A stretch of 64,000 bases of DNA. Origin: Candidatus Bathyarchaeota archaeon (GTDB taxonomy: Archaea > Thermoproteota > Bathyarchaeia > 40CM-2-53-6 > RBG-13-38-9). Numbering within the stretch: position 1 is the first letter of the stretch; each line of letters opens with the position of its first letter. Below, in pieces: positions 1-64,000 of this stretch. The DNA lies in NCBI GenBank assembly GCA_963807605.1, contig CAWECG010000001.1, positions 256,001 through 320,000 on the forward strand, read 5' to 3'. The translations under genes were made by a program, and so were the position numbers. The notes beneath the pieces are model-generated. The model worked only from the letters and a program-made list of their open reading frames with translations. It made no database searches and had not been told where the DNA came from.

Positions 1-1581
1 GCGTCGCAGATAATCTACCTTAACGGCCACGAGTACTGGGCTGCCCCCACAACAATCAACTATCCAACCGACGACTGGATTAGCCATCACTTGATCTACA
101 CTCATGCCGCCAGAATCATCGTAATCGACAGCCACACAGGCGATTACGTTTCAGTACAGAACGCGTTCGGAGTCAAAGTGGAGCCTTTGATCTATTATGG
201 CGAGGCACTATCTGACGATGTCTATGTTCACGTCAAAGGGTTCGATGAGATCGGAAATGCCTCCTACACCGGCGCTCCTGACTATACGCTGTCAGGCTGG
301 CAACGGAGCTTGTGGTTCCTCGTGAAAGAAGGCCAAGTCGGCTTCGCCTTGAGCCCTCCCCAAGATAATATCATGATGCTGCACAATCGCGACGTTTACC
401 AGAGAGTCCAAGACATACTCATCGGTGGATTAACTACTGACACCGCAAGCTACCTCGTCACAGACGGTAGCCGCATCTATTACTGCGTGCAAGTCTACAC
501 GAACTACCCGATCCATTCCGGATTCTCCGGAAGCAACTACCTCCGATTCTTCGGCGTCGTTCTTGTCGATATTGAGAACGGCCAAATGTATCCCTACGTC
601 ATTGCGAAACCAGACGGTTTTCTGGTCAACTTCTACAGACAATACTACTCTTCCTGGCAAGCGCCGCCGAACTGGCTCGTTAGTCAACTGCGTTATCCTG
701 AGGACCTGCTAGGAACACACACTAACCCCGGACAACTGGACGTGGCTTTCCAGTATCACGTGAGCGACCCATTCATCTGGCGATCAGGATCTGATTTCTA
801 CGAGCGACCAGAATCCACCGAAGTCCTATACATCCTTGAGACTTTCGGAAATCGTACAGACTTCGTAGGGCTACAGCTGGTAGAGTATCAATCATCCCCC
901 GGCAAAAACCTCGCAGGGATGTTCATAGCCTACGGAAGCGACCAACTTGGCAAGCTGAATCTCTACAGAATATCCAACTCGACGACTCAACTTATCGGGC
1001 CGTCTGCCGCCCTGCAAGCCGTCGAGACAGACGATTACGTGCGCACACAGCTAACCCTGCTGCCGAACTATAGGCTGGGTAACATCCTGCTGTATCTGAT
1101 CGGTAACCGCCTCTACTACTTCATCCCCGTGTACATCAACACTCAAGTCGAGAACGCCGTAATCACGAAAATGGCGTTTATTGCAGTGGTCGACGCCACG
1201 ACCGGCGCCAGAGTTGCCGTTGGTGCGGATTCATCGCAAGCATACTACGCGATCTCCGGTGGAACCCCCGTCATATTGGGGTCTGCGGAACGTGTGAAGA
1301 AGCTCAACTCATTATTCACAGACAGCGGTTACTCTCTTGTCAGCCCGACGAATATCAGCGCGAACGTGGAAATTCGAGTTGCCAACATCACTTACACCGA
1401 TGAGTCACAATGGACCTCAGTCAACGCCACAGTCAAGGATTTCATCGCCAACTACTGTCAGAAATACAATGTGGCGGAAGTCTACTACTGGACTGCACAA
1501 GACGGTGGCCTAAACTTCGGCGTGCTCACCTCTACAGACGGAGTTGTGAAACTCTACTACATCACCGTGCTGACCAAGTAG
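1..1581 (+). CDS. UPF0182-family membrane-associated protein, C-terminal part (begins before window)
   Basis: Frame is open from the window start. Motifs YTH, LRYPEDLL and YHVSDP..W are typical of UPF0182/COG1615. Confidence 0.7.
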   Translation, partial: ASQIIYLNGHEYWAAPTTINYPTDDWISHHLIYTHAARIIVIDSHTGDYVSVQNAFGVKVEPLIYYGEALSDDVYVHVKGFDEIGNASYTGAPDYTLSGWQRSLWFLVKEGQVGFALSPPQDNIMMLHNRDVYQRVQDILIGGLTTDTASYLVTDGSRIYYCVQVYTNYPIHSGFSGSNYLRFFGVVLVDIENGQMYPYVIAKPDGFLVNFYRQYYSSWQAPPNWLVSQLRYPEDLLGTHTNPGQLDVAFQYHVSDPFIWRSGSDFYERPESTEVLYILETFGNRTDFVGLQLVEYQSSPGKNLAGMFIAYGSDQLGKLNLYRISNSTTQLIGPSAALQAVETDDYVRTQLTLLPNYRLGNILLYLIGNRLYYFIPVYINTQVENAVITKMAFIAVVDATTGARVAVGADSSQAYYAISGGTPVILGSAERVKKLNSLFTDSGYSLVSPTNISANVEIRVANITYTDESQWTSVNATVKDFIANYCQKYNVAEVYYWTAQDGGLNFGVLTSTDGVVKLYYITVLTK

Positions 1582-1881
1582 GTGCCGCCATTGGAGTCGA
1601 CACGAGAAGAGTTCGACATGTGGCTGAGCAGCAGATACTCGAACCCCTTCTGGATCGGACACCACAGATTCGAGAAGAGCGTAACCGGAGAAATACGAGT
1701 TGACAACGGCGTATTCAACAGAGAAGAAGCGATCATACTCTACCGAATGCTGAGATCACGCGACCCGTTCACTCGACTCAACGCGAACTTCGTAATCTGG
1801 GAGAGAAACCGGAGCCTACTCGTTCTGCTGCTGATCGTGACGCTCATGATGCTCGCACTCGTAGTCATCAGGATTGAATGA
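1582..1881 (+). CDS. Hypothetical protein with C-terminal transmembrane helix
   Basis: GTG start directly abuts the previous stop; hydrophobic C-terminus LLVLLLIVTLMMLALVVI. Confidence 0.55.
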   Translation: MPPLESTREEFDMWLSSRYSNPFWIGHHRFEKSVTGEIRVDNGVFNREEAIILYRMLRSRDPFTRLNANFVIWERNRSLLVLLLIVTLMMLALVVIRIE

Positions 1882-2103
1882 TAGTCCATCCGACTCGCCA
1901 ACCCGTCTCGCCCCATGTTCAATCGACTATTCTTCCACAACTGTTGATCCTTTGGGAAACCTTGAGGACAGCACGCGCGCTACATAGTTCACAGCAGAAA
2001 GAAACAGAGGTGCACACGTGGACTAGACCGACGAAAGCGTAACGAAAACGGATCGTTTAATATAAAACGCGTCGCTGTTTAGCCTTACCAGGAGAAAAAA
2101 GTA

Positions 2104-3357
2104 GTGGAATCATCCGAGTCTGTGTCGCGCCATAGGCTCAAGAGAACGCTTGAGGCACTGGCCTCTAAGGAAGGACGGGGGACAGAGTTGATATCTCTTT
2201 TCGTTCCTCCCGACAGGCAGATACATGAGGTCATGGCAAATCTCAGGGAAGAGCATGGAACAGCTTCCAACATCAAATCGAGAACGACTAGAAAGAGTGT
2301 TCAGGAGGCTATAGAGAGAACGATACAGAGACTCAAACTCTTCAAGAAGCCTCCTCCAACAGGTCTCGTGATCTTCTGTGGTGCCATTCCTCAGAATGGA
2401 ATCGGATCAGAACGTATGGAAACCTATGTTTTAGTTCCTCCAAAACCGATAAACGTATACTTCTACCGGTGTGATAATAGGTTCCACCTCGAACCCTTGA
2501 TGGAGATCCTCCGAGAGAAAGAGACCTACGGCATAATCGTTATCGACACCAATGACGCAACGTTAGCAACGCTTCGAGGAAGACGGATGGATGTGCTGAA
2601 GGAGTTGACTTCAGGCGTCCCCGGCAAACACCGAGCTGGCGGCCAATCGGCTCGCAGATTTGAGAGAATCCGAGAGGCCGCGATCAATGACTATTTCAAG
2701 CGAATTGGAAATCATGCTACAAACATCTTCAGCCAGATTTCAGATCTCAAAGGAATTATCATAGGCGGACCGGGCCCCACAAAATACAACTTCGAAGAAG
2801 GAGAGTATCTCAACTATATGCTAAAAGAGAAGGTCATCGCGACCCTAGACACCTCGTACGTAGGCAGTAGCGGAGTAAAGGAGATTGTTGAGAAGAGCGG
2901 CGAGATACTCCGAGGAGTTCGATATGCAGAAGAGAAGAAAATTGTACAGAGATTTCTGTACGAGGTGGGCCACGATACAGGAATGGGAGCGTACGGCGAG
3001 AGTGAAGTACGCCGTTATCTTCGAGACGGCCTAGTAGACACCTTGCTTCTAACTGAAAAACTGGACCTCAGCGATGTCAAAGTCGCATGCAAGAACTGCG
3101 GCTACACCGAGCAGAAACTTTTGGACCCTCGAGAGCTACCAAAACTCGAGAAGGAGACCTCCCAAACTCAATGTCCAAAGTGTCTGAACCAGACCCTTGC
3201 AATTGAGGAAAAGAAAGACCTCTTGGACGAGCTTGTCGATGATGCTGAACGAGCAGGAGCAAAGGTTGAGGTCATATCAACAGATACAGATGAGGGTGTC
3301 ATGCTTAAGGAGTCCTTCGGTGGGATAGCAGCGATACTGCGGTACCCAACAGCTTAG
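2104..3357 (+). CDS. prf1: Peptide chain release factor aRF1
   Basis: GTELIS, TASNIKS, YRCD and GGQS motifs; CxxC...CxxC insert in the C-domain. Confidence 0.97.
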   Translation: MESSESVSRHRLKRTLEALASKEGRGTELISLFVPPDRQIHEVMANLREEHGTASNIKSRTTRKSVQEAIERTIQRLKLFKKPPPTGLVIFCGAIPQNGIGSERMETYVLVPPKPINVYFYRCDNRFHLEPLMEILREKETYGIIVIDTNDATLATLRGRRMDVLKELTSGVPGKHRAGGQSARRFERIREAAINDYFKRIGNHATNIFSQISDLKGIIIGGPGPTKYNFEEGEYLNYMLKEKVIATLDTSYVGSSGVKEIVEKSGEILRGVRYAEEKKIVQRFLYEVGHDTGMGAYGESEVRRYLRDGLVDTLLLTEKLDLSDVKVACKNCGYTEQKLLDPRELPKLEKETSQTQCPKCLNQTLAIEEKKDLLDELVDDAERAGAKVEVISTDTDEGVMLKESFGGIAAILRYPTA

Positions 3358-3363
3358 ACTAGA

Positions 3364-4413
3364 CTATATATGAGCATAAAGTCTCTGCTCAGAGAAAGTT
3401 CCGCTGGTCATCTCCGACTCTATCTGTCTTAGAAGCATTATTCTCTTGAAAGTCGGTGGATGGGTTGAGAAAGCAGTGTTTATGCTCTTCCAATAAGACT
3501 TCGCTTCCTTCTCCATTGCCAACTCCAGCTCTCTCTCATCCAGAACGCCATCCTTATCGAGGTCGTACTCGCTTTTGTTCTGCAATATTGAGTTGATCTC
3601 CTCTTTTGCCAGTGCTGGATCCGATATGAAGAGTGCTCTGGCCCCGTGCGGCGCATCAGGGCTGAGTGAAAGCCCGTAAGCTATCTTTGTCAAGGCGCTC
3701 TCAAGACTCCGAGGAGAACCTGTCAGATACGCTGAGTATGCGTCAGAGAAGTGTTCACGCAATCTGCTCAATTTCAAGACAAAAAGCTGAGCCACGAAAT
3801 AGACGACTAAAGCAACAATTCCTGCCAAGACAATATATCCGCCTCCCCCCCTTCTACGACCACCTCCCCCCCCGAGCGACATTGTGGCTGTAGCAACCAT
3901 ATAGGCCATCAGGGGCAGGGCGGACAGGACCGTCATGATCAATGCATCTTTATGCCTTATGTGGCCCAACTCATGGCCTATCACACCGGTTATCTCCTCT
4001 TCTGAGAGACTGTTCAGGAGACCTTGATGAATGGCCAAGGTCATGTTTGAGCTAGAGTTTCCAAAGACAAACGCGTTAGGATCATTATTAGGCGATATTG
4101 CTATTCTGGGTTTCTTCACACCGCTCTTCTCTGAGAGATTCTCAACAGTCCTCTCAAGCCATGGAAATTCACCAGACTCGATGTAGCGCAGATGGGTTGA
4201 GGCGCGGACTATCGCAGGGCTTATAGCCAGCTGGATCAGCATGAAAATGATAGCAAGACCTGCTGCCACCAGCAAAGTTGAGTAAAGCGAGAGATTGACA
4301 CTTTCAGCCATGGAGAATAGAGCCGAGACTGCGAGGATGAACATTCCAAATATGAAGAGCGTTATCAGAACAGTTGCCCACATCACTGTTCTCAAAGAAG
4401 CGAGGCTTGCCAT
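3364..4413 (-). CDS. htpX: HtpX-like zinc metalloprotease (M48) with EF-hand-like loop
   Basis: PNAF, HELGH, SRLRE..SD and FSTHP motifs; TM helices; DLDKDGVLDERE loop. Confidence 0.92.
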   Translation of the reverse strand: MASLASLRTVMWATVLITLFIFGMFILAVSALFSMAESVNLSLYSTLLVAAGLAIIFMLIQLAISPAIVRASTHLRYIESGEFPWLERTVENLSEKSGVKKPRIAISPNNDPNAFVFGNSSSNMTLAIHQGLLNSLSEEEITGVIGHELGHIRHKDALIMTVLSALPLMAYMVATATMSLGGGGGRRRGGGGYIVLAGIVALVVYFVAQLFVLKLSRLREHFSDAYSAYLTGSPRSLESALTKIAYGLSLSPDAPHGARALFISDPALAKEEINSILQNKSEYDLDKDGVLDERELELAMEKEAKSYWKSINTAFSTHPPTFKRIMLLRQIESEMTSGTFSEQRLYAHI

Positions 4414-4470
4414 AGATTCACCCTCTAACCTGTATGAAAAACGAAGGACACCACTCCAGATTTAATCCTT

Positions 4471-5238
4471 GTGGGAAGGACTTTGACCAAACTAGTCAAG
4501 GAGATAGACTGCAGTAACTGCGGTGCGCCGTTGGAGTTTGAGCCCGGCGAGCTAATAGTATCATGTAGATACTGTGGATACACCTCAATCATTCAAACCG
4601 GCGAGCCGTTCGCTCTGGAACATTCAATGGTTCTCGACACCATCAAAGAGGACGAGGTAAACGAGCTTATACGAAGTTGGATGAAGCAGAACTTCATGGC
4701 ACCGCGAGACCTTGAAAGAAAGGCCACGGTAAGTGAGGCGACGCTTGTCTATCTCCCCTTCTGGGTAATGTCCACAAAATCAACGACAACTTACAAAGGA
4801 ACAGTAGAACGCGTAACACCCGTCGTTAACAAGGACGGTCAAGTTAACAATAGATACAGTTGGTTGGTCATTGCGAGAAAGGACGTCGATTTTCCAACGA
4901 GGGCATATAAGATACCTCTTGAAGGTAGAATTCCGTTTGACCCAGCAAAGCTCGCTAGAACAGCAAAGATCCTTAATAGCGAAATAGAAAAGGCGGAGGC
5001 AGTAGAAATTGCCGAACAAGAGATAAAACAATATCAACTGTCCATCGCAAAACAGGACGTCGACATAATAATCGAGTCACAATTCGAGTTTAATCTTGAA
5101 GAGGTATTCTACATTCATGCACCAGTATGGTTTGTATCATATACATACAAAGGATCAGAGTATCAGATTTTGCTTGATGGTGCAAGCAAGGAAGTAATTA
5201 AGGGAGGATTGCCACCTGTCGAATTCAAGTTCATATGA
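4471..5238 (+). CDS. Zinc-ribbon protein (YdjG-like, SPFH-associated)
   Basis: CSNCGAPL...CRYCG zinc ribbon; YLPFW and APVW..Y.Y motifs. Confidence 0.7.
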   Translation: MGRTLTKLVKEIDCSNCGAPLEFEPGELIVSCRYCGYTSIIQTGEPFALEHSMVLDTIKEDEVNELIRSWMKQNFMAPRDLERKATVSEATLVYLPFWVMSTKSTTTYKGTVERVTPVVNKDGQVNNRYSWLVIARKDVDFPTRAYKIPLEGRIPFDPAKLARTAKILNSEIEKAEAVEIAEQEIKQYQLSIAKQDVDIIIESQFEFNLEEVFYIHAPVWFVSYTYKGSEYQILLDGASKEVIKGGLPPVEFKFI

Positions 5239-5259
5239 GATGCCAGAGGAAGAAGCCCC

Positions 5260-5859
5260 TTGAAGGACAACTCTCTTGAAGAAGCGATATTACGATTCAG
5301 TCACGAGGTCGGCAAGGCAAAGAATCTAGTACGTACTGGCTGGAGGGAGAAGGTCGGAGTCAAATCACCTGAATCAGTAGCTGACCATATGTACAGGACA
5401 GCTGTCATCTCGATGGTGATCAGTGATCTTGAAGGCTTGGATACAGAGAAAGTCTTGAGAATGTCTATTCTCGATGATCTTGCGGAGACTATTACAGGAG
5501 ATCTAACACCAAACCAGAAAAGGTCATATGGCCTCGCAAGAACTAGACAACGTGAAGAGAAGGCATTAAAGAAATTACTCTCGCTGCTACCAAGTTCTCT
5601 CTCAGAAAGGTACTCGGCAATTTGGAAAGAGGCCCAGCTGCAGAGATCTAAAGAGGCAAGACTTGTGAAGAGTTCCGACAAGTTGGAAATGGCTATACAG
5701 GCAACAGAGTATATGCAACAAAGTTACGATGCCAAGAAATTGGAGGAGTTCATAATCTCAGCCGGAGCTAAGATAGAAGGTCATCTTGTGGGGAAGGTCT
5801 TCAATAGTCTGAAAAAGAAATCTATTTGTTCGACCTCAGATGACTGGGACGCAAGATAA
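5260..5859 (+). CDS. HD-domain 5'-deoxynucleotidase (YfbR/HDDC2-like)
   Basis: RTGW...ESVADHMYR, DDLAETITGD and DKLEM motifs (the HD dyad reads DD here). Confidence 0.85.
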   Translation: MKDNSLEEAILRFSHEVGKAKNLVRTGWREKVGVKSPESVADHMYRTAVISMVISDLEGLDTEKVLRMSILDDLAETITGDLTPNQKRSYGLARTRQREEKALKKLLSLLPSSLSERYSAIWKEAQLQRSKEARLVKSSDKLEMAIQATEYMQQSYDAKKLEEFIISAGAKIEGHLVGKVFNSLKKKSICSTSDDWDAR

Positions 5860-6328
5860 TAAGTCGCTTTGTGATTTAGTGAGGGCGAAAATCTTGATAC
5901 CTGTTGTGATCACCCGTGATATTCTCCAGAAGATTAGATCTGGAATGAGCGTGCCATACGAACAGATAGGCCTGCTCATTGGGGAGCTCTCCAACGGCCA
6001 GCTGGTCATAAGTGACGCGATCAGTGGGACTTCCAGCGCAACCAGATCTCTTGCAATCCTCTCTACCGAAGTCCTGGCAGAGGTTGCCGATGACATAATT
6101 AACGGCCGAATAGCGGGAAGAATCTTGGGGTGGTATCATTCACATCTTGGAAGCGGAGTATTTATGTCAGCTATAGATATCGAAACACACTCCAAGCTCC
6201 AACAGTTCTCAAACCAAGTAATCGCCATGATAGTAGACACATCCTCGAACGAATTCGGAATATTTGTACACGATCCCCAGCTTGGAGGATTGGCTCAACT
6301 TCCGGAAGAATACATCACAATAATCTGA
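5840..6328 (+). CDS. JAMM/MPN+ metallo-isopeptidase, Rpn11/CSN5-like
   Basis: EQIGLLIG plus GWYHSHLGSGVFMSAID = E..HSH-x7-S-x2-D JAMM motif. Confidence 0.9.
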   Translation: MTGTQDNKSLCDLVRAKILIPVVITRDILQKIRSGMSVPYEQIGLLIGELSNGQLVISDAISGTSSATRSLAILSTEVLAEVADDIINGRIAGRILGWYHSHLGSGVFMSAIDIETHSKLQQFSNQVIAMIVDTSSNEFGIFVHDPQLGGLAQLPEEYITII

Positions 6329-6626
6329 ATGATTCAGAAACAGGCACTCCGCTAATCTGATGAACGTGCAACTACTCTCTCGGAAGAGATGGTAGTCGTA
6401 GATTCAGAATTGTTCCTGCGAAATTAGCAGCATTGTTATGTGAACCGATTTTGGAGACTGCAGAATTCAACCTACCCAGCTTGACCTCCTCCGCATGTCT
6501 ATTCGCTTTCTCATTCTAAACAGCCGGGCATAGGCTAATGGCTTGCCGTTTTCAACAGCATGACCATAGTTTCCTTGAGTATCAATCTTAAAAGAGACTA
6601 GAACCAACTAGGAACAGTGAGAAGTC

Positions 6627-7160
6627 ATGCCTAAGCCACCGCTGGAGAAGGTTGAAGAAGAGACTAGACTTCTTGAGAAGGTAATGCTGGCAGTCCCCGG
6701 CTTCAGAGGATACAAAGCTAAGGAGCTTCGTAGAGAAGCTGATAGACTGGTGAGGGACAGCCTTTACAGGAAGCTTGAGACTATAAGGGGCGACTTTGAA
6801 ATCATATTCCACGACTTGTCGGACAACAGACTTGAAAAATACTTGGACGAGCTAAACCATCTTATCGCAAAGATAGACACTCTATCCGAGCGAATTAACC
6901 ATGCCTCTTACGGTTACTCTGGCTTCTACGATGCAATGAAGATCGAGGAGGACGAACTCGACAATATGTTGTCGTTCGATTCGGGTCTTCTAGAGGGAAT
7001 TGCCAAGTTGAATGATGAAACAGCAACTTTCAAGTTTGATATTAGTGAAGGGAAATTTGATACAGCTTCCCAACATATTACAACGTTGACAAGCCAACTT
7101 GAAGAACTTGAGAAGAAATTTGACGGGCGAGAAGAGACCATCAAGGGGGTAGGCCTCTAG
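6627..7160 (+). CDS. Conserved helical/coiled-coil protein co-transcribed with SPFH protein
   Basis: PGFRGY..KELRREAD..VR motif; all-helical composition; its stop abuts the SPFH start. Confidence 0.7.
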   Translation: MPKPPLEKVEEETRLLEKVMLAVPGFRGYKAKELRREADRLVRDSLYRKLETIRGDFEIIFHDLSDNRLEKYLDELNHLIAKIDTLSERINHASYGYSGFYDAMKIEEDELDNMLSFDSGLLEGIAKLNDETATFKFDISEGKFDTASQHITTLTSQLEELEKKFDGREETIKGVGL

Positions 7161-8144
7161 ATGCCACAAGTCATCGAGTGGACGAATCCAAATCCAGACG
7201 ACATCATATGGAAGTTTCCAGACGAGCAGCTAACGTGGGGTGCCCAACTTATCGTTAAGGAGATGGAAGCTGCCGTCTTTTTCAGAGATGGTAAAGCGTA
7301 TGACGTCTTCGGCGCAGGTCGACACACAATAACAACGTTGAATCTTTCTTTGTTAGCGAGATCCCTTTCTAGTATTGCAGGGTACAGTCAGTCCCCCTTC
7401 AAGAGTATGGTATTCTTCGTATCGACACGGCAATTCGCTGGAAAGTTCGGAGCAAGGGCACAAACCACTGAGCTTGCCCCTCTGATGACTCACGGCTCCT
7501 TCTGGTTCAAGGTGGAAGATCCGTCGCTTTTCCTGAACGAGATCGTGGGGGCGCAAAATGTCTACACAACTTTCGACGTGAACAATTTCCTTCGTGGATA
7601 TCTAAACGAGAGGATTATTGATGAACTCTCAAGATACGATCTTGTTACTGTCTTCACGAAACTTGACGAGACTTCCGCGCAAGTCAAAGGTGCCATTTTT
7701 GACTACTTCAGAAGGATAGGTATGGAGCTCACTGACCTCAAATTCGAGGGGGTTGACACCGAACCTGAGTACAGGGAGAGGCTTTTCTGGCTTAAGGCAG
7801 GGAGAGTAGCTCCTGACGAGGTTCTCAGAATGGAGACGGTCAAACAGGCTGCTAAAGAGCTGGGAAAATCTGCTGGCGCTGGCTTTGGAACAGGCATGGT
7901 CATGGTTCCACCAATCTTTCAAGGGGCTGGAGGCTCAGGAGCCCCAGCCATGGCCTTGGTCTTCTGTCCAGGTTGTAATGCTCAGATACCCTCAACATCG
8001 AAGTTCTGTCCAAACTGCGGAAAGGACCTATCCACTCAGCAAGTCCCGCCTACGCAGGTTGAGCCGTCAAGGTGTCCAAAATGCAAGGAAATCGTACCTG
8101 TGGGCGCCAAGTTCTGCCACAACTGCGGCGCAACGTTAACCTAG
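7161..8144 (+). CDS. SPFH/band-7 domain protein with C-terminal double zinc ribbon (YdjI-like)
   Basis: VIEW..DDIIWKFP...QLIVKEMEAAVFFRDGK; four CxxC pairs at the C-terminus. Confidence 0.88.
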   Translation: MPQVIEWTNPNPDDIIWKFPDEQLTWGAQLIVKEMEAAVFFRDGKAYDVFGAGRHTITTLNLSLLARSLSSIAGYSQSPFKSMVFFVSTRQFAGKFGARAQTTELAPLMTHGSFWFKVEDPSLFLNEIVGAQNVYTTFDVNNFLRGYLNERIIDELSRYDLVTVFTKLDETSAQVKGAIFDYFRRIGMELTDLKFEGVDTEPEYRERLFWLKAGRVAPDEVLRMETVKQAAKELGKSAGAGFGTGMVMVPPIFQGAGGSGAPAMALVFCPGCNAQIPSTSKFCPNCGKDLSTQQVPPTQVEPSRCPKCKEIVPVGAKFCHNCGATLT

Positions 8145-8165
8145 AGAAACTGAAGAAATAAGAAC

Positions 8166-8564
8166 CTAGACTCTACGACCCCGCCTGCCACCAGGGCGGC
8201 GTGTGCCATCGTGGGGAACTGGAGTGACATCCTCTATTCTGCCGATTCGAAAGCCAGCGCGTGCCAAGCTTCTTATTGCAGCCTGCGCACCTGGACCAGG
8301 AGTTCTGGCGCCATGACCTCCCGGAGCTCTAACCCGGATATGAATTGCCGAGATACCACGATCCTTCGCTACTTGAGCTGCAACAGCCGCAGCACGCATA
8401 GCCGCGTAAGGAGATCCTTGAAGTCGGGCAGCCTTGACATGCCTGCCACCTGAACTTAGAGCTACCGTCTCTGCTCCGCTCAGGTCCGTTATATGGACTA
8501 TCGTATTGTTGAATGAGGAGTACACATTCGCTATGCCCCAGCGTTCGGCCTTCTTCTCAGACAG
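8166..8564 (-). CDS. rps11: 30S ribosomal protein S11 (uS11)
   Basis: [18 protein letters not shown] and [22 protein letters not shown]. The frame extends upstream ([11 protein letters not shown]) to a CTG 6 nt after GGTGA. Confidence 0.95.
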
Positions 8565-8667
8565 AGCTGTTCACCCAGATGCATTTTGTATGCTGACAAT
8601 CCCGAGGTTTCTATTTAAGGATTGTTTAGTAAGATAACCCCTCAACCTGCCAAGAAGAGTACACCAG

Positions 8668-9138
8668 ATGCACAACTCTACCCATGCGGAAGGTCCGGAA
8701 TCTCCATTGAGGATCCTGAAATTTCAATCAAACCTCTTTGAGGAGATCTGCGTGATTGAGAGTTCAAGCTTCTCGCATCCCTTTCCTCGACGCTATATGG
8801 CTGAGCTCTCCACGCTCTACCCAGAAACGTTTCTTGTGGCAGAGGAAGACAGCGAAGTTCTCGGCTACGTTGTAGCCCAGATGGATCATGATCAAGCTCA
8901 CGTCCTCTCGATTGCGGTAAGAGAAGATTGTAGAAGGAGACATGTCGGTTCCAGATTGATGCACGCACTTCTCAAGACTCTCAGGATGAATGGAATCGAG
9001 AGCGTCCTGCTTGAGGTAAGAGACAGCAACTCAGCTGCCAAGGCACTCTATGAGAAATTAGGATTTCAACTGGTCGGTAGACTCAGGGGCTACTATGAGG
9101 ATGGGGAAGACGCGGCGAGCTACTCCCTTAAACTTTGA
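8668..9138 (+). CDS. rimI: RimI/Ard1-type N-acetyltransferase
   Basis: HVLSIAV..RRRHVG, LEVRDSN..A..LY.K.GF and YYEDGEDA. Confidence 0.9.
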   Translation: MHNSTHAEGPESPLRILKFQSNLFEEICVIESSSFSHPFPRRYMAELSTLYPETFLVAEEDSEVLGYVVAQMDHDQAHVLSIAVREDCRRRHVGSRLMHALLKTLRMNGIESVLLEVRDSNSAAKALYEKLGFQLVGRLRGYYEDGEDAASYSLKL

Positions 9139-9331
9139 TAGGAACAAGATGAAGAAATATTATATCTAGATTTCACCCGTTGAAGTCCTTGTCAACCAGA
9201 CTCTTTTGGCTTCTGGACATCGATCATGAGAACGTAAAAGATGCGGTGGAGGTTAGGCTAGGGAAAAATGTGTCCACACAATTCTTGGCGGTTCCGCCTC
9301 TGCCCTGGCTGACTTTTTGAGCTGACAGAAC

Positions 9332-10480
9332 CTACGCTATCTCGGCGAATGTCAGTATCTTCATGTTGGCCGGTTTCTTGGCAACGTTTGAGATGCGGTC
9401 TCCAATTACGATATCTATCTTCTTCTCCTCAGCAATGTCAAGCAGTCTCTGTGTTATTATACCATCAAAGACTAGGGCGTAGACCCCGCTGGATCCCTTC
9501 AGTCTCTCTGCAATTTCACTGACAGAAATTCTTTCCTTTGGATTTCCTTTCTCATCGAAGGTTATAGCTTCTAAGGTCTCCTTAAGTTCACGGACGGCAT
9601 CGGCTATGAACTGGGGTTGCGGCGGGGCGGGTGGTGGCTGCGGCCCCTCCATCTTCTTTCCGACTTGAACCTTGTCTCTGAGGCACCTCATGATCTCTTT
9701 CGGTGTTAAGTCCTCTACCTCTTTACCCGCTGGCGCTCTGGCAACATAATCCAGCTCAGCAACCTGCATCAATTCCTTGAGTATGAGGTCGCCACCTCTG
9801 TCTCCATCAAGGAAGGCTGTGACCTCTTTGTTCTTGCAGAGAGCTATAATCGTCTGGGGAACCTTTGTTCCTTCCAATCCTATGGAGTTCTTTATTCCAC
9901 ACTTTAGTAGATTTATGACGTCAGCTCTTCCTTCGACAATAATGATAGATCCACTTGAGGCGACCTCTGGACCTGCAGGTAACTCTTCAGGACCGAACTT
10001 TGCGACATCCGCCGGCCTGACAGAGTCTGAGACCTCTCTAATAACCTCATCACTACTAGGAGTTGCCTCGACGATCCAGCCTTGGAGTATCTGCTTGGCC
10101 TTAGACATTATGGCCTGTCGTTTCTCGTCGCGCTCGTCCTGAACGGGCTCAAGAGTAATCTTTGCGTTGCATGGGCCTATTCTGTCGACGCTCTCCACAG
10201 CAGCCGCGATAATCGCTGTAGAGGTCTTATCGAGGCTTGAAGGTATTGTGATTTCGCCAGTTGTTCGGTCATTCTTAGACTCAAGTCTTATCCCTATGCG
10301 ACCTAGCCTTCCACTCTTTTGGAGCTCCCTAAGGTCTAAGTCGGGTCCGAAGAGTCCTTCAGTCTGTCCGAAGATTGCGCCAATGACATCAGGCTTTTCA
10401 ACAACACCCTCCACGTCAAACCTCGCTTTTATCACGTATTTCGTGGTAGGTGTAAATTTTTCAGTCTCTTGCATGAGCAT
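9332..10480 (-). CDS. dnaG: Archaeal DnaG-like primase (exosome-associated)
   Basis: GVVEKPDVIGAIFGQTEGL; TOPRIM motifs IVEGRADV and DGDRGG. Confidence 0.96.
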   Translation of the reverse strand: MLMQETEKFTPTTKYVIKARFDVEGVVEKPDVIGAIFGQTEGLFGPDLDLRELQKSGRLGRIGIRLESKNDRTTGEITIPSSLDKTSTAIIAAAVESVDRIGPCNAKITLEPVQDERDEKRQAIMSKAKQILQGWIVEATPSSDEVIREVSDSVRPADVAKFGPEELPAGPEVASSGSIIIVEGRADVINLLKCGIKNSIGLEGTKVPQTIIALCKNKEVTAFLDGDRGGDLILKELMQVAELDYVARAPAGKEVEDLTPKEIMRCLRDKVQVGKKMEGPQPPPAPPQPQFIADAVRELKETLEAITFDEKGNPKERISVSEIAERLKGSSGVYALVFDGIITQRLLDIAEEKKIDIVIGDRISNVAKKPANMKILTFAEIA

Positions 10481-10577
10481 GTAACCTCCAACATAAGTTC
10501 ACTCTCTATGTGAGTGTGATTTGGGGATTGCATTGGCAATGCGCCCTTAAAAGTTATTTCTTTATGGTTCTGTCTTG

Positions 10578-10988
10578 TCAATTGCCTTTAGATTTGACTC
10601 TTAGTCCCTCTATGTGGCTTGCCAACTCCTCCACCTTACTTATCTCGGGTCTGCAGAGAGCCTTGAATCTCTTCCAAATACCTAGGTCAACCTTCACTTT
10701 CATATGGGAGAGTTCTTCAGTCAGCTTGGAGGCGAGTCGGATCCCCTCCCTATCGAAATCTGTCAGAACAGTTACCTCTCGATTGATGGCTAGTCTTGCT
10801 ACAAAGTCGTAAAAGCCTGAGCCTGTTGCCTTCAAGAGGAGAATCTTGCCTGGGACCTTGAGTCGCCTGAGGGCCTCTTCGTCCTTTCTTCCTTCGACTA
10901 TTACTGGATACCCATTCTGCGAGCGACTTATCAACTTGTTCAATGTACGCTCCGTTTCCTCGAGTTTACGTCTTTGACTAGCATTCAA
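10578..10988 (-). CDS. Small TOPRIM-domain protein (UPF0292-like)
   Basis: VIVEGRKD and LTDFDREG. Confidence 0.88.
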   Translation of the reverse strand: MNASQRRKLEETERTLNKLISRSQNGYPVIVEGRKDEEALRRLKVPGKILLLKATGSGFYDFVARLAINREVTVLTDFDREGIRLASKLTEELSHMKVKVDLGIWKRFKALCRPEISKVEELASHIEGLRVKSKGN

Positions 10989-10995
10989 GCTGCTG

Positions 10996-12084
10996 TTATC
11001 TCGTGACTTCTATCTTCTTCATCTCTCCAAGAAGCCGAGGGTTTCTTCTGAAGTACTCTCTGACAGGATTGAGTATCCTTGTCAGCTCCTCAGCTACACT
11101 ATTTTTGAGGTCTAATGGATGGATTGAACCTTTGACATATTCCGTCTCTAGCTTGTCGTATTCATCGAAGGCGATATCTCCCCCATATTTCGTGGGCCGT
11201 GAGATCGTAATCATTCCGCTCTCAGGAAGTACTATGTACTCTGCAATCTCCATTATCGGGTTTGCTCTCGTCTCTTTTGGTGGACAGAAGGCGTTCATGA
11301 TCTTTTTTCTAATCTCCTCTGGCGCGTCATGCATGAGTATGGAACTTCCGGATATACTCTTTGACATCTTTGACCCTATCCGTATGCTCATCTCCTCATC
11401 CTCATCGAAATCTCCTCTCGGCGCTTCTGCTGGTCCTGTCAACCCCGTCAATAGGGGCGTATGAATGCAGATGGGTTTCTTCCATTTGATCTTCTCCGCA
11501 GTCTCTCTCGCCAACATATGAGCCTTCCTTTGATCGATTCCAGCGCAAGCCACGTCAAGAGTCATCTGAAAAATGTCCGCCACCTGCATACATGGATAGA
11601 TCATGGTTGCTGTTTCAACCTCGGCCTCGTTGAGGCTTCTGCCCATGATTGGGAGGGCCCTCCAGATTCTGTTGACAGTAGAACCTTTTGCTATTCTGAT
11701 AACCTTCTCCCAGTATTCAGCCTTAGCGGCAAGCTCAGACGCCCAGACATATTTTACCTTCTGAGGATCTAAGCCTATGCTCGTGAAGCATTCCTTGAAA
11801 TATTCGCCACATAGCTTGATCTTCTCCATATCTCCTCCAAGTTTATTGTTGATCCAGGAGTGCCAGTCCGCTAGGAATATCGTAAAATCAAAGCCTGCTT
11901 CTACAAGATCTTTGATCTTTCTTCCACAAACAAGTCCCATTCCCAAATGCATCATGCCTGAGCACTCGAAACCCCAGTAGCCTCTCGGTCTTGAGGAAGT
12001 GCTTAACAGGGCCCTTAGTTCATCGTCAGTGATTACCTCCTCTGTATTTCTCGTGATCAGAGAAAGCCTACGCTCTAGATCCAT
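10996..12084 (-). CDS. tyrS: Tyrosine--tRNA ligase
   Basis: GFECSGMMHLG (HIGH-like), YPCMQVAD, GIDQRK and KMSKS. Confidence 0.96.
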   Translation of the reverse strand: MDLERRLSLITRNTEEVITDDELRALLSTSSRPRGYWGFECSGMMHLGMGLVCGRKIKDLVEAGFDFTIFLADWHSWINNKLGGDMEKIKLCGEYFKECFTSIGLDPQKVKYVWASELAAKAEYWEKVIRIAKGSTVNRIWRALPIMGRSLNEAEVETATMIYPCMQVADIFQMTLDVACAGIDQRKAHMLARETAEKIKWKKPICIHTPLLTGLTGPAEAPRGDFDEDEEMSIRIGSKMSKSISGSSILMHDAPEEIRKKIMNAFCPPKETRANPIMEIAEYIVLPESGMITISRPTKYGGDIAFDEYDKLETEYVKGSIHPLDLKNSVAEELTRILNPVREYFRRNPRLLGEMKKIEVTR

Positions 12085-12212
12085 CGATTCACCTTGATAC
12101 CGCTAGAAATCGAATTGGCCGCCTTAAAAGTCTAGTCAAGCTCGCAAAAGCCTAATCTTGAACCTCTCGATCAATTCATCTGTGCAGATTCAACTTAGCG
12201 TTCACAGCCTCT

Positions 12213-12342
12213 GGGCGGGCGCCAATACATGCCTGCCTCCGAGAGAGCCCAATCAAGTGGGGCGTGGCCCCTCAATGAGGTTGGGTGTTAGTGTTGTAGG
12301 CAACATCGACCTGCCGCCATAAGCGGCGTGGCGAGACCCGTC
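12213..12342 (+). ncRNA. Candidate structured RNA of unknown class
   Basis: GC-rich intergenic stretch with several hairpins whose wobble pairs are G-U on the plus strand. Confidence 0.35.
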
Positions 12343-12556
12343 AAGAAAGGCAAGGAGCTTTCAAAAATCACAACTGAGACTGAACATAACATCGTTGAAG
12401 AATATGAACCTGATCTCGTTTGAATCTTAGACTGCTGACAAGATTCGTTTGAATCACAAAATTGATGTGCCAGCGATTTCTGAATTCTTGTGGCGGAATA
12501 TCCGTCGCGTCTATGACAAAGCAACCCTTTTAGTAATAATCATCCAAGAATTGGTC

Positions 12557-13336
12557 ATGGCAATCTGTCGCGAATGCGGCGAATTTGTCGGTCTCCCTTT
12601 CATATGCGGCTACTGCGGCGGATCCTACTGCACCCAGCACAGGATACCTGAGTCACACAATTGCCCCGGTCTACTTTCGGCTAGAAGTCCCCCTTCCTCA
12701 AAAAGAATCAATAGCAGACTTACCTCCGGAGTATCCAAGGGTCTGAAGATTCATGAGATGCTTGGGGGAAAAGAGGCTCAGGAGATCCTTGTTGCATGGT
12801 TAATCCTCAGCTTTTGCTTCTCAGTGGGTGCTTTAATGTCGCTGGGAAGCTTCATAGGAAGATTCGCGATCTCATTGTTGACAGTCGGGCTCGGTTTTGT
12901 GCTTCATGAATTAGCCCACAGATACGTCGCTAGGAGATATGCTTGCCTCTCCAGATTCAGAATCTGGCCATTGGGACTGGCCTTGGCCCTCATCTTGGCT
13001 CTAGTCTCGCGCGGCAACTGGGTCTTTGCAGCACCAGGAGCAGTGTACATAATACCTAGAAATTCCGGGGGAATCTCGCGCAGAGAGAATGGAATAATCT
13101 CATTGTCGGGCATAGCAGTGAATTTGCTTCTAGCATTGTTGTTTATTGCAGTATCAGGCTTGGGCGGCTTAGCCGAAAGCGTCGGACGAGTTGGCGCGAC
13201 AATAAATCTATGGTTAGCAGCCTTTAATCTGATTCCGTTTTCGCAACTCGATGGTGCGAAAGTCATGGCTTGGAGCTGGAAAATCTGGACCGCCGCAACC
13301 GCCCTGGCATGGCTGGGGCTTCTTCTCTTAGCCTAA
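12557..13336 (+). CDS. AN1-type zinc finger fused to M50 site-2 protease
   Basis: CREC..CGYCGGSYCTQHRIPESHNC (AN1); HELAH and NLIPFSQLDG (M50). ATG at 12557 preferred over the longer ORF. Confidence 0.88.
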   Translation: MAICRECGEFVGLPFICGYCGGSYCTQHRIPESHNCPGLLSARSPPSSKRINSRLTSGVSKGLKIHEMLGGKEAQEILVAWLILSFCFSVGALMSLGSFIGRFAISLLTVGLGFVLHELAHRYVARRYACLSRFRIWPLGLALALILALVSRGNWVFAAPGAVYIIPRNSGGISRRENGIISLSGIAVNLLLALLFIAVSGLGGLAESVGRVGATINLWLAAFNLIPFSQLDGAKVMAWSWKIWTAATALAWLGLLLLA

Positions 13337-13467
13337 GATCCAACGCATGCACACGCTATTAGCCCTCTGACTCTCCTTGTACATTCTGTCGAATTCAGAC
13401 TCAGAAAAAATAGAGACCGCAGATAAAGGTTATTATAGATATTCGGCCAATCCTGTCCCGTACGATC

Positions 13468-13878
13468 ATGGTAAAGAGCCTAAACCTCCTCACAGATCGC
13501 CAAATGCAAGTTCTCAAGTTAAGGAGCAAAGGACTCACTCAAGCGGAGACAGCAAAACACCTCAGAACCACAAGAGAGAACGTCAGTATACTCGAGACCA
13601 GAGCACGCAGAAATATCAGCAGAGCCAAGGCAACACTTGAGATCCTCGAGGATTTAGGAGTCGCAATCAGAATCCTAATCAAACCTGAGACGCCAGTTCT
13701 AGAGATGGCGAGAATCGTAATAAAGAAAGCCGACAGCTCAAATGTTAGACTTAAGCTCGATTGCATAGATGTCTTGGAAAGAATCAAGATGAAAGCCAGG
13801 GACAAAATACGATCGAAAAAAGTGATAGAACCCATCTCAGTAATATTATTGCCTCACGGCGACCTGCTGGTCGAATAG
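13468..13878 (+). CDS. Tfx-family DNA-binding protein
   Basis: LTDRQ..VL.LR.KGLTQ.E.A..L.TTRENVS.LE.RA..NI.RAK.TL. Confidence 0.88.
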   Translation: MVKSLNLLTDRQMQVLKLRSKGLTQAETAKHLRTTRENVSILETRARRNISRAKATLEILEDLGVAIRILIKPETPVLEMARIVIKKADSSNVRLKLDCIDVLERIKMKARDKIRSKKVIEPISVILLPHGDLLVE

Positions 13879-13982
13879 GTCGTTTAATGTGAAGCCTTCA
13901 GCGACTTTTTAGCATCTGGTCGAGAATGCCTTGGCTCTTGACCTTTTCCTGTAACGGTGTTGTCTGACTTGGACTGACGCAC

Positions 13983-15629
13983 CTAATACTCAGGCATCCC
14001 GCCCTCAGGTCCTTGAGGAGGCATTGGAGGAGGCTTGGAGGCAACTACAACATCATCAATCCTTATGATCATAGAGGCTGCCTCTGCCGCCGACTTTATG
14101 GCTTGCTCCTTGATCCTCGTCGGCTCCAGCACCCCTAACTTTGACATATCCCTGACTCTACCAGCGTAGACGTCGACGCCCGCGGCAAGTCCTGTCTTCT
14201 TCTCATGAGCTGTCCTAAGAGCAACCATCGTATCTATAGAATCAAGGCCGGCGTTTTCGGCGAGTGTTCTCGGGATAGCTTCCAACGCCTCCGCGAAAGC
14301 CTCAATCGCAAGCTGCTCCCTCCCACCGACTCTGGCCGCGTAGCTTCGCAGCCTCTTGGCTAACTCAATCTCCACTGCTCCTCCACCGAAGACCATCCTA
14401 TTCTTCGCCACAACAGCCGCTACAGATGAGAGCGCATCGTCCATAGCCCTCTCTGCCTCGTCTACCAACTTCTCCAATCCAGCTCGTATTAGAATAGCCA
14501 CAGACTTTGGATCCTTACATCCTTCGATGAAGATCATCTTGTCTTCACCCATCCTTCTCTCTTCGACCAAACCAGCTTTCCCGATGTCGCTCGGACTTAA
14601 GTCGTCTAGGTCCGTGACTATTTTGGCGCCAGTCGCTTTCGAAAGCTTCTCCATATCAGATTTCTTTATTCGTCGAACCGCCATCGTATTCTCTTTTGCA
14701 AGGAAGTGCTGCACCATATCGTCTATTCCTTTCTGACAGAGGACTATATTGGCGCCTGAGGCCTTGATCTTTTCCGTCATCATCTGCATCATCTTTGTCT
14801 CTTCATCCATGAACGCCTTCATCTGTGATGGATCAGCTATCCTAATCTCGGCGCTAAATTCGGTCTTCTTAATCTCCAGTGCGCAGTCAAGAAGAACTAT
14901 TCTAGCATTCGCCACTGTTTTGGGCATCCTAGGGTGGACAACTTCCTTATCGAGAATTACGCCCTGGATGAGCTGCGTATCCATGAGCCTCTTGCCTTCT
15001 TTCTTCACGAGTTGAATATTATCTATGTCAACGAAGGCGGTTTCGCCTCGTTTCTCCATTATCTGTTTGATCGCGTCTATGGCGATCGTGGCGAAGTGTT
15101 CCTTAGCTTCCCCAACTCCTTTGCCAGCCATGGCGGTGAGCGCAATCTTCTTGAGCGTTGTCCTATCGGTTAGGTTGACTGGCTTCGACACTTGGTCTAG
15201 TATCGCTACAGCCTTGTCAGAGGCTTTCTTGAATCCCGCGACTATCGTCGTAGGGTGGACGTCACTTTCAAGAAGCGCCTCAGCCTTCTTGAGAAGCTCA
15301 CTAGCCAAGACCACTGCCGTGGTCGTCCCATCTCCAACTTCGTCGTCTTGGGTCTTGGCGACTTCTACTATCATCTTGGCTGCGGGATTCTGAACCTCAA
15401 TCTCTTCCAACACTGTCACCCCATCGCTGGTAACAGTGACATCCCCCAGCGTGTCGACGAGCATCTTGTCCATACCCCGTGGACCAAGAGTGCTCTTCAC
15501 AACCTCGCCTATGATCTTTGCAGCGATTATGTTTGATCTTTGAGCCTCTCTGCCTCTGCTTCTAGAGGAACCTTCTTTCAGAATGAGGACGGGTTGACCT
15601 GTAAGATAAGACAAGATATTCCCTTCCAT
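13983..15629 (-). CDS. Thermosome (group II chaperonin) subunit
   Basis: [17 protein letters not shown] and GGGAVE motifs; Gly/Met/Pro tail. Confidence 0.97.
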
Positions 15630-15715
15630 AACAAGAGTATGAAGATGCTATTCGCTCAAAATAAAAACTTTACCTTCCTGTTTTGCCATGAATACTGTTG
15701 TCATAAATTATGAGG

Positions 15716-15907
15716 TTATGTTGTTTCTTTGTGATACTTGTCGTATCGGCCGCTTTTGATTTCATGGATGCGTTTGCGAGCGGCTTCATCTATGAAGTCG
15801 GCACGGCTTGCATAGGGGCGTTGCTTGGATAGAACTATTCTGTCTATTTCTTCGGCTAGTTCTTTTGGTACGTTGGGGTAGCACTAGTTTTTCTTCTCTG
15901 AAACCAT
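15716..15907 (-). pseudogene. CopG/ribbon-helix-helix regulator with in-frame TAG at codon 8
   Basis: Own translation: MVSEKKN*CYPNVPKELAEEIDRIVLSKQRPYASRADFIDEAARKRI; the 'P.EL.EEID...Y.SRADFI.EA.R' pattern is RHH-like. Confidence 0.55.
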
Positions 15908-16049
15908 GGCGCGCGCTCTTGCCTCCTTCAAGATTCTAAGCCTTGCCAGCTCGAAGCGTTGATGAGACTCTGACCTCGTTAAACGCCGGATTGTCTTAGC
16001 CAAAACCAAGATAAGAGACATGCTAGGAGTTTATTTTTGATGCGTTGGG

Positions 16050-16670
16050 TTGAGGGGATCAGGGATCGAGAGAAGAGCGCCTCAAAATTACTGCAACAGA
16101 TGCGGCTTTCCACTTCGATTTGTAGATGGAAGGCTCTGGTGTGACAACTGCAGAGCCTATCCTCTTGACAGGGAAATCGACGTTTCCAGTTTCTTCTCTC
16201 AGGTCGGGGGGCGACTGAGAAGAACTATTAATAGTCTAGAGAGAAGGCTTGGAGGTGAAACAGAGGATACGTCAAGAAGTGTTTATCCTCAGATAATTCC
16301 ACCAATAATCCCACCAATAATTCCACCAGCGCCTAGTATTCCTCCCCCGCGCGTGATCATCACGACCCCAATGAGAAGCGATCCTTACTCATCGACCGGC
16401 GGGATAGATGACAGGGTCTTCAGCTATATTGAGGCTCATAACGGAGAGATCTCACTCTCGAAAGCATCTGCAGACATTGGTATTCCCTTGAATGAACTCC
16501 AGGAAGCCGTAGAAAGACTACGTAACTCAGGTCGACTGTCACTTCAGAACGACCAGATCAACATACCAAGCTCCCCGGCGCCTTTACGCCGGAAAGTCTG
16601 TGTACACTGTTTCAGGCTCATAGATGTTGAGGATAGATACTGCACTGACTGTGGCTATGTGCAGCCATAG
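16050..16670 (+). CDS. Zinc ribbon / Pro-rich / winged-helix / zinc ribbon protein
   Basis: CNRC..CDNC; IIPP x3; RVFSYIEAHNGEISLSKASADIGIPLNELQEAVERL (wHTH-like); CVHC..CTDC. Confidence 0.65.
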   Translation: MRGSGIERRAPQNYCNRCGFPLRFVDGRLWCDNCRAYPLDREIDVSSFFSQVGGRLRRTINSLERRLGGETEDTSRSVYPQIIPPIIPPIIPPAPSIPPPRVIITTPMRSDPYSSTGGIDDRVFSYIEAHNGEISLSKASADIGIPLNELQEAVERLRNSGRLSLQNDQINIPSSPAPLRRKVCVHCFRLIDVEDRYCTDCGYVQP

Positions 16671-16748
16671 ACCCTCTGAGACCAGTTGTTTAAATAGTCT
16701 CGGTAAGTTTTTTCTTCTGGACAACTATATGCACTTGGAAGTGATATT

Positions 16749-17324
16749 ATGGAGAGGCTTAAACTCACCATTGGTTTAGACCAGAACTTTACAGAGAAAG
16801 AGCTTCACAAGATTGCAGAGGCTTTCGGTGGAGCATTCGATCTCAAGGATAGAACGTACATTTTGAAGACCTCAGAAGAGAGCCCGCCGACAGCCGTATT
16901 CGCGCTCGGAGAGATCACAGTCAAGAATATACCTCAGATCTTAGGCGTGATGAAGAGCGACTACTGGAAGAAGGCGGCAAAGAAGATCTCGAAGACACTC
17001 AGTAAGCGTAGAAAGGATGAGGAACCCATGATCTCCTTTGAGTGTACGGTTGAAGGCCTCGATGCGAACATGCGCTGTCGGACCAGCAATAATGAGATTG
17101 TTGAAGCAGCGTTTGGTCATCTCGACTCGGCACTCGAGTCACTCTGGGAACTCAGCCAGAAGAAGAATCTTCCAGGCTCAAAGACGCATGTCTATATGGG
17201 TTATCACGAGCCGACAAAGTCCTTTAGAATTGACCGTGCCATAGTGCTCGGCACAGATTTTGGTGAATATGAGTTCGATGAAAAGGCTCGATCGTGGAGA
17301 AAGATAAGCCGTACTCAAGGCTGA
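16749..17324 (+). CDS. Hypothetical protein
   Basis: 191-aa ORF with ATG start and protein-like composition; no recognised motif. Confidence 0.6.
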   Translation: MERLKLTIGLDQNFTEKELHKIAEAFGGAFDLKDRTYILKTSEESPPTAVFALGEITVKNIPQILGVMKSDYWKKAAKKISKTLSKRRKDEEPMISFECTVEGLDANMRCRTSNNEIVEAAFGHLDSALESLWELSQKKNLPGSKTHVYMGYHEPTKSFRIDRAIVLGTDFGEYEFDEKARSWRKISRTQG

Positions 17325-17346
17325 ACGTGCAAGACTGTTCAAAGCT

Positions 17347-18006
17347 TCAGGCTTTTTGCTGCGAAATCCATCCTTCACAAATTCTTATACCGATAATGAC
17401 ATCCCTTGCATAGGCGTCGGCCCCTACCTTCTTTGCAAACTCCTCTGTCAAGGGTGCCCCTCCCAGAATCACCTTCACCTTTTCACGTAAGGAAGCTGCT
17501 TTTAACGCGTCTAGAACCTCTCCAATTCTCATCATAGTCGTACTCGTCAAAGCAGAGATTCCTATTATGCCCGGCGCCTCATCCTTGGCGGCCTTGACGA
17601 ACTTTTCTGAAGGTACATCTATGCCAAGATCGACGACCTCAAATCCTGCCCCCATTAGACTAACGACCACCAAGTTCTTTCCTATGTCATGCATGTCTCC
17701 AGGAGCACTTCCTATCACAACCTTTCCCCTGTACTTACCTTTCCCGCCTGCGAGGTGTGGCTTCAGAAGGTCAGAGGCAGCCTTCATTATTGTTCCCGCA
17801 ATGACAAGCTCACTTATGAAGTACTCACAGGACTCGAATTTCTGTCCGACTATGTTGCTTGCACCCCTCATCGTATCCATTATCTCGTAGGGCGAGATGC
17901 CGCTCTTCAGAGCTTCCCTTGTCGCGTCAAGTGTCTGCTCGAGTTTCAGCTCAACTATAGACTGCTTGAATCTTTCCAAGATCTCTTTCTGCGCCACCAA
18001 TATCAC
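17347..18006 (-). CDS. Methyltransferase-associated corrinoid protein (MtaC/MttC-like)
   Basis: DMHDIGKN (DxHxxG), SAL..T and GGAP B12-binding motifs; N-terminal cap domain. Confidence 0.93.
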   Translation of the reverse strand: MILVAQKEILERFKQSIVELKLEQTLDATREALKSGISPYEIMDTMRGASNIVGQKFESCEYFISELVIAGTIMKAASDLLKPHLAGGKGKYRGKVVIGSAPGDMHDIGKNLVVVSLMGAGFEVVDLGIDVPSEKFVKAAKDEAPGIIGISALTSTTMMRIGEVLDALKAASLREKVKVILGGAPLTEEFAKKVGADAYARDVIIGIRICEGWISQQKA

Positions 18007-18007
18007 C

Positions 18008-19222
18008 TTAGAGTTTTATTGGATACCCCCCATATTTGAGAACAGAGTCGTATAGGGCGCAGACATTCCATGGTGGAACCTCGGGTTGGATTATGTGTCC
18101 GGGTGCAACTATCATACCCCCACCGACCGCACCTTCCTTGATGACTCTAACTACTTCAGCCTCCACATCGGCCGGTGTACCTCGCGGCAATACCCTCTGT
18201 GAGCTTACGCCTCCACAAAAGGTAAGTTTGTGCCCGTATTTCTTCTTCAAATTCTCCAGCCCCATATCTGGACACTCCGGTTGAACTGGGTTAAGCACAT
18301 TTACGCCTTCTTCAATGAAGTCGTTGATGTACATGTCTACGTTTCCGCAACTGTGTAGGTAGATCTTCCCAGCCGTCTTTTTGTGTATGAAATCGTAGAT
18401 CTGTTTATGTCTAGGTTTTATGAATTCCCTGTAGGTTTTTGGACTGAGAAGTCCGGAAGTCTGAGCTCCCATATCGTCTGCGACTCCCACTAAAGTACAG
18501 TAGTCGCCTATTTGATCGAGCATCATTCCATACATCTGGATGAGCAACTTAGTCGCCTTGTCTAGGAGTGCATTTGCTATTTGTGGTCTGAAAAAGATGT
18601 CCTCAAGGAACTTGTTGAAGCCTCTTCGTTGCCATGATGTCTCGAACGGTCCACCCATAGGTGCTACGCAGCATACGGCGTAGCCTGCCTCATCGAGCTT
18701 CTTCGCCTTTCTATCAAGACCCTGAACCGTTCTATCCTTCTCTGGATCCGGCCAGTAGGGATCGTTTACAATCTCATTTATCGTATCTATCTGTTCAAGG
18801 GGGGCTGGACTGGCGAACTCCAAGTAGGTCTCGCCAGCCTTCCTATGAAAGCCACACTCGTCTATGAATGAATTGTCAGGCAGGAGTTTTTGAGGTATGA
18901 ATGGCCTGGGAAACCGTATCGATACAGGCCTGAAGTCTATTCTGAATCGCCTGTAAATCCTTTCGTCGATAGGAGTTGTCCACCAAGATGTATAATGCGT
19001 GCCGCCAGGCCAATAGTCGATCTCTTTGGAGAAGATAGGGAGATGCATGAAATGTTTAAGATTGAAGTATGACTGCTTCATCATGAAAGAGAGGCATCCG
19101 CCAAGTTCCGCAGGAACCCTGTCCGGCTCCTGGTGCTCAAGAACCTTCCAAACACGCTCTCTAGGCGTATACCGTTCGCCAGGGTATATTATGGCTTTTT
19201 CTCCCCGAGATATTGTCTCCAA
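18008..19222 (-). CDS. Uroporphyrinogen decarboxylase-family protein (MtaA/CmuA-like methyltransferase)
   Basis: EPDRVP, DDMG.Q, HSCG, LNPVQ and APGH motifs; coupled to the corrinoid gene. Confidence 0.88.
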   Translation of the reverse strand: METISRGEKAIIYPGERYTPRERVWKVLEHQEPDRVPAELGGCLSFMMKQSYFNLKHFMHLPIFSKEIDYWPGGTHYTSWWTTPIDERIYRRFRIDFRPVSIRFPRPFIPQKLLPDNSFIDECGFHRKAGETYLEFASPAPLEQIDTINEIVNDPYWPDPEKDRTVQGLDRKAKKLDEAGYAVCCVAPMGGPFETSWQRRGFNKFLEDIFFRPQIANALLDKATKLLIQMYGMMLDQIGDYCTLVGVADDMGAQTSGLLSPKTYREFIKPRHKQIYDFIHKKTAGKIYLHSCGNVDMYINDFIEEGVNVLNPVQPECPDMGLENLKKKYGHKLTFCGGVSSQRVLPRGTPADVEAEVVRVIKEGAVGGGMIVAPGHIIQPEVPPWNVCALYDSVLKYGGYPIKL

Positions 19223-19258
19223 GGATCTCCCCAGTTTTGCCTAGCTCTACCTTCCGCT

Positions 19259-19390
19259 TCATATTAAAGTTAATTGATTTACCTCTGTGTAGAAATCTGG
19301 GAAGTGGGACTTCGACTCGCAATCGTGGCATTCATTACTGTGGCACAATTCATGCAGGCCCATTCGGCAGTCGAAGTGCTCATGACTCAC
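19259..19390 (-). CDS. Possible small Cys/His-rich protein
   Basis: GTG 7 nt after GGAG; MSHEHFDCRMGLHELCHSNECHDCESKSH... (4 Cys, 6 His). Confidence 0.3.
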   Translation of the reverse strand: MSHEHFDCRMGLHELCHSNECHDCESKSHFPDFYTEVNQLTLI

Positions 19391-19734
19391 GATGAGACTC
19401 CGGATGGTGCGGTGACATTCACTGCCCCACCTTCTCACAATCGAAAATCTACGAAGACAAGAAGGATATAGTCTTCGCAGTAAAGAAGCTCGACTCATCT
19501 GAGAGTGATTTCTACATTTGAGTCGATAAAGGGGGTCAGCTCATCTTCGACGGAGAATAGAATCCATTCATATGCCCCAATGAAGAAGAGATCCAACTAA
19601 TGGCCGTCGAGTCTACAGGTCGGATTGTTGCTCATACCTAGGCTTAACGCTTGTTTTCGGTCAATGCCTTTCGATGCGCTGTAGGATTCTAAGATTCTTT
19701 CGCTAAAGTGCGTCTTGGGAAGTTGTGGGGCATA

Positions 19735-20136
19735 CTACCAATAACGTTGAGGTGGAACGGAGAGACCGTAACATTGTGGACAGAACACCATGTTGAAGTA
19801 ATGTCTTCCACAGGCCTTACAGATCGAACGATTGCATCGACTGCATATGTACATAGCGGGAAGCTCACGATGGTAGCTGCAGGTACCCATAGAAGGAATC
19901 CTCATTGAGATAGCCCTTGCTTGAGGCATGGAAGGAGTTTGTTGAATCTGAGGGATACCCGTAGGTGAAATTACCCTAATTGCGGGGGCTGGCTTAGGCG
20001 CCGGTTGGACGGATACGGTTGGCGCTCCCACGGAGGCCATTGGAACGGTTGGAGGAGGATACATAGAACTTGCGCAGTTGTAACAGAACTTGGCTCTCTT
20101 TGGGTTAGCCTTGCCGCACTTTGGGCATGTTGGCAT
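19735..20136 (-). CDS. Zinc ribbon + Pro-rich linker + B-box zinc finger protein (candidate E3/adaptor)
   Basis: CPKC-x3-N-x6-CYNC; CSYH-x8-CSRC-x4-CKAC-x9-CPQC; 11 nt downstream of E1 with a GGAGG RBS. Confidence 0.8.
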   Translation of the reverse strand: MPTCPKCGKANPKRAKFCYNCASSMYPPPTVPMASVGAPTVSVQPAPKPAPAIRVISPTGIPQIQQTPSMPQARAISMRIPSMGTCSYHRELPAMYICSRCNRSICKACGRHYFNMVFCPQCYGLSVPPQRYW

Positions 20137-20147
20137 TTAATCCTCCC

Positions 20148-21389
20148 CTAGGTTAATCGGACAACAACTTCATTATATTCGCCGTCCTTTCTTTTAAGAG
20201 TAACTAGCAGATACTCTCCTCGCTTCAAGTCGCCTTTTCCCAGCGAATCTTCAAGGACTCTCGTTACAGGTTCCCGCGACAGATTAAACAACATGAAATC
20301 CTCAGCGTCCGGAAATAGCCTTTTTGAGATCTCGCTATGCGTCGATGAAATGAGTTCGTTGATGGGGACTTCAATTCTCCTAACTGTATCCTTTGCTTCC
20401 CCGTGTTCTCCGCAGACAAAGCAGTATTTGTTTTTTGCCAATTCGAGTATGGAGTACTTGTTGTATTTGAGGTCTGCAATCCAAATGCCTTCTAATGGTC
20501 TTCCAGCAGTCTCTGGCCATTCGCCGTCCTTCAGGTAAGCGGGATAGCCGAGAAGTATTTTGACAGCCTCCTGACTTTGGATTGATGCAACCAGAGATAT
20601 TGTCGTAGGAAGAGATGGAATTACAATCTCTTCAAGTGGTGCGTCGCAGGGGTTTCTCAGGCCAACTAATCTGCCGTACTGGTTGCCCGCTACGGGGCAC
20701 ATTGGGCATGGATCATCAGGAGGTATGTATGATTGAACTCTGCAGTGATACCCGGAAATCCCACCATCGACCATCGGTACAAGGTATCTGCGCGATGTCA
20801 AGGTCAAAGATACTCTGGAGGCAAAATTATCAAGGCCACTTATGATAAGGTCTGAATTCAAGAAGACTTCCAAGGGAAGTCTCTCAAGTCTACCCTCCAC
20901 CGCAGTGATCTCGAGGTGTGGATACTTGCGATGTAGCTTTTCAGCCAAAACCTTTGATTTGGGTTTCCCGAAGTCCGTCTTATCGAAAAAGAGCATCCGA
21001 CTCAGATTCGACACTTCAACTGTGTCATAGTCGACTATGGTGAAATGCCTGACTCCCACCATGGCCAAGTTCTTTACGGTCTCATTGCCTAGCGCACCGG
21101 CGCCAGCGATCAAGACCTTGGAGTCCCTCAACCTAGCCTGGCCTTGCTCACCCCACAGGATCATCTGGCGTGACCAGAAGTAATCGATCTCCAGCTTCTT
21201 TGATTCCAGTTGCAGCTTGTAGAGTTTGGAGGTCTCCCTTAGAGGTTTTCCGTCTAGGAGTAGTCTTGTCAGATCCGGTTCAAGACTGAGCTTGGCACAT
21301 ATTGTTTGCTTGAGCCTAGCCACAGTTGCCTTTGGTGGGATGTCGACCTCAACATCCCTAACTGATGGGATCCCTGCTAAAACCTTCAA
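20148..21389 (-). CDS. E1-like ubiquitin-activating enzyme (ThiF/UBA family) with N-terminal ubiquitin-like domain
   Basis: SRQMILWG, GAGALG, DYDTVEVSNLSR, LDN, CPMC/CFVC zinc site and putative catalytic Cys in NPCD; residues ~1-70 align by eye to ubiquitin. Confidence 0.9.
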   Translation of the reverse strand: MKVLAGIPSVRDVEVDIPPKATVARLKQTICAKLSLEPDLTRLLLDGKPLRETSKLYKLQLESKKLEIDYFWSRQMILWGEQGQARLRDSKVLIAGAGALGNETVKNLAMVGVRHFTIVDYDTVEVSNLSRMLFFDKTDFGKPKSKVLAEKLHRKYPHLEITAVEGRLERLPLEVFLNSDLIISGLDNFASRVSLTLTSRRYLVPMVDGGISGYHCRVQSYIPPDDPCPMCPVAGNQYGRLVGLRNPCDAPLEEIVIPSLPTTISLVASIQSQEAVKILLGYPAYLKDGEWPETAGRPLEGIWIADLKYNKYSILELAKNKYCFVCGEHGEAKDTVRRIEVPINELISSTHSEISKRLFPDAEDFMLFNLSREPVTRVLEDSLGKGDLKRGEYLLVTLKRKDGEYNEVVVRLT

Positions 21390-21407
21390 AACGTGTCCTT
21401 CAGAATG

Positions 21408-21992
21408 TCAAGGCCTATAGGGCCTTAGGATTGTGAATCTCACTACGTCCCTCTGGGGCGGCTGTCTGGCTGCGAGAGCAGGAACCGCTATTACGTTGAA
21501 TCTGACGGTGTCTGTTTCAGAGGCCTTCTTACGTGGTTTGTTCATCTTTGGGAAACCGAATTCGCCGCAGACCTTAGCTGCTTGCAAGCATTTTGGATAG
21601 TTGAAGACGTTGTCTGGATTTGGGTCCGAGAGGAGATAGTATAGTGAGTTTACAATGGAGACGAGTTTGAGGTTTGGCTTCCAGCTATCACCTAAGGTGG
21701 ATACGCAGACCGCGCCTGGAATATTTGGTACTATGTTTGGATGTGCTATCTCCGTTAGCCAAGTGACTATTGGAGGTTTGACGGGATAGTCGTCCTGCAG
21801 TTCCAACCTGAACCGTTGCCATTCGACGTATTCCGTGAAGGGCCATATCTTCTGTTCGGCCAGCCTCTTGACCTCGCCCTTCTCGCACCTGAGCATGCCT
21901 TCATAACTTGTTGGAGGATCGTTAAGCACTCTGACTGTTGGGAATTGGTGATTTAGAAAATCCTTTTCTTTGTAGAGTTGAGGTATGTTCAA
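21408..21992 (-). CDS. E2 ubiquitin-conjugating enzyme (UBC fold)
   Basis: DYPVKPP.V.W...IAHPNI.....GAVCVSTL...WKP...LVSIV..L..LLSDPNPD: HPN triad plus catalytic Cys. Confidence 0.93.
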   Translation of the reverse strand: MNIPQLYKEKDFLNHQFPTVRVLNDPPTSYEGMLRCEKGEVKRLAEQKIWPFTEYVEWQRFRLELQDDYPVKPPIVTWLTEIAHPNIVPNIPGAVCVSTLGDSWKPNLKLVSIVNSLYYLLSDPNPDNVFNYPKCLQAAKVCGEFGFPKMNKPRKKASETDTVRFNVIAVPALAARQPPQRDVVRFTILRPYRP

Positions 21993-21995
21993 TGC

Positions 21996-22247
21996 TTAAC
22001 CGCCAATAATGTTGTATGGCATCAGAGCCAGCTGGGCGTTCTCGGGAATTCCAGCGGCGGCGACTGATATGCTGTCGTCAAGCATGACTCCACCGTACAT
22101 CAATGAGACTGTTGTCTGGTCGATCCCGAATGAGCTGCAGACCTGTTGTTTAATCTCACTTATTGTATGTTCTGGAAGTACGTCGATCTCGGCAAGCCCG
22201 GACTGTGGTCCAATCGGCGCTTGAATAAATAACTTCATAGAAGACAC
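21996..22247 (-). CDS. Ubiquitin-like protein with C-terminal Gly-Gly
   Basis: EIDVLPEHTISEIKQQV / GIDQTTVSLMYGGVMLDD resemble ubiquitin LEVEPSDTIENVKAKI / GIPPDQQRLIFAGKQLED; ends IIGG-stop; GGAGGTGA RBS. Confidence 0.9.
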   Translation of the reverse strand: MSSMKLFIQAPIGPQSGLAEIDVLPEHTISEIKQQVCSSFGIDQTTVSLMYGGVMLDDSISVAAAGIPENAQLALMPYNIIGG

Positions 22248-22296
22248 TCACCTCCAGACTGAGTTTCGGGCATGAACATAAATCTTGTCATGGTTC

Positions 22297-23382
22297 TCAA
22301 GGCTGAACTGTGAGTGTTACTTGCGCGGTGTGTGTTAAAGTGCCGTCCGTGGCTTGAACTGTTATTGTGAATGTTCCGATTGGAGATAGACCGTTCGAGG
22401 TCACCATCAATGTCACCTGCTGGAAGGGCCCTCCTAGAACGGTCTCGTTTTGGAAGGTTGTGAATGTGTATCTAATGTTTGTGGGTAGACCTGACGCTGA
22501 TAACATAACCGCATGGACGTATCCATTCTCCGCATTCATTGTAACATTGTAGAATGCTGCCGCGCCACGCCGGATCGTTAGTATGTTCGGTGTTACTGAG
22601 AAACCAAAGTCACCAGGAGGATTAACCTTCACGGTCATCGTACTAGTCTGAGTTAGATTTCCGCTTGATCCCGTCAAGCTTGTTGTGTATATTCCTGCTG
22701 GAGCTGAGGTTGTCGACGATATGATCATGTTGGATGTCACTGTGCCGTTAGGTGGTGGCGTTACGGCTGGCGGATTAAAGGAGGCTGTGACTCCCGAGGG
22801 AAGACCTGACATCGACAGGGACACGCTTGAGCTGAAACCTCCCTTAGAACCGACAGTAATCGTCGTGCTGTTACTAGTACCAGCAGATAACACGACAGTT
22901 GAGAGTTGGGCGGAGATATTGAATTCTCTAACTAGGATGAAATATCCCACGGTGTTTGCGGAAAGACCCAGCCCATTAACAGCCGTAATATAGTAAGTTA
23001 TGCTTGAAGTAACGTCACTTCCAGGGATCACTCCAACGTATGGCTCAGAACCTGAAGGAAGCGTCATTGACTTGGTCTTCCAAACTGCCTTGTCCACAAC
23101 GTTATAGAACAAGGTTACATTCTGGACCCAACTGCCTCCTCCGAAGACCAATGCGCTGATGCTGATTGGGCTATTCCCCAAGCCTATCGTAACTGGAGTG
23201 TGAGTGATGCTGGGAGGTCGATAGATGAACAGAACTATTAGAGCAGTCGATGTCAAAAGTAATCCGGCAAATAGGATCACTAACAACACCACAAGTAGTG
23301 GTCGCCTTGAGGGTCTGGGAGATCTAGGATAATATGCACGAGGTGGCGGCCTTGAAGGTGGATAATAATGTTCTATCACCAT
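22297..23382 (-). CDS. Single-pass membrane protein with Pro/Tyr/Arg-rich N-tail and extracellular Ig-like repeats
   Basis: N-terminal YYPPSRPPPRAYYPR, one TM helix, then Ser/Thr-rich beta-sandwich repeats (V.LS.SGLP). Confidence 0.75.
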   Translation of the reverse strand: MVIEHYYPPSRPPPRAYYPRSPRPSRRPLLVVLLVILFAGLLLTSTALIVLFIYRPPSITHTPVTIGLGNSPISISALVFGGGSWVQNVTLFYNVVDKAVWKTKSMTLPSGSEPYVGVIPGSDVTSSITYYITAVNGLGLSANTVGYFILVREFNISAQLSTVVLSAGTSNSTTITVGSKGGFSSSVSLSMSGLPSGVTASFNPPAVTPPPNGTVTSNMIISSTTSAPAGIYTTSLTGSSGNLTQTSTMTVKVNPPGDFGFSVTPNILTIRRGAAAFYNVTMNAENGYVHAVMLSASGLPTNIRYTFTTFQNETVLGGPFQQVTLMVTSNGLSPIGTFTITVQATDGTLTHTAQVTLTVQP

Positions 23383-23522
23383 TTTCTTATCTCCAGCCTT
23401 CAGATGAGAATAATCTATGAATATTGTTTGCGCTCTTTTTTGGCATATCAGATTACCCTCACATGGTGCCTGTACACACGCTGACGTAGAGCGCTCTCGT
23501 GCCTCCAGAAACCGGGGACAGT

Positions 23523-23536
23523 AAAAAGAGGGGGGG
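23523..23536 (-). terminator. Pyrimidine/T-tract terminator candidate
   Basis: CCCCCCCCTCTTTTT-like tract on the minus strand just after the stop at 23546. Confidence 0.4.
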
Positions 23537-23545
23537 TGGAAAGTA

Positions 23546-24535
23546 TTACTTTCCGAGTATGCCCAGTATTCCGCCTACCAATCCAAAGAGCAACGCAACT
23601 ATGCCTAATGCTATTGGCGCGTAGACTTCCATCGTTGGTACCACTATCAGTAGGGCGAGGTAGATGTTGGCCAGAGAGAAGACGAAGGCTATGATGCCTC
23701 CGAGCGTTGTGTATCCCAACCGAATCAGGAATGCGCCCAATATTACAACTAGGCCTAGTAGCAATCCAACTCCAAGCGGGGCGAGTACGTACGGTGCTAG
23801 CCAAGACGGGACTATTGCCGTGTTGAGGTAGAGTAGTGCTGTAGCTGATGCGCCCGCGACTATCGCGAGTATTCCAGCAATCAGTGATAGTAGGAAGCCC
23901 CATAGAGCGTATGACCTACCCTGCGGGAAGATCATCGGTAGTGGACCTTGGACTGCGGCCATTGGGCCTCCCATCATTGGACCCATTGGTGCTCCCATAC
24001 CCATTGGTGGTCCCATCATTGGACCCATTGGTGCTCCCATACCCATTGGTGGTCCCATCATTGGACCCATTGGTGCTCCCATACCCATTGGTGGTCCCAT
24101 TGGACCCATTGGTGCTCCCATACCCATTGGTGGTCCCATTTGACCCATAGTGGGCATTGGAGCTTGTGGGTAGCTTGGTGGATATGCTGTTGGATAGCCG
24201 CCTTGATAGGCCGGCTGGTAGGATGGCGTTGATATTGGAACTATTCCGGCATAGCATTGTGGGCACAGGACCAAGTCACCGTAGAAGCGTGCGTCGTCTC
24301 TGCAAATTGCTCGTCCGCATCGACTGCAAATGTATTGGGCTGGAAGGCTCGGGTGATAGTAACACATTCCTGGCGGTGGAACTCGATATGGAATTGATGA
24401 AGGGACGGCGGGTCTAACAACCTTTACTGAAGGGACTGGTTTGACAGCTGGAGCTGCAAACGATGTCCCGCAACTTGAACAGAATGTTGCGTCGTCTCTG
24501 TTGGCAGCGCCACACTTTGGACATTGCTTTACCAT
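23546..24535 (-). CDS. Zinc ribbon + B-box + Met/Gly/Pro repeat + multi-pass membrane protein
   Basis: CPKC-x3-N-x6-CSSC; CYYH-x8-CSRC-x4-CRDD-x9-CPQC; MMGPPMGMGAPMGP repeats; about 4 C-terminal TM helices. Confidence 0.8.
   Translation of the reverse strand: MVKQCPKCGAANRDDATFCSSCGTSFAAPAVKPVPSVKVVRPAVPSSIPYRVPPPGMCYYHPSLPAQYICSRCGRAICRDDARFYGDLVLCPQCYAGIVPISTPSYQPAYQGGYPTAYPPSYPQAPMPTMGQMGPPMGMGAPMGPMGPPMGMGAPMGPMMGPPMGMGAPMGPMMGPPMGMGAPMGPMMGGPMAAVQGPLPMIFPQGRSYALWGFLLSLIAGILAIVAGASATALLYLNTAIVPSWLAPYVLAPLGVGLLLGLVVILGAFLIRLGYTTLGGIIAFVFSLANIYLALLIVVPTMEVYAPIALGIVALLFGLVGGILGILGK
23970..24134. repeat. Coding tandem repeat (3 x 42 bp + 1 x 39 bp)
   Basis: Unit cccatcattggacccattggtgctcccatacccattggtggt at 23970, 24012 and 24054; a 39-bp variant at 24096. 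Confidence 0.95.
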
Positions 24536-24764
24536 TCTTTCTTTTTCCTCCGAATTGAACTACAATTTTAATATTCTAGCCTTAAGCTACACACTTAAGC
24601 CTTTCCAAAAAAAGTCGAGGGGGAAAAATATTATTTTAACTCCGCATCTTTGGATGATAATGTCTAATATGTTGTATATCCCAAAAGCGGTGAAAAGGAA
24701 GCACCAACATAAACAAATTTAGTGAGTAACCAATATAACTATGCGTTCAACGCTATCTAGTCAA

Positions 24765-24875
24765 GCCCCGGTAGCTCAGCCTGGTTAGATGTCATAGGAA
24801 CACTGGAGAGCGTTGGCTTGGTAAGAGCCACTAAAGAGTCAAAGGTCACGGGTTCAAAACCCGTCCGGGGCTCCA
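24765..24875 (+). tRNA. tRNA-Thr(GGU) with two introns (D-arm ~24788-24807; canonical 37/38 ~24824-24836)
   Basis: GCCCCGG/CCGGGGC acceptor stem, TTGGC/GTCAA anticodon stem with GGT at 24820-22, ACGGG-TTCAAAA-CCCGT T-arm, encoded CCA. Confidence 0.88.
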
Positions 24876-25020
24876 TTTCTCCATCTCCATCCACTCGATG
24901 ATGAGTGTAAGATCATCAAATGTAGGAGTATTCTAGTATAGTTAGACATACAACGCTAGACTTAACGTGGTCTGTGAGAGGTAACTCTTCAACTATTTCT
25001 AAAGGCATTGGAGAGGATGG

Positions 25021-26262
25021 GTAACGATCTATGACGTTATCGTGGTTGGTGGCGGTCCAATAGGGTCGACCGTTGCACGCAAGGTGGCAGAGAAAGGCTT
25101 CAAGACATTGCTCTGTGAAGAACACGAATCTGTCGGAAGGCCCTGCCACTGTACAGGAAAGTTGACTGCCCACGCATTCCGAGATTTCGATCTCCCAAGG
25201 GAGACTATACTCAACTCTGTGAGAGCAGCTGTTCTTCACTCTCCTCGAAGCAATGAGTTGTCAATTCGAAGAAATGTAGTCGACTCTTACATTCTTGATA
25301 GAGAGTCATTCGATGTGAGACTCGCTGAGATGGCTTGCTCGTCTGGTTCCCATTTGTCAACGCAGACGCGCGTTTACGATCTAGAAAGGGCTTCAAGCGG
25401 TCTGATGATCTTGAAAGCCAGAAGAAGGGGGAGGGTTGTGCTAATGAAAACGAGACTTGTTATAGATGCTGAGGGTGCGACACCAATCTTACTGAAAAAA
25501 GCCGGCTTAAGTCCAAAGAGCGAACTTCTTCGGGGGCTCCAATACGAGATGGCTGATGTAGAGCTTGAATCGTCAGATTGCGTTGAACTCTACTTTGGAA
25601 GAGAAATTGCCCCAGGATTCTTTGCTTGGATCGTTCCAATAACAGAAGGCAAAGCCAGGATCGGATTATGTGTCAGTAGTGCAGAGGCGACTCAACCTCT
25701 ACAAAATTATCTTGAGAAATTCTTGCGTCAGCTAACGAGCTGCGGCAAGATCAGGGACAGAAGAATTGAGAAGACATACGCTGGATTCGAGCCGGTGGGT
25801 GGGCCGATAACACGATCCTATGCCGACAACATTCTTGTTGTTGGCGACTCTGCGGGTCTAGTAAAATCTACATCTGGAGGAGGGCTTTACTTTGGACTCA
25901 AAGCCGCTGAGATCGCTGCACAGACATCGACTAAATGTTTAGAGAAGAGTGATTTTAGCGGCAGACTCTTACAGGGATACGAAGCACGATGGAGGAAGGC
26001 TATAGGTAGAGAGCTACGATTCACCTCGATTGTGCGAAGGCTCCTAGACACCCTCAGCGACGCTCAGGTCGATCGAATATTTGAGATGATCGACGAAGAT
26101 GAGATAAGAGAAGTCATTGAGGCGCACGGGGATACGGCTTTTCAATCCAGACTCTTTAGACCAGTCATGCTAAAATTCCTTGAGAAGTCTGCTCGAAAAC
26201 CTTCCAATATTGCTCTTCTTACAGAACTTTTGTTCAGCGGGCTCAAAAGCTTCTTGGCCTAA
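25021..26262 (+). CDS. Geranylgeranyl reductase-family FAD oxidoreductase
   Basis: YDVIVVGGGPIG, LDRESFD, GFFAWIVP and VGDSAG...SGGG motifs; start codon uncertain. Confidence 0.88.
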   Translation, partial: VTIYDVIVVGGGPIGSTVARKVAEKGFKTLLCEEHESVGRPCHCTGKLTAHAFRDFDLPRETILNSVRAAVLHSPRSNELSIRRNVVDSYILDRESFDVRLAEMACSSGSHLSTQTRVYDLERASSGLMILKARRRGRVVLMKTRLVIDAEGATPILLKKAGLSPKSELLRGLQYEMADVELESSDCVELYFGREIAPGFFAWIVPITEGKARIGLCVSSAEATQPLQNYLEKFLRQLTSCGKIRDRRIEKTYAGFEPVGGPITRSYADNILVVGDSAGLVKSTSGGGLYFGLKAAEIAAQTSTKCLEKSDFSGRLLQGYEARWRKAIGRELRFTSIVRRLLDTLSDAQVDRIFEMIDEDEIREVIEAHGDTAFQSRLFRPVMLKFLEKSARKPSNIALLTELLFSGLKSFLA

Positions 26263-26387
26263 TTCACCCGAATATAATCCAGTTCTCGCTACGTTGTACA
26301 CTCTGTAATGGAGGTACATAGCCGGCCTGACTTGGATTCAGAAGTAATATATAGGATCGGAATCCTGTTGCCAATTCGTGGCTAGCC

Positions 26388-27104
26388 TTGAAAGAGTACG
26401 ATGAGACCATCAGAGCTGCTTGCTCAAAGGTGACTGAACTGATTCGAGACGGCAATTGGATTGGTCTTGGGAGTGGAAGGGCTGTGGCCCAAGCCTTGAG
26501 CGTGGTTGGCGAGAAGATTCAGAGAGAGAAATTGAAGTTAACCTTTGTTCCATCCTCATTTCAAATAGAAATCTTGTCGAGACAACTTGGACTGAGACTG
26601 GCACAGCTTGAAGATGGACGACCTTTGGACATGGCTCTAGACGGTGCTGATCAGGTTGAGATTGGCACTTTGAATATGATCAAGGGTGGCGGGGCGGCTC
26701 TGGCAAGGGAGAAGATCGTCGATTCCAACTCCAAAAGAGTTGCAATAATAATCGGCGAGGACAAATTGACTAGTAAGCTAGGGCAAGGGAAATCCGTTCC
26801 TGTCGAGGTTCTACCATTTGGAGTCGACGCCGTGATTGGTAGAATCGGAATCATAGGAGGGAGATCGACCCTGAGGGAGGGGCAAGGAAAGGTCGGGCCT
26901 ATAATCTCAGACAACGGAAATATGATAATAGATGTTGATTTTGGTACGATAGAGGATCCAATCGCTCTCGAAAGACAGGTTAAGATGATTCCTGGCGTGG
27001 TTGAGGTTGGCATATTCGCTCAAGTCGCGGATCTCGTCTATGTTGGAATGAAAGACGGAACCGTTAAGATTCTTAGAAGTAAAGTCGAAAGGAATATCTA
27101 CTGA
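26388..27104 (+). CDS. rpiA: Ribose-5-phosphate isomerase A
   Basis: IGLGSG, DGADQV, IKGGGAALAREK, VPVEVLP and SDNGN. Confidence 0.95.
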   Translation: MKEYDETIRAACSKVTELIRDGNWIGLGSGRAVAQALSVVGEKIQREKLKLTFVPSSFQIEILSRQLGLRLAQLEDGRPLDMALDGADQVEIGTLNMIKGGGAALAREKIVDSNSKRVAIIIGEDKLTSKLGQGKSVPVEVLPFGVDAVIGRIGIIGGRSTLREGQGKVGPIISDNGNMIIDVDFGTIEDPIALERQVKMIPGVVEVGIFAQVADLVYVGMKDGTVKILRSKVERNIY

Positions 27105-27112
27105 AGGAAGAG

Positions 27113-27250
27113 TGCCGGGGACGGGAGTTTCGGCTGTTGGCAGTCGAACCCGCGGCCTCTGGATCTCTCCAGAGTGACTCAGAGATCTTTATGAGTCCAG
27201 CGCTTCAACCTGCCCTTCTGGGCATCTAACCACAGCTGAGCCACCCCGGC
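27113..27250 (-). tRNA. Elongator tRNA-Met(CAU) with three introns (D-arm, 37/38, T-loop)
   Basis: Reverse complement reads GCCGGGG..GCTC..[intron]AGC G CTGGA CT CAT A[intron]A TCCAG AGGCC GCGGG TTCGA[intron]..CCCGT CCCCGGC A. Confidence 0.82.
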
Positions 27251-27373
27251 ACGACTGAATGATACACCGACACCTAAAAAAGCTTGATATTCTATTTCAA
27301 GAGAGTCCTAAGTAATACGCGCTGCTCCCAAAAGAACATATGGCGACAATCGAATAGAACCAAAGCAATGTTT

Positions 27374-27451
27374 GCCCCGGTAGCTCAGCTTGGTTAGAGC
27401 GACGGCTTTGTAAGCCGTAAGTCCTGGGACCGAAGCCCAGCCGGGGCTCCA
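27374..27451 (+). tRNA. tRNA-Thr(UGU), intronless, atypical T-loop
   Basis: GCCCCGG..ACGGC TT TGT AA GCCGT..CTGGG ACCGAAG CCCAG CCGGGGC T CCA. Confidence 0.88.
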
Positions 27452-27652
27452 TCCTTCTTCAACTCCCATTCAGACAATATTTGGATCTGGGAGACGCTAG
27501 TGAGCTGAGCAAAGACTGCAGTTTCTTGGGGAGGCATAAAACGAAGCCGCTGATTTGTTGGCTCATGAATATCATTGTTATCTACTTGTTACTAGTTAAT
27601 CTTAGAGCAAGAAGCAAGGACTAGTCTGAGGACGACGTCCTCGTAGGGTTAA

Positions 27653-28882
27653 GTGCCAACCGTGAGATACATTGATTTTGTAAACTTGGGATACAAACCG
27701 AGAGAGGACGATGTGATCTGCGACTTCAGAATTGAGCCGTTAGGCATTAGCATGAAGGAAGCCGCAGGGGGTGTTGCTGCTGAGAGTTCCATTGGGACAT
27801 GGACCGAACTCTCCACGATGAAGTCTTATGTTGAGGAACTCCATGCGACAGTCTTCACGCTCGAGAAAGGCCAAGCCAAGATCGCCTATCCAATCGAGCT
27901 CTTCGAGGCAGGGAATATTCCAAATATCTTTAGTAGCTTGGCAGGTAACGTCTTCGGTCTGAGGGCGATCAAAAATCTACGATTGAAAGATGTTCACTTG
28001 CCCAAGAAACTAGTGAAGACCTTCAAAGGCCCCAAGTATGGAATACCAGGTATCAGAGGGATCCTTCAGGTTCCTCAGAGGCCGCTTGTAGGAACAATAA
28101 TTAAACCAAAGCTGGGGCTGAAAACGCAAGACCATGCGACTGTTGCATATGAGGCATGGGTCGGAGGCTGCGACATAGTCAAGGATGATGAGAACCTAAG
28201 CAACCAGTCATTCAACCCGTTTGAGGACAGAGCTGTAAAGACACTTGATGTGAGAGATCGGGCTGAAGACGAGACTGGCGAAAAGAAGATCTACATGATC
28301 AACGTAACGGCTGAGACAGAAGAGATGCTCAGGCGGGCGGAATTCGTTGAAGAACAGGGTGGAGAGTATGTCATGGTTGACATTCTGACATGTGGTTGGT
28401 CCGCCATCCAGACTCTCAGGGAACATGATTTCAACCTCGTGATTCACGCTCACCGTGCTGGACACGCTGCTTTCACACGAAATCCCCGACATGGTATTGC
28501 TATGCGAGTGATATCAAGAATCGTCAGAGTTCTGGGGCTCGATCAACTTCATGTCGGCGCGGTCGTTGGCAAGATGTCTGAGGAGAAGAGTGAGGTTCAG
28601 GAGAATTGCGATGTGCTCAGGGGAGAGATGTACGGACTGCGGCCTGTCCTTCCAGTAGCTTCAGGCGGCCTGCATCCGGCTCTGGTTCCTTCACTGGTCT
28701 CGATCTTCGGAAACGACTTTGTGATCCAAGCCGGAGGAGGAATACACGGACACAGCGGCGGGACAACCTCCGGAGCAAGAGCTATGAGGCAAGCTCTGGA
28801 CGCAACCATGAACGATATACCATTGAAAGACTACGCAGAGTCTCATGAGGAACTTGGCGCTGCATTGAAGCTTTGGAAGTAG
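27653..28882 (+). CDS. rbcL: Form III RuBisCO
   Basis: AAESSIGTW, GTIIKPKLGL, GCDIVKDDE (carbamylation motif), HAHRAGH, VGKM, SGG and GGGIHGH. Confidence 0.96.
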   Translation: MPTVRYIDFVNLGYKPREDDVICDFRIEPLGISMKEAAGGVAAESSIGTWTELSTMKSYVEELHATVFTLEKGQAKIAYPIELFEAGNIPNIFSSLAGNVFGLRAIKNLRLKDVHLPKKLVKTFKGPKYGIPGIRGILQVPQRPLVGTIIKPKLGLKTQDHATVAYEAWVGGCDIVKDDENLSNQSFNPFEDRAVKTLDVRDRAEDETGEKKIYMINVTAETEEMLRRAEFVEEQGGEYVMVDILTCGWSAIQTLREHDFNLVIHAHRAGHAAFTRNPRHGIAMRVISRIVRVLGLDQLHVGAVVGKMSEEKSEVQENCDVLRGEMYGLRPVLPVASGGLHPALVPSLVSIFGNDFVIQAGGGIHGHSGGTTSGARAMRQALDATMNDIPLKDYAESHEELGAALKLWK

Positions 28883-28894
28883 AGAATTCTTCGT

Positions 28895-30439
28895 CTATCT
28901 TTCTAGGACGAACCGTTCTCTCGGCGGCTTCAACTCTTTGATCTCGCTAAGGGTCATCTCCATCATGTGTCCTACAACCATCGTTGCTTCACCATCAAGG
29001 GCCGCCCGCGCACTCTCCAGTTTTCCAGCCTTCTCCGCGTATAATGTGCAGAGCCGATCCCCCTCGCTGACCTTTTCTCCAAGCTTCTTATGCAGAAGAA
29101 CTCCTGCTCCTTTATCCTTCGGAGACCCTGCGAGCCTTGCGAGATCAACCAGTTTTGCGCTGTTCACCCATAGAACAACGCCAGACTTCTCGGCGAGCAC
29201 ATCAAGTGACTGTTCCCCGATCGGGATGTCCGCCGGCCTTATGCCTGGGTCACCCCCTTGTTCCTCGATTATTTCCCGAAGCTTCTTCTCAGCTCTGCCA
29301 GATCTTAGTATCTCCGCCGCTATAGCTCTGCCGTACGATCTTCCAGTCATGTTCAGAAGCATGCCAGCGATGTCTATTGCCTTGTGGACCAAGTCAGGGT
29401 CCAACTTCAAGTTCATGAGGTTCTCAAGTGCTTCCTTGGCCTCCAAGGCCGGGCCTATAGCATGGCCAATCGGTTGCCCTGCGTAAGTTACCGCGCATTG
29501 GATGACCATATCCATCCTATTCCCCAACTCGATGAAGTCTTGAGCAAGCAGTTGAGCCTGACCCATGGTCTTGACCTTAGCCTCAGCTCCAGTAGGGATA
29601 TCGATGACGACGAAGTCGGCTCCAACGGCCTTTTTCTTGCTGATTATCGAAGGCAAGAGTAAAGGATCTATTGAGAGAGGGTACTCAACTTGGACAAATA
29701 TTTCATCAGCTGGGGCGAGTCGAAGGGTGCCGCCCCAGACAATGCATCCATCGGTCTTGTTGAGGACTCTCTTCATCTCATCGATCTCGAGTCTTACCGG
29801 CATGTAGACTTCAGCTCTGTCAGCGGTTCCTGCGGCTGATGTTATCGCTCTGGAGGAGCTCTTTGGAATAGTTATACCGCAAGCTGCGACGATGGGGACA
29901 ACAAGTAGAGTGGTCTTGTCCCCTGGAACCCCACCGATGGAGTGCTTATCGACGACTAGCTTCTTGTCTAGTTCGAGAGTCTGACCTGTCTCAACCATTG
30001 CCCAGGAAAGGCCTGTGGCTTCGTCAATATCAAGAGCAAAATGGTGCAAAGAAGTCACGAAGGCGGTTATTTCGACCTCGCTGAGGTCTCCGCTGACGAT
30101 GTCCTTAACAATCTCATTGGTTTCATCACGCGTTAGCTTTCGGCCACCAAGCCTGTTTCTTATGTAGTTTAAGGAATTTGGAGGGCTGGAGACTTCAACA
30201 TCAACATCGTCACCTTCTTGAAGTTGAAGATGTGCTTGGGCCTCGTCGTAGACGCCTATGGAACCTTTTGAAACAATACGAGAAGTGGTATTCACTATGG
30301 CTGTTAGCTCACGAATATCTCTTGCAAGCCTTATCCTTCCTAAGCTTCGAACACCGAGCTCTTCAGCATCATCAATGTTGAGGATCGCTACCCACTTTCC
30401 ACCTGCATCAAGATGAAGCAGCTTGGTCCTTAGTCTCAT
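28895..30439 (-). CDS. deoA: AMP phosphorylase
   Basis: DKHSIGGVPG, KSSSRAITSAAGTAD and SIISKK; N-terminal extension typical of AMP phosphorylase. Confidence 0.93.
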   Translation of the reverse strand: MRLRTKLLHLDAGGKWVAILNIDDAEELGVRSLGRIRLARDIRELTAIVNTTSRIVSKGSIGVYDEAQAHLQLQEGDDVDVEVSSPPNSLNYIRNRLGGRKLTRDETNEIVKDIVSGDLSEVEITAFVTSLHHFALDIDEATGLSWAMVETGQTLELDKKLVVDKHSIGGVPGDKTTLLVVPIVAACGITIPKSSSRAITSAAGTADRAEVYMPVRLEIDEMKRVLNKTDGCIVWGGTLRLAPADEIFVQVEYPLSIDPLLLPSIISKKKAVGADFVVIDIPTGAEAKVKTMGQAQLLAQDFIELGNRMDMVIQCAVTYAGQPIGHAIGPALEAKEALENLMNLKLDPDLVHKAIDIAGMLLNMTGRSYGRAIAAEILRSGRAEKKLREIIEEQGGDPGIRPADIPIGEQSLDVLAEKSGVVLWVNSAKLVDLARLAGSPKDKGAGVLLHKKLGEKVSEGDRLCTLYAEKAGKLESARAALDGEATMVVGHMMEMTLSEIKELKPPRERFVLER

Positions 30440-30531
30440 CTGAAAGCATCTCTCCCAGCGTAGCGGTTACATTGACTGATTAATTGTTTTCGAGACCTCC
30501 TAATTGCGTTCTCAGCTCTTAAGGTCGGATC

Positions 30532-31518
30532 TTATTCCTCAGCAACTTTGTATGTTTGGTGCTTCAGCAACTCACTCGGTTGAATTGAGCCGAAGAGTTC
30601 ATGAATAATCATAATTGCGCCTTGCGGTGGGATGACACCTCTCTCAGTGATTATGAGATCTATGTACTCTGGCGGGGTGACGTCGAATCCGGGATTCCTT
30701 ACAGAGATCTTGGGGAACCTTTGAAGCAAAGCTTTGGGGAGTACCTCAGTCGCATCCCGTTCCTCGATCGTGACGAGCTCGCCAATTGCTGTCTCTGGAC
30801 TGAATTTGTAGGTCTCCGACGCAACAATGAAAGGGGTTCGTGCTTCATGAGCTAAAGTTGCTATCGTGGCCGTGCCTATCTTGTTAACGAGCGCACCGTT
30901 GGCGGTTATGGCATCGGCACCGACGATGACACTGTCGACATCCTTCATAAAGTAACGTGCTGCGCTGTCCACTATCACGGTGACAGGGATGCCTTCTCCT
31001 GCAAGCAGTGCTGCGGTCTTCCGGCCCTGAAGTCTAGGTCTGGTCTCAGTAACGTAGACCGAGAATCTCCTCCCGTCGGCCCAAGCTTTCTTCATGACTG
31101 CTGTTGCTGCGTTGCTGTGGCAGTGGGTCATCAATACGTCACCGTTCCTGATCCTTCGTGAGCCTATCTCGCCAATTCTTTCAACAGCCTGTTCTGACTC
31201 TTTGACAAACTCTCTTGCAGCATATATCGCTGTGGACTTCAATCTCTCCAGATTGGCACCTGCTTGTCTTGCAAGGTTAACTCGGTGCATGAGATATCGA
31301 ATACTGTTTGCAAGTGAGACAGCTGTTGGTCTTGTTGAAAGAAGCCTCTTCGAGGCTACCTCAAGTTCCTCGACAAATGCTTCTTCATCTTTAGCCTTCG
31401 ATTCTTTCGCAACCGTCAGCAGGGCTATGACAGCATTCCTAGCAATTCTCCCGGCACCCCTTATATTCATTGTTTCGATGTCAGAGGCGATTCTATCTAA
31501 TCGTTTAACCGAACCCAA
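30532..31518 (-). CDS. Ribose-1,5-bisphosphate isomerase (eIF2B family)
   Basis: IRGA, TRPTAVSL, THCHS, ETRP..QG, VGAD..NKIGT and NP.FDVTP. Confidence 0.93.
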   Translation of the reverse strand: MGSVKRLDRIASDIETMNIRGAGRIARNAVIALLTVAKESKAKDEEAFVEELEVASKRLLSTRPTAVSLANSIRYLMHRVNLARQAGANLERLKSTAIYAAREFVKESEQAVERIGEIGSRRIRNGDVLMTHCHSNAATAVMKKAWADGRRFSVYVTETRPRLQGRKTAALLAGEGIPVTVIVDSAARYFMKDVDSVIVGADAITANGALVNKIGTATIATLAHEARTPFIVASETYKFSPETAIGELVTIEERDATEVLPKALLQRFPKISVRNPGFDVTPPEYIDLIITERGVIPPQGAIMIIHELFGSIQPSELLKHQTYKVAEE

Positions 31519-31793
31519 TAATCATCGTCCTAGGGAAGTGTCTGTCGATGATAATCAAGAACTTTTTCATCGATACGAATCTCCCCGACTTGAATTTGCA
31601 AACTTCAACTGTGCCGCCTATTTCTCCAAGTCGCTTGCTCTCTTGGATATCTGTTCGAGTAATTTGGTAAGGTCTAAAAAAAGTGAACTTGCGTCTTCGA
31701 TGCAAGCATGTTCTCGTGGGCTAGTCTAGTTTTACTTCGGAGTTTCACGTAAAATAACAAGACTTTTTATCTGCTTTTCTAGACTAAGATGCG

Positions 31794-33005
31794 ATGCCAG
31801 GTAACAGAGATATTAGAGGCATGTGGGTTTCTTCCCCGCATAGCTATGAGGGTTTGATGTCTGAAGATTGTGTTCGGAACTGGATTAACAACTATACGAG
31901 TCAAGCTACTCGTGAGGCTTACATGCGCTGTCTTGAGATCGTTTGCAGGACGATGGGATTCAGTCAGGCGCAGCAACTTTTGGATCTGAGTTCTGAGCAA
32001 GCTAGGAGAAGAGTTCTGCAGATCACTCAGGCGTATCTGCAGCGGGGCAAGTTCACAATGGCCAGACAGATCCGAATAACAACCAAGGGGTTCTTTGAGG
32101 CTAATGATAAGGAGCTAAAGTTCAAGCGCGCGGAGCGGATTCGCAAGATCAGGACCAAGGTCTCTCAAGAGATCATACCAGACAAAGAGACTGTCTACAG
32201 GATGGCCGGGGTCTTAACAAATCCGAGAGATCGTGCTATACTTCTTTGCTTGTTTCAGAGCGGCGCCCGAGTTGGATGCCTGGTCAACTGGACCGTAGGG
32301 CTGGTGCGTGACCAACTCTATCCGAAGATAAAGATCCCAGTCAGACTGAGGATAACGAACAAGATTGATACGAAGCTCACCGGCTACGGTCCAGGCTATT
32401 ACTATGCTTTCCTGCAGGAAGAGGCGGCTGAGGCTCTGAGGACATATCTCGATCAGCGTCTGGGCACAGAGACAGAACCTGGACATAGTGCCCCTCTATT
32501 CACGCCGATAGCCAAGCATGCTAGGAAGAACGTTACTGATGAGGCCCGCATCTTAGGCATCATCAAGAAATCTGCCAAGCGGATAGGCCTAGATTCCAAA
32601 AACATTTGGACCCACTGTCTGAGAAAGACCTTCAGCAAGATCCTTAACGCTTCTGATATCGATGAGGACACCAAGGAAGCCCTAATGGGTCATACTCTGC
32701 CAGGAAGCCGGGGCAGCTACTTTGACATGCATGACATTGATGAGATAGCTACAAAATACATGAAAGCCAACTTCAGCTCAAGACTCGATGTGATGGCAGA
32801 ACTAGAACAGAGGGACCGAACTATACAGGAACTGCATCAAAGACTCGCCCAGTACGAGACACAGATGAAACGCCTCACCAGACTGAGCGACGAAGAGATA
32901 GAAGCAGTACGAAAACTGATCGCCACCAAAAAAGCGCAAAATGAAAACACACAACCAGAAACCTACCCAATCAGCAGTTCAAATTCGGCTATTCTCACCA
33001 GCTAA
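31794..33005 (+). mobile_element. Tyrosine recombinase/site-specific integrase
   Basis: RDRAILL..SGARV, HCLRK and MGH...Y catalytic residues; C-terminal coiled coil. Confidence 0.88.
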
Positions 33006-33275
33006 GGGGGGATATAGGTAATTTGACTCTTTGGCGGGGATCGTGGAAGTCGGTTTTTCGACGTGTACATCCACGAAGACATTTCTGAGATAATGTTAGC
33101 TTGCGTGGGCTCGCCAGTTATGACGCACACAAAAGGATATCAACAACCCTAGGTACATGTGCGCCTAATCTTGATTTATCAGCTCTCGAGCTACTCGTCG
33201 ACTGATAGGTCCTACAGGAACGTTGGTGACAACTTTTTGCGCAAAAAGATTGATCGCTGTGTGAATCCGTCTAAC

Positions 33276-33300
33276 AAAAAAGAAAAAAGAAAAAGGGGAA
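33276..33300 (-). terminator. T-rich terminator
   Basis: A-tracts on the plus strand (T-tracts on minus) immediately after the stop at 33308. Confidence 0.55.
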
Positions 33301-33307
33301 GTGTGGC

Positions 33308-34705
33308 CTACTTAATTGTAGACCATTTTGCCATCGGATATCTCAGCGGCGACCTCTCAACCGGGTAGACACAGACTGGCTTCCCATCCTGCCACTGAAG
33401 AATTGACATCTTGTGACCTGTCTGCCAGCCTGTCACCGGGTCAAATGCAATGTCACCGAAGAAATCGGTGAATTTCACAGCACTGACAGCCTGTCTCATC
33501 GCATCAGAGTCCAGCGGGTTACTACATTTCTCCATCGCAGCTTGCAGGATAAGACCCTGCGTGAAACCCGTCCCCGACGTGTACCCAGGCGGTTTGCCTC
33601 CGGAGAGAACGTTGTATTGTGAAACGAACCAGTCTTCCGTCGGTCCATAATTCTCTGGATAATCCTCTCCTACAACCCACTGAGTTATAGAGACCTGGTC
33701 TTCACCATACTTGGGGCCTAGTCCATCGTAGAATGACTGATACACCGCTCCTGTACCACAGTACAGCATTGACAGATCCAGCCCGATCTCCCGAACACCC
33801 TTTGCAACTAGGGGTGCTTTAACGCCGGCTTCGAATAGAAGAATCGTTGGGTTAGCTGCTTTGACCCTTGTAAGTACCGGGGTAAAATCTGTTGAGTCAA
33901 AAGACACCTTCTCAGTGAAGACTATGTTAAGCTGAGATTGCTTCTGCGCATACGCAAGACCATATGTTCCAGCTACGTTTCCAAATGCGTCGTCGGTGTA
34001 AACTATCGCTACGTTCTTTGCAGTAGGATCGTTGGGTAGGACCTTGCTGATGATCATGTCGTTTAGGCTGTTCAGATACTCGCTTCCGTTAGTCTGCACC
34101 ATCATGCAATATTTCCAGTTCTTCCACAGCGTCGGGTCAAAGGTAGACTCTCCCCATATCTCTAGTTTATGATACTTCTCCACAGCAGCAACCGTTGCTT
34201 GGCCAAGAGGCCCCCAAACAGGGCCCACCAGGAAGTCGACTTTATCCTGGCTGATCAGTTGCTCATAGAATCTGCTGACATTCTCAGGCTTTGACTCATC
34301 ATTGTAGATATCCAAATCGACCATGTACGTGTTTCCGTCTCCGGCCTTTATCCCACCTTGAGCGTTGACCCAACTATTCGCCCAGATTGTCAACCCACGA
34401 TCTTCATCTATACCAAATAGAGACACAACACCGGTTAGAGGCTTAGTTCCACCAATTTTCACTTTCAGTTGCTGGCCGCCAGTGCTTGTCATAGTGGGAG
34501 TTGCAGATGACTTAATGGCACTTGGGGTCACAGGCTTTCCGTAAAACTGGTAAGCGCCATATCCAGCAGCAGCTATCACACCCACAGCAACAATGCCGCC
34601 AGCGTATTTCAGATAGGCACGTCTAGTAATCTTCTTCTTTTCTTCAGTCGTCTTCTCTTCAACCTTCTTTTCTTCGCTAGGTTTTTCTTCACTCAAATTG
34701 AACAC
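33308..34705 (-). CDS. Branched-chain amino acid (LivK-type) ABC substrate-binding protein, Tat-anchored
   Basis: ITRRAYLK Tat motif + TM; PLTG, VN.QGGI, YNDESKP and DKVDFL.GP. Confidence 0.85.
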   Translation of the reverse strand: MFNLSEEKPSEEKKVEEKTTEEKKKITRRAYLKYAGGIVAVGVIAAAGYGAYQFYGKPVTPSAIKSSATPTMTSTGGQQLKVKIGGTKPLTGVVSLFGIDEDRGLTIWANSWVNAQGGIKAGDGNTYMVDLDIYNDESKPENVSRFYEQLISQDKVDFLVGPVWGPLGQATVAAVEKYHKLEIWGESTFDPTLWKNWKYCMMVQTNGSEYLNSLNDMIISKVLPNDPTAKNVAIVYTDDAFGNVAGTYGLAYAQKQSQLNIVFTEKVSFDSTDFTPVLTRVKAANPTILLFEAGVKAPLVAKGVREIGLDLSMLYCGTGAVYQSFYDGLGPKYGEDQVSITQWVVGEDYPENYGPTEDWFVSQYNVLSGGKPPGYTSGTGFTQGLILQAAMEKCSNPLDSDAMRQAVSAVKFTDFFGDIAFDPVTGWQTGHKMSILQWQDGKPVCVYPVERSPLRYPMAKWSTIK

Positions 34706-34930
34706 CAGGACTATTAGGTAAGAAATGTCATGCTTATACGTCTAACTCATGCCTGGATCCCTTCTCCTAGTAAGGCATCCAGTCCTCAATGTTAAGTCTA
34801 GAATGTGAACCCTGATTACCAAGGAGATCGAGAAGGACGGTATGAACAATGGCTCGCTATCGCCCGGCTAGAGAGCATGATTCTGTCGTCTTACGTGTAT
34901 AACCAATTGTTGATACGCGCGCAAATGGTG

Positions 34931-35737
34931 TCATCCTATCCTGAAGCATCTCATGGATATGGAGCCGTACTGAAACCCTTCGTAGGTGAATGTTACTGGT
35001 TCGTCCTTCTGCTGCAGCGCGATCACGTATATCATTGGCAGGTAATGTTCGAGTGTTGGCACCGCGTATGAAGCCACCCTGCCCATGCTCTCACAGTTCA
35101 TTAAGTCTTTGTGATTCCTGTCGATTAGATTGGTCTTCGTCTTTTCATCAAATTCGACAGCCCAATCGTAGGGCTCGGCGTCAATGTCACTGGAATCGAT
35201 CAATCGGAGATTGTGTACAATGTTACCGCTACCCATAATCAAGACTCCATTTTTTCTAAATTCGACAAGTTGAGACGCTAAATCGTAGTGATACTGCAAT
35301 GGTTTGGGGTTCCAATCATTGAATGAATAGTCTAGGCTCATCTCAAATACGGGGAGGTCAGCTTTGGGGTAGATATGTTTCAGAATGGCCCATGAAGCAT
35401 GATCCAGTCCCCAATCAGTGTCACAGTCGATCTTCACCATCTTTACTGATCTAATAACCGATTTCGCATAGTTTGGAGCGCCAAGGCTTGGATAGTTAAT
35501 CTTGTACAATTCTTTAGGGAATCCGTAGAAATCGTGGATTGTTCTAGGCTTTTCCATGCAGGTAACGTAAGTTCCTTCCGTCAGCCAGTGCGCTGAAATT
35601 ACTAGTATTGCTCGTGGCTTCGGCAGGCTTCTGCCCAACTCTGCCAGACTATTCGTGAAGTCGTTTCTCTGAACTATGTTCATGGGAGAGCCGTGGCCTA
35701 CGAAGAGAACAGGCATTGATTTATCGTTCAAGATCAT
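34931..35737 (-). CDS. ygiD: 4,5-DOPA extradiol dioxygenase (YgiD/LigB family)
   Basis: FVGHGSPMN, ISAHW, TIHDFYGFP, GLDH, GSGNIVHNL and PTLEHYLP. Confidence 0.9.
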   Translation of the reverse strand: MILNDKSMPVLFVGHGSPMNIVQRNDFTNSLAELGRSLPKPRAILVISAHWLTEGTYVTCMEKPRTIHDFYGFPKELYKINYPSLGAPNYAKSVIRSVKMVKIDCDTDWGLDHASWAILKHIYPKADLPVFEMSLDYSFNDWNPKPLQYHYDLASQLVEFRKNGVLIMGSGNIVHNLRLIDSSDIDAEPYDWAVEFDEKTKTNLIDRNHKDLMNCESMGRVASYAVPTLEHYLPMIYVIALQQKDEPVTFTYEGFQYGSISMRCFRIG

Positions 35738-35828
35738 TCTACCATTCTCGGACTTCTAGATCAAGCGTTAGAAAGCCCCTCTTACAGGGGTGAACGCATA
35801 CGCGTTCGTATTGATAATCGCAGACTTG

Positions 35829-37094
35829 TTATCTTGCCAGATTTCCTAGGACGTCGAACACCATGTCTCTTGCTTCACTTACAACTTTTACCTTCTTTAG
35901 TTCGGGGTTTTGGTCGATTTCTTGTCTAAGAGCCTCTGATATCAGGAATCTCTCCAGTTCAAGAGTGTTTTTGATTAAAACTATTTTGGCTTTCTTCTGA
36001 TCTTTGACGCCTGCTATTCTCAATCCCATTAGTATAGCATCCCTATCGCACGATAGGAAGGTGGGTATTTTGCTTGCTTCAACCCACCCTGATGTCAAGG
36101 TGTTGACGAAAGTCTTCTCAAAATCTATCTTGTCAAATAGTCTTCTTGTCGTTAAGTCAGCCCCGCCCAAACCCGTAGCGTTACCTTCACTATCAGTGGT
36201 CAAGTCGAGTACGACAATCTTCCCTACTTTCGGGGCCTGAGGTTCATGCTCAGTCGGGACGTAGAATCTGCCAGTAACGTTTGGATCCATCCCCGCGCCG
36301 CTAATCTCCTTTCCGATTTCATCAATAACTAAGAGGTCTATCTCTTTGAATGGTATTCTGGCTAAGTATCTCTTTGAAATTCTTTGGAGTTCGATCTCTT
36401 CTTCAATTATTCTTTCAGGTGGAATAGCCTTGATGATGGCGGTTTCGTGATAGCCATTCTCCACGATTGCTAATCCACATATTATCTTCGTCTTCCCCAG
36501 TATTATCTTAGCCATCTTCACTAGCATCTTGTGGTAGCCATCTGCAAGGAAGGAATGTAATGATTCAGCGCCTTTCTGTTTTCCCAGGCCGATGACCATC
36601 ATCTTGGCTAGCCCGCTTTCAATCTCATCTTTGAAGTCTGTATGTGGTTTGACCCTGTTCACTACTACTATTCCATCTGCCTTGTGAGCATCCCTGCTCA
36701 TGTATACGGCAGTTCCATCCTCAAGATGGCCGATAACATCCACTTCCAAGGAGGAGACTATAGGTGCGCCAACGTGTTCAGGCGTTATTCCATAATTTGC
36801 TAAGAGTTCAACTTGGCCTTCCGGCGTTGCACCGCCGTGACTTCCCATGGCTGGGACAATAAATGGCTTTCCACCACACTTCTTAACTTCCTCGACGACC
36901 GCGGCGATTATGTCAACAATATTGGCGATACCTCTACTGCCAGCAGTTATGACAATACTATCCCCTGGCTTTATCCTTGAATGGAGATTAAGGGTATGGC
37001 GGACTTCATCTTTGACATTCTGAATTTTAACAGAAATAAGCTCCTGCTCAACTTCAAACATTTTAGGTAGACTGGCAGGATCAGACATAAACAT
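35829..37094 (-). CDS. LarA-like / DUF2088 domain protein (putative hydroxy-acid epimerase)
   Basis: TAGSRGIAN, PAMGSHGGAT.EGQ, NRVKPHTDF, GLGKQKGA..H and GKEISGAGMD.N. Confidence 0.75.
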   Translation of the reverse strand: MFMSDPASLPKMFEVEQELISVKIQNVKDEVRHTLNLHSRIKPGDSIVITAGSRGIANIVDIIAAVVEEVKKCGGKPFIVPAMGSHGGATPEGQVELLANYGITPEHVGAPIVSSLEVDVIGHLEDGTAVYMSRDAHKADGIVVVNRVKPHTDFKDEIESGLAKMMVIGLGKQKGAESLHSFLADGYHKMLVKMAKIILGKTKIICGLAIVENGYHETAIIKAIPPERIIEEEIELQRISKRYLARIPFKEIDLLVIDEIGKEISGAGMDPNVTGRFYVPTEHEPQAPKVGKIVVLDLTTDSEGNATGLGGADLTTRRLFDKIDFEKTFVNTLTSGWVEASKIPTFLSCDRDAILMGLRIAGVKDQKKAKIVLIKNTLELERFLISEALRQEIDQNPELKKVKVVSEARDMVFDVLGNLAR

Positions 37095-37238
37095 CAGACC
37101 AATATTGGTTGCCTATAAGGTTTAGACTGAGATCGAACAGGACACTTACTCTCGTCTCTTGCACAGAGATAGGACTTTAGGCTGATCAGATGCGAGCCTA
37201 CGCTATGACCCTGATTACTGCCACGATACTGCAAGTCC

Positions 37239-38009
37239 TCAGACACTTATTGAGAAGCCCCCGTCCACTGGCAGGGCTACACCTGTTACGAAGTCAGACG
37301 CGCGGCTCGCCAGGAAAATGGCTGCACCCTTTATGTCTTCAGGCTCACCCCAACGTTTAGCAGGTGTGCGAACCAGCACTCGCTCATTTAGGCCAGGAAC
37401 ATCCTTTCTCAGTGCTACAGTCAGATCAGTGTTGATGTATCCCGGCAAGATTGCATTCACCTGAATATTGTCCGGTGCCCATGCGACCGCAAGGCTGCGC
37501 GTGAGTTGCACAATTCCTCCTTTGCTTGCTCCATATGCTGGAGCCTTAGACATTCCAAGAATTGATAGCACTGAGCCAATGTTGATGATCTTTCCTCCCC
37601 CTGTTTTTTTCATAATTGGATAAACCTCCTTCGAAATCAAGAACGCGCTGCGAAGGTTGATGTTAAGAACCTCATCCCACTCTGCTGCCGAAAGGTCCTG
37701 TGGCAGCTTTCGGATGTTCGTTCCGGCGTTATTCACCAGAATATCGATCCGCCCGAATTTATCAAGTACCTGCTTCACCATAAGCCGGATGTGTTCCTCT
37801 TGCTGCACATCAACTTGGATGCCAAGGACTCTTACACCAAACTCGTCTATGATTTCGCGCGTGACTTTCGCTGTTTTGTCTTGGTTCCTTGCCGCTATGA
37901 CAATTTGGCTCCCGACCTCAGCAAACCCTCGAGCAATTCCCCTACCTATGCCTCCATTGCCCCCCGTTACGATAGCTACCTTATCCTTTAGGCTAAACAG
38001 ATCTTCCAT
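37239..38009 (-). CDS. SDR oxidoreductase (KduD/gluconate 5-dehydrogenase-like)
   Basis: TGGNGGIG, NNAG, YGASK and PVDGG. Confidence 0.9.
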   Translation of the reverse strand: MEDLFSLKDKVAIVTGGNGGIGRGIARGFAEVGSQIVIAARNQDKTAKVTREIIDEFGVRVLGIQVDVQQEEHIRLMVKQVLDKFGRIDILVNNAGTNIRKLPQDLSAAEWDEVLNINLRSAFLISKEVYPIMKKTGGGKIINIGSVLSILGMSKAPAYGASKGGIVQLTRSLAVAWAPDNIQVNAILPGYINTDLTVALRKDVPGLNERVLVRTPAKRWGEPEDIKGAAIFLASRASDFVTGVALPVDGGFSISV

Positions 38010-38101
38010 GTTTCTCTCCGACTGGAAATGTGGATGCTTCGGATATAATTCTATAGCACGCTTCGCCTTTGGAAATCACCATTATAGGTTGGCGCGCTAG
38101 C

Positions 38102-38223
38102 CCCGGGAGCCTCTCGATCTGAGTAAGATGAAAGACGAAAGTTACACCTTTTCTTTTTTTACCGTCTCAGCAGCACGGCTACTCTGCACGCTGACCTCTT
38201 GAGACAGAGAGGGGTTTCCCGGG
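38102..38223. other. Imperfect inverted-repeat / multibranch structured element
   Basis: CCCGGGAGCCTCTC ... GAGAGGGGTTTCCCGGG closing stem with two internal arms. Confidence 0.35.
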
Positions 38224-38369
38224 TGTCAATGGCACTTTAAAATTTGAACAGTATTTAGCGGGTGTTTGTGGTTGCTAAGGGGCAGGCTTCCTTCTCCTCG
38301 TTACATTCACGATCAGGATAGCGACGCGCGGGTTCTAAAGGCTAGCGCACACGATATCGCAGACTGCGG

Positions 38370-39572
38370 TCACGGCTTTGTGAAGTTCGCGATGAAATAT
38401 CCTGTGCCATGCAAATTAGGATCAAATCTCTGCAACGAAGAAGCGGCATCTCCAAAACTCTTCATGCCCTCTCCTCCCAAACGGATCTTTTGATCGGTGA
38501 GTCTCAATCCGAGTTCCTCAACACCATATCGTGCGACATCTTCACATTCCTGCTTAGTGATAGTACAGACACTATACACTATGGAACCACGATCTTTCAC
38601 TAATCTTGAAGCTGCGCCGAGAAATTGCTTTTGATAGGACGAAAGATCTTGAATTGCTTTTCTCGAGATTTCAACGTGGAGTTTAGGATTGAGTCCAAGT
38701 GCGCTGCACGGGGGATCGACTAGGCATTTGTCGGCTGTCAAATCAGGATAGTCAACATCAAGATATCTGGAGTCATGAGCGATCAATGTCACGTTCTGAC
38801 ATCCAAGCCGTTCAATGTTGTCTCTGGCGATCCTTATCTTTTTGGGATTCCGGTCAACCCCTATCAATTTGCCTTTGTTCTGCATAAGTTGGGAGATGTG
38901 TGAGAGTTTACCACCCGGTGAACAGTTTAAGTCGACAATGGTGTCTCCAGGCTTGGGGTCTAGTACTCGTGATGTGACCATGGCTGGCAGGGACTGTGGA
39001 TAGAAGAGGCCTTCCGAATATTCTTCACTCTCTCTCAGATTCAGGGTGGCGTAAATGGGAGAGGTGACCTCAACTGCAAGACCTCTTCTAAGGTTCAGAA
39101 TCTCCGTCTCATTCATTTGCATCCTACCAACGCCGACAACCTGACCATAAACATCGGTGATCTCAACCTCGTCGTTGCGTCTGAGTTTTGAGCAGTTCAT
39201 AACTGCTGGCGCATATAGGGGGGCGCCCTGAAGAACGGACTCGGCGGCAAACTTGTCGACAACAATTCTCTTCTTGACTTTAGGAATTTCGAATGGCCCT
39301 CTGAGAGGTGTGAAAACGGCCTCTTCAATTGGGTCAAACTGATAGATCTGATTACTCTTCATGCGGATCTTATTGATCAATTCTTTGGGGGAGATCTTTA
39401 GGGTGTTTACGCGTAAGAAATATCTCGGGTCTGGCCTCTTGAGTGATTGAATAACCTTCTCCACATCGTCCTTGTATACCTCTCGAAGTGCTTCAACCGA
39501 ATCGATTGAGAATAAATATGTATCCGCAAGTTCTCGCGAGAGATCTCCTGATTCTACAGATATCTCATGCAT
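38370..39572 (-). CDS. RsmB/NOP2/Sun m5C RNA methyltransferase with PUA domain (NSUN6-like)
   Basis: LRVNTLK, PUA (AESVLQGA.LYAP), DLNCSPGGK, DPPCS and YSVCT. Confidence 0.92.
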   Translation of the reverse strand: MHEISVESGDLSRELADTYLFSIDSVEALREVYKDDVEKVIQSLKRPDPRYFLRVNTLKISPKELINKIRMKSNQIYQFDPIEEAVFTPLRGPFEIPKVKKRIVVDKFAAESVLQGAPLYAPAVMNCSKLRRNDEVEITDVYGQVVGVGRMQMNETEILNLRRGLAVEVTSPIYATLNLRESEEYSEGLFYPQSLPAMVTSRVLDPKPGDTIVDLNCSPGGKLSHISQLMQNKGKLIGVDRNPKKIRIARDNIERLGCQNVTLIAHDSRYLDVDYPDLTADKCLVDPPCSALGLNPKLHVEISRKAIQDLSSYQKQFLGAASRLVKDRGSIVYSVCTITKQECEDVARYGVEELGLRLTDQKIRLGGEGMKSFGDAASSLQRFDPNLHGTGYFIANFTKP

Positions 39573-39667
39573 TTGGGTACTCTCGTTGCGACCGGTAATC
39601 TGATCTGGTCTCTTGCCTTGGCAATTTTAATAAGTTTCGTGGTCTTCTGAGTTCTGGGGGTTCATAA

Positions 39668-40108
39668 TTGTCGCGTGTGGGCATACATAGCAAGGGCGAG
39701 CTTTCAATACAGAATTTGCTCGATTTCATAAGGGCCAATGAGAGATTCAACGAGGTGGGTGGAGTTGCCTGCTTCCTTGGATTCGTTAAAGGGTTCACGA
39801 ATGAAGATAAGAAGGTCACGAGTCTGGAGTTGGAAGCATATAAGGAAAGAGCTGAGGAGACCTTCAGTCAGATATCAGAGGATATCAAGACTCGTCCTGG
39901 AATTGTTGACTGTCTCATCCATCATGTCACTGGAAAACTGGATCTGGGAGATTTGATCTTCGTAGTCATGGTAGCTGGAAGATCTAGGAAGGACGTATTT
40001 CCTGCACTGGTTGAGGCAGTCGAACGGGCGAAAAGAGAGGCCGCTATATGGAAAAAGGAGAGTCTGACTACTGGTGAATCTTACTGGGTCGAGTATGGTA
40101 AAGAATAG
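39668..40108 (+). CDS. moaE: Molybdopterin synthase catalytic subunit MoaE
   Basis: GGVACF.G.V, HH.TG.L..G and R...F..L...VE..K....IWKKE. Confidence 0.9.
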   Translation: MSRVGIHSKGELSIQNLLDFIRANERFNEVGGVACFLGFVKGFTNEDKKVTSLELEAYKERAEETFSQISEDIKTRPGIVDCLIHHVTGKLDLGDLIFVVMVAGRSRKDVFPALVEAVERAKREAAIWKKESLTTGESYWVEYGKE

Positions 40109-40144
40109 AAAAAGGGATGACGCACTAAGCGTCATCTAATCGTT

Positions 40145-40654
40145 CTAGTATCTTCTTCTGGAGCCGAACCTTCTGTAGCCGCCTCTTCCTCCTTCTCTAC
40201 GGTCGTCTCCACCTCCGCCGTATCGTGGCCTGAAAGAGTCGTAACGCCGTTCCTGCTCAAACTGCTTGTCAGAGAGGTTATTTGTCGTATTCACGGTTGA
40301 GATGGGCTGGCTTGAAGGTGTTAGGGTTCCATACCTGCCTATGTTCAGACGCATCGAACCTTTGAAGAGGGAGATATAGCCATTCTTAATGTCTATAGTT
40401 GTTTCCTCCTTCACGTTCTCGATGTTGTCATCCCAAAGCGTCAGGTATATTGCGCCTGTCTCGTCACCCGCAAGTGCATCCGTCACTTTGTGAACAGTAC
40501 CATCTCTTCTTGAGATGGTCTCTCTAACTGGACTCTTCGAGACAACTTTGACGGTAGTATTGACTTGTCTCGAATTTGGGGTTAGTTTCTCTACTTTTAC
40601 GATTTCTGCAGGTTGGGAACCTGCTGGGGTTTCTGGATTTTCATCAAATGACAT
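40145..40654 (-). CDS. ssb: Single-stranded DNA-binding protein (crenarchaeal-type single OB fold, Arg/Gly tail)
   Basis: GDETGAI.LTLW, NGY...FKG.MRLNIGRYG and an RGG-rich C-tail. Confidence 0.88.
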   Translation of the reverse strand: MSFDENPETPAGSQPAEIVKVEKLTPNSRQVNTTVKVVSKSPVRETISRRDGTVHKVTDALAGDETGAIYLTLWDDNIENVKEETTIDIKNGYISLFKGSMRLNIGRYGTLTPSSQPISTVNTTNNLSDKQFEQERRYDSFRPRYGGGGDDRREGGRGGYRRFGSRRRY

Positions 40655-40757
40655 CTTGTTTACTCTCGCTCAACAGGAGACCTCTGAATATCCACGATGC
40701 TCTTAAGAGTTTTCATACTGGAGAATCTCACCAGAAAAATCGGCGTTGTGGCGGATT

Positions 40758-42212
40758 TTAATCGATACTAGCCTGAATAGCCTTCAGTTTGTCTCTTATC
40801 AGAGTATTTGCTAGATGAGGATCAGCCTTGTCTTGGGTCTCTTTCATCAACTGACCTACAAGGAATCGTACCGCCTTCTCGTCTTTGATTGCGTCCCTTA
40901 CAGCTTTGGGATTTGAGGTGAATATCTTCTCTGTAAGTTGTTGCAGGTACTCTCTGTCGGTGATTCTCCTCATCTTTTCTTCTTCGATTATATGTTCCGG
41001 CGATTTTCCTGTGGTTAACATCTTCTTGAGGATCTCTTTGCCTATCTTCCCACTTATGGTTCCGTCATCAATGAGCTTGAGCATTCTGACAATATGTTCA
41101 GGCGTAATCCCAGCATCTCGCAGTTCGAGATCCATTTCATAGAGGTATGAGAGAAGGTCACCTACCAGCCAATTGCTGAGTAAATCAGGTCTCTTGTAAT
41201 TCTTTGCGCATTCCTCAAAAAAGTCTGCAAGGTCCTTGTTTTCGGTGAGGATTTCTGCGTTCTGCAGAGATATGCCATACTGCGTCATTAATCGTTCCTT
41301 GTGACTTTCAGGGAGTTCAGGCATAGACAACTTCTGTTGCTCGATCTCTTCCCTTGTAACCAATACTGGAACGAGATCTGGCTCGGGGAAGTATCTGTAA
41401 TCTTCTTCCTCCTCCTTGACTCTCAGAGAGATTGTGATTCTTCTTGTCTCGTCCCAATGCCGGGTCTCTCGGCCTACGCGGAGGCCCTTCCTAACTAGAT
41501 TCCTTTGTCGTGTAATCTCGAAATTGAGTGCTCTCTCAACCTCCCTGAAGGAGGATATGTTCTTCACCTCAACCCTTGTGCCTCCTTCAATCGATATGTT
41601 CGCGTCGCACCTCATGGATCCTTCAAGATCGCCTCTAGAAACCTCAAGATGTTCAAGGATCGAACGCAATTTCTGGAGAAATCTTCTCGCCTCCCTCGGA
41701 GAATTCATGTCAGGCTCCGTCACGATCTCGGCTAAGGCTACCCCCGCCCTGTTATAGTCAACAAGAGCAGATCGTGAAGTCTCAATCGTTCCTTCATAAC
41801 TGAGTTTTCCGGGATCTTCCTCCAGTTGAAGTCTTGAGATGTGGACAATCCTCCCATCAAGTGTTATAGTCCCATTCTTGGCTATGGGGACGCCCCCAGC
41901 TCTATCGTACTGCGAGATCTGGAAGTTCTTGGGCATATCAGGATAGAAGTAGTTCTTTCTGTAGAAGACCGTTCTACTACTGACCTGCATATTCAATGCG
42001 AGGGCAATTAGGATGGCGTCCTCAACGGCTTTTCGATTCAGTACTGGCAGAGTTCCCGGCAGACCAAAACAGACCGGACAGAGATGCGTGTTCGGTTCGC
42101 TCTTCCTGTAATCTGCTGAACAGCTGCAGAAGAGTTTACTCTTGAGATTAGTGAGTTGACAGTGAACTTCAAGTCCGATCTTGGCCTTGAGATCAGTGAC
42201 CTCCAGCATCAT
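40758..42212 (-). CDS. gatB: Asp/Glu-tRNA amidotransferase subunit B
   Basis: IGLEVHCQL, RKNYFYPD, DYNRAG and DYRYFPEPDL. Confidence 0.97.
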   Translation of the reverse strand: MMLEVTDLKAKIGLEVHCQLTNLKSKLFCSCSADYRKSEPNTHLCPVCFGLPGTLPVLNRKAVEDAILIALALNMQVSSRTVFYRKNYFYPDMPKNFQISQYDRAGGVPIAKNGTITLDGRIVHISRLQLEEDPGKLSYEGTIETSRSALVDYNRAGVALAEIVTEPDMNSPREARRFLQKLRSILEHLEVSRGDLEGSMRCDANISIEGGTRVEVKNISSFREVERALNFEITRQRNLVRKGLRVGRETRHWDETRRITISLRVKEEEEDYRYFPEPDLVPVLVTREEIEQQKLSMPELPESHKERLMTQYGISLQNAEILTENKDLADFFEECAKNYKRPDLLSNWLVGDLLSYLYEMDLELRDAGITPEHIVRMLKLIDDGTISGKIGKEILKKMLTTGKSPEHIIEEEKMRRITDREYLQQLTEKIFTSNPKAVRDAIKDEKAVRFLVGQLMKETQDKADPHLANTLIRDKLKAIQASID

Positions 42213-42220
42213 TCATCTCT

Positions 42221-43684
42221 CTAGATCTTTAATTTCAAGTTGAGTTCGCCAAGATTCTGTTCCAGGGTATATGCTGCCCTTATCAGCAGGTCCTCCCGAA
42301 AGGCCGGAGCCATTAGCTGAAGACCTATAGGTAGTCCTTGACTTGAGCCGCAGGGCATCGAGACTGCGGGTATACCTGCGAGATTTGCAATAACCGTATC
42401 AACGTCGCACATGTACATCTCTAGAGGATCTAAGAGTTTCTCTTTGAGTTTGAATGGAAGGATCGGCATGGTTGGGGCAGCCAGCAGGTCAACGTTCTTG
42501 AAGGCCTTAGACAGTTCCTGCTTGATTAAGGTCCTGACCCTTTGGGCTTTCAAGTAGTATTGGTCGTAGTAGCCAGCTGAGAGTGCGAAGGTTCCAAGCA
42601 ATATCCTCCTTTTGACTTCAGGACCGAAGCCTCCTTTCCTGTTTCTGGAGTACGCTACGCTCCAATCGTAATTCTCATCTTTTAGTCTTAATCCGTATCT
42701 TATACCGTCGTATCGGGCCAAGTTGGAGCTAGCTTCGGACACAGCAATGATATAGTATGAGGCTAATGCATAGTCGAGGGTTTCGAGTTTGATCTCATTG
42801 TAGGTCGCGCCGAGTTCCTCAAGTTTTAGTATGGCTTTCCAAACGTTCTTTGACACAATCTCGTTTGTTCCTTCGCCGAAGAGTTCCTCTGGAATTCCAA
42901 TCCTCATTCCTGCTACGTCTTCAACGAGATTTGTCTTCAGTCTTGTTGGACCCTGGGCGACCGATGTACTGTCGCGGTTGTCGTGACCAGCTAGGATGTC
43001 TGTTAGCAAGGCTACATCAGAAACATTTCTCGCTATAGGAGATATCTGCTCCAGACTGTTGGCATAGGCGATGAGACCGTATCTGCTTACTAGACCATAC
43101 GTAGGTTTGAGTCCGACTACGCCGCAGAAGCTTGCGGGACATCTTACGGAACCTCCAGTGTCAGAGCCTAAAGAGACCGTTGCTTCCAACGCAGCAACAG
43201 AAGCAGCACTTCCTCCAGATGAGCCTCCGGGAACCCGTCTCAGATCGTGGGGGTTGAAGGTCGGTCCGAAGTGACTATGTTCTGTGGACGAGCCCATGGC
43301 AAACTCGTCCATATTTGTCTTGCCAATTATCACTCCGTCCTGCGACTGAAGCTTCTCAACTACTGTTGCATCGTAAGGGGGAGTGAAGTTCTCAAGCATC
43401 TTTGAACCGCATGTTGTCCTTATCCCGTTTGTGCAGATGTTGTCCTTAATCGCTACAGCGATACCGGCGAGGGACCCGACCTCCAGATTCTTACCAAGTT
43501 TGGTATCTACTTCATGGGCCTTTTCTAGGGCGAGTTTCTCGGTTAAGGTTACGAAGGCGTGTATCTTCGTGTCAACCTTCTTTATTCGTGCAAAGCATTC
43601 ACTGATGTATTCTTCAGCTGAAAGCTCCTGTGTCCTTATTCTCTCGGCAAGTTCAGAGGCCGAGAGCTCCAGAATTTTTGACAT
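42221..43684 (-). CDS. gatA: Asp/Glu-tRNA amidotransferase subunit A
   Basis: KDNI, GKTNMDEFAMGSS, GGSSGGS, GSDTGGSVR.PA and RYDG. Confidence 0.97.
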   Translation of the reverse strand: MSKILELSASELAERIRTQELSAEEYISECFARIKKVDTKIHAFVTLTEKLALEKAHEVDTKLGKNLEVGSLAGIAVAIKDNICTNGIRTTCGSKMLENFTPPYDATVVEKLQSQDGVIIGKTNMDEFAMGSSTEHSHFGPTFNPHDLRRVPGGSSGGSAASVAALEATVSLGSDTGGSVRCPASFCGVVGLKPTYGLVSRYGLIAYANSLEQISPIARNVSDVALLTDILAGHDNRDSTSVAQGPTRLKTNLVEDVAGMRIGIPEELFGEGTNEIVSKNVWKAILKLEELGATYNEIKLETLDYALASYYIIAVSEASSNLARYDGIRYGLRLKDENYDWSVAYSRNRKGGFGPEVKRRILLGTFALSAGYYDQYYLKAQRVRTLIKQELSKAFKNVDLLAAPTMPILPFKLKEKLLDPLEMYMCDVDTVIANLAGIPAVSMPCGSSQGLPIGLQLMAPAFREDLLIRAAYTLEQNLGELNLKLKI

Positions 43685-43695
43685 GCCAAGTTCAA

Positions 43696-43989
43696 CTAGA
43701 CGATTCTAGGTGCTCGGATGAATCTTCCCTTTTTCGCTGGCACGCCTTTGAGGAGTGATTCTGAGGGCTTGGTTTGCGGCTCATCCTCACGCATAACGTT
43801 CGTGACTTCTACAACATGGTATGTTGGCTCTACCCCTTCAGTATCTGCCTCATCAAGTTTCTTGAAGTACCTTAGGATCTCACTCATTTCCTCTGCGTAC
43901 TTCTCTTCCTCCAATTTTGAGATTCGGATTCTTGAAAGCCAAGCTAAGTGTTTGACTTGTGCTCTCGTTATCTCTTTGCTCTTGACCAT
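43696..43989 (-). CDS. gatC: Asp/Glu-tRNA amidotransferase subunit C
   Basis: V.HLA.LSR, DTEGVEPT and MRED; position in the gatCAB operon. Confidence 0.93.
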   Translation of the reverse strand: MVKSKEITRAQVKHLAWLSRIRISKLEEEKYAEEMSEILRYFKKLDEADTEGVEPTYHVVEVTNVMREDEPQTKPSESLLKGVPAKKGRFIRAPRIV

Positions 43990-44001
43990 TCCTGATCGCC
44001 T

Positions 44002-45327
44002 TTACGGTGTGAGCCTCTGCGGATCTCTAGGGAAGAGAACGACCTCACGTATGTTTTCAACGCCTGTCAATATCATTATGAGTCTATCCAAACCCAATCC
44101 GAAGCCTGCGTGTGGCGACATTCCGTAATCAAAAATCTTCAGATGGTACTCAAAATTCCTAGGGTTCAAACCCTTTTCAACGAGTCTCTTAGCAAGCTCT
44201 TTTCTGTCACTTATTCTGGAACCACCTGAAGCTAGCTCGATAGAGCCATGCATAAAGTCGAAGGACTCGCAGATCTTTGGGTTACTCTCCTTCGGCTTTA
44301 GGTAAAATGCTTTAGAGGTTGTTGGCCAGTCAATGATGAAATGGTAGTCTGGGAAGATCTTTGAATAGCTCTTTAGGTGGGCTGTTGAGAGATCGTCTCC
44401 CCATTCGATCTTAACTCCTTCTTTTGCTAGGAGTTCTAGAACGTCATCATATGTGATTCTCTTAAGTGGTAACTGTGGAGGTTCGAGTTTGATATTGAGA
44501 ACGGACAACTCCTCCTTGCACCCTAAATTGAGTGATGTTATTACATTGGAGATCATTCTTTCAAGCAGCTCCATCACGTCGTTATAGGTTACGTAAGCCT
44601 GTTCTATGTCTACCGAGATCGCTTCACTCAGGTGCTTCAGCGTCCTAAACTGCTCAGCCCTGAAGATTGACCCTATCTCGAAGACCTTCTCGAAGACGTT
44701 TGCCAATTGTTCTTTGTAGAGTTGTGGACTCTGAGCTAGGAAAGCCTCTTTGTCGTAGTAGAGCAGAGGAAAGAGGGCTGCTCCCCCTTCTGTCGCTGAG
44801 GCTATTATCTTTGGAGTGTTAACTTCGATGAAGCCCTCCTCATGCAGGAATTGCCTCATGGTCTGAAGAACAGCGCTTTTAATTTTGAATATGGCTTGGG
44901 ACTGCGGGCGAAGAAGATCAATAGTACGAAGATCGAGCCGTTTGTCTATACTTTGTTCGGCTTTTCCGTAAGGGTCGAATGGAAGCTTCTTCCGTGGCTC
45001 ATCGAGAATCTTGATATCCGATGGGGCGATCTCGGCGCCGTGGGGGGCTTTTGATATGCTCTTCACGTATCCCCTCACCCCAAGTGAACTGTATTGTTTG
45101 AGACCTCTGACGGTGTCTAAAACGGAGGTCGGAGATTTGTCCCTTTGAACTGTTACCTGAACAATTCCTTTCATATCTTGCAGTATAATGAAGGTGATTC
45201 CTCCTTGCTCACGTATACTCACAACCCGGCCGAAGAGCGTGACTTCTTTTCCTTCAAGGCTCGGGTTAACATCAATGGAGTAACGTGTTCTCCTCCAACC
45301 ACTCAGACCCTTGGAATCTTCAGGCAA
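44002..45327 (-). CDS. aspS: Aspartate--tRNA ligase (probably non-discriminating, Asp/Asn)
   Basis: RLDLR..DL, TEGGA, LAQSPQLYK, FRAE and PHAGFGLGLDR; co-operonic with gatCAB. Confidence 0.95.
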   Translation of the reverse strand: MPEDSKGLSGWRRTRYSIDVNPSLEGKEVTLFGRVVSIREQGGITFIILQDMKGIVQVTVQRDKSPTSVLDTVRGLKQYSSLGVRGYVKSISKAPHGAEIAPSDIKILDEPRKKLPFDPYGKAEQSIDKRLDLRTIDLLRPQSQAIFKIKSAVLQTMRQFLHEEGFIEVNTPKIIASATEGGAALFPLLYYDKEAFLAQSPQLYKEQLANVFEKVFEIGSIFRAEQFRTLKHLSEAISVDIEQAYVTYNDVMELLERMISNVITSLNLGCKEELSVLNIKLEPPQLPLKRITYDDVLELLAKEGVKIEWGDDLSTAHLKSYSKIFPDYHFIIDWPTTSKAFYLKPKESNPKICESFDFMHGSIELASGGSRISDRKELAKRLVEKGLNPRNFEYHLKIFDYGMSPHAGFGLGLDRLIMILTGVENIREVVLFPRDPQRLTP

Positions 45328-45546
45328 CCTACTAACCCTTGCCCCAGTTATTCTGACCCCTTTTATTACCTTTACAGTCTAACTAGCAGTCGTACTCTCT
45401 CTTGCTGAGAATTGAGTATACCAAGGCTGTTTGGCCTAGATTCTCCACTTTCAAAGTATTTATTACGAAAAGGTTGTGAGGGAAGACTCTGTCAGAAGCC
45501 AACTGAGTCGGACTCATGTTGTCCAAGGAGTATTAGACTAAAAGTC

Positions 45547-46236
45547 GTGAAAAATGTGTCCGCCCCAAAGTATTCCGTACATGCATCTCACCTAGCGAAG
45601 ACCTATGGGAATAGATACGGTCTCAGAGATGCAAACCTCGAAGTGGTAGACCACGAAGTATTTGCCCTCATGGGGCCAAATGGAGCGGGAAAATCAACAT
45701 TGCTGAGGATCTTGGCGACTCTCACCAGGCCAACCACTGGAGAGGCCAAGATATGTGGATATGATCTTCTCAAGGAGCCTCAGACAGTCAGAAAGCTGAT
45801 TGGTGTCATGCTCCACCAAAGCGTACTCTATGATGAGTTGACTGGCAGAGAAAACCTGTCATTCTATCTGCGACTCTACGGTTTCAGAGAGAGAATGATA
45901 GTAAGAGAACTGATCGCCAAAAAGGCCACCATATTCGGCTTAGAAGATCGGCTTGATGACCGCGTCGGAACGCTTTCGAGCGGACTGAAAAAGAGGTTAG
46001 ACATTGTCAGAGCAACTATCCATGGCCCGAGACTTATACTGTTGGACGAGCCTTTCGCAGGCCTTGATCCTGATGGGGAAGAGTGTCTCAAAAACTATCT
46101 GAAACATGCAAAAGACAATTCGGCTATTCTATTCACGACTCACAGTCTAGATATTGCTGAAGAGACTTCTGATAATATCGCTATGTTAAAGGATGGGGCA
46201 GTGGCGGAGGGGCGTCACCTCACAGCTAGGGAGTGA
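45547..46236 (+). CDS. ccmA: Heme exporter ATP-binding subunit CcmA
   Basis: GPNGAGKST, LSSG and LLDEP; precedes ccmB/C. The true start is likely ~45547-45556. Confidence 0.85.
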   Translation: MKNVSAPKYSVHASHLAKTYGNRYGLRDANLEVVDHEVFALMGPNGAGKSTLLRILATLTRPTTGEAKICGYDLLKEPQTVRKLIGVMLHQSVLYDELTGRENLSFYLRLYGFRERMIVRELIAKKATIFGLEDRLDDRVGTLSSGLKKRLDIVRATIHGPRLILLDEPFAGLDPDGEECLKNYLKHAKDNSAILFTTHSLDIAEETSDNIAMLKDGAVAEGRHLTARE

Positions 46237-46255
46237 GGCACGTGGTGAGGAAGTG

Positions 46256-46951
46256 ATGCGCAAATCATTGATATTCGAATTCTTTGGAGATGTGTGGGAG
46301 CTTCTGCTTAAAGATCTGCGACTAGAGTTGAGAAGGAGATACGAGGTCTATTCAATCATCATATTTGCTTTGCTCTCAAATCTTTCGTTTGGATTTGCGT
46401 TGGGAGTTGTGACCCCTGATGTACTTGAGTTTGTTCCGGCTGCTCTTTGGATTTCCATACTTTTCATTGGCATGTTAGGTTTTACAACGGTCTTTGTTAG
46501 GGAGATGGACAAGGGATCGATTGATGGATTGAGATTGGCTCCAGTCTCTCCTCAGAGCATACTTCTCGCAAAAACGCTGTACACTTTTTTGCTTATGAGT
46601 GCGGGCACAGTCTTCGTCGTTCCTTCAAGTATGATTATTATGAATTATACTTTCCAATCAGACTACTTGCTGGTAATCATGGTATTTGCGTTGGGCATCC
46701 TCAACATAGCGATTATCGGCTCAATAGTCTCAGCTTTGGCGATGTACTCCGAGTCGAGGATCCTCATCATCCCCGCCTTGTCTCTTCCGCTTGTCCCCGG
46801 CACTTTAATACCTTCAATACTTGCAACGGGGAAACTTGCATCTGGAGCGCGGATCGATGTTATTCTGCCGGAACTTCAGTTAAATATCGCGTTTCTTCTG
46901 CTGATGATTGCTGTCTTATGGATAACGTTTGAATATGTGCTGCGTGATTGA
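46256..46951 (+). CDS. ccmB: Heme exporter permease CcmB
   Basis: KDLRLE.R, F.RE.D.GS.DGL.LAP and final FEY; about 6 TM helices. Confidence 0.88.
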   Translation: MRKSLIFEFFGDVWELLLKDLRLELRRRYEVYSIIIFALLSNLSFGFALGVVTPDVLEFVPAALWISILFIGMLGFTTVFVREMDKGSIDGLRLAPVSPQSILLAKTLYTFLLMSAGTVFVVPSSMIIMNYTFQSDYLLVIMVFALGILNIAIIGSIVSALAMYSESRILIIPALSLPLVPGTLIPSILATGKLASGARIDVILPELQLNIAFLLLMIAVLWITFEYVLRD

Positions 46952-46961
46952 TGGTGACCCC

Positions 46962-47636
46962 ATGAATAATCGGTTTACCTTTCCCGGAGTCTTTCTTGTC
47001 AATATCGTTGCACTCTACATGATCTTCATCTGGGCTCCACCCGAAAAGACTCTTGGCGATTCCTACAGAGTTTTCTTCATTCATACTCCTTCTGCTTGGG
47101 TTTCCTATCTCGCATTTGCCATTACCTTCTGTAGCAGCGTTTTCTATCTCAGGACTTACAAGCTAAGCTGGGATCTGTATGCTGCAGCTTCATCGACACT
47201 CGGCATTCTTTTTTCCATAGTTACTCTGGTTACGGGCTCCATATGGGCGAAGCTAGCCTGGGGATTATACTGGAACTGGGATCCTCGGGAAACTTCTACT
47301 TTGATACTCCTTATGGCATATCTTGCTTATGCTAGTCTAAGGATGGCTGTTACCGAAAGAGATCGAAGAGCTCGAATCTCGGCCGTCTTAGGGATCTTGA
47401 TGTTTGCGACTATTCCATTGAGTTATCTGTCAGCAGTCTTCTGGACTACGCTTCATCCAATGCTTCTGTTGCCTACCAGCAGTCTTCGGTTGAGTGTCGA
47501 ACCGTCTATTCTCTTGACGTTGATTGTCTCTGCCTCTGGAGTAACATTATTATTCATCTGGATGTTCTACCTCACGCTGAGCATTTACCGGATGAACGAG
47601 ACTATTGGGGTTGCCTTGCTGGAGAGTAAGGGATGA
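46962..47636 (+). CDS. ccmC: Heme chaperone/exporter CcmC
   Basis: HTP.AW, GSIWAK.AWG.YWNWDPRET (WWD domain) and TLHP. Confidence 0.93.
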   Translation: MNNRFTFPGVFLVNIVALYMIFIWAPPEKTLGDSYRVFFIHTPSAWVSYLAFAITFCSSVFYLRTYKLSWDLYAAASSTLGILFSIVTLVTGSIWAKLAWGLYWNWDPRETSTLILLMAYLAYASLRMAVTERDRRARISAVLGILMFATIPLSYLSAVFWTTLHPMLLLPTSSLRLSVEPSILLTLIVSASGVTLLFIWMFYLTLSIYRMNETIGVALLESKG

Positions 47637-47764
47637 CCACTTTAGAATTACTGCTTGCAGTCTCGCTGATCTTTTGGGGCGCCATATTTTTCTATCTTCT
47701 GTGGCTGCATTCGAAGATAAGGGAGCTCACCAAGAATATTGACAGATTGAGACAAAGGGAATAG
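47633..47764 (+). CDS. ccmD: CcmD (small membrane protein, not in ORF track)
   Basis: MTTLELLLAVSLIFWGAIFFYLLWLHSKIRELTKNIDRLRQRE; overlaps the ccmC stop (ATGA) and ends just before ccmE. Confidence 0.75.
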   Translation: MTTLELLLAVSLIFWGAIFFYLLWLHSKIRELTKNIDRLRQRE

Positions 47765-47765
47765 T

Positions 47766-48134
47766 TTGAGATCTTACAAAATACTGATTCTGATAGTAAT
47801 CTTGGTCGGGGCGGGATACCTGATTCTTCAAGCATCTCGATCGATCATGAATCCATACCTGTCAGTCTCAGAGGTTAAAGCGCACCCTGAATTATACTCT
47901 GGCAAAGAGATCCAGCTAATTGGGAACATCACTGGACCTTTGAGTAGTGGACTCCAAGGTCTAGAATTCGGTCTTACGGATGGAACAACCTCCATTCGGG
48001 TGTCGTACGTCGGGCCAATCCCTCAAAATTTCATGGAAGGCATCCGTGTCGTGATCATAGGAAAGTTGAATGCAGACGGTAATTTCTTTGCTGACCAGAT
48101 ACTTACGAAGTGTCCATCAAAGTATGTCTCTTGA
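47766..48134 (+). CDS. ccmE: Heme chaperone CcmE, CxxxY (System I*) type
   Basis: N-terminal TM, Y.G..P..F.EG..V and C-terminal KCPSKY. Confidence 0.9.
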   Translation: MRSYKILILIVILVGAGYLILQASRSIMNPYLSVSEVKAHPELYSGKEIQLIGNITGPLSSGLQGLEFGLTDGTTSIRVSYVGPIPQNFMEGIRVVIIGKLNADGNFFADQILTKCPSKYVS

Positions 48135-48206
48135 AGACCTCTGACAATAACTCTAATCGTCTAATTTTGATTAGGAACTTGGCAATTTGCGTGGAGATGC
48201 CATCTA

Positions 48207-49568
48207 ATGCGAATCGTCCTTGTGCAACCACCTAGTGATCCTCTCTGTCATGAAGCCGTCTTTGGATTGAAGACGCCCCCGCTTGGCCTTGCCTACATCG
48301 CGGCCTACCTTGAAGAGAGGGGGTTCAAGCCCAGTATCATAGACATGTCTGTCAAGCAGATGTCGGTGAGGGATCTAAGATCTGAACTTCAAGCTGTGAA
48401 TCCAGATATCGTTGGTATCTACTGCTCAATTACTAGAGCGAGGCAGAGTCTGCAGGTAGCAGAAATAGCAAAGTCACTGGGGGCAACGGTTGTCCTCGGC
48501 GGACCTCATGCTACGCTCGAACACGAGACCTTAGTTAGAGATGAAAATGTCGATGTGATCGTTCGCGGTGAAGGGGAAGCGGTATTCTCTCGCCTAGTTG
48601 AATCGATCGAATCAGGCAGCAGTCTAAAAGAGCTTAGGGGTGTAGTCTTCAAAGAAGGCGACAATATCAACATTAACCCGGTAGCCGCGTTGATTACTGA
48701 TCTCGATGTTCTTCCCTTTCCAGCGTTTCATCTTCTGCCCATGGAGAGTTACAAGATATGTAACTACATTTCAGTCTGCACCCTCTCGTCAAGTCGAGGA
48801 TGTTCTCGCAAATGCAGGTATTGTGTTGTTCCAGAGATGTATCAGGGTAAATGGCGCGGCAAGACTCCACAGAGGGTTGTTGATGAAATTGAGCATATAT
48901 CGTCTGTCTACAAGCCGAGCCTTCTGCTTTTTTTTGACGAATTCTTTACCGAGGATCTCAGTCGAGTGGAATCAATTATTGACGAAATTCGTCATAGAAG
49001 CCTGGATGTAAAGTGGGCGTGCATGAGTACTGGAACAAACGTGTCAAAAGAATTGATGATAAAGATGCAGAAGGCAGGGTGTCTTGCTCTCTTCTTCGGA
49101 GTTGGATGCGAGGTTATCAGCTCAACGCTCAGTTCTGTTGGTCTAAGCGAAGGAGATGTAGTTAGAGGAGCTTGCATGAACGCCCATCAAGCAGGCATAT
49201 TCCCAATCGCAAATGTCGTCTTCGGCTTCCCCGGAGAGACTCGAAGTGACTTTGAGGAGCTTATACGGTGGGTAATCGAATTGGATCCTGACCACGCGCT
49301 ATTCTTCAGGGCGGTTCCTTACAGCGAATTTGGAGAGGGCGAACTTGAGGAAATGGAACGATTTGCCTATAAGAAATTCTACGGCAGAAAGAGCTATCCC
49401 CTAAGGCATACCGCACGGTCAATAACAAGAGCCGCAAGATCTCGGCAGTTCTCACTTGATTTCATACTGAAGTATGCAAGATGGTACATCGAAACTTTGA
49501 GGAAAACAAGCAGCTTGCAAAACTGCACTTCAAGAGACTCATTTATCTTCGATAACGAACGTATCTGA
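48207..49568 (+). CDS. Cobalamin-binding radical SAM protein
   Basis: PPLGLAYIA, GGPHAT, RGEGE, SRGCSRKCRYC (CxxxCxxC) and GFPGET. Confidence 0.9.
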   Translation: MRIVLVQPPSDPLCHEAVFGLKTPPLGLAYIAAYLEERGFKPSIIDMSVKQMSVRDLRSELQAVNPDIVGIYCSITRARQSLQVAEIAKSLGATVVLGGPHATLEHETLVRDENVDVIVRGEGEAVFSRLVESIESGSSLKELRGVVFKEGDNININPVAALITDLDVLPFPAFHLLPMESYKICNYISVCTLSSSRGCSRKCRYCVVPEMYQGKWRGKTPQRVVDEIEHISSVYKPSLLLFFDEFFTEDLSRVESIIDEIRHRSLDVKWACMSTGTNVSKELMIKMQKAGCLALFFGVGCEVISSTLSSVGLSEGDVVRGACMNAHQAGIFPIANVVFGFPGETRSDFEELIRWVIELDPDHALFFRAVPYSEFGEGELEEMERFAYKKFYGRKSYPLRHTARSITRAARSRQFSLDFILKYARWYIETLRKTSSLQNCTSRDSFIFDNERI

Positions 49569-49721
49569 GTTAATCGTCATTCTCTCTAGTCTGTGTTTAC
49601 AAGGATGTGGACGCGCGTAGGATTTTTTTCAAAGCGGCTTTAACCTGCTTCCATGTAATCTTCCTGGCAATGATTTTGGAACTGTTAATCCTACTGTATA
49701 TCCTGTAAATTGCCCGCTAGC

Positions 49722-50732
49722 CTACCGCCAAGTAACATGTACAACGAACTCGACTAGATCCTCAAGAGTCCGCTGATTACGGAAGTGCATTCCTGCTATC
49801 GCATCTGTCGCTTTCCTCTCGAATTGTTCGGAAAGGCCTTGGACGTGTTGAATGGACGTCGAATTCTCAAAGACCTCCATGAGATCCTCCGTACTGCTGC
49901 AACTTTCATTGGTTCTAGTCAATCCGTCTGTGAAATGCGGTGAGGACTTGCCAGAGTTGATAAAAGAATGAATGAGAACGAGGTTGGATCCTTGACCTAG
50001 GAGACACTTGCCCGACAATGTCGTTTTGTTTGCGAAGGCAGCCAAGATCTCCTGGACGTCATCTCTAAGCTGCAAGCTCAGACCAAGATATTCACCGTAC
50101 TTTGAGAGCAATTCTACCTCCTTACTATCGCCGCCTCCAATTAATGCTCCTGACCCTGCTGCCGCTCTTACTAAGGCGCCAGTCTTCTTTCTGACCATTG
50201 TCAGGTAGTTTTCCTCAGTCACTGTCTCCGGATGTTTCTTGAAGACAGTGTCTAGGTACTCGCCCTCAGACATCTCAATGCATGCTTCAGCCATAGTTCT
50301 TCTAATCTTGACTGAGGGGTTCTCGGAGATTATCTGCATGGCCTTGGCGATTAGAAGGTCTCCGCTGAGCACAGCAACATCTCTATCATATTTCGTGTGG
50401 ACCGTTGGCGCCGCTCGCCTTTCCAAATCATTATCGATAAGGTCGTCATGAATCAATGAGGCCGTGTGAATAAGTTCCACAGCGGTAGCCACTGGCAGAG
50501 CCTTCAGGAAGTCGCCTCCAACCGCTTCGCAGGTCATTAGGGTTAACAATGGTCGAAGCCTCTTGCCGCCAGATATTATTGGATGGAGCGATGCGTCGTA
50601 AAGAAGTCTAGCCTCGGAGGGAACTTGAAGAACTTTCAGTAATTCCTTTTCTATAATCGCTAACTTAGCCTTCAGGAGTCTGCGATGCTTCATTGAGTCA
50701 ATCAAAAGATTCCTTTGTTTGGTCATATTCAT
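49722..50732 (-). CDS. Polyprenyl diphosphate synthase
   Basis: GGKRLRP, ELIHTASLIHDDLID...RR, GD.L, KKT and degenerate second motif DDVQE. Confidence 0.9.
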   Translation of the reverse strand: MNMTKQRNLLIDSMKHRRLLKAKLAIIEKELLKVLQVPSEARLLYDASLHPIISGGKRLRPLLTLMTCEAVGGDFLKALPVATAVELIHTASLIHDDLIDNDLERRAAPTVHTKYDRDVAVLSGDLLIAKAMQIISENPSVKIRRTMAEACIEMSEGEYLDTVFKKHPETVTEENYLTMVRKKTGALVRAAAGSGALIGGGDSKEVELLSKYGEYLGLSLQLRDDVQEILAAFANKTTLSGKCLLGQGSNLVLIHSFINSGKSSPHFTDGLTRTNESCSSTEDLMEVFENSTSIQHVQGLSEQFERKATDAIAGMHFRNQRTLEDLVEFVVHVTWR

Positions 50733-50917
50733 GATTCTAGCACTTCTAGACCTGGCATGGTTGCGGATTGTGGATGGCCGATGCCATATCTTCTTTGCGG
50801 TAAGGCAGATGTTCTGCGAACAAGAATAATCGTTGAAGCGTACTTAAGTCGAGCGCTAGGTTGGTCTTTCCTAGTGGTGTTGGCAAACACTGGAATCTTG
50901 AGCGACAAGCAGCTAGG

Positions 50918-51122
50918 CTAGTGTGGAATGAATAGTGAAAGGACTTTTCCAAGCACCCAGATACCCAGTATTGCTATGACTATCATTGCTAAAGTCGAAT
51001 CCGTAGATGAAAGCTGTGAACTTTGGTTGTCTCGGTTTTCCAATGAACGCAGCCAATATGGCGACGTATACAGGGACGAGGACTATTCCAAATATCAGAA
51101 GATACCCAAGGCTGATCATCAT
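50918..51122 (-). pseudogene. Small two-TM membrane protein downstream of NrfD subunit, apparently frameshifted
   Basis: TM1 ..PVYVAILAAFIGKPR..FIYG; a +1 shift near 51000 restores a second TM helix, STLAMIVIAILGIWVLGKVLSLFIPH*. Confidence 0.55.
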
Positions 51123-52417
51123 CTTGAACCTTCTCCTAATTCCATAATGGGGAAGATCTTAATGAAAATCAAGTATCCCAAGGCCACAAAGCTTAGCGTT
51201 CCAATCAATACGGAATACTCCACCCAAGTCGGGGTGTAACTTCCGATTGGGTATATTGTAAGCCTCGGGTACATCAGTGAAGGTACTACTATCAATATTC
51301 TCTTAATCCATAGGACAAACAGTATAATCGCGGACACCGCGATCGTTCCTCTAAGACTGAAGTGCACATGCTTGCTTAAGGTGTCAGCTGCAAGGTAGAT
51401 TGAAGATAGAATTAGCAGGGCTATGACCGGTAGGAAAAGTGTTGAGAGATTTCCAAAGAGTAAAGCATCAGAGACGGCTTTATCCGCAGGTGGAGCCGCG
51501 TACTGGGCAGTTGTTTGCTCATGCAATACGAACCAGAGATATATGACAGTCAGAATTAGCAACATCTTGCTAAGTCCTTTGAAGGCTTTTTGGTCTACTA
51601 GATCCTCCCAGTGAAACAGTTTAACAGCAACTCCGGCCACAAGTATGACTCCAGCCACAGCTGATGTGAGTGCACCAGCCAAGAAGTAAGGTCCTTGTAC
51701 TGCGCTGAACCATGATGGTGGTGCTGGAATTAATCCAAAGATCCAAGGTATCACTGCACCGCTGAGCAATGTCATCAACATGATAAGGCACAACGCTAGC
51801 CACCAAGCGATTTGTTCGATCTTCTCTTTTTCGCCTTCTCGATAATTTACCGTAACGACTTTGTATACTAGTCTCCATTTTGCCGGGAGTCTACTCATTA
51901 GTCTGACTACGTCTTCCCTCATGGTAATGAAAAGGTAGGTTGCGCTGAGGACAAAATAGGCAAGTACTACAGTAAAGTCCCAGATAAGTGGAGAACTTCC
52001 TACGGTCTGCCAATAGTACAATATAAAGTTGAAGATTCTATCTGGTCTGCCTGAGTCAACTATAATTGTAACTAAAGCTGCGACCAGAGAGAGGATTGTT
52101 AAAAGTTCAGCTATCCTGGCCAAGGGTTTGTAATGTTCAAGCTTCATTATCCGTATTGACGCTGAAATACCGATTCCTCCATGGGCCATGCCGACATACC
52201 AGACGAATGAAGATATGTAGAGCCCCCATGGAACTCCTCCACTTGTCCCCCAGTCTCTCAGTCCAGTGACAACTAAACCCTGAGTGAGTTGTGTCAGGTA
52301 TGCATAGACTCCTAAAACTAGGAACGCCGCCAGGACCGCTAATGACGCGTAAAAGAGCTTGCTAGTGTGGAGTATAGGTTCGAGGATTCTTTCCTCTGTG
52401 AGTTTGTCGCTGCTCAT
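51119..52417 (-). CDS. NrfD/PsrC/HybB-family integral membrane subunit
   Basis: GLVVTGL, WGLYI..FV, RIAE, D.GRPDR and SPL.WD; about 10 TM helices. Confidence 0.9.
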   Translation of the reverse strand: MSSDKLTEERILEPILHTSKLFYASLAVLAAFLVLGVYAYLTQLTQGLVVTGLRDWGTSGGVPWGLYISSFVWYVGMAHGGIGISASIRIMKLEHYKPLARIAELLTILSLVAALVTIIVDSGRPDRIFNFILYYWQTVGSSPLIWDFTVVLAYFVLSATYLFITMREDVVRLMSRLPAKWRLVYKVVTVNYREGEKEKIEQIAWWLALCLIMLMTLLSGAVIPWIFGLIPAPPSWFSAVQGPYFLAGALTSAVAGVILVAGVAVKLFHWEDLVDQKAFKGLSKMLLILTVIYLWFVLHEQTTAQYAAPPADKAVSDALLFGNLSTLFLPVIALLILSSIYLAADTLSKHVHFSLRGTIAVSAIILFVLWIKRILIVVPSLMYPRLTIYPIGSYTPTWVEYSVLIGTLSFVALGYLIFIKIFPIMELGEGSR

Positions 52418-52420
52418 CGT

Positions 52421-53266
52421 TCAAGCACCTTTACTCGCGTATTGCTGCTCATGGAGCGGGTAGCCTCCAACATAGTATACCTTGGGTTCTGTGCCTAATT
52501 CGTCAAGTAGACGGAAGTACTTGTTCTTAGAGACGAATTTTGAGACATCGCTGTTGGGGTCGTTCAAATCGCCAAAGTGCAATGCGTGTACCGGACATAT
52601 CTCCACGCACGCTGGAAGAAGTTTACCTTTGTCAATGCGTTGAACGCACCAAGTGCATTTCTCCATTACACCTATAGAATGTCCTCCCCCGGCGGTCTCT
52701 CTTCCGTCACGATCACGGTAATCCTTTAGGATCCCAGTTGTGGAACCCAATTCTCCTTGAGTGCCCTTTGGATTACTCCAGTTGAAGTGGTTCACACCGT
52801 AGGGGCAGGCTACCTCGCAGTACCTGCAACCTATGCATCTCCCAAAGTCTGTTAATACAAGACCGTCATCCCGCTTGTATCGCGCTGTCACGGGGCATAC
52901 CTTTGCACACGGTGGATTATTGCAGTGCATACATGGCCGCGGCAAGTATTTGTAGTCAGCATTTGTCGGATATATGAGCTCCATCCAAAATATTCCCTGA
53001 GGAGTACCATTCTCAATTTTGCAGGCTTCGACACATTTCCTACAGCCGATGCAAGTTCCGACATCCACGACATAGGCATATTTTGGCCCAGAAGACGACC
53101 CGCCGGTCGTGCTTGAAGCTTTGGCAGATTTAACTAGTGTATTCCATTCTCCGCCTTTCAGCATCGATATGGTTGACAAACCTAGTCGTGTAATGAGAAG
53201 ACCCGCACCAATGCCGGCTGCGTATCTTATGAATTTTCTTCGAGAGACCTTTTGCATCATTTTCAC
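52421..53266 (-). CDS. Tat-exported 4Fe-4S polyferredoxin subunit (NrfC/HybA/DsrO-like)
   Basis: SRRKF Tat motif; CIGCRKCVEAC, CMHC..PPC..VCP, CIGCRYC..ACPY and KCTWC...PACVEICP. Confidence 0.92.
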   Translation of the reverse strand: MKMMQKVSRRKFIRYAAGIGAGLLITRLGLSTISMLKGGEWNTLVKSAKASSTTGGSSSGPKYAYVVDVGTCIGCRKCVEACKIENGTPQGIFWMELIYPTNADYKYLPRPCMHCNNPPCAKVCPVTARYKRDDGLVLTDFGRCIGCRYCEVACPYGVNHFNWSNPKGTQGELGSTTGILKDYRDRDGRETAGGGHSIGVMEKCTWCVQRIDKGKLLPACVEICPVHALHFGDLNDPNSDVSKFVSKNKYFRLLDELGTEPKVYYVGGYPLHEQQYASKGA

Positions 53267-53290
53267 TTGTGATAGTCACTTGATTAAAAT

Positions 53291-53809
53291 CTAGGAAACG
53301 TTTTTGTCCGCTTTTAAAGCTTTTCTCGTTTGTCCCGAATAAGAGTTGACTTCTTGCAGAATCAGCTGAATGATCCTAGGAACGGCCGAGTTGACTTTCT
53401 CTGTAAGCCCGATCTTCATTGTCGCCGTGTCTTCAGGTTCGCAACCAATGATCAGTATGTCTTTTGGCATGTCGCCGAGTCTTCGGCCGATAGCTATAAC
53501 CTTCTCTAAGTCAACTTCATGCATGCTCGCGTAGATCATACGCCTAAGATCCTCGTCTACAACTTCTTTGACTTCACGTGGTTCAATTCGGTAGACTGTA
53601 CCCGGGGATTTGCCAAGTCTCACTGCGTCGATGAATATTATTCTATTATAATACTTGGAGTAGTGGAGGATATCCATCCCTGAAGTTCCAAGATCCATGA
53701 CATCGACATGAGGGGGCAATTTGGTCTGGTTGAGTTTCGCAACTACTCCGGGTCCCAGTCCATCATCGCATTTCAGAAGGTTTCCAACCCCAGCAATCAG
53801 AGTCTTCAT
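53291..53809 (-). CDS. Hydrogenase maturation protease (HyaD/HybD family)
   Basis: GVGNLL..DDG.G, D.GT, IDA, SMHE and IGCEP. Confidence 0.92.
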   Translation of the reverse strand: MKTLIAGVGNLLKCDDGLGPGVVAKLNQTKLPPHVDVMDLGTSGMDILHYSKYYNRIIFIDAVRLGKSPGTVYRIEPREVKEVVDEDLRRMIYASMHEVDLEKVIAIGRRLGDMPKDILIIGCEPEDTATMKIGLTEKVNSAVPRIIQLILQEVNSYSGQTRKALKADKNVS

Positions 53810-54027
53810 CTGCTCTACTACAGCTTGCTATGTGATGCTCAGATTAGGTATCGTAACAGCCTAACTTATCTATTCTTCAATAGAAAAATTATGAGTAAGC
53901 GTGTTTCACCTTTTTGCTGCAGAGACTGGCGGGATTTGTTCTTGTGGGATGCTTCGGCATTTTGTAGGTAGTCAACTTTAAAAGAATAGTTAACACATGT
54001 GGAATCCAAAATTCGGAGACTCATTCC

Positions 54028-55104
54028 ATGGAGCCCCAAGTCGACAATATCCTTTCAAGACGCAATTTCCTGAAAGCGGGTGTAGGCGCCGCAGCATTAC
54101 TATCAACATTCCGCCTCGATGAAGCTCTCGTCAAAGAAGCTATGGCACAATTACAGCAAGGCGGAGTCTCATTGCTTTGGGTTCACGGTGCAGCATGTCA
54201 ATCGTGCACTGTCTCTCTTCTGAACACAACCTACCCGGATGTCATTGACGTGATTACAGGCACACTTCCACAGGTTAAGGTAAATCTCGATTACCAACCA
54301 GTTCTAATGCCGAAGTGGGGAGATGAAGCACTCGAAGTCCTGAAAAACCCGCCAAACGACTATATCCTCGTCATCGAAGGTGCGATACAGACGAAGAATG
54401 ACGGCACCTTCTGCACCATAGGTGAGATCGATGGAAAGCCCGTGGTGATGAAAGATTGGGTTACAAAACTCTCAGGCGGTGCAATGGCGGTTCTTGCTTT
54501 TGGAACATGTGCCTCCTATGGGGGAATACCCGCTGGTTTACCAAACCCTACGGGATCAGTGGGGGCTACGGATTTTCTGGGAGCCAATTACAGATCAAGA
54601 CTCAATCTACCGATAGTCAATGTTTCAGGATGTCCACCACATCCTGACTGGATGGTTGGGACCCTTGCTACCGTTATTCTTGCAGCAAAGAAGCTCTATC
54701 CCTTTCCAGAACTTGACGCTTTAGGTCGCCCTACCATGTACTTTGGCAGAGCAGTTCATGACGACTGCCCGAGGAGAGCCTTCTATGATGAGGGAAAGTT
54801 CGCTGACAGGTTTGGTCACGACGGATGTATATTCCAACTCGGCTGTAAGGGCCCTATATCCTATGCAGACTGCAACTCGAGAAAATGGAATAATGGCTTG
54901 AATTCCTGCACAATTTCCGGTGCACCCTGTCTCGCGTGTGTCCAGCCAGAATTTCCTGACAAGGCATCTCCGTTCCTTGAGCCGCTTCCTATACCTGCAA
55001 TGTCATACAAGGAGGCGGCTGCCATTGGAACAGCTGTTGGAGGAATTCTCGCCGGGGCTTACTGGCTTCAAGGCAGAAAAGGGAAGCAACAAGGTGCCCA
55101 CTGA
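54028..55104 (+). CDS. Group 1 [NiFe]-hydrogenase small subunit, Tat signal, C-terminal anchor
   Basis: SRRNFLK; CQSC, GTCASYGG, GCPPHPD, HDDCPRR, GCKGP and PCLAC. Confidence 0.94.
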   Translation: MEPQVDNILSRRNFLKAGVGAAALLSTFRLDEALVKEAMAQLQQGGVSLLWVHGAACQSCTVSLLNTTYPDVIDVITGTLPQVKVNLDYQPVLMPKWGDEALEVLKNPPNDYILVIEGAIQTKNDGTFCTIGEIDGKPVVMKDWVTKLSGGAMAVLAFGTCASYGGIPAGLPNPTGSVGATDFLGANYRSRLNLPIVNVSGCPPHPDWMVGTLATVILAAKKLYPFPELDALGRPTMYFGRAVHDDCPRRAFYDEGKFADRFGHDGCIFQLGCKGPISYADCNSRKWNNGLNSCTISGAPCLACVQPEFPDKASPFLEPLPIPAMSYKEAAAIGTAVGGILAGAYWLQGRKGKQQGAH

Positions 55105-56579
55105 TGGTTGAAATTACAGTAGATCCTGTCACTAGGATTGAAGGACATCTCAATATTAAATTGGAAATGGAAGGGGGCAGATTCACGAATGCCTGGTCAT
55201 CACATTCACTCTTCAGAGGTTTCGAAGAGATTCTACAAGGAAGAGACCCTCGAGATGCGGTCTGGATCGCATCTCGGATGTGCGGTGTATGCTATACTTC
55301 GCACGGGATGGCTGCAGCGCTAGCTTTAGAACAGGCTATGGGAGTCAAACCACCTCCTTTGGGAAGTTTACTTAGAGTTTTGACTCAACTCGCGGAGTGG
55401 ATGTATGATCACGTATTGATCCTTTTTGCTTTGGAGGGTCCGGACTACGGTCCCCCGTATGGGAAGCTGGATGAATTCGCTGCATTCAAAGGCAAAGGTT
55501 ACCTCGATGCGTTGAGGATGTCAAGACTCGCCAGAGAAGCTACAGCTGTATGGGGAGGCAAGATGCCTCATCAGGCTTCATTTGTTGTAGGCGGAATAAC
55601 AGAATTTCCGGATACAAAGAAGTTCGCAAACTTCACTTACAGGCTTCTTGAGGTGAAGAAATGGATTGACGAATACATGATCCCTCTAATGGACAAGTTC
55701 TACGATTCCTACAAAGATGAGCTGACGAATTCTGGCGAACGAGATGCTAGTTTTCTCAGCTATGGAGTCTTCGACGACGAGACACTCGACCCGCAGAAGA
55801 GGCTATTGAAACCTGGCGCTCTCATAAACGGCAACTTGGTCACAACAAACCTATACCAAGATATCGCCCCAAAGATCACCGAGTATGTTACTCACTCTTG
55901 GTATACCGATGATTCAGGGGGAGAGCCGGATAAGAGCAAGGCTCCCGTGCCTCAGTATACCGGAATACAGAAAGATGGAAAATACTCATGGTGCAAAGCT
56001 CCACGCTGGGATGACAACGTCGTAGAGGTTGGGCCACTAGCTCGAATGTGGGTCACAGCGCTTCAAAGCGGAGGAAGAATCCGGACCGACGCCGGTAATT
56101 GGAGCCCGCCAAAGAAACCTGACACAATCGAGAGACTATACGCCAGAGCATATGAAACCGCCTTCGTAGCGACCAAACTAGTTGATAAACTCTATGAACT
56201 TCTAGATCTTATCAACCGCGGTGAGCGGGAAGTCTTCCAACCCTTCTCCATCCCGGAGAGCTCAGAAGGAATGGGACTTACTGAAGCTGCGAGGGGAGCC
56301 CTTGGGCATTGGGTAAAGATCGAGAACAAGAAGATTGCAGGATATCAAGTCATAACCCCTACGACTTGGAATGGCTCCCCAAGAGACAACAAGGGAAGGC
56401 GTGGACCGACAGAGGAGGCACTCTCAAACACGCTTGTTAAGAATACAGATCCAACATTGGATGCGGTTAGGGTAGTGCGGGCTTTCGATCCCTGTATAGC
56501 ATGTGCCGTCCATGTCCTCGATGGGAAGAAGGTCTTAACAAAGCGCATAGAGGTCTTCGGCGATATCACTCGGCCATAA
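55104..56579 (+). CDS. Group 1 [NiFe]-hydrogenase large subunit
   Basis: DPVTRIEGH, L1 RMCGVC and L2 DPCIACAVH plus a cleavable C-terminal extension. Confidence 0.96.
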   Translation: MVEITVDPVTRIEGHLNIKLEMEGGRFTNAWSSHSLFRGFEEILQGRDPRDAVWIASRMCGVCYTSHGMAAALALEQAMGVKPPPLGSLLRVLTQLAEWMYDHVLILFALEGPDYGPPYGKLDEFAAFKGKGYLDALRMSRLAREATAVWGGKMPHQASFVVGGITEFPDTKKFANFTYRLLEVKKWIDEYMIPLMDKFYDSYKDELTNSGERDASFLSYGVFDDETLDPQKRLLKPGALINGNLVTTNLYQDIAPKITEYVTHSWYTDDSGGEPDKSKAPVPQYTGIQKDGKYSWCKAPRWDDNVVEVGPLARMWVTALQSGGRIRTDAGNWSPPKKPDTIERLYARAYETAFVATKLVDKLYELLDLINRGEREVFQPFSIPESSEGMGLTEAARGALGHWVKIENKKIAGYQVITPTTWNGSPRDNKGRRGPTEEALSNTLVKNTDPTLDAVRVVRAFDPCIACAVHVLDGKKVLTKRIEVFGDITRP

Positions 56580-56613
56580 ACGTAAATGGGTGAGAACTTC
56601 CAAGTGATCCTGA

Positions 56614-57333
56614 ATGTTAGACTACGTACAGATCTTTGACTTCGCCAGATCAACCCTTCCACAAATAACACTCGCAGTCTTCATTGTTGGAGTATTAATG
56701 CGAGCCGCCAAGTGGATTAGTCTCGGCTTTCCCAAATGGAAACGCCCGCCGTCAAAATCTCGCAGAATAGTGGGCGCGATAAAGAACTGGTCGATAGATA
56801 TGATCCCTCCATGGGATCTGGCAGGGAGGGTTGAGCCAGTTGGCTATGTCGTCGGGATAACGATGCATGTGACATGCATACTAATACTGCTTGGAGCGTT
56901 GCACGAGGCCTCAGTGATGAACATCCTCAATATTCCTTATCACCCTTCACCATTGCAGTTTCCAATGATACCCGCATCCAATCTTCCAATAACTGTTCCT
57001 AAAGACCTCCTCACCTACTTCATCGCGCCGGTCTTCCTCTCAACGTTAGGTGTCCTCATCCTCAGGCGCGTATACCAGAATATCCGAGGGGGCCCCTTGA
57101 AAGCTCTCACGATAAAATCAGACTGGATCGCTGCGCCTCTTCTATGGTCGGCAGGATTCACAGGCCTTCTCGCAGTCTTAGCGGTTGGACCTTACACACA
57201 AATCTTGACGCTACACCTCATCATCACGCAGATCTTCATAATGTATCTCCCCTACAGCAAACTCCTCCACAGCGCCACAGTCTTCGCAGTCAGAACATGG
57301 GCCGGATTCAGAAGAGCGATCTATGGTGTGTAA
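56614..57333 (+). CDS. NarI-family cytochrome b (HdrE/DsrM/Isp1-like)
   Basis: About 5 TM helices; His in TMHV, ALHE, TLHL and PYSKLLH. Confidence 0.82.
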   Translation: MLDYVQIFDFARSTLPQITLAVFIVGVLMRAAKWISLGFPKWKRPPSKSRRIVGAIKNWSIDMIPPWDLAGRVEPVGYVVGITMHVTCILILLGALHEASVMNILNIPYHPSPLQFPMIPASNLPITVPKDLLTYFIAPVFLSTLGVLILRRVYQNIRGGPLKALTIKSDWIAAPLLWSAGFTGLLAVLAVGPYTQILTLHLIITQIFIMYLPYSKLLHSATVFAVRTWAGFRRAIYGV

Positions 57334-57338
57334 CCAAA

Positions 57339-58550
57339 TTGGCTGAAAAGGTATTCTTATCGTTCAAGAGGCTTGATGGTTTCGAAGCCATCAATATGGA
57401 GACCTGCACCAGATGCGGTGCCTGTGCCCACTCATGCCCAGCATATGCACCAACAGGAGAAGATTATGCCGTTCCAGCTTGGAAGAGCGTACAGTTCAGA
57501 AGACTGCTGAATAGGCAGAGAGGCTTTCTCTCAGCCATCCTAGGTCAGAGACCCGTTCCAAGGGAATGGTTGCGCGATATATCTGCCAAAGGCCTCTACC
57601 TGTGTACTCTATGCGGGAGATGCATGCCGGGATGCGTCTTCACCATCCAGAACCTTGAGCTCTGGGAGAAACTCCGCTCAATAATCTTTGAAGAGAAAGA
57701 GGCTTCACCTAACCTAATGAAGGTCTCCGAGTCCCTTGAAACGAGAAGAAATCCATATGACTGCAACCACAATGAACGTTTAAGCTGGGTCAAGGAACTC
57801 GGCCCGGAAAATGCGAGGATAGGCCAGAAGGCCGAGACCCTCTACTATGTCGGTTGCACCTCTTCATACCAAGAACAGGGAATGGCCTCAGCCACTGCAA
57901 GAATCCTGACCAAGCTTAATTATGACTGGTCGCTGTTCGGCCAGGATGAATGGTGCTGCGGAGACCCGCACATCGCGGTAGGCGACCAAGACAAAGCGAG
58001 AGAATTCGCCCAACACAACCTGGAAATCGCCTTATCCCTTGGGGCACGAAAGATCATCACAAGCTGCGCCCACTGCTACAGAATGTGGAAGTGGAAGTAT
58101 CCTCAGCTCCTCGGCAAGAAACACGACCTTGAGATTCTTCACACAACAGAGTGTCTTCAGAGAGGCCTCGAGTCAGGTAGTTTGAAACTTGAAAAGACCT
58201 CAAGCAAGGTGACGTACCACGACCCATGTAACCTTTCCAGGCTCGGAGGTGTCGTGAACGAGCCCAGGCGCGTCATAAGTGAAATCGCCGATAACTACGC
58301 TGAGATGAAGGAGAAGGGGTTCGACACTTTTTGCTGCGGAGGCGGCGGGATGACAGAGGCCGCGAACAAAGAACTCTGGGTGAAGATTGCTGATGAGCGG
58401 TTCAGACAAGCAAAAACGATCGAGCCCGAATTACTGATCTCAGCCTGCCCGTTCTGCCGCCGAACCCTGACACAAGCTGCTGAAAGATCAGAGAGCAAAA
58501 TGCAAGTCCTTGACATAACAGAACTAGTTGCCAGACAGTTGAAGGACTAG
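57339..58550 (+). CDS. HdrD-like Fe-S protein with two CCG domains
   Basis: CTRCGACAHSC, CTLCGRCMPGC, YVGC, WCCG, CAHC, YHDPC, FCCGGGG and CPFC; TTG start at 57339. Confidence 0.9.
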   Translation: MAEKVFLSFKRLDGFEAINMETCTRCGACAHSCPAYAPTGEDYAVPAWKSVQFRRLLNRQRGFLSAILGQRPVPREWLRDISAKGLYLCTLCGRCMPGCVFTIQNLELWEKLRSIIFEEKEASPNLMKVSESLETRRNPYDCNHNERLSWVKELGPENARIGQKAETLYYVGCTSSYQEQGMASATARILTKLNYDWSLFGQDEWCCGDPHIAVGDQDKAREFAQHNLEIALSLGARKIITSCAHCYRMWKWKYPQLLGKKHDLEILHTTECLQRGLESGSLKLEKTSSKVTYHDPCNLSRLGGVVNEPRRVISEIADNYAEMKEKGFDTFCCGGGGMTEAANKELWVKIADERFRQAKTIEPELLISACPFCRRTLTQAAERSESKMQVLDITELVARQLKD

Positions 58551-58552
58551 TC

Positions 58553-59428
58553 TTGGCGCACTTGTCGGATTACTGGCGACTTACTAAGCCGAGAGTGACC
58601 TTAGCGATCTTTCTTCTCTTCTTCATGGCCGTCTTGGCAAGCGGTGTTGGAGGAAGCTGGCTCTCTAAGATTGACCGAATATGGAAATTGACCCTCGGCT
58701 CAGTAATCGTCCTTACTTCAGTGGTCGGGTCAAATTCACTCAATAATCGCCTAGATTTCGATGTAGATAAATTGATGGGAAGAACCAGAGACCGAGAGAT
58801 TCCTTCTGGAAGAATATCGACCAGAGCTGCCCAATGTTTTGGTCTCACATTTCTCCTTTTGTCCCTGATATTGGCTCTTGCTTCAGACTATTACTTTCCT
58901 CTTTTACTTATTGTAGGCTTGTCAAGCTACCTGATGTTATATACTCTCGCCCTTAAGAGACACAGCATTCTGAGTGTTTTAGGAACCTGCCCAGCCGTGG
59001 CCTCACCAGTCTGGATCGGCTGGATTGTTGGCAGAGGTTACCTCGATATGGCTGGTTTCTTGACGGGCGTCCTAGTTATGGTTTGGGGCCCTCTTCATCT
59101 TTGGAGTTTGGCGACAGTCTTCCATGAAGACTATAGGCGGGCAGCTATTCCCATGTTGCCCGCGGTTGTGGGCGTAGCTAAGTCATGCCGCTATCTTGTG
59201 GCTCTTGCAGTAATCCTATCGACAGCTTCTCTATCTTTGTATTTCTTGGGTTATTATGGGGTTACCTACTTTGGAGGGATGATCTTGCTGAATTCGCTGC
59301 TCCTCGCTGTTGCAGTTGCAACGGTTGTTAGACCTTCTGGAAGGTGGAATTGGATTATGTATAAGATTTCAGCACCATACATGATTTTAGCGCTATTATT
59401 TGCAGCGACAGATAGAGTCTTCGGCTAA
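58553..59428 (+). CDS. cyoE: Protoheme IX farnesyltransferase (heme O synthase; UbiA family)
   Basis: LTKPR, N...D.DVD..M.RT..R..P.G, YT..LKR, W.P.H.W and DY.RA.IPMLP. Confidence 0.88.
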   Translation: MAHLSDYWRLTKPRVTLAIFLLFFMAVLASGVGGSWLSKIDRIWKLTLGSVIVLTSVVGSNSLNNRLDFDVDKLMGRTRDREIPSGRISTRAAQCFGLTFLLLSLILALASDYYFPLLLIVGLSSYLMLYTLALKRHSILSVLGTCPAVASPVWIGWIVGRGYLDMAGFLTGVLVMVWGPLHLWSLATVFHEDYRRAAIPMLPAVVGVAKSCRYLVALAVILSTASLSLYFLGYYGVTYFGGMILLNSLLLAVAVATVVRPSGRWNWIMYKISAPYMILALLFAATDRVFG

Positions 59429-59501
59429 TCCCTGCAGAAGTTTCGAAGAGACACAGTTGTTCCATTCATTTCTAGTCACGTGCTCGGTTTGAGTGCGGTA
59501 T

Positions 59502-60869
59502 CTAACAATTTACTAGTTGTCTCTTTCTACGAAGCTTAGGTGTTGATATAGTAATCATGAGTACAGCGGTCACCGCAACCAGAAAGATTCCTGAAGTAGA
59601 ATGTTCGCTGAACTCAGGTATTGTCTGACTGCCAGCTACGACAACCTTGTGCGTGGTCAAGGTTGTTGTGAAGTTCACAGCGGTTATCGTGAAGTTCACA
59701 GCGAATGCAGTTTGGTTTTCAGATACTAAGGGTGTCGTCTCAACCCCGTCTACTAGGACGATCGGACTTCCTTTGAGAAACCTCTTCTCGATGTTGACTC
59801 CAATGGAAACGGAGGTTCCCCTGCCAATTATGGAGAAATTCAGTTGACTTCTTGCATCGTCGTAAATGACGGCGAATACTGAAGAGTTACTTGCTATTGC
59901 GATTGAGGAGTTGTAATGTATTGTGCCTGTAAAGAGTTCTGGGTGTATTATGGAAGCCAAGTCTTCGAGCCCATCGTAGGCTCTGGGTCCTTGGCGATCT
60001 ATCAGATTCTCATCTATAGTGTATATTTTGCCTTCTTCAACAGCCGTTATGGTGCCCCAGCCAGCTCTTTTCTCAAAGTCTGTTTTTGAAACGCCGCCCA
60101 TGTAACCTACTGGAACCACAATTATGTCTGGATCCTTCTGTATGACCATCTCGCTGTCGACAGTAGGATACATTGTTGTGTTATCATGAAAGATGTTTGT
60201 TCCACCTGCTTTTGTTATGAGCTCATCTCCAAGAGAGTTTGAGCCAAAACTCATCAGTGGGTCGTACCATAGCTCATAGTAGAGCTTTGGTTTAACACTC
60301 GTGCTAGCGATTCTTTCTGAGATATAACTGGCCCTGTCCTGCAGGTTTTCCACAAGTCTGTTTGCTTCGGAGACGTTGCCACATATGGTGCCAACAAGCG
60401 CCAAGTCACGGGTGATGTCATTCAGTGTCTTAGGGTTAAGAGCCACCACAACAACCCCTTTGTTCTGAAGGGCAGACACAAATTCATATTGGAGGTCTGT
60501 TGCGGCAAGGACCAGATCTGGATTGAGTGCGACAACCCCTTCAAGGCTCGGGTTGGCGTAGCCGCCGATTACAGCTATTTCTCCTGTCTTGACCTTCTGG
60601 GGAACTACAGGGGGATAGTCGGAATAGTTGTCTACCCCGACAACCTGATTTCCCGCACCGATTGCAAAAAGGATCTCTGTGTTGCTTGGAGCTGTAGAGA
60701 CTATACGTGCAGGAGGAGCTTTTATGGTGACGTTTCTTCCAAAATCGTCTATTACCGACAGTGGGAATCCACCGTCAGCATGCGCTGTCGATACGGTCAG
60801 AAGTGGAACTGGCACAGTTAAAATCAAAAGAACGACGAGTTTGAGGGCAAGCATGGATGGAGTATCCAT
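59502..60869 (-). CDS. BtuF-like (cobalamin/Fe-complex) ABC substrate-binding protein with PEF-CTERM-type sorting signal
   Basis: RIVS.APSNTEILFA.G, E.VVAL.PDLV and R.GPR; C-terminal IPEF + TM + basic tail. Confidence 0.85.
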   Translation of the reverse strand: MDTPSMLALKLVVLLILTVPVPLLTVSTAHADGGFPLSVIDDFGRNVTIKAPPARIVSTAPSNTEILFAIGAGNQVVGVDNYSDYPPVVPQKVKTGEIAVIGGYANPSLEGVVALNPDLVLAATDLQYEFVSALQNKGVVVVALNPKTLNDITRDLALVGTICGNVSEANRLVENLQDRASYISERIASTSVKPKLYYELWYDPLMSFGSNSLGDELITKAGGTNIFHDNTTMYPTVDSEMVIQKDPDIIVVPVGYMGGVSKTDFEKRAGWGTITAVEEGKIYTIDENLIDRQGPRAYDGLEDLASIIHPELFTGTIHYNSSIAIASNSSVFAVIYDDARSQLNFSIIGRGTSVSIGVNIEKRFLKGSPIVLVDGVETTPLVSENQTAFAVNFTITAVNFTTTLTTHKVVVAGSQTIPEFSEHSTSGIFLVAVTAVLMITISTPKLRRKRQLVNC

Positions 60870-60976
60870 CCATCAACTTATTTAAGTTGAACGTGCCCCT
60901 CCAAATTCAACCTAGGCCTTCTCGTATTCAAGTTGTTAAGCTGCAAGAGTGTGTTCTGATTTACCTTTACACATTT

Positions 60977-62629
60977 TTAGATTTCTGATTTCATCCTTAA
61001 CTTTCGATGGTACGTTATGGCGAATCTGTGAGCTTCGTCCCTGATTCTCTGAATGAGATAGAGTCCTTCGGTGTCTTTTGGAAGCTCGACTGGCGTAGGT
61101 TTGTTTTGCAAGTATACTTGTTCCATCCTTTTTGCTAATCCTGCGAGTGGAAGGTCGAGACCTAGTCTGGTCATCGATCTTTGTGCTGCACTCACTTGTG
61201 TCGTTCCGCCGTCAACGATGATGAGGTCTGGGAGGGGGGACTTTTCTTCCAGTAATCGTCTGTATCTTCGATAAACGAGTTCACCGATCATATGAGGGTC
61301 GTCTTGCCCCACGACGGTCTTTATCTTGAACCTTCTGTATTCACTCTTGAGAGGTTCGCCGTTCTGGAAGACGACTAGGGATCCTACTGAGCTTTTGCCA
61401 CCTAGGGTTGAGACGTCGAAGCACTCTATGAGCCTTGGAGCAGTTTCCAAGGCTAATGCCTGCTGCAATTCTTGGATGCCTTTGAGAGTCCTCTTCTTCC
61501 GACCTAACAACTCCTCAAGGTGGGCTTGCGCGTTCTCGACAGCCATTTTGAGAAGCAGCCGCTTCTGTCCCCTTACGCGGTTCACTATAACCGTCTTTGA
61601 CTTGAACCGTTCTAGAAGCCATTCTTGAATGGTTGATACATCTTGAAGTCTGGTTGGGATAATTATTTCTGGCGGCGAAAGGATCCTTTTGGCATAGTAT
61701 TGTTTGATGAAGGAATCTACAATCTCGCTTTTCTCAGCGTCCTGTGAGTTCAACTCATAGGACTCGGAAGAGACTAGTTTACCTGCTTTTACTTGAAGGA
61801 CTTGAACGCAGGCTTCTGACTGAGTCTTTGCAATACCTAGAACATCTAAATCGACAGGTTTGGGGAAGACGACGGCTGTCCCTGCAAGAGTCTTCTCCAA
61901 AGCAGCTAGTCGATCTCTTATTCGTCCCGCTTTCTCATATTCAAGGACCGTTGAAGCTTCTAGCATCTCCTTTTGGAGCTTTCTGATCACCTCGTCGGTC
62001 TTGCCGTCCATGACCAGCAGGAGAGCTTTAACTCGTTCGTTATACTCCTCTTTTGAGATGAGGCCGGCGCATATCCCGCTGCATAGTCCCATCTGATAAT
62101 AGGTGCAGGGACGGCGTCTGGGCCTCTTAGGGTCAAACTTGCAGGCCTTAAGAGGGAAGAGTCTTCTCAGCGTAGTCAGGGACTGACGCATAGCAGCGAC
62201 ATCGGCGTAGGGTCCGTAGTATCGATTATTATCCTTCTTCGGCCGCCGAACGATCGACAGAGTCGGATATTCTTCTTCTAAGCTGAGCTTCAGGTAGGGA
62301 TAGGTTTTGTCGTCTCTTAGGCGAATGTTGTACTTGGGTCTGTACTGTTTGATGAGAATGTTCTCCTCGACGAGAGCCTCTACTTCTGAGCCTGTGATGA
62401 TGTAGTCAATCTTCTTTGTCTCATTCAGAATTAGGGATTCGCGTTGGTTGGTTCTTGATGCCTGGAGGTGATTCTTCACCCTTTCTTTGATGTTGGAGGC
62501 TTTTCCAACATAGAGGACCTCGGAGTTCTTCATAATGTATACTCCGATTTTCTCAGGTAGAGCTTCGACCTGAGCCTCGAAACTAAGGTCAGACATCCCT
62601 TTAGAAACCAACCTTAAAACCAAAATCAT
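60977..62629 (-). CDS. uvrC: Excinuclease ABC subunit C
   Basis: GIY-YIG (GVY..YVGKA), YNI.LRDDKTYPY, ECFDVS, DGG..Q and RDEAHRFA. Confidence 0.95.
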   Translation of the reverse strand: MILVLRLVSKGMSDLSFEAQVEALPEKIGVYIMKNSEVLYVGKASNIKERVKNHLQASRTNQRESLILNETKKIDYIITGSEVEALVEENILIKQYRPKYNIRLRDDKTYPYLKLSLEEEYPTLSIVRRPKKDNNRYYGPYADVAAMRQSLTTLRRLFPLKACKFDPKRPRRRPCTYYQMGLCSGICAGLISKEEYNERVKALLLVMDGKTDEVIRKLQKEMLEASTVLEYEKAGRIRDRLAALEKTLAGTAVVFPKPVDLDVLGIAKTQSEACVQVLQVKAGKLVSSESYELNSQDAEKSEIVDSFIKQYYAKRILSPPEIIIPTRLQDVSTIQEWLLERFKSKTVIVNRVRGQKRLLLKMAVENAQAHLEELLGRKKRTLKGIQELQQALALETAPRLIECFDVSTLGGKSSVGSLVVFQNGEPLKSEYRRFKIKTVVGQDDPHMIGELVYRRYRRLLEEKSPLPDLIIVDGGTTQVSAAQRSMTRLGLDLPLAGLAKRMEQVYLQNKPTPVELPKDTEGLYLIQRIRDEAHRFAITYHRKLRMKSEI

Positions 62630-62751
62630 GATTATGTTGTCTTGTCTTTAGGAGTCTTGACCAACTCTCTGAAACATAGACTTACTAATGTCAACATTTC
62701 CTTCTCAGATAGCCCTTGAAAACAATCAAAAGACACCGGTGGTCTTCTGAA

Positions 62752-63312
62752 TTAGTCTGCTAGAAGTTCGTCTGTTCTAGGCTGCTGTATTTTCAACACC
62801 TCCAGACTCTTCAGAGTCGCCTTATGATTCTCCTGCGATGGCGACGAACATGTGTCTGGAGGCACGACAACCTCGTAGCCGAGCTCAAAGGCATCCAGAA
62901 CTGTTTTCAATAAACAGGCTTCTGTACGAATCCCTGTGATTATCAGCCTGCCAATTCTTTTCTCTCGCAGAGTAAAGTCCAAATCCGTGGCATAGAAGGC
63001 GCTCAACATCCTCTTCTCAACTATTACGTCCCCAGGGCGGTTTTTGAGCTCCTCTATGACTTGGGCACCTTCTGTTCCACGTATCGTGTGTGGCGGTATG
63101 CCTAACCGATTGAAGAGCTTATCTTCAACATATCTACTGTCGCAGGCGTAGAATATTGGAGTGCCTTTTCTTCTAGCCCACTCAATTAGGAGGCTGATCT
63201 TTGGTATTATTGGGATGGAGAACCTTCCGACGTTATCTTTCTGCATATCGACTATTATTACGGCTTCTTTCTTTGGTTCCATAGCGAACAGGTCCAGCTG
63301 GGGAAGGGCCAC
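62752..63312 (-). CDS. Isochorismatase-family cysteine hydrolase
   Basis: IVDMQ, EK..SAF..TDLD and GIRTEAC. Confidence 0.88.
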   Translation of the reverse strand: MALPQLDLFAMEPKKEAVIIVDMQKDNVGRFSIPIIPKISLLIEWARRKGTPIFYACDSRYVEDKLFNRLGIPPHTIRGTEGAQVIEELKNRPGDVIVEKRMLSAFYATDLDFTLREKRIGRLIITGIRTEACLLKTVLDAFELGYEVVVPPDTCSSPSQENHKATLKSLEVLKIQQPRTDELLAD

Positions 63313-63367
63313 TCTTCTACAGGCGATCTTTGATGGTAGCGGAACCGTATAAAGCCTGGGTCTTCAT

Positions 63368-63802
63368 CTACAGAATGTAAAAACTGATGTATACAACTAG
63401 TCCTAGCAAAAATGCCAAAGCCCAGATTGCGAAGGTTGTTCGCATAAGATACTTTACGTTTGTTCCCATTTTGGAGCCGCAGGGTCGCAGAGCAGCGACC
63501 AGGGAGATACCGAGTATCTCACCAGTTATTCCGAAGATAGGATGCAGGATTGTTATTTCGCTTCGTGGTTGTGCTATGGTTGATGCTAAGAAACTGAAAC
63601 TTGAAAAAAGTCGGGGGGCCATGATAAGCAGTATCGACAATGCATTGAGTATGATTGCCAAGCCCATTATTTTGCCGTGAACCCTGTACTGCATCTTTCG
63701 TTTGGCGTAATACGCTCCGGTAAAGAGGATGATGATGATTACTATTTGGAGAATAAGATTCAGATCGTAAACGAACCCGGCCCTGGTACCTAGAATCGAC
63801 AT
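63368..63802 (-). CDS. Four-TM membrane protein (DUF420-like)
   Basis: Four hydrophobic helices with His residues (HG.IM, LHP). Confidence 0.6.
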   Translation of the reverse strand: MSILGTRAGFVYDLNLILQIVIIIILFTGAYYAKRKMQYRVHGKIMGLAIILNALSILLIMAPRLFSSFSFLASTIAQPRSEITILHPIFGITGEILGISLVAALRPCGSKMGTNVKYLMRTTFAIWALAFLLGLVVYISFYIL

Positions 63803-63901
63803 TCAGGTTACAATATAGTTTCTGTGCATTGAGTCTTTTATGACTTGTCGTGAGTCCGAACGGTTTCCCTCCGTATCTGCAACTGATCTTTTGAGGGATC
63901 G

Positions 63902-64000
63902 TTATTCTGAACTGATCTTTCCACCACAGAACCTTAGAATGTAGCTTGTTGCTACCTCTCCAGCCTCTTCGAGGATGTCGGGTTCTATTCCGGGCACACC
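63902..64000 (-). CDS. C-terminal fragment of a probable B3/B4 (PheT-like) domain protein
   Basis: GVPGIEPDILEEAGEVATSYILRFCGGKISSE*; truncated by the window end. Confidence 0.45.
   Translation of the reverse strand, partial: GVPGIEPDILEEAGEVATSYILRFCGGKISSE

Follow-up and report, generated by a model that had tools for sequence, protein, structure and literature searches.

The closest described counterpart of the locus analysed here is the reconstituted Caldiarchaeum ubiquitin (Ub) operon, in which genes for a ubiquitin-like modifier (Ubl), an E2, an E1, and a small zinc-finger protein follow one another in that order, accompanied by a JAB protease. The small finger protein of Caldiarchaeum-type operons is a RING protein and a proven E3, in which a Trp and the linchpin Arg have been shown to matter (PMC5654768). 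Archaeal sampylation (SAMP/UbaA/HvJAMM1) and bacterial Bil systems also combine a GG-ended beta-grasp modifier, a ThiF-type E1, and a JAMM protease. B-box fingers are found in eukaryotic TRIM/B-box proteins (zf-B_box, PF00643) and in a prokaryotic radiation that, in the account of Burroughs et al. 2011 given in PMC4506424, is tied to membrane-associated peptidases and argued to act outside ubiquitin systems.

Here we compare with these systems a cluster of genes from a 64,000-nt window of a Candidatus Bathyarchaeota archaeon genome. We estimate at about 70% the probability that the locus is a working Ubl conjugation system that shares homology with the E1-E2-Ub systems of Caldiarchaeum and Asgard archaea, has passed vertically within one order of Bathyarchaeia, and has B-box proteins that most likely serve as E3-like adaptors. 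Its departures from known archaeal ubiquitin systems are two B-box-type zinc-finger proteins in the place of the RING ligase and a tie to the membrane.

Gene layout and conservation of the cluster

The ORF check reveals six intact, co-oriented ORFs on the minus strand at 19735-24535 (Table 1), confirming the six co-oriented genes of the original prediction and the gaps that it gave: 3 nt between Ubl and E2, 18 nt between E2 and E1, and 11 nt between E1 and BBsol. BBmem and the Ig-like gene are separated by 163 nt, and the Ig-like gene and Ubl by about 50-58 nt.

Table 1. Features of the locus and associated genes in the window
Feature	Coordinates	Strand	Description
BBmem	23546..24535	-	329 aa; membrane Zn-ribbon/B-box-like protein
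IgTM	22297..23382	-	361 aa; Ig-like membrane protein; Pfam DUF5980, 36.8 bits
Ubl	21996..22238	-	80 aa from ATG 22238; ORF opens at GTG 22247 (83 aa); NIIGG-stop end
E2	21408..21992	-	194 aa; Pfam UQ_con, 63.4 bits
E1	20148..21389	-	413 aa; Pfam ThiF, 172 bits, and ubiquitin, 31.8 bits (residues 11-63)
BBsol	19735..20136	-	133 aa; small soluble Zn-ribbon/B-box-like protein
g7 remnant	19403..19620 (about)	+	decayed; tblastn of relatives' g7 against the window gap
Stand-alone Rpn11-like JAB	5840..6328	+	162 aa; Pfam JAB, 35.6 bits; outside the operon

Across one order of Bathyarchaeia the cluster keeps its synteny, with E2 present in 42 of 61 relatives. Gene order is identical in 20/20 fetched loci, drawn from six families of the order; synteny is intact in every fetched locus with a contig long enough, and BBmem lies upstream of Ubl wherever the contig extends that far. 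An independent pattern search found the same order in 38 loci, all 38 from Bathyarchaeia/Bathyarchaeota MAGs, which bears out the assignment of a eukaryote-like Ubl-E2-E1 operon to a Bathyarchaeia genome. Recurrence of the order in both sets shows that the arrangement did not arise by chance. Ubl, E2, and E1 are 72-92% identical to those of the nearest relatives, and BBsol is 69% identical.

In nearly every genome searched, the cluster is single-copy; 23 of 29 high-quality relatives have it, its distribution tracks family lines, and its flanking genes are conserved within the family. This pattern argues against a role in antiviral defence like that of bacterial Bil/CBASS-Cap2 modules, with the Ubl conjugated to invader proteins, even though the gene set (Ubl, E2, E1, and JAB) matches that of Bil systems, which are sporadic defence genes. 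The Rossmann part of E1 does match PADLOC 'E1-E2' models, with scores reaching 64 bits, but these matches are limited to its generic nucleotide-binding part; no PADLOC model matches E2, Ubl, or the finger proteins, and the JAB matches are faint (19-20 bits, for the stand-alone JAB of the window and the operon-fused JAB). With the Ubl, in addition, almost invariant, the opposite of arms-race expectation, a defence function is highly improbable.

The modifier and its E2 and E1

The profile searches proposed with the original prediction return ubiquitin, UQ_con, and ThiF matches in Ubl, E2, and E1, respectively. Specifically, Ubl matches the Pfam ubiquitin family (32.9 bits, cut-off 25.4) and TUG-UBL1 (37.6 bits); ThiS is not matched, PF02597 being absent among its Pfam matches at E up to 1. 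The alignment and an SD-like GGAGGTGA upstream suggest that Ubl starts at ATG 22238, giving 80 aa. In an alignment of nineteen sequences (A4), 50 columns are invariant, the GG is invariant, and 11 of the 19 sequences carry 1-8 residues beyond the GG, pointing to proteolytic maturation, as for ubiquitin precursors. Many relatives share such a precursor with the Caldiarchaeum type; the GG-stop end originally described is true of this genome, and the extensions in relatives had been missed. No protein of the cluster is better conserved than Ubl (mean column identity 73%).

In E2, a UBC core is followed by a conserved tail at the C-terminus. Its catalytic motifs are clear: HPN (84-86), Cys96, YPVKPP (loop 4), and W-K-P (loop 7) align with those of UbcH5-type E2s, the invariant columns in the alignment of homologues include H84, P85, N86, C96, and W104, and the best PDB matches in residue-level alignment are eukaryotic E2s (E about 1e-12 to 1e-15). 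Judged by Pfam score, E2 here is less eukaryotic-like than the Caldiarchaeum-type E2 (UQ_con, 63 bits versus 90-107 bits), from which it also differs in its divergent N-terminal part and its conserved tail.

Four parts make up E1. At its N-terminus is a Ubl domain (1-70); the ThiF adenylation domain contains two CxxC pairs that are invariant (228/231 and 323/326); a flexible crossover loop holds the invariant Cys248; and at the C-terminus is a beta-grasp-like domain (337-412), a homologue of the C-terminal Ubl domain found in Caldiarchaeum-type E1. The AF2 model has a pLDDT of 86.5, with low confidence at 246-258, and UBA3 is the top Foldseek match for E1 (E 2e-20). An hhalign comparison aligns E1 with Caldiarchaeum-type E1 across residues 72-401 (E 3e-54); relative to the latter, E1 here has the additional N-terminal Ubl domain and lacks a roughly 60-residue insertion after the first CxxC.

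Sequence comparison shows the system to be homologous to, though diverged from, the reconstituted Caldiarchaeum Ub operon. In particular, E2 (phmmer E 1e-15 to 1e-18), E1 (1e-28 to 1e-39), Ubl (1e-6 to 1e-8), and JAB (1e-16 to 1e-19) are homologous, and the order Ubl-E2-E1-small Zn finger and the C-terminal Ubl-fold domain of E1 are shared. The original interpretation is partly borne out.

The GG end of Ubl, together with the CxxC zinc sites and the short, MoeB-like crossover loop of E1, would also fit a Ubl that serves solely as a sulfur carrier in thiocarboxylate form, as ThiS/MoaD/SAMP proteins do, with E1 activating it for the thiolation of cofactors or tRNA, for example with MoaE at about 39.7 kb. 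We give this reading next to no weight: the family matched by Ubl is ubiquitin, not ThiS; Ubl is always linked to a canonical E2 that has a catalytic Cys and, in relatives, to JAB as well; a Pfam search finds no rhodanese domain in E1; and a separate, better-scoring ThiF/MoeB-type E1 and five ThiS/MoaD genes elsewhere in the genome mean that sulfur transfer is covered elsewhere. The canonical UBC E2 and the ubiquitin-family Ubl likewise set the locus apart from sampylation, which has no E2 and uses ThiS/MoaD-type modifiers.

Zinc-finger proteins in the slot of a RING protein

BBsol and BBmem each carry an N-terminal Zn ribbon, a linker, and a binuclear B-box-like finger. In BBsol, the ribbon has the spacing C-x2-C-x3-N-x6-C-x2-C, the linker is Pro-rich with a KPxPxV+ motif, and the C-terminal finger has the ligands C86, H89, C98, C101, C106, C109, C119, and C122; 12/12 ligands are invariant in 17 sequences, and AF2 pLDDT is about 90 over 90-125. 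In BBmem, the conserved linker motif is KPVPSV+VV and the finger spacing is C-x2-H-x8-C-x2-C-x4-C-x2-[D/C]-x9-C-x2-C, followed by Pro/Gly/Met-rich repeats and about four C-terminal TM helices (207-329 in a hydropathy scan); its finger ligands are conserved across 19 homologues. Zn_Ribbon_1 and DZR are above cut-off in both proteins (34.8 and 29 bits in BBmem). The zf-B_box search gives a divided result: both window proteins match below the cut-off of 24.1 bits (BBsol 22.8, BBmem 16 bits), and 16 of 17 BBsol family members match (best E 5e-7).

The finger resembles B-box 2 of eukaryotic TRIM/B-box proteins in its eight-ligand binuclear arrangement, starting C-x2-H-x7-9-C-x2-[CD]-x4-C-x2-C, in the Asp ligand variant, here in BBmem, and in its link to a ubiquitin-type cascade. 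It differs in its last ligand pair, which is C-x2-C after a 9-residue loop and not H-x2-4-[CH], and in that the proteins lack a RING, a coiled coil, and a SPRY domain; Pfam scores lie around cut-off, and structural matches are non-specific, with fold searches not telling B-box apart from FYVE, PHD, LIM, or RING (Z under 5). The BBsol finger profile retrieves proteins with an above-cut-off Pfam B-box, among them B-box fusions with an Rce1-like CAAX protease and with an HTH. The absence of a RING E3 is upheld by zf-RING_2, which scores 40 bits for the Caldiarchaeum-type protein and has no match in this 94%-complete genome. An hhalign comparison with the Caldiarchaeum RING, whose Trp and linchpin Arg the finger lacks, reveals no profile similarity (probability 19%). 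These profiles place the finger in the prokaryotic B-box radiation, with which it also shares a membrane association, and not among RINGs; the radiation is argued, in the account in PMC4506424, to act outside ubiquitin systems, whereas the finger genes here occur in strict linkage with Ubl, E2, and E1.

This linkage was a point on which the original prediction could have fallen, and it survives: both finger genes go with the cluster throughout the order. BBsol occupies the slot after E1 that the small RING finger gene holds in Caldiarchaeum-type operons, in line with the predicted B-box finger in the E3 position, and BBmem is a second, membrane-anchored paralogue that those operons do not have. 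BBmem is retained in every cluster variant; BBsol is absent from one family (f5) and from the sole genome outside the order, and so is not essential to the system. We regard BBsol as a candidate soluble E3 or adaptor and BBmem as a candidate membrane-anchored E3 or adaptor, an E3 role being a tentative reading of gene position.

Within a real cascade, the B-box proteins could instead have the role of substrates, of Ubl receptors, or of scaffolds supporting membrane proteases or the stability of membrane proteins, with E2 modifying targets without an E3. The dispensability of BBsol in some lineages, the dissimilarity to the RING protein, the Rce1-like fusion, and the reported tie of prokaryotic B-boxes to membrane-associated peptidases, not ubiquitin (PMC4506424, citing Burroughs et al. 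2011), are consistent with this, as is the N-terminal ribbon, which has RanBP2/NZF finger spacing and gives a weak alignment to the TAB2 NZF in its complex with di-ubiquitin (27 residues, Z 2.4). We nevertheless consider it rather unlikely, because B-box-like matches in this genome are confined to the two operon genes, BBmem is kept throughout, BBsol sits in the RING slot, and in E2 the motifs of loops 4 and 7 that bind RING-type fingers are preserved.

Membrane components and proposed pathway

IgTM has a short Pro/Arg-rich cytoplasmic stub and Ig-like ectodomains, with one predicted TM helix at about 24-56. Its orthologue in most relatives is a JAB-TM-Ig fusion of 500-555 aa, with an N-terminal Rpn11-like JAB domain (PF01398, 43-60 bits) that is missing here, and most families thus have the JAB inside the operon. 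In the bathyarchaeial order, unlike in Caldiarchaeum-type operons, the JAB is joined in one protein to Ig-like ectodomains and a TM helix or, as here, absent from the operon. A genome search finds two Rpn11-like JAB proteins outside the operon, one of them in the window; together with the fusions, they mean that the contrast originally drawn with Rpn11-containing operons fails for the system taken as a whole.

The inventory of six genes was correct, and overlooked a seventh conserved gene, g7, which is convergent to the operon 3' end in 20/20 loci and has no counterpart in Caldiarchaeum-type operons. Intact g7 proteins (550-700 aa; Pfam Big_1, Big_3_5, Zn_Ribbon_1, and HTH_24) combine a TM helix with Ig-like ectodomains, to which most lineages add a cytoplasmic Zn ribbon and wHTH. 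The remnant here (tblastn, 48% identity over residues 48-112) has two in-frame stops and a frameshift. With the operon JAB and g7 missing, the locus in this genome is a trimmed copy of the cluster, and it may work differently from the ancestral one. That it is a decaying, non-functional relic, as the broken g7 and the missing JAB might suggest, is very improbable, given six intact ORFs, their identity to relatives, a JAB-less arrangement with intact genes in five further genomes of the family, and the two JABs encoded elsewhere.

The sequences establish the domains, the catalytic motifs, and the syntenic arrangement; conjugation chemistry is likely. The GG-ended 80-aa Ubl would need no processing in this genome; it would be adenylated by E1, passed to loop Cys248, and transferred to Cys96 of E2, which would be recruited by the C-terminal Ubl-fold domain of E1 and possibly also by binding of its conserved tail to the N-terminal Ubl domain. 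Target lysines would then receive Ubl, with BBmem, which has four TM helices, and the soluble BBsol most likely acting as E3-like adaptors that bring E2~Ubl to membrane and cytoplasmic targets. Rpn11-like JAB proteases would reverse the modification and, in relatives with residues after the GG, also mature Ubl. The g7-type protein is a likely partner or target. The membrane-tethered JAB with Ig-like ectodomains in most of the order and the convergent Ig-TM-Zn-ribbon-wHTH protein suggest a membrane-proximal signalling or quality-control role, although membrane signalling is a doubtful proposal.

One of the two candidate deconjugases in this genome is the stand-alone JAB of the window, which has the JAMM motif H-S-H-x7-S-x2-D and falls in tree clade 'a' (support 97/96), made up of paralogues that coexist with the operon-fused JAB in other genomes.

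Organization and conservation of the gene cluster

The cluster comprises six intact minus-strand ORFs (19735-24535 of the window), encoding a membrane protein and a soluble protein that each carry a Zn ribbon and a B-box-like finger (BBmem and BBsol), an Ig-like membrane protein (IgTM), a ubiquitin-like modifier (Ubl), a conjugating enzyme (E2), and an activating enzyme (E1). The spacers between Ubl and E2, E2 and E1, and E1 and BBsol were measured at 3, 18, and 11 nt, the values in the original prediction.

Features of the cluster, with positions in the window
Feature	Position	Strand	Domains and scores
BBmem	23546-24535	-	Zn_Ribbon_1/DZR; zf-B_box 16 bits, sub-threshold (Pfam); about four C-terminal TM helices
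IgTM	22297-23382	-	One TM helix and Ig-like domains
Ubl	21996-22247 (ATG 22238, probable start)	-	Pfam ubiquitin (PF00240) 32.9 bits
E2	21408-21992	-	Pfam UQ_con (PF00179) 63.4 bits
E1	20148-21389	-	Pfam ThiF (PF00899) 172 bits; N-terminal ubiquitin-family domain 31.8 bits
BBsol	19735-20136	-	Zn_Ribbon_1/DZR; zf-B_box 22.8 bits, sub-threshold (Pfam)

The flanking genes are those of ordinary metabolism: a corrinoid protein and a URO-D-type methyltransferase on one flank, and a geranylgeranyl-reductase-like gene and ribose-5-phosphate isomerase on the other. The pair directly downstream of the cluster (17347-19222, minus strand) encodes a corrinoid-binding protein (B12-binding, 88.7 bits) and a URO-D-family methyltransferase-like protein, and is kept beside the cluster only in the window's family.

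The E2 is present in 42 of 61 relatives (23 of 29 among those at least 90% complete) and, class-wide, in 54 of the 301 genomes searched, 53 of them from the window's own order. The Ubl-E2-E1 order is the same in all 20 loci fetched, which represent six families of the order; BBmem lies upstream in each of these loci where the contig extends far enough, and a BBsol-type gene lies 3′ of E1 in all sampled families except f5. A pattern search of species-representative genomes with the E2 alignment returned the same layout in 38 loci, all from Bathyarchaeia/Bathyarchaeota MAGs. The synteny survey proposed with the original prediction therefore reveals B-box-like genes co-occurring with Ubl, E1, and E2 in relatives, with family f5 as the exception for the BBsol-type gene. 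One Bathyarchaeota MAG contains two full cluster copies on different contigs (L060 and L061), which may reflect a genuine duplication or the presence of two strains in the MAG; contamination of the matching genome (G255) is listed at 8%. The sequencing runs listed are DNA metagenomes only, from sediment, soil, peat, marsh, and wetland.

The distribution is vertical, following families of one order, which argues against a defence system of the bacterial Bil/CBASS type. PADLOC does return matches, but these comprise only a partial E1 and two faint JAB domains (19-20 bits), with the E2, the Ubl, and the fingers matching nothing; on both grounds, we consider a defence role unlikely.

Public records name the E2 and list the finger proteins as hypothetical. 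In the literature text searched, including the supplement of PMC5654768, we found no description of the Bathyarchaeia cluster (a drawing in some figure is possible), and the Caldiarchaeum papers and supplement do not mention Bathyarchaeota. There, ubiquitin-system proteins of MCG/Bathyarchaeota are noted only in passing, as 'ubiquitin modifier system-related proteins' in MCG single-cell genomes (PMC4571567).

The Ubl, E2, and E1 proteins and their Caldiarchaeum-type counterparts

Conservation within the cluster is highest for the Ubl. Its PF00240 score exceeds the cut-off (32.9 versus 25.4 bits), and its C-terminal GG is invariant in an alignment of 19 sequences, 11 of which have 1-8 residues after the GG, as in the precursors of ubiquitin and of Caldiarchaeum Ub (PMC5654768). 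In the E2, residues H84-P85-N86, C96, and W104 are invariant among homologues, and the core aligns residue by residue to UbcH5-type E2s. Among the aligned positions are YP-x-KPP (loop 4), HPN, the catalytic Cys (to which C96 is aligned), W-x-P (loop 7), and DPNP; eukaryotic E2s are the best PDB matches. All E1 homologues aligned retain two CxxC pairs and Cys248. The AF2 model of the E1 (pLDDT 86.5) comprises an N-terminal beta-grasp, an adenylation domain, and a separate C-terminal domain (residues 337-412), with Cys248 in a low-confidence loop (residues 246-258), and has UBA3 as its best structural match. Comparison with the Caldiarchaeum-type E1 by hhalign aligned residues 72-401 (E 3e-54), with the C-terminal Ubl-fold domain covered at residues 333-401. 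Pfam, alignments, hhalign, and AF2 thus bear out a eukaryote-like set of a ubiquitin-family Ubl, an HPN/Cys E2, and a ThiF E1 with a C-terminal ubiquitin-fold domain.

These assignments bear on the reading of the Ubl as a sulfur carrier of the ThiS/MoaD/SAMP kind, or as a sampylation modifier. That reading is unlikely, because an E2 and a JAB (Rpn11-like protease domain) are linked to the Ubl, because the Ubl is of the ubiquitin family, with no PF02597 match at E ≤1, and because the genome has five ThiS/MoaD genes and another ThiF protein, MoeB (241 bits), elsewhere.

Archaeal operons encoding E1, E2, a RING finger, and Rpn11 are the main evidence for pre-eukaryotic ubiquitin signalling; to our knowledge, the Caldiarchaeum version alone among them has been tested. 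Four other families of the same phylum have UQ_con genes at 90-107 bits, in loci that comprise a JAB gene followed by Ubl, E2, E1, and a small RING finger; one of these loci we take to be that of Caldiarchaeum subterraneum. The Bathyarchaeia proteins are clear yet distant homologues of the Caldiarchaeum-type ones. In particular, profile comparison indicates that the Bathyarchaeia E1 lacks an insertion of about 60 residues found after the first CxxC in Caldiarchaeum-type E1s. BBsol occupies the same slot after E1 as the small RING finger but contains a different domain: the Caldiarchaeum-type finger proteins match zf-RING_2 at about 40 bits, whereas the BBsol finger is not alignable to the small RING finger profile (hhalign, probability 19%). 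A search with zf-RING_2 at E ≤0.1 gave no match in the Bathyarchaeia genome, which is 94% complete, and the gene after E1 is B-box-like, in agreement with the predicted absence of a RING E3. A second, widely sampled archaeal lineage (Bathyarchaeia of wetland, peat, soil, and sediment) has thus long kept the same core, and pairs it with fingers of another family, with membrane anchors and Ig-like ectodomains, and with an E1 that has two Ubl-fold domains.

The fingers of BBmem and BBsol

Homologues of BBsol and BBmem share the pattern C-x2-H-x8-C-x2-C-x4-C-x2-[CD]-x9-C-x2-C. Its eight ligands are invariant in 17 of 17 BBsol sequences, and the BBmem pattern holds in 19; in an alignment of 31 sequences, seven ligands are invariant and the sixth is C or D. 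The pattern is the same as that of B-box 2 up to the sixth ligand, where BBmem has the Asp variant, and differs from the eukaryotic B-box consensus in the last loop and the last ligand pair. Matches to zf-B_box (PF00643) were obtained with 16 of 17 BBsol homologues at E ≤0.01 (best 5e-7). A profile of the 31 fingers had 702 matches among 1.8 billion proteins, including proteins over the Pfam B-box cut-off (34-53 bits), one of them a B-box fused to an Rce1-like protease. One protein of the representative library, P0162 (983 aa), contains a closely related finger (E 9e-17), flanked by WD40 repeats with an InlB-type repeat on one side and by a Ser/Thr protein kinase domain on the other.

The BBsol finger is modelled by AF2 at a pLDDT of about 90. 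Structure searches with the BBsol model (Foldseek, VIA) returned only weak matches to binuclear fingers (FYVE, RIM, PHD, LIM, piggyBac cross-brace, and B-box; Z 2.3-4.8), and such searches do not discriminate among binuclear fingers. A profile run against PDB sequences matched no B-box and did match Zn-ribbon proteins (ArnA, eL40, and a double-zinc-ribbon protein); a feature search of the ESM Atlas gave scores of 0.81-0.86, to be read as a lead only. On the sequence evidence, we assign the finger with moderate confidence to the prokaryotic B-box radiation, the confidence being moderate because structure does not discriminate. The ligand pattern and the matches of the homologues agree with the B-box claim of the original prediction; the window proteins' own scores fall below the Pfam cut-off of 24.1 bits. 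The functions assigned to prokaryotic B-boxes in PMC4506424 lie outside ubiquitin.

BBmem and BBsol are candidate E3-like proteins: their position, their strict linkage to the cluster, and the loops kept by the E2 favour this role. Caution is needed because the fingers have no RING hallmarks and some lineages have lost BBsol; a role as receptors or adaptors is a plausible alternative. Complex prediction with the E2 core (residues 1-160) and the BBsol finger (residues 76-133), with alignments, gave a score of 0.01, which is no verdict either way. Should ligase activity of the B-box proteins be confirmed, the pre-eukaryotic E3 repertoire would be wider, and Ubl, E2, E1, and BBsol would form a small soluble four-protein set that is directly expressible and assayable.

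JAB proteases, Ig-like proteins, and a possible membrane switch

The gene between BBmem and Ubl encodes, in most families, a protein of 500-555 aa with an N-terminal Rpn11-like JAB domain (43-60 bits), followed by a TM helix and an Ig-like part. JAB (PF01398, 43-63 bits) was found at this slot, fused or separate, in families f2, f5-f8, f10, and f16 and in a single f1 genome; one genome of the window's family has it as a separate gene. A Pfam search of the window cluster (19735-24535) found no JAB, and the operons of the nearest relatives likewise have none. The contrast with Rpn11-containing operons drawn in the original prediction thus applies to the window operon, but not to most relatives' families, in which an Rpn11-like JAB is encoded with the operon. 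BBmem and Ubl lie about 460 nt apart in loci L055-L057, from genus g3 of the window's family, and no Ig-like/JAB homologue was detected between them; the Ig-like/JAB component is therefore variable even inside the window's family.

Outside the operon, the same genome encodes one classical prokaryotic JAMM and two Rpn11-like JABs, the latter located at window 5840-6328 and on contig C3. The window copy, a stand-alone protein of 162 aa, follows an HD-domain phosphohydrolase (HD_3, 120 bits) with a 20-nt overlap (5260-6328, plus strand). We rejected its reading as a split-off operon JAB, since the JAB tree places it in a separate clade of stand-alone paralogues; some genomes have an orthologue of it alongside the operon-fused JAB, which argues for a separate role. 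The copy on contig C3 (934240-935178, minus strand; locus L097 5240-6178) has 312 aa, with a coiled-coil N-terminal half and a C-terminal Rpn11-like JAB, and lies among unrelated Fe-S and sulfur-transport genes. It has a 326-aa orthologue in genome G002 and is seen only in the two examined genomes with a JAB-less operon; the tree gives it no firm placement.

A seventh conserved gene, g7, is convergent to the operon 3′ end in 20 of 20 loci. Its product has Ig-like ectodomains (Big_1, Big_3_5), which a TM helix joins to a cytoplasmic tail with a wHTH and, in most lineages, a Zn ribbon. In the window, g7 is only a remnant (about 19403-19620) with two stops and a frameshift, inside a 512-nt gap before the next gene. 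With the operon JAB absent and g7 decayed, the window cluster is a trimmed version.

These facts fit a predicted conjugation cascade reversed by JAB proteases. A more speculative reading, with a probability of about 0.3, is that both Zn-ribbon/B-box proteins are genuine E3 ligases and that the cluster is a membrane-proximal modification switch, in which the ligase and the Rpn11-like deconjugase (with Ig-like ectodomains) would both be membrane-anchored and which would control a membrane-tethered Zn-ribbon-wHTH regulator. If both fingers are E3s, this would be the first prokaryotic ubiquitin-type system on B-box instead of RING fingers; if the switch also holds, TRIM-like B-box use and membrane ubiquitin signalling would predate eukaryotes and lie outside Asgard archaea.

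Two further genes of the window, both on the plus strand, encode zinc ribbons. The gene at 7161-8144 encodes a 327-aa protein with an SPFH/Band-7 domain and a double zinc ribbon at its C terminus; BBmem, BBsol, and g7 carry ribbons of this Pfam type (Zn_Ribbon_1/DZR). The gene at 16050-16670 encodes a 206-aa protein with DZR zinc ribbons and a stretch that resembles the g7 cytoplasmic tail (44% identity to g7 residues 600-653 by tblastn). The tblastn match of the g7 C-terminus at 16368-16538 was considered as a second g7 remnant and rejected in favour of a conserved paralogous small gene; small paralogues of the 206-aa protein lie at the same relative position in relatives (e.g. L025 304-831).
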